NCBI RefSeq assembly: GCF_035084215.1
Contig: NC_090339.1
Span: forward strand, 11,470,001-11,534,000
DNA length: 64,000 nucleotides
Source of the DNA: Heptranchias perlo
Taxonomy: Eukaryota
Reading direction: 5' to 3'
Shown: piece by piece, positions 1-64,000 of the stretch
How positions within the stretch are numbered: position 1 is the stretch's first letter
How the letters are laid out: the number at the start of each line of letters is the position of its first letter
Position numbers and translations under genes: made by a program
Notes under the pieces: generated by a model
Told to the model about the DNA's origin: nothing
The model's input: the letters and a program-made list of their open reading frames with translations, nothing else
The model's database searches: none

Positions 1-1070
1 CTTAGACGTGAGTCGTGCTTTGATACGTGCTAGAATCTGGCATCAATGGACTCTTGTATCTGACTTTCAATTGCCAGGCAGCGGGCAAGTCTCTCTTTTT
101 TTTCTACACTTGTTTTAAATGAATGCACTTTCAGATTGTTTTGTATTGACTGTGTCCTTGATGTTCCCATAGAGTCAGCTTTTGTTAGAGGAAGCTGCCT
201 TGGCTGTGGCCTTCAATTATTTGATTGTAAATTTTGTGCCAAGGTCTCATTTGCCATGGGCTGTGGGCTGTGCTCAGGCCTCACCATAGTAAATCCTGAA
301 AGCTGAAGGCGCTTTTTTTAATATAACAAGTAATCAATGGCCCTTGATAAAGATCAAGTGGCAATTCAATCTGTTGTTGTACTCAACTGAGATCATTTGG
401 GAATTGTTACACTGATCAATATAAATGAAGTCAATCAATGTAAGATGTATCTTAATTACGATTAGTCCTAGCATAAGTCAAGGTTTGGGCATATGTGGAG
501 AGTGAGTAATATCTACTGGGAAATGAACATTACATTATGCTTTTCCATTCTGAATCTAGTGATTTTGCTTAATGATTTTGACGCTACTTTATCAGATAGT
601 TGACAGTTTTCTCTCCCCCTAAGTACACAGCCGTGTTGTTTTCCGTAAATAGATAAAATCCAATGATCTGATCAATTTCTCTGAAATATTTGCCCTCGGC
701 GTCTGCTACTGTCAAAAACCTGAAATTGACAAGACTTCCTGCTGCAACTGCAGTCTCGAAAGTACTGTCGAGTTTTTGCACATAAGTACAGACCACTTGA
801 ACGGGAAGAATACTGTGGCTGCATTTTAAGCTGGTTCGCATGTTCGGAGAAAAAGGTCGTGAGCAATAGCTAATAAGAGCAGAAAATATAACAGAGAATC
901 ATTTGATAACTTATGACTCATAGCCATAGCGCAGGCATTATGGTAGAATGGGGAATCTTATTAATGAGGATGGAGTGCATTTGGGAAAACTATTTGTTGT
1001 AACTTTTAAAAAAGTATATATAAAATAGAAATAAATTATAGTTTGTCATTTAAAGCATTAACTACCCATT

Positions 1071-1472
1071 ATTGGAAGTACTAAATTCATTAATTACCCA
1101 CTGTTGAAAATACTCAATTCATTAATTACCCACTGTTGAAAGTACTCAATTCATTAATTACCCACTATTGAAAGTACTCAATTCATTAATCACCCACTAG
1201 TAAAAGTACTCAATTCATTAATTACCCACTATTGAAAGTACTCAATTCATTAATTACCCACAATTGAACATAGTCAATTCATTAATTACCCACAATTGAA
1301 CATAGTCAATTCATTAATTACCCACTATTGAAAGGACTCAATTCATTAATTATCCACTATTGAAAGGACTCAATTCATTAATTACCCACAATTGAACATA
1401 CTCAAATCATTAATTACCAACTATTGAACGTATTCAATTCATTAATTACCCACTATTGGAAGTATTCAACTC
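1071..1472. repeat. AT-rich 32-bp minisatellite, about 12 copies (TTGAAAGTACTCAATTCATTAATTACCCACTA)
   Basis: TTGAA recurs at 1136, 1168 and onward (period 32); units differ by few substitutions. Confidence 0.95.
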
Positions 1473-1562
1473 AACCTGATTAGCCATATCAATATAAATA
1501 CGGAAAATAAATTGCGCAGAAGAGCAACTTTCAAATTATTGCAATTTAAGGCAGTGTCAGTT

Positions 1563-2875
1563 CATAGAATCTCACAGCACAGAAGGAGGTCATTCAGTCC
1601 ATTGTGCCTGTGCTGACATAAGAACATAAGAAATAGGAGCAGGAGTAGGCTATCCCGGCCCCTCGAGCCTACTCTACCATTCACAAGATCATGACTGATC
1701 TTCTACCTCAACGCATTTTCCTGCACTATTCCCATATCCCTTAATGCCTTTAATATCTAGAAATCCATCGATCTCTGTTTTGAATGTACTCAATGACTGA
1801 GCCTCCACAGCCCTCTGGGGTAGAGAATTCCAAAGATTCACCACCCTCTGAGTGAAGAAATTTCTCCTCATCTCAGTCCTAAATGGCCTACCCCTTATTC
1901 TGAGACAGTGACCCCTGGATCTAGACTTCCCCAGGGGAAACATCCTCCCTGAATCTACCTTGTCAAGCCCTGTAGGAATTTTGTTTGTTTCAATGAGATC
2001 ACCTCTCATTTTTCTAAACTCTAGGGAATACAGGCCTCGTCTACTCAATCTCTCCTCATATGACAATCCCACCATCCCAGGAATCAGTCTGGTGAACCTT
2101 TGTTGCACTCCCTCTATGGCAAGTATATCCCTTCTTAAGTAAGGAGACCAAAATTGTACATAATACTCCAGACGTGGTCTCACCAAGGCCCTGTATAATT
2201 GCAGTAAGAAGCTTTTACTCCTGTACTCAAATCCTCTTGTAATAAAGATCAACATACCATTTGCCTTCCTAATTGCTTGCTGCACCTGCATGTTAGCTTT
2301 CAATGAATCATGTACAAGAACACCCAGGTCCCTTTGAACATCAACATTTCCCAATCTCTCACCATTTAAAAAATACTCTGCATTTCTGTTTTTCCTACCA
2401 AAGTGGATAACTTCACATTTTTCCACATTATATTCCATCTGCCATGTTCTTTCCCATTCACTTAGCCTGTCTATATCCCCTTGAAGCCTCTTTGCATCCT
2501 CCTCACAACTCACATTCCCACCTGGTTTTGTGTCATCAGCAAACTTGGAAATATTACATTTGGTCCCCTCATCCAAATCATTGATACAGATTGTGAATAG
2601 CTGGGGCCCAAGCACCGATCCCTGCGATACCCCACTGGTCACAGTCTGCCAACCTGAAAAAGACCCATTTATTCCTACTCTCTGTTTTCTGTCCATTAAC
2701 CAATTCTCAATCCATGCCAGTATATTACCCCCAGTTCCATGTGCTCTAACTTTGTTCACCAACAAAGCACTCCCCCTCTCTTTCCCTATAGCCCTGCAAA
2801 TTTTTCATTTTCAAGTATATATCCAATTCCCTTTTGAAAGTTACTATTGAATCTGCTTCCATCGCCTTTTCAGGC
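1563..2875 (-). mobile_element. Older CR1 LINE 3' remnant split into 1563-1615 and 2761-2875 by a younger CR1
   Basis: CATAGAATCTCACAGCACAGAAGGAGG tail on the left continues as CCCTATAGCCCTGCAAATTTTTC...GAATCTGCTTCC after the insert; reverse complement of the 3' end of the 4145-6383 element. Confidence 0.75.
1617..2760 (-). mobile_element. 5'-truncated CR1-clade (HER1-like) LINE
   Basis: ORF 1689-2765 has RT motifs [10 protein letters not shown] and KFADDTK, plus LVRPRLEY and RRNFFTQRVVNLWNSLP; (CATAAGAA)n tail at 1617-1633. Confidence 0.95.
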
Positions 2876-2956
2876 ATGCATATCAAGGCGGGACATATAA
2901 TGAATGTTGTTGCCACTCTTTATAATTAACAACTTGTAAAATAGATGAAGATGGGT

Positions 2957-3032
2957 GATGCCATGGGTTAGTACTCTATCCTTTCACTTCAGACCATGAG
3001 TTCAAATCCAGCCCAGACTGATGGGATGAAAG
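2957..3032 (+). mobile_element. Probable tRNA-derived SINE head remnant
   Basis: A-box-like TGCCATGGGTTAG and B-box GAGTTCAAATCC at tRNA-like spacing. Confidence 0.4.
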
Positions 3033-4144
3033 CTTTCTCTCATTTTCTGTTGCCAAGATGTTCTGCTCCTCTCCCCCTTAACTCTTTTATTTGCTTCTCT
3101 CTCTGTCCTTTTCTTCTTTCCTTTTGAGTTGAGAGGAGGCATATGGTTATGGCACAGTGTGAAGGGGAGAAGAGCCAACAATGGCAGCCAACCACATTTG
3201 GGGGGGGAGGGGGCGGAGGGTTTGTGGGGAAAATGTGGCTCACAGCAGCTCTCCACTTTCCCACACATTCGTGTTTCTCCACTCCCCCATCTCTCTCTCT
3301 CCTTCTCTCTCTCTCCCTGTTATGTGTTAAAAATTAGAACCTCTGTCTCATACGTGTAACCCATTAGCATTGGTCTTTTCTAACTGTCATCAAAACTCAG
3401 ATGAGGCAATTAACTGGCTTCAAAGTTCAAGTGGTATTTTGATTGAAGATTAAAGTAATATTACTGGAAGAAAGACACATTCTTCCTTCCCCTCATCCTC
3501 TCTTTCTCTCTTTTAGTCCCTCTCTCTGACCCCAATCTCTTTCTCTCTCTCTTTCACTTTCTAAAATTTATTGAACGTACGACAAAGGTTACAACAGGAG
3601 TGAAATCAGAACAATATCATTTTTCTCTCATACACACATCTCTCTGTGGGTTTTTTAATAACACATTCAATATGAAATTTACTTCAGTTGAGCTTTTGAG
3701 ATTTCTCTGAGCCAAATCTGTTAGAAGCTAAAGAAAAAATATTACTTTTTTAGTCCCTGAATGGTCACATGTTCAGACCGCAGAATCTAAATTCAGCTCA
3801 CCATGTCACAGCTCTGGGCAAACATATCAAGTTCGAGCTTAGGCTTTTGGAAAAGGTTGAGGCCTTTAAGTAAAAACTTTAATGAAGACTCTAAAAGACA
3901 CAAAGGGCAATTCAGCAGATAAATGTAATCATGTTATTGTGAAACATGTAATTTTTAAAAAAATTTGGTTAAACCTCATTTTGGATATTAGAAATTTCAG
4001 TTATCAGGGGAAAAGGATGGCAGTTGATAAAATTTTCAGAAAGCATTTTGAGAGAATTGCAGGGACCCAGTGGTCAGTTTTCAGAGAGATACCGACCCTC
4101 CAGGAATGTCCAGTATTCTCTCGGATTGTCCAGGAGTGTCCCAG

Positions 4145-6383
4145 ATTGTTCTGGGAAATGAAGTGGGGCAAGTGGAGCATGCTTCAGTAGGAAAGCATTT
4201 GGGAAACAGTGATCACAATATCATTAGGTTTAGAATAGTTATGGAAAAGGACAAGGATCAATTAAATGTGAAAATACTCAACTGGAGGAGAGTTAATTTA
4301 AATGAGTTGAAAAGAGATCTGGCCCAGGTGGATTGGAATCAAAGATTGGCAGGTAAAACAGTAAATGAGCAATGGGAGGCCTTCAAAGAGGAGATAGTTC
4401 GGGTACAGACTAGACGCATTCCCAAGAGGGGAAATGGAAAGCCATCCAAAGCTAGAACTCCCTGGATGACTAAAGATATAGAGATTAAAATGAAACAGAA
4501 AAAGGAGGCTTGTGATAAATGTCAGGTTCCTAATTCAGTAGAGAACCAAGCAGAATATAAAAAGTACAGAGAGAACTGAAAAAGGAAACAAGAGCAGCAA
4601 AGAGAGTTTATGAGAATAGATTAGCGGCTAACATAAAAGAGAACCTAAAAGTCTTTTTTAAACATATAAATAGTAAAAGGGTAGTCAAAGGGAGGGTGGG
4701 GCCGATTAGGTGCCAAAAAGGAGATGATCTTGTGGAGGCAGAGGGCATGGCTGAGGTACTAAATGAGTACTTTGCATCTGTCTTCACTAAAGAAGAGGAT
4801 GCTGCCAAAGTCACAGTAAAGGAGGAGGAAGTAGAGAAATTGGATAGGATAAAAATAGATAAAGAGGAGGTACTTAAAAGGTTGGCAGCCCTCAAAATAA
4901 AATAGTCACCAGGTCCGGATGGGATGCATCCTAGGTTGCTGAGGGAATTAAGGGTGGAAATTGTAGGGGTTCTGGCCACATTCTTCCAATCCTCCTTGGA
5001 TATGGGAGTGGTGCTAGAGGATTGGAGGATTGCAAATGTTACACCCCTGTTCAAAAAAATGGAGAGGGATAAACCCGGCAACTACAGGCCAGTCAGCCTA
5101 ACGTCGGTGGTGGGGAAACTTTTAGAGACAATAATCCAGGATAAAATTAATTGGCACTTGGAAAAATATGGGTTAATAAATGAAAGAAAGCATGGATTTG
5201 TTAAAGGCAAATCATGTTTGACTAACTTGAATTAGATGAAGTAACGGAGAAAATTGATTAGGATAGTGCAGTTGATGTTGTGTATATGGACTTTTAAAAG
5301 GCGCTTGATAAAGTATCACATAATAGACTTGTTAGCAAAATTGAAGCCCATGGGAATAAAGGGGCAGTGGCTGCATGGATCCGAAATTAGCTGAGAGTCA
5401 GAAAGCAGAGAGTAGTGGTAAACGGTTGTTTTTCAGACTGGAGGGAAGTGCAGTGATGTCCCCCAGGGGTCGGTGTTGGGACCACTGATCTTTTTGATAT
5501 ATATTAATAATCTGGACTTGGGTATAGAGGGTATAATTTCAAAGTTTGTAGATGACACGAAACTCTGAAATGTAGTAAATAATGAGGAGGATAATAACAG
5601 ACTTCAGGAGGACATAGACAGACTTGTGAAATGGGCAGACACATGACAGATGAGATTTAACGCAGAGAAGTGTGAAGTGATTCATTTTGGTAGGAAGAAT
5701 GAGGAGAGGCAATATAAACTAAATTTTAGAGGGGGTGCAGGAAGAGAGACCTGGGGGTGCCAAGGCAGGACAAGTTGAGAAGACTGGTAAAAAGGCATAC
5801 AGGATCATTGGCTTAAAAATAGAGTACAAATGCAAGGAAGTTATGCTAAACCTTTATAAAACAGCTGGAATATTGTGTCCAATTCTGGGCACCACACTTT
5901 AGGAAGGATGTCAAGGCCTTAGAGAGGGTGCAGAGGAGATTTACTGTAATGGTACCAGGGATGAAAGACTTCAGTTATGTTAGAGCAGAGAAGGGTAAGG
6001 AAAGGTTTGATCGAAGTGTTCAAAATCCTGAGTGGTTTTGATAGAGTAAATAAGGTGAAACTGTTTTCAGAGTCGGTAACCAGAGGACACAAATTTAAGG
6101 TAATTGGCAAAAGAACCAGAGGCGAGATGTGGGAAAAAAAATTTCCGCAGCTGGTTGTTGTGATCTGGAATGCACTGCCTGAAGGGGTGGTGGAAGCAGA
6201 TTCAATAATAACTTTCAAAAGGAAACTGGATAAATACTTGAAGGGGGAAAATTTGCAGGGCTATGGGGAAAGAGCAGGGGAGTGGGGACTAATTGGATAG
6301 CTGTTTCAAAGAGCCAGCACAGGCACGATGGGCCGAATGGTCTCCTTCTGTGCAGTATCATTCTATGATTCTATGATTCTATG
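4145..6383 (+). mobile_element. Degenerate CR1 LINE (end of endonuclease to 3' tail)
   Basis: Fragmented ORFs with SDHNIIRF, LNEYFASVFT, NYRPVSLTSVVGK; stops and frameshifts; (TTCTATGA)n tail near 6361-6383. Confidence 0.93.
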
Positions 6384-6584
6384 TCCAGTCTGCCAGCGTT
6401 GAGCTCATCAACCCCAGGACGCATTCCCCTGACAAGTGTACAACACAGTGCTGACTTTGGAGGAGGAGGGAGGGGTGAAACAGAGCTGAATGGTTTCTGA
6501 GTTATGGTAAAACCTAAGACAGGGGTGTAGTGGAGGGCACACTACCATCTACTGAATACATCCATTTTTTATTTCTGAAAACAG

Positions 6585-6607
6585 GAGGGCCAAAAAGAAT
6601 AGGCTGG
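6585..6607 (+). CDS. Candidate 23-nt coding micro-exon of an unidentified gene (x-RAKKNRL)
   Basis: TTTTTTATTTCTGAAAACAG acceptor and G|GTAAGT consensus donor in unique sequence; phase-compatible with the exon at 7945. Confidence 0.5.
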
Positions 6608-6842
6608 GTAAGTAATAAATAAATGAGATCTGTCTGTCCATGGTGAAGAGACGGCCACAAGGAGAAAATCTCACTTTTAAACATCGGAGCAGCAGGTTGC
6701 CTTTACTTGAATAACGAATGCAATTTCTAATAAAAATGACTGTTCTGGAAAAGTGCACACTTTACCACAATATTTTCTTTAATTTACATATATATATGTA
6801 AATACTTCTTGTTCTGTAGTAACATATAAATCACTGATAAAT

Positions 6843-7085
6843 GAGGAAGCACTTTTCCATACAAAGGCTAGTGGAAATCTGGAACTCTCTCCCCCAAAAG
6901 GCTGTGGGTCTTGGGTCAATTGAAATTCTCAAGACTGAGATCGGTGGATTTTTGTTGGGTAAGGGTATCAAGGGATATGGAGCAAAGACAGGTAAATGGA
7001 GTTGAGGTGCAGATCAGCCATGATCTAACTGAATGACGGAACAGGCTCGATGGGCAAAATGACCTACTCCTGTTCCTAAGTTCCT
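6843..7085 (+). mobile_element. CR1 3' fragment
   Basis: GGAAATCTGGAACTCTCTCCCCCAAAAGGCTGTG...CAGATCAGCCATGATCT...CCTACTCCTGTTCCTA; same family as 33735-33954 and 38625-39088. Confidence 0.88.
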
Positions 7086-7185
7086 CCCCACATCCTGCCT
7101 CGCTGGTGCTCGAGGCTCCACAAACACAGCTGTCTCTCTTCTTTTGGCAGGCTCCCAGATATTTCCCACCTCCCAATTCAGGAAA

Positions 7186-7264
7186 CGGCTGGAATTTCCC
7201 CATCTTGCTCCGTAACTTTGCCAGAAGTGTGGTTCTGGGACCAGCCACCAGAAAATTCCAGGCC
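7186..7264. mobile_element. Minimal Harbinger-type MITE remnant
   Basis: Terminal inverted repeat CGGCTGGAATTTCC / GAAAATTCCAGGCC. Confidence 0.5.
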
Positions 7265-7944
7265 TATAATTCTAAGAATTTCAGCTGCAAGTTTATAACT
7301 GGTAAGCAAATTAATTATTCTGACTGTACAAATGTGAGAGAAAGGGCCTTTTTTCGTGCAGTCTGATCCGACTATTGATGTATGTGCCAAAAACCCTTTA
7401 CTCCAAATTGGTCACTGTGTCTAGCCTGTGAAGTAGGTTATATGCCAGGGTCCAATTCAGAGTCCGTTTTAAATGTCCACCTGGTACTGTGTACTTTCTG
7501 CTCTGCTCGCTACAAAAAATTAAAGGAAAGAAACTGATTGTGAGACAAACAAAAGTTACCTCTGTGGAGTTGCCCTGACTGGAGGGAACATTACTGATAA
7601 TGCAGCTCCTCTCAATCACCCGACAGTTTCATTTGCTGAATCTGGATTAAAGTACCAAAGCTCTGAATAAAAAGGCCCTTCCTCTCACCGTTTTACATCC
7701 TAAAACTGGTTTTTATTATAGTATATGACATTATTGCCACAACTAGTCCATGGAATAGAAAATCGTGCAGGGTGTGAGGTAGCTTGCTGATTTACTACCG
7801 CCCGAGACAATCTATTTATATATAATAGTGCGTAGTCTATTTGTCCCAAAGTACCAAATCAGAGTCATGATAAAAGGTGACGAATTCTCCAGCAACAAAT
7901 TTATGTCAGCTGCAGGAATAAGAGAAATCTTTGTTTGTTCGCAG

Positions 7945-7973
7945 TCGGAGGTGAACTGCAACCTTTGACCTGA
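7945..7973 (+). CDS. Candidate terminal coding exon ((V)GGELQPLT-stop)
   Basis: TCTTTGTTTGTTCGCAG acceptor; joins 6607 in phase 1 to give RAKKNRLVGGELQPLT*; TGA at 7971-7973. Confidence 0.45.
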
Positions 7974-9949
7974 CCATGGCCTGTATATCTACTGTTGGGC
8001 CTCCACTGCCCTACCGATTCACTGCCATCCTCTGTTTGGCTTTGTGTGGTCTTGCACAAACCGCGGCTCTGTTACCAATGCTTATTTATTAACTTACAAG
8101 GTGAACGCACATTTTTCTGTACTTCCCCCATCACTGTACCGATCAACTGCAAATCATCCCAAATTAGCTCAACCATCTCTGCAGCAGAGACATTGGCCCC
8201 AATTTTAACGGGGAGGGAGGTGGGAAGGGTGTGGGGGAACGCGGTAGCACGGGAAAAACCCGGCAGCGCCATGGATGTGGAGGCCCTGCTGATCTTAACA
8301 GCAGGGCCTCATTTAAATAACCTGCTGCAGACACCAGCCCAACAACCAGCCAGATTGAAAGCCTGGTCTGTGGGTGAGGGAGGCAGAAAAGTGGCAGGAG
8401 TTAGTGGTGGGGGTGGGGGAGAGGGAGGGAGGAGAGTGAGGGAGCGGGGAGCAAGAGGGAGGTGGAGAGGGAGGGGGATGAGGAGGGAGAGGGGGAGTGG
8501 AGGAGGGAGGGGGGAGTGGAGCAGGGGAGGGGGTATAGGGAGGCAGGGAGGCAGTGACAGCTCCCCCATCAGGTAAAACCTGCTGGAGCTAAATCCGAGG
8601 CCAAAAGTGGACCAGAAGGGGAGGGGAGGGGATAGCAAGGTTCAAGGGTGGTCCAAGATTTCCTTGTGAGGCCCAGAGGAGCACTCCTGCCCTTCCTGGC
8701 CCACAAGGAAACCTGAAAGATAAATTTTATACTTACTTTCTGGTCCACTTTTGGCCTAGGGTTTAGCTCCAGCAGGTTTTAACTGATGGGGGAGCTGGCA
8801 CTGCCTCCCTGCCTCCTTATACCCCTTCCCCCCCTCCATTCCACATTTCCCCCCTCCACTCCCCCTCTCCCTCCCTATCCCCCTCCCTCTCCTCCCTCCC
8901 TCTCCCCTGCTCCCTCTCCCCTTCCTCCCCCAGAGTACTAAAGGAAGTGGCCCTGGAAATAGTGGATGCATTGGTGATCATCTTCCAAAATTCTATAGAC
9001 TCTGGAACAGTTCCTGCAGATTGGAGGGTGGTAAATGTAACCCCACTATTTAAAAAAGGAGGGAGAGAAAAAACAGGGAATTATAGACCAGTTAGCCTAA
9101 CATCAGTAGTGGGGAAAATGCTCGAGTCTATTATAAAAGATGTGATAACAGAACACTTGGATGGCATTCATGGGATTGGACAAAGTCAGCATGGGTTTAT
9201 GAAAGGGAAATCATGCTGAACAAATCGACTGGAGCTTTTTGAGGATGTAACTAGTAGAATAGATAGGGGAGAACCAGTGGATGTGGTGGATTTGGATTTT
9301 CAGAAGGCTTTTGATAAGGTCCCACACAAGAGGTTAGTGTGCAAAATTAAAGCACATGGGACTGGGGGGAATATACTGGCATGGATTGAGAATTGGTTGA
9401 CAGACAGGAAACAGAGAGTAGGAATAAACGGGTCTTTTTCCGGGTGGCAGGCAGTGACTAGTGGGGTACCACAGGGATCAGTGCTTGGGGCCCAGCGATT
9501 CACAATATATATCAATGATTTGGATGAGGGAATGGAATGTAACATTTCCAAGTTTGCAGACGACACAAAGCTGGGGTGGAATGTGAGCTGTGAGAGGATA
9601 CAAAGAGGCTCCAATGTGATTTAGACAAGTTGGGTGAGTGGGTAAATGTGAGGTTATCCACTTTAGTTGTAAAAACAGAAAGACAGTTTGGGCCCGATAT
9701 TACCAGGACGGCGGGTTCGCGGCGGGGGGGCAACTGGGCGCGTGGGAAACATGCCCGGTGAAATCAGTCTGCCCCGAACGCAATCGCAGGCTGATTGGAT
9801 CCACTTACCTCTTGTTCCGGGTTCCCCGCTGCTGAGCTGTGCGGTGGGCGGGCTGCGCATGCGCAGTAAGGTCTGTCAGCTGGAGGAGCTCTATTTAAAG
9901 GGGCAGTCCTCCACTGACTGATGCTGCAAGAAATAGGAAAAATTACAGC

Positions 9950-10194
9950 ATGGAGCAGTCCTGGGGGAAGGCTGCTCCCAGTTTAATGATGCCTCACTCC
10001 AGGTATCATTGGATGGGGTGAGGAGGACGGGGAGGACAGAGATCGTCCCCCCGGCAGGCGGGAGGAAGCGGCCTGCCTCTGCCACCAGGAAGGCCTGGCT
10101 TGAGGTGGCAGAGGAGGTCACCTGCACCACCAACATATCGCCCACCTGCATACAGTGCAGGAGGCGCTGCAATGACCTCAGTAGGTCAGCCAAA
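9950..10194 (+). pseudogene. Harbinger Myb/SANT-like DNA-binding protein exon 1, frameshifted
   Basis: MEQ..KAAP/FNDASLQV..DGV...TRKAWLEVAEEV...QCRRRCNDLSRSAK followed by a GTGAGT donor; 1-nt deletion near 9980. Confidence 0.8.
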
Positions 10195-10720
10195 GTGAGT
10201 ACACTTACTCATTCTCCTATACTCTGTCTGCCACATCACCACCCCCACCCCACAACTCCTTCTGCACTGCCAACACTACTCTGTCACATCACTCCTCACA
10301 CCCACTCAAACCTCATCCTCATCTTACCTGCACTTACTCACCTCGCCAGTACTCATCCCGCCACTACCACTCAACCCAATCCTCATACAATCTCATGGCT
10401 CTATCTCATACTCACCCTCTCATGCATCTCTTTCATGGTCAGCCTCACTCAACCTGCCACTACCTGTGCTGCAGCCACAGGGCATGCATCACATATGTGC
10501 AGTAGGAAGCGTAAGGCAAACGTGTCGTGAGCATGAAGGGGATGCACAAGGGTGTTTGAGGGTTTGTCATGGTTTTTACTTATATTTAATTTCTGATCAA
10601 CTCACATTACATATATTGGCACCACTACTGCCATAACTTTGCGAATCTTGTCTGGTTTGTGCAATAATTCCCTTTCCTGAGGATCACAATGAAGACCCAC
10701 ACCTGATGCCACCCGTTGTG

Positions 10721-11023
10721 TCACTGCAGACTGGGTGTAGGTGTATTTTCAGGGCTCTTTTGTGCAGACGACTGAGAGACGTCAGCGATGTCCCCGGTGG
10801 CACCCTGGAAGGATGTGGAGGAGAAGTTGTTGAGGGCAGTGACAGGTAAGAAGATGGTGCTCGGGCCAGCCGGGAGCAGTTCGGCATGAAGGAGGCTGCA
10901 GAAGTCCACGACGACATGTCGAGTGACTCTGAGCCTCCGTGTGCACTGCTGCTCAGAGAGGTCCAGGAAGCTGAGCCTCGGTCTGTAGACCCTGTGGCGA
11001 GGGTAGTGCCCTCTGCAACACAT
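10721..11023 (-). pseudogene. N-terminal HTH portion of a HARBI1-like DDE transposase
   Basis: RVYRPRLSFLDLSEQQCTRRLRV...LPV..ALN.FS..SFQGATGDIADVSQSSAQK matches Harbinger transposase N-termini; catalytic core absent. Confidence 0.8.
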
Positions 11024-12471
11024 CTCTCTCTGCGGTTACCCTCCCTCCTGCTGTACAGGTGGATGTGTCACAGCACTGTGTTGTGAAGCTCCACGTGTCA
11101 GAGGTGGACGGCGAGGCTGGTGATGCTGTTCGCCCTCCGAGGAGGTCATGACTGCAGCTACGGCGCCCCCCATCCAGAAGATGTACATCTGAGGGGGTCC
11201 GCAAGGTAGGTACATGTGTCTGGACACCAGGGTAAGTGTGCAAGCTGGTGAATTTTGTTGTTAGGAGGAGGGTGGTGGAGGCCAAACTTTGCCCAAAGTG
11301 ACAGAGTGGCCTCCTGCAATGAGTGAGGGTCTCCCCCCCATACCTGTCAAATGGACCTTTGCAGCTGCCACAGGCTGATGGCTGCAACACGTCCATTTCA
11401 ACTGGGAGTGTTTCCCCCAGTACGGGAAACAGTCCCAGTTATTTGCAAAATCCCACCCCTCCTAAAATATCTCGTTAATCAGGTCTGTAAACGACCTGAA
11501 ATACCAAAATAAATACTTTAAGTGGCACCCCGCCGGCTTTAATTGCCTGCGGGAGTCCCACATGTGGGGGCTGCGCCGCATGTCAGCGCGTCAGTGGGGA
11601 ACCCAGAAGTGGGCGGGTTGGAGCCGGGCTCCTGACCCGCCCCGGGAATCCCCGATTTTCGGAGCCCCCCCGCCAGGAACTCACCCGATCGCTGGTGCGA
11701 AAATTAACCTCATTATTATCTGAATGGTGATAGATTGGAAAAAGGGGAGGTGCAATGAGACCTGGGTGTCCTTGTACACCAGTCACTGAAAGCGAGCATT
11801 CAGGTGCACAAGCAGTTAGGAAGGCAAATGGTGTGTTGGCCTTCATTGCAAGAGGATTTGAGTACAGGAGCAGGGATGTCTTACTGCAGTTATCCAGGGC
11901 CTTGGTGAGACCACATCTGGAGTATTGCGTGCAATTTTGGTCTCATTATCTGAGGAAGGATGTCCTTGCCATGGAGAGAGTGCAACGAAGGTTTACCAGA
12001 CTGATTCCTGGGATGGCAGGACTGACGTATGAGGAGAGATTGGGTCGACTAGGCCTATATTCACTAGAGTTTAGAAGAATGAGAGGTGATCTCATCGAAA
12101 CATATAAAATTCTAACAGGACTAGACAGACTGATGCAGGGAGGATGTTCCCGATAGCTGTGGAGTCCAGAACCAGGGGTCACAGTCTCAGGATACGGGGT
12201 GTGCCATTTAGAACTGAGATGAGGAGAAATTTCTTCACTCAGAGGGTGGTGAACCTGTGGAATTCTCTACCACAGGAGGCAGTGGAGGCCAAGTCATTAG
12301 ATGTATTCAAGAAGGAGATGGATATATTCTTAATGCTAAAGGCATCAAGGGATATGGGGAAAAAGCGGAACAGGGTACTGAGTTAGACAAGCAGCCATGA
12401 TCATTTTGAATGGCGGAACAGCCGAAGGGCCGAATGGCCTACTTTTGCTCCTATTTTCTATGTCTCTATGT

Positions 12472-13855
12472 TCCACTCCCTCTCCCCCTCTCCCCATTCC
12501 CTCACTCTCCTCCCTCCCTCTCCCCCAATCCCTCTCCCTCGCTCCCTCTCCACCGCTCCCTCTACCCCACTCCCTCTCCCCCACTCTCCCTCCCTCTCTC
12601 TCCCTCTCCCCCTCTCCCTCCTCCTCCTCTCCCGTGCTCCCTTTCCCCTCCCTCATTCCCTCTCCCCTCCATCTCCCCCCTCCCTCTCCATCCCTCTCCC
12701 CCCCTCCCTCTTGCCCTCCCTCTCCCCCTCTCTCTCCCTCCTTCCCTCCCTCCCTTCCCCCTCTCCCTCACCCGCCCTCTCCCTCTACCTCCCTCCTCCC
12801 TCTCCCTCCCTCTCCGTCTACCCCTCCCTCTCTTTCCCTCACCCACCTTGTCCCTCTCCCCCTCCCTCTCCCTCCTTCCCTCCCTCCCTCTTCCCCTCTC
12901 CTTGCCCTCCCTCTCCCTCCCTCCCTCTCCCTCTCCACCCTCTCTCTCCATCCTTTCCTCCATCTCCCTCTCCCCCGCTCCATCTCTCCCTATCCCCCCT
13001 CTCCCCCCTATCCCCCTCTCCCCCTATCCCCCCTATCCCCCTCTCCCTCACTCCCTCTCCCCTCCCTCTCCCTCCCTCCTCCCTCCCTCTCCCCTCCTCC
13101 CTCCTCCTCCTCCCTCTCCCCCTTCATCACTCCCCCTCCCTTCCTTTCCCCCTCTCTCCCTCCTTCANNNNNNNNNNNNNNNNNNNNNNNNNNNNNNNNN
13201 NNNNNNNNNNNNNNNNNNNNNNNNNNNNNNNNNNNNNNNNNNNNNNNNNNNNNNNNNNNNNNNNNNNNNNNNNNNNNNNNNNNNNNNNNNNNNNNNNNNN
13301 NNNNNNNNNNNNNNNNNNNNNNNNNNNNNNNNNNNNNNNNNNNNNNNNNNNNNNNNNNNNNNNNNNNTTTCCCCTCTCTCCCTCCCCCCCTCTCTCCCCC
13401 TCTCCCTCCTCTCTCTCTCACCTTCCCTCCCTCTCCCTCTTTCCCTCTCTCCCACTCCCTCTCCCACTCTCTCCCTCCTTCCCTCCCTCTACCTCCTCTC
13501 CCTCGCTCTCCCCTCCTCCCCCTCTCTGCCCTCTCTCTCCTCACCCACCCCCCTCCCCCTGTCCCTTGCTCCCTCTCCCCTCCCTCACTCCCTCTCCCCT
13601 CCCTCACCCCCTCCCTCTCCATCCCTCTCCCCTCCTCCCTCTCACCCTCCTTCCCTCCTCCCCTTCCTCTCCTTCCCTCTCTCTTCCTCCCCCTCTCCTG
13701 CCTTTCCCCGCTCTCCCTCGCCCTCCCCCTCCTCCGACCTTCCCCGCTCTCCCTCGCCCTCCCTCTCCTCCTCCCTTCGCCGCTCCCCCTCGCCCTCCCT
13801 CTCCCTCCCTCTCCTCCGCCCTTCCCCGCTCTCCCTCGCCCTCCCTCTCCCCCGC
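12472..13855. repeat. Polypyrimidine/polypurine (C/T-rich) low-complexity tract
   Basis: Almost exclusively C and T on the plus strand; spans an assembly gap. Confidence 0.95.
13168..13367. other. Assembly gap (200 N)
   Basis: Run of N. Confidence 1.
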
Positions 13856-14739
13856 TCAGACCTCAGGTTGAAATTACAGATCGGGTCCTGACGATGTTAT
13901 CAGACTCAATCTGCAATATTTAAAATGGGACCCCTCCTCCTTCCTGCGGGTGCCCTGCTCACCCACTCAAAAGAGCAGGTTAATATCAGGACACAGCGAG
14001 AAGGAAGCAGGATTGGGCGGAGTAAGTGATTGCCCTCGCCCCCCCCCTCCCGGTTTCCGCCAGGTGGGTGCAGTTAAAATCGGGGCCATTGGGTGAGGTA
14101 AATGCTGGTACTGTGATTTTAAATCAAACATTTCATTACAAATTGAGATAAAACAAAACATTTTAATACTGAAAATAAGCTTCAAGATGTGTCAAGTTAA
14201 TGTAATGTGTGAACGAATCATATTGTTGGTGCAATACAATCAAAGGATTTTCTCAGCTTCCTTTTCCAAGTAAATCATTTGTATCAATGTTGCTGAATCC
14301 ATTCTATATTAATTATTAAATGTAAAACTTAAAACGCACATTGCTTTTGATGCTATAGATGGTAGCCCAGTGCGAAAGTTCTTAGTTTGATCTTGTTCGG
14401 GAATCTGTATGGTCCAAGAAATAACTTTATTAAAGGTTTAACAAACACATTGTACAGCACAGTTCAGCTTCTACTGACAGAATTCCATTTTCAGTGCTCT
14501 GGCTAGAGCAGTCTGCAAAAAACTGATCATCAAATTGAAACACTATCAGCTACTGATTGCTCAGGGAATGTCTCTAAATTACCTGCCGATGTCCCACCTG
14601 GATCCCGCTGTCTTCCACTTTATCCTGCTCTTCTGAGCAGGCAGTGAGGCTATCCACCTGAAGACAACGAGGTTCTACTTTAAATAATTGTAAACAATTT
14701 TACAACACCAAGTTATAGTCCAATAATTTTTATTTGAAA

Positions 14740-14778
14740 TCTACAAGCTTTCGGAGGCTTCCTCCTTCCTCAGGTAAA
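14740..14778 (-). ncRNA. Minimal type I hammerhead ribozyme (outer element)
   Basis: UUUAC CUGAGGA A GGAGG-AAG-CCUCC GAAA GC UU GUAGA. Confidence 0.78.
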
Positions 14779-14828
14779 TGTGAACAATTTTACAACACCA
14801 AGTTATAGTCCAGCAATTTTATTTTAAA

Positions 14829-14867
14829 TTCACAAGCTTTCGGAGGCTACCTCCTTCCTCAGGTGAA
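14829..14867 (-). ncRNA. Minimal type I hammerhead ribozyme (inner element, inverted arm)
   Basis: Exact reverse complement of 14873-14911. Confidence 0.8.
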
Positions 14868-14872
14868 CATCG

Positions 14873-14911
14873 TTCACCTGAGGAAGGAGGTAGCCTCCGA
14901 AAGCTTGTGAA
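14873..14911 (+). ncRNA. Minimal type I hammerhead ribozyme (inner element)
   Basis: UUCAC CUGAGGA A GGAGG-UAG-CCUCC GAAA GC UU GUGAA: core CUGANGA and GAAA, 5-bp stems I and II, palindromic AGCU stem III. Confidence 0.8.
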
Positions 14912-15506
14912 TTTAAAATAAAATTGCTGGACTATAACTTGGTGTTGTAAAATTGTTTACAATTGTCAACCCCAGTCCATCACCGGCATCGCCACATCAG
15001 GTAAATATGAGGAAGCCTCCGAAAGCTTGTAGATTTCAAATAAAAATTGTTCGACTATAACTTGGTGTTGTAAAATTGTTTACAATTGTCAACCCCAGTC
15101 CATCACCGGCATCTCCACATCATGACTACTTTAAATATGCAGATCATGTTCCGATGACATCATCAGGTCACGACTGCAATTTTAACTCAGACCTCAGCAG
15201 GGTTGGCGGGAAAAGGATCTGAGACCACAAGGGGCCAATGAAGGTGAGTAGTTTTACTTTCTTTTGGGAACCCTCCAGGGCCAACAATTAAAATTTAGGC
15301 CTCCTCTTGTCCTGTTTGTGGTTTATGAGTACCGTTTTATGACTATGACATAATGGGTACGGTTCTATGGATATGGTAATGTGTTGAGACATGAATGAGG
15401 GAAAGAGAAACAGTGAAGGCTGATAGGGTTGAACAGCCACCCAACTAAAGACAAGTAGAGACATATCCTTGCCTAGTAATTGACTTCCTATTGTACAGAT
15501 GCAATT

Positions 15507-17731
15507 TTTTTTTATTCATGGGACGTGGGCGTCGCTGGCAAGGCCAGCATTTATTGCCCATCCCTAATTGCCCTTGAGAAGGTGGTGGTGAGCCACCTTC
15601 TTGAACCGCTGCAGTCCACGTGGTGAAGGTTCTCCCACAGTGCTGTTAGGAAGGGAGTTCCAGGATTTTGACCCAGCGACGATGAAGGAACGGCGATATA
15701 TTTCCAAGTCAGGATGGTGTGTGACTTGGAGGGGAACGTGCAGGTGGTGTTGTTCTCATGCGCCTTCCAGGTGGTAGAGGTCGCGGGTTTGGGAGGTGCT
15801 GTTGAAGAAGCCTTGGCGAGTTGCTGCAGTGCATCCTGTGGATGGTACTCACTGCAGCCACTGTGCACCGATGGCGGAGGGAGTGAATGTTTAAGGTGGA
15901 GGATGAGGTGCCAATCAAGCGGGCTGCTTTGTCCTGGATAGTGTCAAGCTCCTTGAGCGTTGTTGGAGCTGCACTCATCCAGGCAAGTGGAGAGTATTCC
16001 ATCACACTCCTGACTTGGTCTTGTAGATGGTGGAAAGGCTTTGGGGAGTCAGGAGGTGAGGCGCTCACCACCGAATACCCAGCCTCTGACCTGCTCTTGT
16101 AGCCACAGTATTTATATGGCTGGTCCAGTTAAGTTTCTAGTCAATGGTGACCCCCAGGATGTTGATGGTGGGGGATTCGGCGATGGTAATGCCGTTGAAT
16201 GTCAAGGGGAGGTGGTTAGACTCTCTCTTGTTAGAGATGAACATTGCCTGGCACTTATCTGGCGCGAATGTTACTTGCCACTTATCAGCCCAAGCCTGGA
16301 TGTTGTGCACGTCTTGCCGCATGCGGGTTCGGACTGCTTCATTATCTGAGGGGTTGCGAATGCAACTGAACACTGTGCAATCATCAGTGAACATCCCCAT
16401 TTCTGACCTTCTGATGGAGGGAAGGTCATTGATGAAGCAGCTGAAGATGGTTGGGCCTAGAACACTGCCGTGAGCAACTCCTGCAGCAATGTCCTGGGGC
16501 TGAGATGATTGGCCTCCAACAACCACTACCATCTTTCTTTGTGCTAGGTATGACTCCAGCCACTGGAGAGTTTTCCCCCTGATTCCCATTGATTTCAATT
16601 TTACTAGGGCTCTTTGGTGCCACACTCGGTCAAATGCTGCCTTGATGTCAAGGGCAGTCACTCTCACCTCACCTCTGGAATTCAGCTCTTTTGTCCATGT
16701 TTGGACCAAGGTTGTAATGAGGTCTGGAGCCGAGTGGTTCTGGCGGAACCCAAACTGAGCTTATTGGTGAGTAAGTGCCGCTTGATAGCACTGTCGATGG
16801 CACCTTCCATCACTTTGCTGATGATTGAGAGTAGACTGATGGGGCGGTAATTGGCCAGATTGCATTTGTCCTGTTTTTGTGAACAGGACATTCCTGGGCA
16901 TTTTTCCACTTTGTCGGGTAGAGGCCAGTGTTGTAGATGTACTGGAACAGTTTGGCTAGAGGCCCATCTACTACTGGTGCACAAGACTTCAGCGCTACAG
17001 CCGGGATGTTGTAGGGGCCCATAGCCTTTGTTGTTTCCAGTGCACTCAGCCATTTCTTGATATCACATGGAGTGATTCGAATTGGCTGAAGACTGGTTTC
17101 TGTGATGGTGGGGATCTCGGGAGGAGGCCAAGATGGATCATCCACTCGGCACTTCTGGCTGAAGATGGTTGCAAACGCTTCAGCCTTGTCTTTTGCAATC
17201 ACGTGCTGGGCTCTGCCATCATTGAGAATGGGGATGTTTGCAGAGCCTCCTCCTCCCATTAGTTGTTTAATTGTCCACCACCATTCACGACTGGATGAGG
17301 CAGGACTGCAGAGCTTTGATCTGATCCGTTGGTTGTGGAATCACTTAGTTCTGTCTATAGCATGTTGCTTCCGCTGTTTAGCATGCATGTAGTCCTGTGT
17401 TGTAGCTTCACCAGTTGGGCACTTCATTTTTAGGTACGCCTGGTGCTGCTCCTGGCATGCTCTTCTACACTCCTCATTGAACCAGGGTTGATCCCATGGC
17501 TTGTTGATAATGGTAGAGTGAGGAATATGCCAGGCCATGAGGTTACAGATTGTGCTGGAATACAATTCTGCTGCTGCTGATGGCCCACAGTGCCTCATGG
17601 ATGCCCAGTTTTGAGCTGCTAGATCTGTTCTGAATCTATCCCATTTAGCACGGTGGTAGTGCCACACAACATGATGGACAGTGTCCTCAGTGTGAAGACA
17701 GGACTTTGTATCCCAAGGATTGTGTAGCGGT
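15507..17731 (-). mobile_element. 5'-truncated poly(A)-tailed non-LTR retrotransposon (CR1-superfamily, Zenon-like motifs) in the 5' LTR
   Basis: ALDIKAAFDRVWH, GSVLGPTIFSCFINDL, FTDDCT, VRSVMEYSPLAW; T-run at 15505-15513; AATT at both ends. Confidence 0.88.
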
Positions 17732-18353
17732 AATTGGGTATTACTCAAAGCCCTGAAAAAATATACATAAGATCATTAGTTTTGTAGTTGGTACTTGGTG
17801 AACGATAAACGGAGACAGTCAGTCTAGGAAACAAAGAGCAGTCAAATACAGGGAAGTTACACGTCACTAAACAGGACACACTAATCTGTCCAAGATCAAG
17901 TTTGATGGGAGAAAACCTAATTGAGGTGAACAAAGACAGAGCGATCTTTGTGTGGGAAATGGCTGTTCCAAAGCCAGTTGGTTTTAAGTGGTGTTTGAAT
18001 GGCAGACAAAGATTTTTTTTCTCAGAAAATATACTTTATTCATAAAATTTGCAGCAAAACATACAATACAGTTGTCATATCACATTCCAAACGTACACAA
18101 TACAGATTATACAATTTGCAGGTTACATCAAGTACAGTTCAATGAACACATTGTACATAATTACAGTTCATGACACTCTGGGGTGTCTCATTGCATAATA
18201 CTCAATACAGATTACTGATTACAGATTCATTACAGGTACATTACAGATTCATTGCAGGTACATTACAGCAATTTGAATGTTACATTCTGCCCGGGGTTGG
18301 GGGGGGGGGTTTTCCCTGATTGCAGCCCCTCGGTATACAATGGCAGGAAGGCT

Positions 18354-20800
18354 CTAAACGGTTGCCTTTCCCCACAGAGCCTTTGCGGCGGCCGCACCCA
18401 TCCTCAGTGCGTCCCTCAGCACGTAGTCCTGGACCTTGGAATGTGCCAGTCTGCAACACTCGGTCGAGGACAGCTCCTTGTGCTGGAAGACCAGCAAGTT
18501 TCGGGCAGACCAAAGGGCGTCTTTCACCGAGTTGATGGTCTTCCAGCAGCAGCTGATGTCCGTCTCAGTGTGCGTCCCCGGGAACAGCCCATAGAGCACA
18601 GAATCCTGTGTTATGGAACTGCTCGGGACGAACCTGGACAGATACCACTGCATCTCTCTCCAGACCTTCTTTGCAAAGGCGCATTCCAGAAGGAGATGGG
18701 CGACGGTCTCGACTGCACCGCAACCTCCTCTGGGACAGCGCGCGGTGGCGCTGAGAGTCCGGGAGTACATGAAGGATCTGACAGGAAGGGCCCTTCTCAC
18801 CACCAGCCAAGCTAGGTCTTGGTGCTTGTTTGAAAGTTCTGGTGATGAGGCGTTCTGCCAAATGACATCGACAGTCTGCTCGGGGAACCAACCGACAGGA
18901 TCCACCATCTCCTTTTCCCTCAGGGTCTCGAGGACGTTACGTGCGGACCACTTGCTGATCGCCTTGTGGTCAAAGGTGTTTTTCTGCATAAACTTTTCGA
19001 CGAAGGACAGGTGGGGCGGAACGGTCCAACTGGACGGAGCGTTCCGTGGCAGCGTGGCCAGGCCCATCCTTCTCAGCACCGGGGATAGGTAGAACCTCAG
19101 CACGTAGTGACACTTCGTGTTTGTGTACCGAGGGTCTATGCACAGCTTGATGCAGCCGCACACAAAGGTGGCCATCAGGATGAGGGCCACGTTGGGCACG
19201 CCTTTCCCCCCTTTCTCTGGAGATTTGTACATCATGTCCCTGCGGATACGGTCCATTTTTGATCTCCAGATAAAGCGGAAGATGGCTCGGGTGACTGTCA
19301 CGGCGCAGGAGCGAGGTATGGGCCAGACCTGCGCCACGTACAGCAACACCGAGAGCACCTCGCACCTGATGACCAGGTTTTTGCCCACGATCGAGAGGGA
19401 TCGTCGATCCCACAGTCCCAGTTTCTGCTTCACCTTGGAAATACGCTCCTTCCAGTTTTTGTTGCATGCCCCGGCCCCCCCGAACCAGATCCCCAGCACC
19501 TTCAGGTAATCCGACCTGACGGTGAAGGGGACAAAGGATCGGTCGGTCCAGTTCCCAAAGAGCATGGCCTCGCTCTTGCTACGATTTACCCTGGCCCCCG
19601 AGGCCAGTTCGAAACGGTCGCAGATGCTCATCAATCTGTGGACCGAGAGCTGATCCGAGCAAAAGACGGCGACGTCATCCATGTACAGGGAGGCCTTGAC
19701 CTGAGTGCCTCCGCTGCCTGGGATCGTCACCCCTCTTATGCCCGCATCCCTCGTGATGGACTCGGCAAAGGGTTCGATGCAGCACACGAGCAAGACGGAG
19801 GAGAGAGGGCAGCCCTGCCTGACTCCAGATTTGATCGGAAAGCTTTCTGATTCCCACCCATTGATTGAAACTGCGCGACTGATGTTTGTGTAGAGCAGTT
19901 GGATCCAATTGCGGATTCCCTCTCCAAACCCCATTTTGAAGAGTACGTCCATCTTGTACGTGTGGGATATTCTGTCAAAGGCCTTCTCCTGGTCCAGGCT
20001 GATCAGGCAGGTGTTCACCCCCTGTCCTGTACGTAGGCGATCGTATCCCTGAGTAGCACCAGGCTATCAGAGATCTTCCTGCCGGGTATGGTGCAGGTCT
20101 GATGGGGGTGGATCACCACCTCCAGGGCTGACTTGACCCGATTGGCGATGACCTTGGACAGAATTTTGTAGTCCACGTTAAGTAGTGAGATGGGTCGCCA
20201 ATTTTTGATTTCTTCCCTCTCCCCCTTCCGCTTGTAGATGAGGGTGATGATGCCTTTCCTCATGGAGTCTGACATGCTGCCTGCCAGGAGCATACTCCCG
20301 TACACTTCCAGCAGGTCTGGGCCTATCCAGTCCCACAGAGCCGAGTACAACTCCACCGGTAAGCCGTCGCTTCCGGGAGTCTTACTCTTCTCAAACGAAC
20401 GGACGGCCTTTGTCAGTTCGTCCAGAGTTAGCGGGTGATCCAGACTCTCCTGCTTGCTGTCGTCTAGAACCTCCGTGATAGACGACAAGAAGGACTGGGA
20501 GGCCGCGCTGTCTGTGGGCTTCGCGTCGTACAGTCCGGCATAGAAGGATTTGCAGATCCTCACTATGTCAGGCTGCGAGGACGTGACCGAGCCGTCCTCT
20601 TCCTTCAGGCTGCTGATCACAGAGCTCTCTCTGTGCACCTTTTGGAAGAAGAAACGCGAGCAAGACTCGTCCTGCTCCACGAAGCGGAAAATGATCTTGG
20701 AGGCCTCGGAGACAAAAAGCGAGGCTTGTTGGTCCTTCACCTCTCTGGGTTCCTCCCCGACATCGATCCCCATTGACTGCAGCAGGAGCAGATTCTGCAT
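18354..20800 (-). pseudogene. Tx1 ORF2 reverse transcriptase plus C-terminal zinc knuckle, one frameshift near 20015
   Basis: NWRPISLLNVDYKILSK, LDQEKAFDRISH, GVRQGCPLS, LYMDDV, CPRGGCGAVETVAHLLLEC. Confidence 0.95.
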
Positions 20801-21021
20801 GCTTTTCTGGAGTCGGGATGTTTCCCTCTGCCTCTCTCTCGCCTTCTGAACGCCGATGTCACCCAGGCGGAACTACGACCCCCTCTCTGAGGCAGAACAG
20901 GACTAGTACCTTAACTCAGGGAATGTGGAACACTTTTCAAAGATCACCTGGACACAGAGACACGGCCAAGAGCTGGAAACAGCAAACGGACTGTTGGGTT
21001 AGACTTTAAACTGTTGTTAAA

Positions 21022-21880
21022 ATGGGTCTGAAAGTCGCATCCATTAACGTGCGTAGCGTTAAATGCACTACACGATGTGTGTTGACCTTGGACTACCTGG
21101 CCAAGGCCAAGAGCGACCTGCTGTTCTTGCAGGAGTGCCGCACCTCAGCAATTACCGGCAATTGTCGCAGCGGTGGGCCCACGGGCCATCGATCTGGTCG
21201 GGAGGCAACGATTGCCGTGCCTCTGGCCTGGGGATTCTGCTGCGGGGAGGCAACTTCACCATCACCGAAGTAAAGGAGGTGGTGGGGGGGTCATCTCCTC
21301 GTAGCAGACGTAATGTACAAGAACACTCCACTCCGACTGATCAACGTGTACGCCCCGGCTCTAAACAGTGAACGACTGGTCGTCTTCCAGCAGCTCCTCA
21401 CTGCTGGCGACGTCCAGGCCGGTCATTCTCAGCAGTGACTTCAGCTGCATCATTGATGCGGCTGGACGATCCGGCAGAGCCGACAACAAACTGGACACCA
21501 CGTCCAAACTCCTGATGGAAGCGGTGAAAGACGCCAAGCTGGGCGACGTTTTCAGCAACCCTGCAGATGGAGCGGCGCGTCAATACACCTGGTCCAGACC
21601 AGACAGGTCCGTCCGTTCCAGGATAGACTTCCTATTTGTGTCCCCGAAGCTCAAGGTCAGATCCACCAAGGTTCTTCTCTGACCACTGCCTCCTCCTGGC
21701 TGTCTGTCACGTACAGGACGATCAGAGAGTGGGCAGGGGGACATGGAAGCTGAACGTGAAACTGTTGACCCCGGGAAACATTGAGGAACTGAAGAGGGAT
21801 TACAAAGGTTGGAGAACCGTAAAGCCCCCCTTTGATTTCCCAATGCACTGGTGGGAAGCCATCAAGGTGAACATCAAGAG
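21022..21880 (+). pseudogene. Inverted Tx1 ORF2 APE endonuclease domain, frameshifted
   Basis: MGLKVASINVRS, DLLFLQE, INVYAP, SRIDFLFVS, FSDH, GRGTWKLNV, WWEAIK. Confidence 0.92.
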
Positions 21881-23163
21881 TGGCAGACAAAGATATCCAG
21901 TCTATGTGTATTTGGTGGGTTTCGGTGGGCGTGTACAAGGTATGAGCAAAGGTAGGATAAAGGGACCACACTTTGGCTGTTAGTGGGTACTGTCTGAAGA
22001 GCTCGTGCCTAGACTTGACTGTATCCTGCTTATCACACTGTAACATTGAAATAAATGCTGGACAAGAAACAAGGACCGAGTATGCCTAGCATTTTACCAG
22101 ACGAATTTAACTTCTTCACTTGAAGAGTCATGCCAAAAACACAAAACTGGGGATGGTCGAGACCGGACTGAAGTGAAGCCTGAATCAGTGGAGCTGACTA
22201 CAGACGGGGACAGATTCTGGACTTAGACTTCATCCAACCCATCAACCAACCCATGGACAGACAACCAACAAGACGCAGCAGTGAACCACGTACATTTGTG
22301 AGTATAATCCGGGAGTGATGGATAAGTAGTTATTATTTAGAAAGTTGTATACTGCTATAAAATGACAATGGCCAGGAAACCACTGTACCAGTTACACAGA
22401 CCTCAACCTCTATAGGTACCATGGAAAGGGGAGGCTGTTGTAAGGGGTAATTAAAAAGGGGACTGATCACCTCCAAATAAGCCAAATCCAAGAAGGAACA
22501 GACTATTGTAGTTTTACGTTAAGCTGTTGTTGCACAGGAAAACTTTAAAAAGGTTAAGCCAAATCCAAGAAGGAACAGACTATTCTCTAGGATGGCAGAA
22601 AAAGAAAGGGAAATAATGATGGCTCGATGCCATGGGCAATGGAATGGGCTCAGAAGCATTGTGATGAGGTTGGCTTGTCTGGCCTTGGCTTTGTTTTCTG
22701 ATTTATTTCTTTCCTGGCACTTCTCTGTAAATTGGTAATAAAGGTTTGCTTGTGTTGTTGGTAATATTAAAACAGCCGATGAAGAGTTGTGGGCTACCCA
22801 CTCCGACAAAAAGGACAGGGAAGTAATGTGCAAATTAAGGGAAGTAATGTGCAAATTAAGGGAGGAAAGGAGGGCCAGGTAAAGCGAGCAAGAAAACAAT
22901 AGAAAACTGCAAATCCGAGTAGTGGCACTATCACTTGGGAAAGAGGAGGTCGAATCGGAAACAGGAGGATGATAGTGATGTCCCTCAGTGGGTCCCGGGA
23001 GCACAGGAAAAGGCGAGGAGGCACGGCGGGAGAGCAAGGAGGATGAGGGTGCCTCACCCCAATCAAGAGAAACTTACACACCGGGCAACATGGCCGGCAG
23101 GACTCGATCTCGGAGTAGACGCAATGGGGAGGGGAGTGCGAATCCAGCACTGGTCACAACCAA

Positions 23164-23385
23164 ATGCGTCCAGACATAGCGGGGCAGGCCAATAGACACC
23201 TGACCCTCACAGAGCTATGTGCGCTTAGTGAACAGATACCCCAGTATGACGGGATAGGGGACCCCATCCAAGTGCTAAATAAGGTCCGGGCACTGCAGCG
23301 GTCCCATGCCTTGACTAATAAGGATGCATGCCAGTTTCGCAGTTCTCGTACATCAAAGAGCACACTAAATCTGTCCAAACAGTAA
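23164..23385 (+). pseudogene. Possible gag-like remnant of the LTR element
   Basis: Located between the leader and the integrase tail; LTLTELCALSEQIPQYDGIGDPIQVL loosely resembles retroelement capsid N-termini. Confidence 0.35.
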
Positions 23386-23685
23386 TCAAAAAGCAAGAAC
23401 CACTGCTTCTATCAATGGAAACTAAACCACGTGAAAGTGGACTTGTGAAAAGAAAAGCTGTGTCAAAAAAGCAAAGAATAGAAGCAGTTTCAGTTCCAGT
23501 GGAGAATCTCCCAATGAAGTCCACAGTCTACATTCCTTTGGATAATGCTGAGCCTGTGGTCAGGCTGAAAAGAGGGATTCTGTGGTTGATGACCATTGCC
23601 AAGAAACAGAGGAATGAATATGGTAAAGAAAATGTCGATGTACAATTTACATACTTTCTCTCTTTGAAAACTATGACATTCACTG

Positions 23686-23843
23686 AGGAGGAGGCTAATT
23701 GGGAAGGTCCATATGAGATTATGGATAAAGTAGGAGAAACCAATCTGAAGTTGGCAATTCGAAAACGGGGAAGGAAAACACAATATACATGGTGCCTCGA
23801 AGACCATTGCAAACCCTACAAAAAGGGCAGGGTTGCTGCTTAG
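23686..23843 (+). pseudogene. Integrase C-terminal GPY/F segment
   Basis: WEGPYEIMDKVG...W.LEDHCKPY at the end of ORF 23328-23843. Confidence 0.65.
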
Positions 23844-25027
23844 GGACAGATATAACATTTGGTCTTCCTTTGTTACATGTACACTATGGAGGCAGTTGTC
23901 ATCCTCACCTTGGCAATGTAACGTGGACTGCAATGAGGAAGGAATAGGCTGTCTGACAACAGCAAAAGTGCAGCATCGGTGCAACATCTCAGAATTCCGA
24001 CTGAGGAAAAAGATGAGACTGAACAGAATGTGACTGACCGGGATATGGAGACGACCTGCCCTGGAATAGGGAATAATCTGAGTAAAGATGGACTGGAAGT
24101 CACTGAGTCAGGCACTGTATTGTATAATGTGTTGTATTCTTGATCTTTACATTTACCCAATGGTTTTGTTTTGCCAACGGATGCTGTCAATAATGGGTTA
24201 ACAGTTTTTAGAAAGGAACAACTGCTCTCAAAGGCAATTGTGTAAGAAGGTTTTTTGTTCATTTAAATCCAATTCGAAAAGGGGTTAAATGGTATTAGTA
24301 AACAATTGGATCCCAAATTTTATTAAAATAAATCTGGAAATTGGATGGGAATATGGTTTGGTGTAAGGTGTGTTATGCCAGAAAGACACAAGCGAAATTA
24401 CATTATTTCAAGGATGATTCCTGAAGCAGGGGCAATGCTATCACTATCTGTTGATGAAGGACTGGTGAAAATATTCAAAGTGAACTTGATAGACTTTTTG
24501 GAAGAGGATATACAATGTTACAAGTTTGTGAACTAAACAAGGACATTAGTGGGAATGTGGGAGTCTAGAAAGCCCAGATAGCTTCTGCTGTTCTAGGAGT
24601 GGCTATTCGGCTGTGATGTGCTGTAGAGCTCATCGCTAGCAGGTGGCTTCATCCTGGATGAAGAATCTCCTAACTGCTCTCTACAGGTCGATTGATGGAA
24701 CTCGGAGAATGGACATGGCATATTCGAAGAGAGGAAGATATTGGATTATCATCTATCTGGTTTGTCAATCAACATGACCTTTTGCTTCACACTAATGGGC
24801 ATGACCAAAATTGGGGGTAGATTATTGGTGCCTGTTGGGCCCCACAATGTTACAAAAACCCTCAGACAGAAGTCTTGTAAACAGTTGTGGACTTTGCCCA
24901 TCCAATTCCACACGTTTTCTTGAGTTTTAAATAATGGTACTAATTGTTTGAATTATTTTGTTTGTTGCTTTACATTGAATTAAAGTATTTGAGAGAAGAG
25001 AGGGCGTGATAAAAAAAAAGTGAGGTA

Positions 25028-25659
25028 TGTTGAGGGAGAGAAAAACCGTGAAGACTGATATGGTTGAACAGCCACCCAACTAAAGACAAGTCAAGAAATG
25101 TCCTTGCCTAGCAATTTACTTCCTATTGTACAGATGCAAATTGGGTATTACTCAAAGTCTGGGAAAAATATACATAAGATAATTAGTTTTGAACTTGCTA
25201 CTTGATGAACGACATACGGAGACAGTCAGCCTAGGAAACAAAGGTCAGTCAAATACAGGTGAGTCACACGTCACTCTAAACAGGACACAGTAATCTGTGC
25301 AAGGTCAAGTTTGACGGGAGAAAACTCACATGTAATTGAGGTGAACAAAGACAGAGCAATCTTTGTGTGGGAAATGGCTGTTCCAAAGCCAGTTGGTTTT
25401 AAGTGGTGTTTGAGAGGCAGACAAAGATATCCAGTCTATGTGTATTAGGTGAGTTTCGCTGAGCATGTACAAGGTATGAGCAAAGGTAGGATAAAGGGAC
25501 CACACTTTGGCTGTTAGGGGGTACTGTCTGAAGAGCTCGTGCCTAGGCTTGACTGTATCCTGCTTATTGCACTGTAACATTGAAATAAAGACAAGTCAAG
25601 AAACAAGGACCGAATCTGCCTGTCATTTTACCCGACGGATTTAACTTCATTTAACTTCA
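25028..25659 (+). repeat. Uninterrupted 3' LTR (about 630 bp)
   Basis: Collinear with the three joined 5' LTR pieces; TGTTGAG...TTAACTTCA. Confidence 0.9.
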
Positions 25660-25980
25660 TAGTGTAGTGGTTATGTTACTGAATTAATAATCCAGAGACA
25701 TGGACTAATAATCCAGAGAACGTGAGTTCAAATCCCACCATGGAATTTGAATTCTGTTCAAAAAAATCCAAAAATAATAAGCTGGTATCAGTAAAAGTGA
25801 CCGTGAAGGTGTTGGCTTGTCATAAAAACCCAACTGGTTCACTAATGTCCTTTCGGGAAAGAAACCTGTCATCCTTACCCAGTCTAGCCCACATGGCTCT
25901 GGCCACAATCTTCCAATCCTCCTTGGATATGGGCATTGTGCAGGAGGACTGGAGGATTGCAAATGTTACATCCCTGTTCA

Positions 25981-26499
25981 CCACGATGGAATACTTTCCA
26001 CTTGCCTGGATGAATGCAACTCCAACAACACTCAAGAAGCTCAACACCATCCAGGACAAAGCAGCCCGCTTGATTGGCACCCCATCCACCACCCTAAACA
26101 TTCACTCCCTTCATCACCGGCGCACAGTGGTTGCAGTGTGTACCATCCACAGGATGCACTGCAGCAACTCGCCAAGGCTTCTTCGACAGCACCTCCCAAA
26201 CCCACAACCTCTACCACCTAGAAGGACAAGAGCAGCAGGAACATGGGAACAACTCCACCTGCACGTTCCCCTCCAAGTCACACACCATCATGACTTGGAA
26301 ATATATCGCCGTTCCTTCATCGTCGCTGGGTCAAAATCCTGGAACTCCCTTCCTAACAGCACTGTGGGAGAACCTTCACCACACGGACTGCAGCGGTTCA
26401 AGAAGGCGGCTCACCACCACCTTCTCAAGGGCAATTAGGGATGGGCAATAAATGCCGGCCTCGCCAGCGACACCCACATCCCATGAACGAATAAAAAAA
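25981..26499 (+). mobile_element. 3' fragment of the Zenon-like LINE
   Basis: MEYFPLAW...HHHLLKGN*, A-rich tail; reverse complement of about 15507-16000. Confidence 0.9.
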
Positions 26500-27331
26500 T
26501 GGGGACAGGGTTAAACAATTAAAGGCCTAACGTCAGTGGTGGAGAAACTTTTAGAGACAGTAATCTGGGACAAAATTAATTGGCACTTGGAAAAGTGTGA
26601 GCTAATAAATGAAAGTCAGCATGGATTTGTTAAAGGAAAATCATGTTTGACTAACTTGATTGAGTTCTTTGATGAAGTAACGGAGAGGGTTGATGAGGGT
26701 AGTGTGGTTGATGTGTGTATGGACTTTCAAAAGGCAGTTGATAAAGTGCCACATAATAGATTTGTTAGCAAAATGAAAGCCCATGGGATTAAAGGGATAG
26801 TGGCAGTGTGGATACAAAATTGGCTTAGGGACAGAAAGCAGAGAGTAGTGGTGAATGGTTGTTTTTCAGACTAAAGAAAAGTATATGGTGTTTCCCCAGG
26901 GGTCAGTATTAGGACCATTGCTTCTTTTTGATATATATTAATGACCTGGACTTGAGTATAGAGGGTATAATTTCAAAGTTTTCAGATGCCACGAAACTCG
27001 GAAATGTAATAAACAATGTGGAGGATAGTAACAGATTTCAGGAGGACATAGACAGACTGGTGAAATGGGCAGGCACATGGCAGATGAAATTTAATGCATA
27101 GAAGTGTGAAGTGATGCATTTTGGTAGGAAGAATGAGGAGAGGCAATCTAAACTAAATGGTACAATTTTAAAGGTGGTGCAGGAACAGAGACACCTGGGA
27201 TGCACACACACAAATCTTTGAAGGTGGCAGGATCAGTTGAGAAGGCTGTTAAAAAAACATATTGAATCCTTGGTTTTATTAATAGAGGTATAGAGTACAA
27301 AAGCAAGGAAGTTATGCTAAACCTTTACAAA

Positions 27332-27899
27332 CATAAGAACATAAGAAATAGGAGCAGGAGTAGGCCAATCGGCCCCTCGAGCCTGCTCCGCCATTCAATA
27401 AGATCATGGCTGATCTGATCCTAACCTCAAATCTAAATTCATGTCCAATTTCCTGCCCGCTCCCCGTTACCCCTAATTCCCTTTACTTCTAGGAAACTGT
27501 CTATTTCTGTTTTAAATTTATTTAATGATGTAGCTTCCACAGCTTCCTGGGGCAGCAAATTCCACAGACCTACTACCCTCTGAGTGAAGAAGTTTCTCCT
27601 CATCTCAGTTTTGAAAGAGCAGCCCCTTATTCTAAGATTATGCCCCCTAGTTCTAGTTTCACCCATCCTTGGGAACATCCTTACCGCATCCACCCGATCA
27701 AGTCCCTTCACAATCTTATATGTTTCAATAAGATCGCCTCTCATTCTTCTGAACTCCAATGAGTAGAGTCCCAATCTACTCAACCTCTCCTCATATGTCC
27801 ACCCCCTCATCCCCGGGATTAACCGAGTGAACCTTCTTTGTACTGCCTCGAGAGCAAGTATGTCTTTTCTTAAGTATGGACACCAAAACTGTGCACTTG
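27332..27899 (-). mobile_element. CR1 (HER1-like) 3' fragment
   Basis: ORF 27439-27810; (CATAAGAA)n tail; AAACA at both ends. Confidence 0.92.
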
Positions 27900-29214
27900 A
27901 AACACTGGTTAGGCCTCAGCTGGAATATTGTGTTCAATTCTGGGCACCACACTTTAGGGAGGATGTCAAGGCCTTACAGAGGGTGCAGAAGAGATTTACT
28001 AGAATGGTACCAGGGATGAGGGACATTAGTTATGTGGAGAGACTGGAGAAGCTGGGATTGTTCTTCTTCGAACAGAGAAGGTTAAGGGGAGATTTGATAG
28101 AGGTGTTCAAAATCATGAACAGTTTTGATAGAGTAAATAAGGAGAAACTGTTTCTAGTGACAGAAGGGTCGGTAACCAGAGGACACAGATATAAGGTGAT
28201 CAGCAAAAGAGCCAGAGGCGACATGAGGAAACATTTTTTTACACAGCGAGTTGTAATGATCTGGAATGCACTGCCTGAAAGGATGGTGGAAGCAGATTCA
28301 ATAGTAACTTTCTGAAGGGAATTGTATAAATACTTGAAGGGAAAAAGTTTACAGGACTATGGGGAAACGCAGGAGAATGGCACTAATTGGATAGCTCTTT
28401 CAAAGAGCTGGCACAGGCATGATGGGCTGAATGGCCTCCTCCTGTGCTGCACCTACTATGAAAGTATGATGTGACACCAGTCCCACACCAATGTGGTTAA
28501 ATCTTAACTGCCTTCTGAAAAGGCCCAGCCAAGCCATTCAGTGTATAAAGTCAGGGCAATTAGGGATGGGCAATGCTGGCCTTACCAATGACACTGACCA
28601 CTCGAGAATTAATTTTTAAAAATTACATTTAGCCTCTGTTGCTATGCCGTCTAATATAAAATGCCCAAAAGTTGCCATTTATGTGCTTAAGTTATAGCTT
28701 CATGCATAGTGCAATAATCATCTCTATCCATCTACCGTTAGCACCTGCCTTTGATAAAACCCGTCTGGTCATTGCTTATGGCTTTAGTTAATATTTCATA
28801 GTGAACTTTATGCAAGGTGACATCAGACTTCCTGAAGTTACACTGGAAAGCCCCATGAGATGTTGTAATGTGACAGTCCCTGTTACAGTTTGATATGATG
28901 TCTGCCCCCAGCTGTTCTCAGTCATTGTCATGGAACATTTTGTGCTTTGTATCGCTGGCACTTCACTCCTGCTTTTATTGAGAGCAGCCTCCCCATCTCC
29001 TGAAATAGTCAGACCTCCCCAATGGGTTTGTGGAGCCCATGCCACTCAGGCACTTTGCTGCCCTCTCCCCTCCCACAAGTGTACTTCCCCTCCCCCTCAC
29101 TGAGCTATTTTATTAATCCTTCTATTAAGGTGGCTCCAACTTCCCCACACTGAGGAATTTTCCTCCCCCCAACTGAGGTACCTTTCCTACTGACCTCCAC
29201 TAAGATAGTTTCCT

Positions 29215-29770
29215 CCTGTCCCCTCACCCTCCTCCCTCTCCCCTCACCACCTCATCCCCTCCCCATTACTCCTCCTTTCAATCTCCTCCTCCCGTCTCAT
29301 CCTTCTCTCACCCTCCTCCCTCTCCCCTCACCACCTCGTCCCCTCCCACCCGGACCCTCACCCTCCCCATTACTCCTTTCGATCTCCTCCTCCCGTCTCA
29401 TCCTTCTCTCACCCTCTTCCCTCTCCCCTCACCACCTCATCCCCTCCCACCCACACCCTCACCCTCCCCATTACTCCTCCTTTCCGACTCCTCCTCCCGT
29501 CTCATCCTTCTCTCACCCTCTTCCCTCTCCCCTCACCACCTCAGCCCCTCCCACCCACACCCTCACCCTCCCCATTACTCCTCCTTTCCGACTCCTCCTC
29601 CCATCTCATCCTTCTCGCACCCTCTTCCCTCTCCCCTCACCACCTCAGCCCCTCCCACCCGCACACTCACCCTCCCCATTACCCCTCCTTTCGATCTCCT
29701 CCTCCCGTCTCATCCTTCTCTCACCCTCTTCCCTCTCCCCTCACCACCTCATCCCCTCCCATCCTCACCC
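29215..29770. repeat. Pyrimidine-rich minisatellite, unit about 102-104 bp, about 5 copies
   Basis: CCCTCCCCATTAC recurs near 29257, 29361, 29462, 29566 and 29670. Confidence 0.85.
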
Positions 29771-30189
29771 TCATCCTTCCCTTCCCTCCTCCTACCAGTC
29801 ACCTCCTTCCCCTTCCCCCTTCCTTCCCTCCTTCATTCCCTTCCCTCTTCCTGCTCCATCCTTGCCTCATCCCCCTTCCTCCACCTTTTCTCACCCCCTT
29901 CCGTTTCCCTCCTTCCCTTCCTCTGCCTTGATCCAATTGCCCCTCTCTTTCTCCCAGCACTTGTTCTTGATTGTCCATCAGCAACGCCATGGGAGATCAA
30001 CTAGTTTGAGAAGAAAATGTTCCCTTTGTTTTATTTACATACACACAAAAACATTAAAAATACGCTGGTGTTGGGGATATAGTCTTGCCACTCGCACTTG
30101 TTACTTCCATTGACAATAATATTTACAGTGCATTGTCACTGCTTCTTCGTTCTGCTCCATTGTTTTTCACCAGAGAATAGGGAGTATGG

Positions 30190-30826
30190 CGGAGGGGGTA
30201 GAGGGTGGGTTAACATCACCACAGCGCCTTTACATCCACGTTCATGTTGCACTCCCGCCGGCTGCCATTTTTACTCCCGGGTTTCGGGAGGCGTGCGAGG
30301 CCTCATCAATATTCGATGGTTGAGGTCAGGCGATTTTAACCCCAAGCTGCATGAGTCACCGGCCGAGCTGGGGGAAATAGCCACGAATTGGAACCAGGGC
30401 CAGAAGAGGCCGGGTAAGTGATGTCTCTAATTTCTTTAAGGTTTCCGTGTGGAGATCGGGAGGAGCAGGAGTGCTTGTCCGGGCCCCACAAGGAACCTAT
30501 GGGCCTCCCCTGCCTCAGGCTTCACTTCCCCCCACCCCCCACCGCCCGCCCCCCAGCACTTACCTTGCCCAGGACCACTTCATCGGGTCCCTGGCAGCGG
30601 CCTATTGCTGTCCAATTTCCCGTTCGTTCTGTCTTTCCCACCAGCTTTGGGCGGGAGCCTTATTCAAAAATTTAAAATGAGGCCTAGGAGACAAAGTGGT
30701 CTGTGCCTCACACCAGTGCGGCCATCTTGCTTACCGTCCCCCTCCCCCCCGTCCAGTCCCCCTCCCCTCCCGTCCAGTCCCCCTCCCCTCACACTCCGCA
30801 CTCGTGGCCCAAATTAAATCAGGGCC
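30190..30826. mobile_element. GC-rich Harbinger-type MITE remnant
   Basis: GGAGGAGCAGGAGTGC...CCCACAAGGAA motif shared with 8660-8710 and 50025-50070; right end TTAAATCAGGGCC. Confidence 0.55.
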
Positions 30827-30949
30827 TTAGTATTTAGTATTAATGTGAGTGTCACCTCAACGAGATGCATTATCTCACTCCTAATGTACAATATGTCACA
30901 AAGAGTCATGGTGCTGCTTCAGTCTTTTGAAAGGGAACATGACAAATCC

Positions 30950-31093
30950 AGGGAATTAGATATATACTTAAACAGGAACAATTTGCAGGGCTATGGGGAA
31001 AGAGCAGGGGGGTGGGACGAATTGGATAGCTCTTTCAAAGAGCCGGCACAGGCATGATGGGCCGAATAGCCAGTTGCAGTGCTGTATGATTCT
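30950..31093 (+). mobile_element. CR1 3' tail fragment
   Basis: TTTGCAGGGCTATGGGGAAAGAGCAGGGG...GATGGGCCGAAT. Confidence 0.85.
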
Positions 31094-31814
31094 AGGAAGA
31101 GGATATTTCCCATAATAGGGGGTAAGCTGCTAGTTAGTCGAGTTTGCAATGGGTCACGAGCAATCGTAGTCTCGGGAGCTTTGCTTGATCACCTTAGGGA
31201 GTCAGGGAGGAATTCGCCAGAGTTTTTCCTGAATTGTCCGCAGATCTTCTTTCCATCTCTTTTTTTTTGCCTCTCTCAGGAAATAATTCTGCGAGGATGG
31301 ACAGAGTGTAGGGTTGCACCATTGACTGGTTGGGGCATGGCTATTTGAGCCTGATGGGGATTTTCATTCTCTTCACTTCTTCTCATATGTTCGGAAAAAG
31401 GTGGGTTTAAAGCAAATAAGTCGACGGAAAATCAGAATTTCTCACCCATCGGCTTGTGATATAAATTTGTCAGCGGTGAAATGACCATGCCAACCTTCAA
31501 TTGGGACCCACAGTGTGTAAAGTTATGAGCCCAGGTGGTTAATTTGTAAAATTGATGCTCTACCTGTAGTTTTACTTGAAGCTCGTTACTTTTGACTTCT
31601 TCGTTCAATTGAGATTGTCCATATTTGTTTAGGGTTCCTAAATTCAGAATCTGCATTCTCATTCTAAAGTAAGAATGTGCAACACACTGCTCCAGAAAGC
31701 CATCAATGCCAATGCTGTTGGAATGCTTAGAAGGGTGACAGACACTTACTTGGTAAGTAAGAGCATGCCGGTTTAGTGTTGGGGGGTGGTGACACTGAGA
31801 TCCGGTGCTCCCAG

Positions 31815-33730
31815 CGGGGAGCGGTACTCACAGGGGGGAGTGGTACTCACAGTGGGGAGTGGTACTCACGGGGGGGAGTGGTACGCATGGGAGGAGTGGT
31901 ACTCACAGTGGGGAGTGGTACTCACAGGGGGGAGTGGTATGCATGGGAGGAGTGGTACTCACAAGAGGGAGCGGTACTCACAGTGGGGAGTGGTACTCAC
32001 GGGGGGATGGTACTCACGGGGGGGGTGGTACTCACAGGGGGGATGGTACTCACAAGAGGGAGTGGTTCTCACAGGGGGGAGTGGTACTCAGTGGGGAGTG
32101 GTACTCACGGGGGGATGGTACTCACAATGGGGAGTGGTACTCACGAGAGTGACTGGTACACACAGGGGGAGCGGTACTCACAGGGGGGGTGGTACTCACA
32201 GGGGGGACGGTACTCACAATGGGGAGTGGTTCTCACGGGGGGAGCGGTACTCACGAGAGAGAGTGGTACTCACGAGAGGGAGTGGTACTCACGAGAGGGA
32301 GCGGTACTCACAGGGGGGAGCGGTACTCACAGGGGGGAGTGGTACTCACAGTGGGTAGTGGTGCTCACGGGAGGGAGAGGTACGCACAATGGGAGGGGTA
32401 CTGACAGGGGGGAGTGGTACTCACGGAGGGAGCGGTACTCATGGTGGGGAATGGTATTAACGGAGGGAGCGGTACTCACAGGGGGGAGCGGTACTCACGG
32501 AGGGAGCGGTACTCATGGTGGGGAATGGTACTCATAGGGGGAAGTGGTACTCACAGGGGTGAGTGGTACGCATGGGAGGGAGCGGTACTCACAGTGGGGA
32601 ATGGTACTCATGGTGGGGAATGGTACTCACAGGGGGGAGCGGTACTCATGGTGGGGAATGGTACTCACAGTGGGGAGCAGTACTCACGGTGGGGAATGGT
32701 ACTCACAGTGGGGAGCGGTACTCACGGTGGGGAATGGTACTCACGGTGGGGAATGGTACTTATGGTGGGGAATGGTACTTATGGTGGGGAATGGTACTCA
32801 CGGTGGGGAATGGTACTTATGGTGGGGAATGGTACTCACGGTGGGGAATGGTACTCACAGTGGGGAATGGTACTCACGGTGGGGAATGGTACTTATGGTG
32901 GGGAATGGTACTCACGGTGGGGAATGGTACTTATGGTGGGGAATGGTACTCACGGTGGGGAATGGTACTTATGGTGGGGAATGGTACTTATGGTGGGGAG
33001 CGGTACTTATGGTGGGGAATGGTACTCACGGTGGGGAATGGTACTTATGGTGGGGAATGGTACTCACAGTGGGGAATGGTACTCACGGTGGGGAATGGTA
33101 CTTATGGTGGGGAATGGTACTCACGGTGGGGAATGGTACTTATGGTGGGGAGTGGTACTCACGGTGGGGAGCGGTACTCACAGTGGGGAGTGGTACTTAT
33201 GGTGGGGAGCGGTACTCACGGTGGGGAATGGTACTTATGGTGGGGAGCGGTACTCACGGTGGGGAATGGTACTTATGGTGGGGAGTGGTACTCACGGTGG
33301 GGAATGGTACTTATGGTGGGGAGTGGTACTCACGGTGGGGAACGGTACTCACAGTGGGGAGTGGTACTGATGGTGGGGAATGGTACTTATGGTGGGGAAT
33401 GGTACTCACAGTGGGGAATGGTACTGATGGTGGGGAATGGTACTTATGGTGGGGAATGGTACTCACAGTGGGGAATGGTACTGATGGTGGGGAATGGTAC
33501 TTATGGTGGGGAATGGTACTCACATTGGGGAATGGTACTTATGGTGGGGAGCGGTACTCACGGTGGGGAGCGGTACTCACGGAGGGAGCGGTACTCACGG
33601 TGGGGAATGGTACTCAGAGTGGGGAGTGGTACTCACGGAGGGAGCGGTACTCACGGTGGGGAGCGGTACTCACGGAGGGAGCGGTACTCACGGTGGGGAG
33701 TGGTACTCACATTGGGGAGTGGTACTGACA
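31815..33730. repeat. G-rich 19-bp minisatellite (GGTACTCACGGTGGGGAAT and variants), about 100 units
   Basis: Direct inspection; more variable units on the left, homogeneous in the centre. Confidence 0.95.
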
Positions 33731-33734
33731 GCAG

Positions 33735-33954
<220 letters not shown>

Positions 33955-35689
33955 TGCTGTGATAAATCATACTTTTTTTCTTAGTGAAACTTCAGGCGCA
34001 ATGATGCTAAACTGTGCATGTGTGAACTGCATCAATGCTGGGAGCTGTAATGATAATATTAGCACACAATTTGCTGCCACAGTGATACTAAATTATTTGT
34101 TTTGGAACATTAAAGATAATGTTTGTAAATATTGATACAAATGTGGAGTTAGTTGATATTTGGCATTGTTCATTCAGGCCCTTTGAGCTGAATTAAGAAA
34201 TTATAACCATACATCAAGAAAATGCTGTAAGAACAAACATGATCTGTCTATTGTTAAGCTTGGAGGGGGGGCAAATTGTCCCTTGCAAAATACTGTAACA
34301 ATATGAGGAAATCCTAGTGATCGGTGTTTTCATGGAAAAACGTACAGAATGGCGGAATACAATTCCCAAAACAATGACGAAAATCCCATAAAGTCCCGTA
34401 ATTCTGGGCAACAAAAATGGAATTTGACTTATTAGGGTAGGAATTCCGAGCGGATTAACACCTCCGTAAAATAGCACCTACAGGAATATAGTAGGAGCAC
34501 GTAGGGCATTTGTACATGAGGTTTGCTACAGATGAATCATTGGGCTTTATTATAAATTGTGCAATGTGATCCTGAAACTCTTGGAAAAACCCTGCAAAAT
34601 CCCCTAATCTCATTTAATAAAAAAGTGAATTTGATTTATTCAGTCACTGTGAACCAGTGGCCTGGATTATCAAGAGATTGGCCTGGAAATCCATTCACAC
34701 CAATGGGCCGGTGTGAAGTGGGTGAGGGGAACGATCCCTGCTCCGACCTTGCGGACGAAATTTGAAAATCGTCCCCTTTCACTCTCGAACATTCCTCCCG
34801 CCTCCACCTCCCCCTTCACCACCGCCCCCACCCTGAGACTCGTCAAGTGCTCTTTTTATATGACTTCAAATGATGGTTTTGATCTGCTGAATTTCATGCG
34901 AAGTTCTAGCACAAATGTGTGCCACTGCCTTCAGCTGACCGTGAGTGATAAGCAGTCCGTCACTGTTAGATAAGGAATCCTTTTTGATCATTATGATCAA
35001 ACGGGTCAGAATTATCTCAGGTTGAATTAGACCAAGCTTAGACTAGCTGTGTCTCTTCACTTCCCCTTTTAAAGTCTTTGACTTATTTCACTTGTTACAT
35101 GAATATTAAACAACTCCCCATGATGACTGGACTTCCTTGAAAACTCCAACTGCTGATTCACCATTGCTTCCATTCAATGATTTCCTTTCAATGCAGTATT
35201 ACAAATCTGAACATTTTGAAGTTGCTTCAATGGGAGAACTGACGATATTTTATCAATGCAATTAAAGTATTTTTTAATTCCGCTCAAATCGATATGCGTT
35301 GTGTTAAATGCTATCAAATCAATGTTTACGGCATTGTTGTCCAATAGAAATTGTTGACTAGCCACAGGTGTGACTGCATCGACACCATTTTTGCTAGATG
35401 CACTAATTTTAGTAGAAAATGCTTTACATACAGTACAGGTAAATGGGCTTCACATGTGAAAATTTACTGAACAAACATCTCCCAACATGCAGTAACCAAG
35501 GAAGTAAAGCACTCACAATGATCTAAAGACACTCGCACACTCTGCTTTTCATCTTAACATTTTAACAACATACGCACATATGCTGAGCTATATTGTACCG
35601 ACAATATACATCAACATAAAGCCAATTTTGTTTGGTACATGAATAAACAGAGTCTGTATTTTGAAAGCTACAAATCCCACAGTAAGTCT

Positions 35690-36590
35690 CAATGACCTGA
35701 CGGCCTTGTCTTGCTCCACCAACACTAGTTCCCTGTCCTCCTATACAATGAATTTAAAATCCTGCCCTCGTCTCCAAATCCTTCCTTGTTCTTGCCCCAC
35801 CCTATCTCTCCAAATTCCTCCAGCCTCATATTCCTTCCTGCATCTCTGATTCTGGGATCTTGCACATCCCCCCTCTCCTCTTTGTATCAGCCGTGGCATA
35901 GGGGTAGCACTCTTTGCCTCTGAATTAGAAAGTTGTGGGTTTAAGTCCCACTCCAGGGACTTGAGCACACAATCTCGGTTGACACTTCAATGCTGTACTG
36001 AGGGAATGCTGTCAGAGGTGCCAGCTTTCAGATGAGACATTAAACCTAGGCCTCATTTACCCTCTCAGGTGGATGTAAGGGATCCCATGGCATTATTTCG
36101 AAGAACAGCAGGGAAGGTGTCCTGGTCGATTTATACCTCAACCCACATCACTAAAACAGATTATCTGGTCATTATCACACTGCCATTTGTGAGGCCTTGC
36201 TGTGCGCAAATTGGCTGCTTCATTTTCTACATTACAAGAGTGATTACGCTTCAGAAGTACTTCTTTGACTGTAAAGTACTTTGGGATGTCCTGAGGTGGT
36301 GAAAAGCACTGTATAAATACAAGTCTTTCTTTCCTTATCCCACCATTGGTGCCAGAATAGCCAGCTGCCTCATCCTTGCCCCTCTCTTTGGCACTCTGAC
36401 CCTAAACCCTTCCACCTCTCCACATCTTTCTCCATCTTCTCAAAACCCATCCTTTTGACCAAGCATTCAGTCATCTCTCCTAACTCTCCCACCATGGCTC
36501 AATATCCACTTCATTTTTCATTTTTTCTCCTCCTCATAGTAAAGCACCTTCAACATTAAAGGTGTTATATAAATGCAAGTTATTGTTGCG
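35690..36590 (+). mobile_element. L2-like LINE 3' remnant split by a SINE
   Basis: TTTAAAATCC..., TTTTGACCAAGC, AAAGGTGTTATATAAATGCAAGTT tail; similar to 46555-46712. Confidence 0.6.
35900..36333 (+). mobile_element. Deu-domain SINE (SacSINE1/AmnSINE1-like), near full length
   Basis: tRNA-like head, CTCTCAGGTGGATGTAAGGGATCCCATGGCA core, TTGCTGTGCGCAAATTGGCTGC, TATAAATACAAGTCTTTC tail. Confidence 0.85.
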
Positions 36591-37582
36591 ATTGTAACTT
36601 TGATAACCCAACATTATTCTACAGTGATCAGTATTTCTGAACGTTATTTAAATATGATGTTATAAGTAGAATTGTCAGGTACTTTTTGTTTGACAGTTCT
36701 GTTGGATTGACGTTTTGTGGCAATGTTTCAATAAGTCTGGGATACAGCTTTGTTTCCTCCTTTAAATGTTCTTCTCTGTTGCTTGATGACTCACTGGTTG
36801 CAGAATGTAACTTTGGACGGAAGTCATGAGTCTGTTTTGAAAGCCTTAAATGTAAGATAAGCTTTCCTCCATCTGCTCCCCAGCAAGTGACCTGTTACCA
36901 TTAGTACAAATGTTGAAGGTTAAAAATGACTGTTAGTGAGAAGAGCAGATGAGCGTTTAACTTGCTCAGCTGCCATTTGCCTGCCCACAATTTTAATGCA
37001 GCTATTAACCTGTTTAAAATAATAGAGTTAACACCTCTGTTTAAATAGAAGACAGGGGAATTCCATATGAGCATTCAGCAATCATCCGATATTATCGCCA
37101 AAAGTAATTTCTAACACATTGATAATAACAGATATGGGTGAATTCCAGGTTTGGATTTGAATAGCAGAAGCACTGGTATATATATATAATGCTAGCTTAA
37201 ATGTCACAGCAACTGTTGTATGTGCAACACTAACTTGAATCTCACAGTGACTGGTGTATATATATAATGCTAGCTTAAATGTCACAGTGACTAGTGTACT
37301 TACAACCCTAGAAAGTGATTCCTACCTGTCACTCATACCTTTTCCGTGTCAAGAACATCCCATTCAACCACACTAACCAAATATTGATGTCATAGAGATC
37401 CTGCACAGTCCAGCTCTGTCAGGGCACACCCTTATCCACTTTTCACTACAAAATTCAATTGGAAGCAGTTTTCTGAGACATAGAAAAGCAAGTTGTCAAT
37501 CAGTACACCGAAGGTATATACTGGAATCAAACTTGTAATTATATAATCTGGCTAGGCCCATTTTGGCAGGCTTCACTCCATG

Positions 37583-50314: not shown

Positions 50315-51410
50315 GTCGTCTGCGCTAAAGAGCCCTGCAAATACACCTACACCCACTCTGCAGTGACACAATGGGTTGAATTAGTTGTGGGTCTTCATAG
50401 TGATCCTCAGGAGAGGGCATTATTGCACAAACCAGACAGGATTCGCGAAGACATGGCAGTAGTGGTGCCAATATAATATGTAATGTGCGTTGGTCAGAAA
50501 TTCAATGTAAGTAACACCCATGACAAACCCTCAAACATCCTTGTGCATCCCCTTCATGCTCACAACACGTTTGCCTTACGCTGCCTACTGCACATATGTG
50601 ATGCATGCCCTGTGGCTGCAGCACAGGTAGTGGCAGGTTGAATGAGGCTGGCCGTGAAAGAGATGCATGAGAGGGTGAGTATGAGATAGAGCCATGAGAT
50701 TGTATGAGGATTGGGTTGAGTGGTAGTGGCAGGATGAGTACTGGCGAGGTGAGTAGGTGCAGGTAAGATGAGGATGAGGTTTGAGTGGGTATGAGGGGTG
50801 ATGTGACAGAGTAGTGTTGGCAGTGCTGAAGGAGATGTGGGGTGGGGGCAGTGATGTGGCAGACGGAGTGTAGGGGAAAGACTACGTGTGCTCACTTTGG
50901 CTGACCTACTGAAGTCATTGGAGCGCCTCCTGCACTGTATGCAGGTGGGCGATATGTTGGTTGTGCTGGTAACCTCCTCTGCCACCTCGAGCCAGGCCTT
51001 CCTGGTGGCAGAGGCAGGCCGCTTCCTCCCGCCCGCCGGGAGGAAGATCTCTGTCCTCCCCCTCCTCCTCACCCCATGTATTGATACCTGGAGTGAGGCA
51101 TCATTAAACTGGGAGCAGCCTTCCTCCTGGGCTGCTCCATGCTGTAATTTTTGCTATTTGTTGCAGCATCTGTCAGTGGAGGACTGCCCCTTTAAATAGA
51201 GCTCCTCCAGCTGACAGATCTTACTGCGCATGCGCAGTCCACCCGACGCGCAGATCAGCAGTGGGGAACCCGGAGGAGCAGGTAAGTGGATCCAATTAGT
51301 GGATTGTCTGCTACGATTGCATGGGAAGCAGACTAATTTCACCGGGCACGTTACCCATGCGCCCGATAGCCCCCCCGCCGAGAACCCGCAGCCCTGCTAA
51401 CATCGGGCCC
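50315..51410 (-). mobile_element. Second, truncated copy of the 9690-11711 Harbinger
   Basis: Reverse complement of about 9690-10772; ends ATCGGGCCC; ORF 50560-51072 mirrors 10009-10530. Confidence 0.92.
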
Positions 51411-51414
51411 ATTG

Positions 51415-52495
51415 TGTCTACAGCACAGAAACAGGCCATTTGGCCCAACTGATCTATGCCAGTGTTTATGCTCCACACGAGCCTCCTCCCTCCCTACTTC
51501 CTCTTGCCCTATCAGCATATTCTTCTATTCCTTTCTCCCTTATGTGTTTATCTAACTTCCCCTTAAATGCTTCTATGCTATTTGCGTCCTTGTGGTAGTG
51601 AGTTCCACATTCTTACCACTCTCTGGGTAAAGAAGTTTCTCCTGAATTCCCTATTGGATTTATTAGTGACTATTTTATATTTATGACCTCTAGTTTTGGA
51701 CTCCCCCACAAGTGGAAACATTTTCTCTACGTCTACCCTATCAAACCCTTTCATTATTTTAAAGACCTCTATCAGCTCACCCTTCAGCCTTCTTATTTCT
51801 AGAGAAAAGAGCCCCAGCCTGTTCAGACTTTCCTGATAAGTATATCCTCTCAAATCTGGTATCATCCTTGTGAATCTTTTTTGCATCTTCGCCAATATAA
51901 TATGGCGCACAGTGCTCCAAATGTGGTTGAACCAAGGTTCTATACAAATTTAACATTACTTCTCTGCTTTTCAATTCTATCCCTCTAGAAATGAACCCAA
52001 GTGCTTGGTTTGTCTTTTTTTATGGCCTTATTAACTTGCGTCACTACTTTTAATGATTTGTGTATCTGTACCATGAGATCCCTCTGCCCCTCTGCCCCAT
52101 TTAGACTTATTATCCAAGCAGCACACAGCCTCCTTATTCTTCCTACCAAAATGCACCATCTCACATTTATCTATATTGAAATTCATTTTCATTTACACAC
52201 CCATTCTGCAAGTTTATTAATGTCTTCCTGTATTTTGTCACATTCTTCCTTTATGTTAACTGCACCTCCCAATTTGGTGTCGTCCTTAAATTTTGAAATT
52301 GTACTTTCCATTCCCGAGTCCAAATCGTTTCTGTAAATGGTGAACAACGATGGTCCCAGCACCGATCCCTGTGGAACACCACTTCCCACCTTTTGCCAGT
52401 CTGAGTAGCTACCCTTAAGCCCTACTCTCTGTTTTCTGTTTTGTAGCCAGCTTGCTATCTATTCTGCTACTTGTCCCCTGACTCCACATGCTCTG
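51415..52495 (-). mobile_element. Degenerate CR1 LINE
   Basis: [37 protein letters not shown]. Confidence 0.92.
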
Positions 52496-53270
52496 AAAGA
52501 GAATTTCAAAATTGTTGAGAAACATTTAAATTTACTCTTGGAAAATAGGAGGTGAAGGTTTTCTTCATGAGACTGCTAGTGGCTTCAATGGGCAAATAAC
52601 AGGCATTTAAGAAAGGTCAGCCCGTTGTTCTTACTGCAGTGATATCTGAATGATAAAGCTGACAGGCTTTTTCCTGAACGCTCTTCTGATGCCACAGTGA
52701 CTGACTTTGTGAGAGGTCAGTGTGGGAGAGAAAATCTCCAAAATCTTTGAAAGTGCCGTTCCATCGGAATTTGACTGGCGATTTGCCAGGATGTTTTCCA
52801 CTTTTAGAAATTAGGAAGTTTATCTTGCCACTTTTTTATAGTGATAACTAATACAAGTGCTAACTTCACTCTCTACTGAGTGAGTTTAGTCTACACTATA
52901 GGAGTCTTCAGCCTTACCAGCAGAAATATGGCCAAACAGGACTCACCTGCAATAACACTCAGTTTGCACTTCTCAAGTGGTTTGATGGCCACTGAACTAT
53001 TAAAGAAATGGCCAAGGATGTTAATCCTGCTCTAAATATCAGGAAATAAATTAAGCAGAGCACTGAAACTGCACAGCCTGATTAACTGACAACACTGTTT
53101 GTCTGATTTTGAAAGACAATTTTATTATCTCTGGTGCTAGACCCAAAGTATTTACTCTCATGTGTAATCAACATTTGAGTTTTGAAATCAGAGATAAAGA
53201 TTAAATTTACAAACTGTATGCATCATCTACTTGTCAAGGTTGCATTAAAAACACTGGGGCAAACGCAGGC

Positions 53271-53414
53271 AGATGACATGTGATCAGATGTCATGTAATC
53301 AAGTGTCATGGAATCGGATGCCACATGATTGGATGTCACATGACTGAATGTCACGTGATCTGATGTCACATGATCAGACCTCCAGGAATATGTCAAACCA
53401 GAGTTGGCAACCCT
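53271..53414. repeat. 15-bp tandem repeat (GATGTCACATGATCA-like, about 7 copies) next to a hAT/Tip100-like end GTTGGCAACCCT
   Basis: 15-bp period visible at 53271-53377; terminal motif at 53403-53413. Confidence 0.7.
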
Positions 53415-54296
53415 ACCTGTCGTACACAATGTACGCAGTTTGGACTCTCATACTCCACCTGTACAGTAATCAAATATTATCCAGCCTTGCATTCACTCCA
53501 CAGAAATGGACTATCCAGACTCCAACACAACTGGATCACTACCTGGCACCATCACAGAGACAGTCACTTGGATCTCCACAACCTAAAGCATGGAGGAAGT
53601 AGGACTTCCAGTAGAGAAGGTTGGCCTGGAGAGGCCAATAACTTGTAGACTGATGGCAGTGATACATCAGCACTATGTTTACAGTGTTATAACCCCCTAG
53701 AGACATCTATCCCAGCTGGTTACCCACACCTAGGAGATAAGTACCTCCATCTCTGACATCCATAAAATACTGGACTAAGTGCTGGCTGAAGTGGAGACCT
53801 CATTGACCTCGTTGACCTGAATGAGTAAAATAGAACCAATGACAAAGCTGGGTGCCACCGAGGCTGGATGTTGGAACCCGTGTCAATATCCTTTCCTCTG
53901 ATACCATGTAGCCCTGGGCACCCCTTGAGTGCCAGCTTAGACCTGGTCTTCCATGCAATGGAGTCTGGAAGCTCCTTAAATATAAGAAAGCTGCAACCTG
54001 ACCGGCTGAATTGAATCCACCCCTCCAGATAATAAATTAGTGTTTAAGCAACTGTTTTGGCAACCCGTAACCTCTGACCCCACCGAACATGTCGACCAAT
54101 GTAGGGTATCGTTTGACTGTCAGAAAAATTCCTGAAATGCAGAATTTCACTTCCGCAGTCACCTGAAGTTGTGCAGTAATTAGGTTAACACCTTCACCAA
54201 AACAGCGGGGGGCCTTTTAGAAGAATTCATGAAGTATTAGCACACGAATATCCCATAGGGTTATTTCAAAGGTACTAGTAATTCGACTTATCAGAT

Positions 54297-54302
54297 TTTA
54301 TT
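54297..54302 (-). terminator. Candidate polyadenylation signal of the TASL-family gene
   Basis: AATAAA on minus, about 510 nt after the stop codon. Confidence 0.4.
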
Positions 54303-54814
54303 TTTGGCTGGAACATTAGGATAAAGTCCAAAACACAATGTATATACCTAACATTGAATTTCACATCATTATCTAATATGCTGGATTTAATTCAGCAGGA
54401 AATAGGTTACATTGAAAAATCCAATTTAGTGCAATAAATGTCAAATAATTTTTACAATAAGAAGATTCCTTCCTCACTAATCGACAGATTGAGCAGCTTA
54501 ATCCTCTTCCAGCACTTAGAACCAAAGGGAATGTTTGTGTTGAATGTTACCTAATGGCATTCTTGAATGTCACTGTACTGTAGGCTTCAAAATTTGTTCA
54601 AAAAAAAAATCATACGACAGGCGCTCCAAGGAAAAACAGCTACTTGAGTGAGAAGTGAAGGACATCTAGCATCCAGAAACTGTATTCCAGCCTGAGTCAG
54701 CACCTCCAAGGGGGTGAGGAAAATAAGCTAGAGCAAGGAAGAGAGTACAGGGAGGAAGTCAAGAGAATGTTTCTGTGTTATCAAAAAATCATACAATTTT
54801 GCTCATAAGCAGGT

Positions 54815-55735
54815 TTAAAATCGTCGGGCAAGCTCATCAGTTTGCTGGTTTGATATCTGCAAGTTAGGAGTACAGATGTCAGATGAATTGGTTGCACAGG
54901 CAACACTGAGAAGGCAGTTTAGAACAATGTCCTTAGCTTTTGTGGGCTCCATGTTTTTCTCATGAGAAATCTGCAGGCTAATTTGATCAATGTTGGTCAT
55001 CAGGAAGTGGGAGCCCAGTATTTTTGTTGGCGATGCACACTTTGTCATGCTGTCCTCGAGATACTGCTTATACAGTTCTGTAATCTTTTTCTCCATGTAG
55101 TTGTTGAGCACAGAATTGGATAACGGCTCTCTCTGAAGGGGGATGCTTTTGTCGCTGAAAATGAAAGTATCTGCTCTTGAATGTTGCAGGACTTCACACC
55201 GAGAGCCAGGTAGCGGCGGCCACACAGGTTGGTCCTCCATCTGAAGGATGGGCCAATTGCAGCTTTCGGAATCATCATCCATAAAACAGCAGCTGCTTGC
55301 AGGACTATTGGGTGTAACATTATCTCCGGCAATCTGTAAATCTGTGTAACTCTGGCAAGTGGTGGACCAAGATCTGTACCAGTCCAAATCGCTTTCACTG
55401 TGTACAGAGTTCTTTGGTATGTCTAAAATGTCAGAGGTCTTTCTTTCAAACATGGGTGCCCTGGTATTCACACCAGTTGCTTCCTCTTCACCTTGCACCT
55501 GGAGTGATTCTCCCTTCTCTTGAATGATGCTACCTAAAGTGCCTTGAATGTTTTCTTCTGCATTGTGCTGCTCGTGTTCAATGCCTTCTGTGAATTCAGA
55601 TGAACTGAAGAGCTCTTCCCAGGAGTTGGTGCTGGTCTTAGGTGTCTTCCTGGAGTTCACACAGTTATGGTTGTGGGTGCACTCCCTTTGGTGGTGGTTG
55701 TAACGAATCCCAGTGAGGAAGCCTTCGGCTAACAT
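54815..55735 (-). CDS. TASL: TASL/CXorf21-family TLR adaptor interacting with SLC15A4 (306 aa); TASL versus TASL2 paralogue unresolved
   Basis: MLAEGFLTG (human MLSEGYLSG); YTDLQIAGDNV (YNDLQIAGGQV); PLSNSVLNNYMEKKITELYKQY; SPTKILGSHFLMTNIDQISLQISHEKNMEPTKAKDIV; pLxIS motif CTPNLQIS; splice acceptor 8 nt before the ATG. Confidence 0.95.
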   Translation of the reverse strand: MLAEGFLTGIRYNHHQRECTHNHNCVNSRKTPKTSTNSWEELFSSSEFTEGIEHEQHNAEENIQGTLGSIIQEKGESLQVQGEEEATGVNTRAPMFERKTSDILDIPKNSVHSESDLDWYRSWSTTCQSYTDLQIAGDNVTPNSPASSCCFMDDDSESCNWPILQMEDQPVWPPLPGSRCEVLQHSRADTFIFSDKSIPLQREPLSNSVLNNYMEKKITELYKQYLEDSMTKCASPTKILGSHFLMTNIDQISLQISHEKNMEPTKAKDIVLNCLLSVACATNSSDICTPNLQISNQQTDELARRF

Positions 55736-55924
55736 GACGGATGCTATTGAGACACAAAGCAGTTTAATGTCAATGGTAAATGGGGTGCAAAAATCTACTA
55801 CATGTCGCAACTTATATCTGTCAGACTTTTTATCTTCTTGGGTGGCACCGAGGGTAATTAAACTTGGTGACAGCATTCCAGGGGTAGGGAGTAAAAAAAA
55901 TCACACACATGATAAAAAATGACC

Positions 55925-56395
55925 AGGGGGGTGGATTTTCTTGGAGCTTCTCCTGTTCCGCCAGTGGAACCCCACTTACCTGCATCAATGGGGTTTCCCC
56001 CGAACTTCCAACAAAGTGACGGTGGGTCAGCAAGCGGGAGGAGCTTCTGCTGAACTTTAACCCCAGGATCCATACGCCTGACCACTTGGCCCTTGCTAAA
56101 TGCTGAGTGAGGGCAAGATCAATCTCTACATGGTCGAATAGCAAACTAATATTTGCTGCTCAAGATCAACTTATCAACGTATTCAAATTTGCCACCATCC
56201 ACGGACGCGCCCTATCAATCACCGCCGCTCCGACAGCACGGCAGATTTGAATCAGCCACATTCAATTGGTTTGAAGTGTGAACACATAGATTACTGATTG
56301 GCAAGTTGTGGCAGAAAACCTGCCCAACTGAGGCAAAGGCAATCAAGGCCAGCTCATTGCTGGAACTTTCCAGCAACGTCCTAGAATTTGGTCCA
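55925..56395. mobile_element. Probable degenerate Harbinger-type MITE in the TASL intron
   Basis: Starts GGGGTGGATTTT, GC/CpG-rich body, weak right end. Confidence 0.35.
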
Positions 56396-56402
56396 CATTT
56401 GT

Positions 56403-56780
56403 AAAAAGAAAGAAAAGAGAAACTTGCATTTATGTTTGCATTGAAACTTGCATTTATGTTTGCATTGAAACTTGCATTTATATAGCACCTTTCAAGACCT
56501 CAGGACGTCCCAAAGAGCTTCACAGCCAATGAAGTACGTTTGAAGTGTAGTCACTGTTGTAGTGTAGGAAACTCGGCAGCCAATTTGTGCACAGCAAGAT
56601 CCCACAAACAGCAATGAGATAATGACCAGATAATCTGTTTTTTAATGATGTTGGGTTGAGGGATAAATATTGGCCAGAACACTGAGGAGAACTCCCCTGC
56701 TCTTCTTCGAATAAAGTCATGGGATCTTTTACGTCCACCTGAGAGGGCAGATGAGGCCTCGGTTAAACGTCTCATCCAGT
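56403..56780 (-). mobile_element. Deu-domain SINE with a duplicated 24-bp tail unit
   Basis: Reverse complement of 36030-36333; GAAACTTGCATTTATGTTTGCATT occurs twice. Confidence 0.85.
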
Positions 56781-57182
56781 TGAGTCAGCTGACTGAGATC
56801 AGGGGAGCAATGGTAACCGATGGGCTCAATGAAGTGACGGAAATTTGAAATGGCACATATTAACATACCAGTGGCTGAGCCAGTAGAAAAGCATCTTTCA
56901 TACAGATAAAATTCCTATTGAGTTTTACGTACACCCTGACTAGAAACTGCAGCACAAGACTTCAGAACCATGGATGTGGCAAGTCCAATTATTGGGAATC
57001 AGGCAGAGCATTACAAATGGGAAAGGCAGCAGGGAGAGGCAGAATATCGAGAATGAAGCGGACAGCGCATCAGAAAGTAAGGCAAGTGAGCAGGTGAGGA
57101 GAAGCCAATTACCAGGCCCAGCAGCATCGGGTCTGACAGCACATGTGCTCCTCGCCTAATATTTCATGCAATTTGACACCTA

Positions 57183-57460
57183 CAAAAAGAAAGAAAGAAC
57201 TTGCATTTATATAGCGCTGACTGTCAATTACTTTAAATGTGTCATTCAAACACAGCAGCCACTTGCGCAAAGCAAGATCCCGTAAACACCAAATAATCGA
57301 TTTTTTGTTGGTGGTTTTGGTTGGCCAGGAGACCTCCCTACTCTTCTACAAATTGTGCCATGGGAACTTTAACAATCAGCCAACCTGGTGGACAGGGTTT
57401 CAATTTAGCAACTCATCCAAAGCACAGCGCCTCTTCACCAACGTAGCATTCCCTCGGTGA
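57183..57460 (-). mobile_element. Degenerate Deu-domain SINE
   Basis: AAAGAAAGAACTTGCATTTATATAGCGC...GCAGCCACTTGCGCAAAGCAAGATCCC. Confidence 0.65.
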
Positions 57461-59023
57461 GGCAGCATCCTCTTGGGAACCCGCACGTACTCCCACTTCA
57501 CCCAAGCCTCTTAAAGGATTGATGAAGAGCCAGAGAGCAGGTAGGTGCTGGAAGCCAATGTGTTATCGGACATGGCTCCAGCTACCAAACAATGCTGATT
57601 CCATAAATTCTTCTAAAAGAGAAGTAGATAGTTGCTGGAAAGAGGAATATTCATGGGTGAACAGGAGAATGGTATTGGACTAGTTAACTAATGGGGAAAA
57701 ACACACTGGAGCAAACTTGGGCCGAATGGCTGCTTCTGTCTATAACGTTCTATGATCTTATGACTGTGCACCCAGAGGTTCAAGGTCATCACTATCTCTA
57801 CAAGGCCACAACACCCAATAGCAGCCTGCCGCCACAGTTGCTCCTCCCACATAGGGACTACTTAGGCATAGCCTCAGATGAGACATTAGGACAAGCACAT
57901 CTTATAGGTTTACCAAGAGGAAGCACAGTGGTAGGAATTCAAGTATATAACTGATGTAAACAAATACTAATCTTTTTTTATTTCTCCTTAGTGCAGACAG
58001 CGCTTGTTGGGAAGGAAATTCTGGGAGGGGGCTGAAATATGGAAGCTGAGCTTGAGTAGAGGGAAATGGCATGTTCTTGGAGGGAACAACGTGCAGGTTT
58101 TCATTGCAGAAATAAAGTTATCTGGTGGTAGGACGTGTCCGTTACTGGACGTAGTTCTCGATCACTGAGTCCCGCACCAATCTCCCTGCCCATATATGAG
58201 CTCGCTCCATGGCAACCTGTGGGCCTACAGCCCCATAGACTTCTCACCTCCCTGTTGCATGTTCACTCCTCAGTGGATGGCAAACTGGAGCGGCATGCAG
58301 TAGGTGATGGTGATTTTGTCTCGTCTGAAGAGCGATCCCCCGCCTGGACCCAGTGAGTTGTGCTGTCACCCCCAGCTTCACCGAAAGTTGTGAAATTCAG
58401 CGCGGCACCTCGCCTTAATAAGGATTCCATTCAAATTAGGGTTCTACTTGTCGGTGACGCTGTCTCTTCTAGCCCACAAAAATCGCTGCTCGCAAGATGC
58501 GCTGCACTAGAAACTGGGCACGATGGGCCGAATGCTGGATTTTGTGAGCGATGTCCCACCACGGGAAAGCAACAATTCAAATTCTCCAGCAGGGAAAGTG
58601 CTCCTCTGGTGGAACCATTTTCCAGCATGGATCAGAGTCTTCCGAAGAGGAGGAGAGAGAAAGAGAGAGAAACTAAAATGGGACACATACAAGCAAATGA
58701 TTCTGTACTGGAGTTGGCCCATTGCTGTATTGCCAGCTATTTGTTTTCTCTACTGTTAACATCAGGAGATTTTACTTTGTGATTTGAATTGAAATTAGGT
58801 GCTGATTTAAACATAAATATGCAATTAATTTGAATTGTCGTACAGATTTGTTTGACTCCATTTGAAAATAAATAGCCCAATGAATACATCAGATACAAGT
58901 TTATTCAGACCAATAGGCTCAGTAAACTTGATAAAGTCCTTCATATTACTACTTAATTGAAATTTTTGCCAAAAAAGGTACCAAAAAACCAAAACCTTAA
59001 ACAACATTGAAAATTGCACTTAC

Positions 59024-59300
59024 TTGATTTCCTAAGTGAAGTTGATACGAAGTTCTGTAATTTTGCCTCTTCCACTCTTCTTGGAAATGGAGTATTAATG
59101 AACGTTCAGTCTCAACATAGACATCATTCTTGGCCCTGGTGTACTTATTAATAATCAATTCTTTCCAACAATGGTCAATAATTCAGTTATATGGATCCAA
59201 AGAAACTATTGTCTACTCTGTGCTGTTTAAATATGTTCACTGTTTGATAAGTCAACACCCAATAAAAAGACCATTCATGGGTTTGTTGCAACTCTATAAT
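59024..59300 (-). other. Candidate non-coding upstream exon of the TASL-family gene (5' boundary uncertain)
   Basis: Donor CAA|GTAAGTG at 59024/59023 in unique sequence between the motif cluster and the CDS acceptor. Confidence 0.45.
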
Positions 59301-59304
59301 TGCT

Positions 59305-59380
59305 AAGAACGAAACTGTTCACATGACTTGTTGCAATTAACTTCCTCTTGCTTTGCGAGTGTTCAGTGTTACAACCACTG
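59305..59380 (-). promoter_or_regulatory. Candidate leukocyte promoter: IRF-like, M-box, C/EBP and PU.1 motifs
   Basis: GAACGAAACT 59307-59316, TCACATGAC 59319-59327, TTGTTGCAAT 59328-59337, AACTTCCTCTT 59339-59349. Confidence 0.5.
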
Positions 59381-60769
59381 ACACTTTAACCCTTCAGATC
59401 CAAGGTCTTTTTCAATGTATCAAAAATTATGGGCTAGATGTTCTGCCCATTGACTGTGAGTGAGAATAGTTACAGTTCAACCAGGTTATCATCTTGTTTG
59501 GTGCATCAAAAGTTTTGGCATGTAGACTAGTGATAGTGATGGGGCCTAACATGGTTAGAAACCTCTGAATAAGATTCATAGATCGCCAATATGTCACTCC
59601 ACTCCATTTTCTGGCAGGAGAATATTATCATGATAGTTAAGATACCTATTTTAGTTAGAAGCACAGATGAAGAAATATTGGAAGAAAGGTATGAAACTCT
59701 CACATTTCGATTGTATTGGCATATCATTTTCTGACATCCTTTAATGCTTCTTTTGTTTTTTATTTCTCTTAGTTTCCTCCGTGTCTGTGAGTGTGCTTTA
59801 AATATCATTTTTTTATAACAATACAATTCTGAGACTCTCCTATTTAGCGTTCCCCTGGTTGACCCTTTCCTCGGCAAAGGTTTATCCACTTTTATTCTTT
59901 CCATTTATCATTTCTGTTTGTTTACTCTGTCTTGGCTGTCATGTGATGCGCTTGGAATCCTATGGTGACTTTCTGCGGTTATTCCAATTTTTGATTTTTG
60001 GTGGTCACTGCCAAGCTGACGCCCGGGGTCAGTCTCAAATATTTTGCTCAAGAACCATGGCTTTAGTTGGAGACTTAAACACACAAGGTACCAGAATTGT
60101 ACAGTTCATCTTCTCTGCCTGGGTGTGTCAGATACTAAGTACTGAATAGGGAGAGCCTGTAATCAGTGAGAGGCATTTCGAATGGTCTTGAAATCTCTTT
60201 AGTCATAGAAAGTACTAAAAGGCTGAGAGAAAAGGGGAAGCACACCGCCATTTCCTCAATCAAGGGATTTGATAAAATATTAAGGACCTTCCAACCTCAC
60301 AAAATCTTTTTGGCATCTTGTGATTTACTGAGGCACATGAATCGCTGGCCTTGAAGGATCAACTCTGCCACCCCCCGATGGAGTTCCCACTAGTGGGGAA
60401 TATGATCTCCCTGAGGCATGTGTGTCCAACATGGTCCAATCTCCTGCATGTCTTTGCAGTGGGTAATGCTGGTGGTTCTGCTGTGCCTGTTGAAGAATTT
60501 TCCCACCTGAGCCGTACTGCAGTGGTTGATGTACAGCTGTTGTCGATTCTCTGGTGATCCCTGTCCATTCATCTACTCATTTCAGTAATCCTGTAATTGA
60601 CCATCCGGAGCTTGAAAGTTCGACATTGGCAGGTATGTAAGTTTGGTATCATTATGAAGTGAAGGCAACTAAGCTGCTGGAAGTGACAGCCTTTTTATAG
60701 ATCTCCTGTTGCCTTGTTTCCTCATGGCAGTTTTTGTAACCAGCTGAGTAGGTGCGGTTATGGCATCCT

Positions 60770-62085
60770 TCATCTTTGTCATTTATAAATATAGTGAAAA
60801 GCTGAGGCCCCAGTACAGATCTCTGGGGGACACCACTAGTCACATCCCTACTCTCTGTCTCCTACCTCCTAACCAATTCCCCACCCATACCAATAGATTG
60901 CCTCCAATTCCATGCGCTCTCATTTTTGTTAACAGTCTCTTATGTGGAACCTAATGGAATGTCTTCTGGAAGTCCATATAAATAGCATCCATAGACACTC
61001 CCTTATCTACCACATTAGTTACCTCCCCAAAAAATTCATCTAGGTTTGTTAGACAGGACTTACCCTCTACAAATCCATGCTGGCTCTCTCTGATTAGCTC
61101 ATATTTATCCAAGTGCTCAGTCACTCTGTCCCTAATAACAGATTCTAGTAACTTCCCCACAACAGACATTAGACTAATAGGCCTATAATTTCCTAATTTA
61201 TCTCTCCCACCCTTCTTAAATAGTGAAGTGACATTGGCAATTTTCCAATCCAAGGCGACAATTCCTGAATCAAAAGCATTTTGGAAGATCATGACTAGAG
61301 CAGCTATAATTTCCTCACCTACTTCCTTAAATACCACTGAGTCTCTTTGATCAGTTCATGCTTTCTAAGTGCTCAGTCGCTCTGTCCCTGATGATAGATT
61401 CTGGTAACTTTCCCACAACTGATATAAAACTAACAGGTCTGTAAGTTTCCTGGTTTCTCCCTCCCTCCTTAACAATGGATTGACATTTGTAATTTCCCAA
61501 TCCAAAGGCACAATTCCCTTTTTTGAATTTAGATTTAATTTAGAAAATTATGACTAAAGCATTTGCAATTTCCTCACCTATTTATTTTTTAAATAAATGG
61601 GGTGGAAACCATCAGATTTGTCTATCTTAAGTCCCCTTATTTTCTCCATTACTATTTTTACTTATATTAAATCCAATAAATTCCTCCTCTTGACTTATTT
61701 TTAGGTTCCCTTCACATTTTGTTGTATTCCTCTACTGTGAAAATGGATACAAAGTACCCATTTAACAAGTCTGCCATTTTCTTATTGTCCATTTATAGTC
61801 TCACCTGTGTCTGTCTTTAATGTACCCATATTTCCTTCTATCACTTTCTTTCTCTTAATATATTTATAAAAACTTTTACTGGTAGCTTTGATATCCCTTG
61901 CTGATGTTTCTCATATTCCCTTTTTGCACCTCTCTTTGTACCCCTTTGTTACTTGTTATAGCTTTCCCAGTCCGCTGGATTTCCACTTTTCCTTGTATTT
62001 GCACAAGCTTTTTCTTTTATCTTGATATTGTCTCTTACCTCACTTGTTGACCATGGCTGCTTAAACGCATAAGTGCAGCTCTTAC
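60770..62085 (-). mobile_element. Two adjacent old CR1 fragments with an overlapping ORF2 segment
   Basis: ORF 60951-61337 (NYRPISLMSVVGK); AAGTGCTCAGTC...GATAGATTC segment seen at both 61111 and 61367. Confidence 0.8.
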
Positions 62086-62104
62086 TTTTTTAGCCAATCA
62101 GGGG

Positions 62105-62280
62105 AATGGAATCTTTGAATTTTTAGCAAAGAAGGAGGCCATTTGGTCCATCGTGCCTGTTCTGGCTCTCTGAAAGAGCTATCTCTTTATTCCTATTGCC
62201 CTGCACTTTGTCTGTGCCCTTTTTATTATTTTCTTTATCAAATGTTTATCCACTTATCTTTTAAAAGCTATTTGAACATC
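62105..62280 (-). mobile_element. CR1 3' tail remnant
   Basis: AGAAGGAGGCCATTTGGTCCATCGTGCCTGT...GAAAGAGCTATC. Confidence 0.7.
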
Positions 62281-62589
62281 TCTCTCTACCAGATCTCTCA
62301 TAACCTTCTTTAAAATTTAAAATGATGTGGGTCCTTGTCAGATTTACAGTGGATGGAGGAGCTACAGCAAAAGAGGTACGTACTCTGTTTATACTGAAAA
62401 CAAATAAATAAAAATAAGAATAAATATAAGTTATTTAAGTAACAAATAATGTAAAATTAAAGTTAAAGTAGTAAATGTAGAAGTAGGAGAGAAGAGGGGG
62501 GGGGAATGGGAGCTAAGACACCTTCAAAGCAAATTTTTTCGAACATTTTTAATTAACTGTTAAAAATTGTACATTGTAGCAGTACAAGG

Positions 62590-63520
62590 TTTCTCTTACT
62601 GAAGAAAGATATTGCCCAAAATGTTAGACTGCCTTTCTCTTCACAGATGCTCCCAGACTTGCTGTATGTTTCCAGATTTCCAACATTTGCAATTTTTTTG
62701 TTTTTGCTTTCTGTTTGTATTGTTTAATTTACTGTCACTTCTCTCTTCCAGGAAGGCAGCCTTGAAGAAGGTTTGTTCCTTTCTTCTTTGTGATTTCCAC
62801 TTGTCTCTTTCACTCAGTTCACAATCATTGTTATTCCTTTCCTTTCTTCTTTGTGACTAAGATTCGCTTTTACAGCCATTTCTCAGCACTTGCCTCCAGT
62901 TCTGACTCATCCCACACGGATTCCACCTAAAGGTCCCTCTTTGGATCCATCCATGATATTCAATGCTCCTCTGACCACTGCAACCCTCCCTCGCCACCTT
63001 GTGCCACTGCATGCTCTCCACCTCTCTCTTCAACTGCATCGTCTCAATCTATTTCATTGTCCTGTAGGAGCTTTCATCTAATTTGACACTTTAACTGAAA
63101 ACCTTCTTTTTCCTACCTTTCCCAGTTAACAAGGACCAAAAGCTCAAACAACTCCTGGATGCCAGCCAATCATTCCAATCTCTTTCTCCCTTTTCTTTTT
63201 TCTGAACTTATTTCTCCTTTTAACCTCAACCTTTCCTGGATTTTTACCCTTTGACTTTTCCATTTCTGACCACTATTGGTTCTTAGCAGGGGACTCACCT
63301 TCAACCCCACCTCAACGACACGATGTTCAGCTCTTCTTCCACTGCCTTTGCCTATGTGCTTTCTTTTGTTTTGGCCAGGACACTCCCTTTTCCCTGAAGC
63401 TTACTCTTTCTCCTGTCTTCAACCTTCCTGATGCTCCTGGATTCTCCATGTGGCCTCTTGCTTTCTCTTGATCTCTTGATCTTATCATCAAGAACTGCCA
63501 GGATAACATCGGCCATCTTA
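62590..63520 (+). mobile_element. Old Penelope-like element: pseudo-LTR with decayed hammerhead plus degenerate ORF start
   Basis: CTGAAGA...CCCAAAATGTT and CACAGATGCT..CAGACTTGCTG; downstream remnants read VLSRGLTF.P, RHDVQLFF, SLDLIIKNC. Confidence 0.6.
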
Positions 63521-63855
63521 AAAAGAAAGACTTTCATGATCTCAGGACGTCCCAAAGCGCTTTACAGCCAATGAAGTATTCTACGAAGGGTAGTCACTGT
63601 TGTAATGTAGCAAACTTGGCAGCCAATTTGTGCACAGCATGTTCCTACAAACAGCAATGAAATAAATGATAATCTGTTTTAGGTGTTGGTTGAGGGATAA
63701 ATGTTGGCCAGGACACCAGGGAGAACCCCTCTGCTCTTCTTTGAAATAGTGCCATGGGATCTTTTATGTCACCTGAGAGGGCAGACAGTTTAACGTCTCG
63801 TCCAAAAGACAGCACCTATGGCGGTGTAGCACTCCTTCAGTACTGCACTGAAGTG
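63520..63855 (-). mobile_element. Deu-domain SINE
   Basis: Collinear with 56490-56780. Confidence 0.85.
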
Positions 63856-64000
63856 GCAAAAATGCTGAACAAATATTTTGTTTCAGTCTTTACAGTAGAG
63901 GACACTAAGAATATCCCAACACTGGACAAACAGGGGACTCTCGGGGGGGAGGAGCTAAATACGATTAAAATCACTCAGGAGATGGTACTCAGTAAAATAA
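63856..64000 (+). mobile_element. CR1 ORF2 fragment running off the window
   Basis: MLNKYFVSVFTVED. Confidence 0.75.

Follow-up and report, generated by a model that had tools for sequence, protein, structure and literature searches.

Nested Penelope-like insertions with inverted pLTR arms and hammerhead ribozymes in a shark genome: possible products of twin priming

Introduction

Penelope-like elements (PLEs) leave insertions of unusual architecture. In an insert described from Adineta, the direct pLTR exceeds its inverted counterpart by 37 bp, a tail of 31 bp is present and the TSDs measure 8-10 bp; the same study reports that palindromes are common at the inverted pLTR junction, proposes self-priming as their source, and records a copy of Pen2a inserted within Pen3 (PMC3846280). 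A tail of 30-40 bp at one end only has been put forward as a general PLE rule (PMC8557442), Penelope of D. virilis has a repeat of 34-37 bp (PMC2377424), and the tail is likewise defined in work on the PLE of the anole (PMC11167929). Minimal hammerheads are located in the pLTRs, where opposite-strand pairs 100-700 bp apart have been attributed to truncated PLEs (PMC4209133). Most PLE insertions are 5'-truncated (PMC11167929, PMC8557442, bioRxiv 10.64898/2026.07.22.740005), PLEs tend to land within or next to copies already present (PMC6765202), and inverted pLTRs and 3' extensions appear in a curation guide as recognised peculiarities of the group (PMC8969392). The origin of the inverted arms and of the one-sided tail is still called undefined (PMC8557442).

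Biochemical work on the anole PLE bears on this question. In vitro, its protein both cuts and extends the two strands of AT-rich DNA, its own pLTR included. Reverse transcription begins internally, at a pair of sites that delimit the tail, behaves alike on the two strands and requires no ribozyme cleavage; the dominant site is found 85-92 nt beyond the point of ribozyme cleavage (111-118 minus 26) (PMC11167929).

Here we analyse a stretch of 64,000 nt (hereafter the window) from the shark Heptranchias perlo, in which an earlier note had described a self-nesting, ORF-less, palindromic Penelope mini-element with three hammerhead ribozymes. Inverted pLTRs, tails, hammerheads and self-insertion have all been described for PLEs already, and the object itself is in that sense ordinary. 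No description of this shark family was found in the literature searched, though the family may well be catalogued in Repbase or Dfam.

Results

Two nested insertions with asymmetric arms

The 86-bp perfect inverted repeat holds at the positions first given for it: the reverse complement of 14872-14957 reproduces 14783-14868 at every position (86/86), with ATC as spacer, and the arms reach 93 nt (14776-14868 / 14872-14964) when two mismatches are allowed. The two 12-bp TSDs were also recovered. The inner pair, 14771-14782 and 14998-15009, agrees at 11 of 12 positions in a target of 67% A+T, and the outer pair, 14675-14686 and 15126-15137, at all 12 in a target of 83% A+T. As a control, 5000 random end pairs compared over 13x13 offsets gave at least 11/12 in 23 cases and 12/12 in seven. 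The nesting stands, one TSD-bounded element lying inside another, and so does the absence of an ORF: the longest stop-free frame within 14687-15125 has 45 codons, and no ORF was found in any of the three insertions of the family within the window.

The features are as follows, with arm positions numbered from A6 of CUGA as +1.

14675-14686, no strand: left TSD of the outer (older) insertion, 12/12 against 15126-15137
14686-14781, minus: outer inverted pLTR arm, about -11 to +84, tail-less, by alignment to the inner direct arm
14739-14779, minus: predicted hammerhead H3, minimal type I, core CUGAGGA from 14773, predicted cut after 14745; stem I of 6 bp, stem II of 4-5 bp, palindromic AGCU
14765-14781, no strand: apex of the outer inverted repeat, 17 nt unpaired, target site of the inner insertion
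14771-14782, no strand: left TSD of the inner (younger) insertion, 11/12 against 14998-15009, holding the 5' half of H3
14776-14871, minus: inner inverted pLTR arm, -12 to +84, tail-less, including the spacer 14869-14871; its final 7 nt overlap the TSD
14828-14868, minus: predicted hammerhead H2, equal to H1 in sequence, predicted cut after 14834
14872-14964, plus: inner direct pLTR arm, -9 to +84
14872-14912, plus: predicted hammerhead H1, core from 14878, predicted cut after U 14906
14965-14999, plus: inner tail, 35 nt, AC-rich, +85 to +119, its final 2 nt common with the TSD
14998-15009, no strand: right TSD of the inner insertion, 11/12 against 14771-14782
15009-15087, plus: outer direct pLTR arm, 5'-truncated at +7, without the CUGA core and so without a ribozyme
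15088-15125, plus: outer tail, 38 nt, stopping just beyond the ATG at 15122-15124
15126-15137, no strand: right TSD of the outer insertion, 12/12 against 14675-14686
48766-48801, minus: third insertion, direct arm consisting of the tail alone, +85 to about +120 (blastn 33/35 against the inner tail)
48799-48883, plus: third insertion, inverted arm, -1 to +84, core cut off (blastn and common-frame alignment)
48799-48801: third insertion, 3-nt microhomology at the arm-tail junction
48763-48767 / 48881-48885: third insertion, weak candidate TSD of 5 bp overlapping the element ends

The term palindromic fits the inverted repeat but neither element as a whole, for both are asymmetric: the inverted arm is tail-less, and the AC-rich tail (14965-14999 in one element, 15088-15125 in the other) is carried by the right, direct arm alone. 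In addition, the outer right arm has lost the CUGA core, and the spacer at 14869-14871 can be matched to the bases upstream in the outer arm only if it is read in the orientation of the inverted arm. The outer arms pair over 14686-14764 / 15009-15087, which by subtraction leaves the 17-nt unpaired apex at 14765-14781, and it is within this apex of the 212-bp outer element that the target of the inner element lies. The ATG that follows the outer tail may be the start codon of the parent element. Comparison with the rest of the window returned no empty target site or related flank for the left side, and for the right side only an unrelated repeat (15396-15500 / 25031-25135). We conclude that the nested pair probably arose in two steps, each a heavily 5'-truncated insertion, with the younger element landing inside the older.

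A third insertion shares the outer ends and differs at the junction

Searches of the window with blastn and nhmmer identified a third insertion of the family at 48766-48883, some 34 kb away, in which the palindrome is absent; nhmmer returned the six known arms together with four further matches at E 3-8, which we treated as noise. Comparison of the three insertions separates what is fixed from what is free. The outer end of the inverted arm falls at +84 in every case, and local alignment of the direct arm extends to +119 in every case, with true ends between +117 and +122 given the overlap with the TSDs. The tail, of 35, 38 and about 36 nt, is confined to the direct arm throughout. The central junction, by contrast, differs in all three, at -12/-9 in the inner copy, about -11/+7 in the outer and -1/+85 in the third, with arms that overlap by 93, 78 and 0 nt, respectively. 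In the third copy the arms adjoin exactly at the +84/+85 tail boundary, as non-overlapping pieces of one RNA.

With outer ends fixed and junctions variable in three of three insertions, the palindrome cannot be regarded as a conserved mobile unit, at least at this sample size (n=3). A conserved family of palindromic mini-elements, as the earlier note had suggested, is thus not supported by the three insertions of the window: one of the three copies has no palindrome, and variable breakpoints, which that note had itself named as evidence against its reading, occur at the central junction of each. Three long arms end at -9 to -12, and their 5' limit is thus conserved in part. Between ribozyme and tail, none of the three sense frames is open.

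The arms also carry a record of descent. Over about 70 shared nucleotides, the two arms differ at no position in the inner element and at two in the outer, while 7-10 differences separate one element from another, so that the elements derive from separate events with different templates. The inner copy is less diverged than the outer and is therefore the younger, as the nesting demands.

Three predicted hammerheads buried in an inverted repeat

A descriptor for minimal type I hammerheads, applied to both strands of the 64-kb window, gave three matches (+14878, -14862 and -14773), whereas 200 block-shuffled windows averaged 0.0, in agreement with the three cores noticed at the outset. The spacing of 89 nt between the minus-strand cores and the predicted cut at U17 14906 were reproduced as well, U17 of the other two falling at 14834 and 14745. 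A search with hammerhead models, which the earlier note had suggested, gave no Rfam hammerhead either over the whole window (0/8 matches, E<=1) or over 14660-14880 (0/3 matches, E<=10), and the ribozyme call therefore rests on the descriptor together with the published definition of minimal hammerheads. By that definition the features of a minimal dimer-type ribozyme are all present: the conserved core, stems I and II, the palindromic 15.1-16.1 and U16.1-H17.

Compared with the hammerheads of metazoan PLEs, the predicted shark ribozymes share the CUGANGA core, the extra base before stem II, the G10.1-C11.1 pair and a palindromic AGCU in place of stem III, and are distinguished by a short stem II (4-5 bp) and by G or C at N7 (PMC4209133). 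H1 and H2 are identical; H3 differs from them at 5 of 41 positions, four in stem I and one in loop II, all of them compatible with the fold, and all 10 pairs are retained in both variants. The covariation comprises one two-sided and two one-sided changes, and with only two distinct sequences to compare, 258 of 500 shuffles reach the same value. The preservation of the fold suggests selection in the parent lineages, a suggestion that two sequences leave without statistical support.

Folding of 491-nt read-through transcripts gave -294 kcal/mol for the plus strand and -311 kcal/mol for the minus strand, the inner hairpin folded at -152 kcal/mol, and the pair probability of stem II rounded to 0.000000 for each of the three ribozymes. 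Owing to the head-to-head layout, every ribozyme is preceded by its own complement on either strand and is thus predicted to be sequestered in a read-through transcript. Of the two fates considered in the earlier note, the folds favour sequestration of the ribozymes in a long hairpin. According to these models, read-through of the locus would probably produce such a hairpin rather than active ribozymes, which would be intact yet passive. If the locus is transcribed, an output of small RNAs is plausible by analogy with those reported from PLEs (PMC3846280).

Discussion

Identity of the insertions

The nested pair and the third copy are very probably insertions of an endonuclease-type (EN+) PLE, the Penelope origin that had been proposed. 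The assignment rests on four features of EN+ PLE anatomy: a hammerhead in the pLTR, a one-sided tail of 30-40 bp, a head-to-head inverted arm and a TSD. A head-to-head inverted 5' arm with variable 5' truncation is found in all three insertions, and a TSD in an AT-rich target is clear in two of them (12 bp), the third having the weak 5-bp candidate. A PLE ORF or parent element adjoining these pLTRs was sought in the window and not found, and the lack of an ORF in all three insertions accords with the view that they were mobilised by a protein encoded elsewhere.

The closest described structures are Pen2/Pen2a of Adineta vaga and Penelope of D. virilis, with which the shark insertions share head-to-head pLTRs, an inverted arm shorter by about 35 nt, a one-sided tail, a long TSD, an AT-rich target, a palindromic junction and secondary insertion of Penelope into Penelope; they differ in the shark host, in having no ORF between the TSDs, in including one copy with non-overlapping arms, and in the length of the TSD, 12 bp where the rotifer examples have 8-10 bp (PMC3846280, PMC2377424, PMC8557442). 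Poseidon of Anolis carolinensis (PAc) offers a further parallel, by description rather than by sequence, in its two fixed 3' ends that bound an AC-rich tail, in a tail that ends about 90 nt beyond the point of ribozyme cleavage and in cleavage of its own pLTR (PMC11167929). The ORF of PAc starts in stem II, whereas the shark frames remain closed until the ATG just after the tail, and the PAc paper does not deal with inverted arms (PMC11167929).

Twin priming at two sites on one RNA

We regard the insertions as likely by-products of ordinary PLE insertion in which the ribozymes are passive, and within that account we lean, with only modest confidence, towards twin priming as their specific origin. 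According to this model, the RT-GIY-YIG protein of the PLE would introduce nicks into AT-rich DNA, one per strand and 12 nt apart. From the nicked bottom strand, cDNA synthesis would be primed at the distal start site on the RNA, where the tail ends; the nicked top strand would prime at the proximal one (+84), both sites probably lying on a single RNA. Both cDNAs would then extend towards the RNA 5' end, halt within about 35-130 nt and be joined head-to-head, via microhomology where it is present. Where the first cDNA was blocked at +85 a clean inversion would result, as in the third copy; where it ran beyond +85 the arms would overlap and form a palindrome, as in the inner and outer copies. 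The second event would have struck the AT-rich apex of the older copy, matching the known tendency of PLEs towards self-insertion.

Such a scheme would explain why the outer ends are fixed and the junctions free, why the tail is one-sided, why diagnostic bases are shared and why the third copy is a clean inversion. The 5' inversions that L1 produces by twin priming are comparable: like the shark inserts, they have an inverted 5' segment and microhomology at the junction and are flanked by a TSD. The second priming site in the shark family is fixed (+84) rather than scattered as in L1, and the arms can overlap. Twin priming was not found to have been proposed for PLEs in the literature searched. 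Priming on both strands, as described for PAc, would explain the shark structure (PMC11167929). The shark tail ends 91-96 nt past U17 and the tail-less arms 58 nt past it, and the anole positions 111-118 with which these might be compared are not assigned to the proximal or the distal site in the text of that paper (PMC11167929).

The template itself can be read in two ways. The limit at -9 to -12 and the closed frames would fit an RNA whose 5' end lies just upstream of stem I and whose ORF begins at the ATG at 15122. A short dedicated RNA would equally give that 5' limit, and the closed frames, while they fit an ORF that starts after the tail, fit a non-coding template equally well.

Alternative templates and alternative priming

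The first alternative to an ordinary element RNA is accordingly a dedicated short, non-autonomous pLTR RNA of about -12 to +120, SINE- or retrozyme-like, mobilised in trans by the same insertion chemistry; the unit would then be the single arm and not the palindrome. The lack of an ORF in all three insertions, the arms ending at -9 to -12 and the closed sense frames are what it predicts, and it has precedents in MRC1, a non-autonomous PLE derivative of Chlamydomonas (PMC8557442), in pLTR-related retrozymes that include one from a chondrichthyan (bioRxiv 10.64898/2026.07.22.740005) and in pLTR-mediated mobilisation in trans (PMC3846280). Internal priming on ordinary PLE RNA, at about 120 nt from the ribozyme, however, predicts the same short, ORF-less products and makes a special mini-element unnecessary, the more so as most PLE insertions are 5'-truncated in any case (sources cited above). 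Neither a tandem array nor a separate promoter was seen, none of the inserts extends into the upstream sequence, and no master copy is visible in the window. We consider a dedicated template unlikely.

A second alternative, to which we give a similarly low probability, is fold-back self-priming, in which one cDNA or antisense template copies itself into a perfect palindrome; the outer and third insertions would have been trimmed later at the apex. Palindrome apices are prone to deletion, and the asymmetric junctions may represent later damage of this kind. The inner copy suits this reading well, with arms identical at 86/86 around a 3-nt loop and with the youngest copy the most symmetric, and self-priming is the published interpretation of PLE junction palindromes (PMC3846280). 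Three observations are difficult to accommodate. The inverted arm carries sequence absent from the direct arm in two of the three insertions; the break in the third copy lies exactly at the +84/+85 tail boundary, where a random later deletion would rarely fall; and the inner spacer belongs to the tail-less arm, copying of which could not supply the tail. Self-priming thus fits the inner copy but demands later apex deletions in the other two.

It is far less likely that the locus is active, with its two minus-strand hammerheads dimerising in cis, as had been suggested, to release an 89-nt RNA that might circularise in the manner of retrozymes. Both cores are intact and 89 nt apart, a double-hammerhead topology can be drawn in which one cross stem I forms 6/6 pairs, and all five differences of H3 from H1/H2 preserve the fold, subject to the shuffle result given above for two distinct sequences. 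Nevertheless, read-through on either strand places a full complement 5' of each ribozyme, so that cis dimerisation would need a transcript starting at the hairpin apex; stem I between the H2 core and the H3 site has a C.A mismatch at its third pair; and the 89-nt piece would be without a tail. In published work such ribozymes show little activity or depend on protein: minimal metazoan hammerheads cleave poorly even as dimers (PMC4209133), one of nine frog dimers cleaved (bioRxiv 10.64898/2026.07.22.740005) and the anole PLE ribozyme required protein (PMC11167929). We also calculated a gap of 16 kcal/mol between the cis dimer and the ensemble, the dimer being the less stable, and set it aside as non-discriminating, the isolated trans dimer having the same gap (-19.3 vs -35.8).

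An assembly artefact, from a fold-back read or a collapsed repeat, is very improbable. The inner arms are 100% identical, which polishing may have brought about, and the window contains two N-gaps, both in low-complexity DNA; against this stand two independent TSDs, unique flanks, element-specific diagnostic bases, an asymmetric tail, a separate, independent insertion at a distance of 34 kb that shares the outer ends, and the presence of the window's TASL-like protein on a 66.8-Mb contig. A MITE, fold-back DNA transposon or microRNA precursor is scarcely credible despite the long inverted repeat and an Rfam match to MIR821 (E 4.5e-19), as that match scores 108 bits against a gathering score of 249 and reflects a generic long hairpin, while the termini are not mutually inverted (the tail is one-sided), the junctions vary, and hammerhead and tail are PLE features.

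Relation to retrozymes and wider implications

The nested pair resembles non-LTR retrozymes (PMC7229834; bioRxiv 10.64898/2026.07.22.740005) in being non-coding, low in GC, related to pLTRs and equipped with a type I hammerhead; on its minus strand, moreover, two hammerhead units now stand head-to-tail as a result of the nesting. Two consecutive minus-strand units with complete cores formally fit the two-unit rule for retrozymes (bioRxiv 10.64898/2026.07.22.740005). Retrozymes, however, are tandem repeats of one unit, mostly of 150-450 bp, with canonical hammerheads (PMC7229834; bioRxiv 10.64898/2026.07.22.740005), whereas the shark pair at 89 nt joins by chance two different subfamilies, with 7 differences in 71 nt, that were brought together by nesting and lie buried in an inverted repeat.

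More speculatively, and as a proposal that we hold to be doubtful in its entirety, twin priming at two fixed RNA sites might be combined with homing of the endonuclease to the extruded apices of its own inverted inserts, so that the inserts would be footprints of both, and self-insertion, when repeated, would stack hammerhead units head-to-tail and could seed non-LTR retrozyme arrays. The basis for apex homing is that the inner target falls in the 17-nt apex of a 212-bp element, that family DNA other than the inner copy makes up 0.5% of the window, and that a two-unit tandem has resulted. Were twin priming correct, the inverted pLTRs and the one-sided tail of PLEs would be explained in a single step. 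With short, recent, TSD-bounded inserts at a density of three in 64 kb, this shark family is a test case for twin priming versus self-priming, and it would also allow a test of whether self-insertion builds the tandem hammerhead arrays of retrozymes. For genome annotation there is a practical warning, in that such inserts resemble MITEs or microRNA hairpins.

Two further scans were discarded. A 20-nt family motif gave 2 matches in GTDB against 2.2 expected by chance, none extending beyond 27 nt, and these we attribute to chance; a sigma-70 promoter scan gave seven sites, four of which are the same motif in four arms, and is meaningless in a eukaryote. Elsewhere in the window, three of four other frames scanned are reverse-transcriptase fragments, which from their appearance we take to be LINE-type, and a 361-codon frame at 54818-55900 (minus) encodes the TASL-like protein (Pfam PF15133, E 4.6e-74), whose best named relatives are from sharks, at 80-81% identity, followed by other sharks and rays.

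Junctions of the Penelope-like insertions

The two copies of the target-site duplication that bounds the inner, younger insertion of the nested element differ at a single position; at that base the left copy, whose stretch 14776-14782 overlaps the inverted arm, agrees with the antisense end of the element. This pattern resembles what a target end annealing to the RNA at +84 would leave behind, +84 being the position (counted from A6 of the hammerhead core) at which the inverted arm ends. The window holds a further insertion of the same family, which has no palindrome:

48766-48883: third insertion, with its tail on the minus and its inverted arm on the plus strand

Here the arms divide exactly where the tail begins, with 3 nt of microhomology at the join. 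The tail of the outer insertion stops just beyond an ATG (15122-15124), the first on the sense strand downstream of the ribozyme and possibly the start codon of the parent element.

An identical 12-mer flanks the nested element on either side (13855-13866 and 15186-15197, 1331 bp apart), reflecting either chance or a remnant of the host repeat. A dispersed 105-bp repeat (copies at 15396-15500 and 25031-25135, 90% identical) is unrelated to the pLTR.

Other features of the window

54818-55900, minus strand: TASL-like gene in a single frame (Pfam PF15133)
1692-2804, minus strand: reverse-transcriptase fragment (Pfam RVT_1)
16140-16760, minus strand: reverse-transcriptase fragment (Pfam RVT_1)
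18357-20063, minus strand: reverse-transcriptase fragment (Pfam RVT_1 and zf-RVT)
9937-10530, plus strand: 197-codon stop-to-stop frame of a dispersed repeat
50560-51153, minus strand: similar 197-codon stop-to-stop frame of that repeat
13168-13367: N-gap of 200 bases
46202-46452: N-gap of 251 bases

The TASL-like protein is 80-81% identical to named shark proteins. The three listed reverse-transcriptase fragments look like relics of LINE type; additional fragments of the same sort are present. The 197-codon frames presumably resemble Myb/SANT-like transposon ORFs, and a Pfam scan of the plus-strand frame returned no match. Long open frames at 31761-33741 and 40023-45431 are spurious, because these regions consist of degenerate long tandem repeats with strong strand skew. 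Both N-gaps in the window are surrounded by low-complexity DNA.
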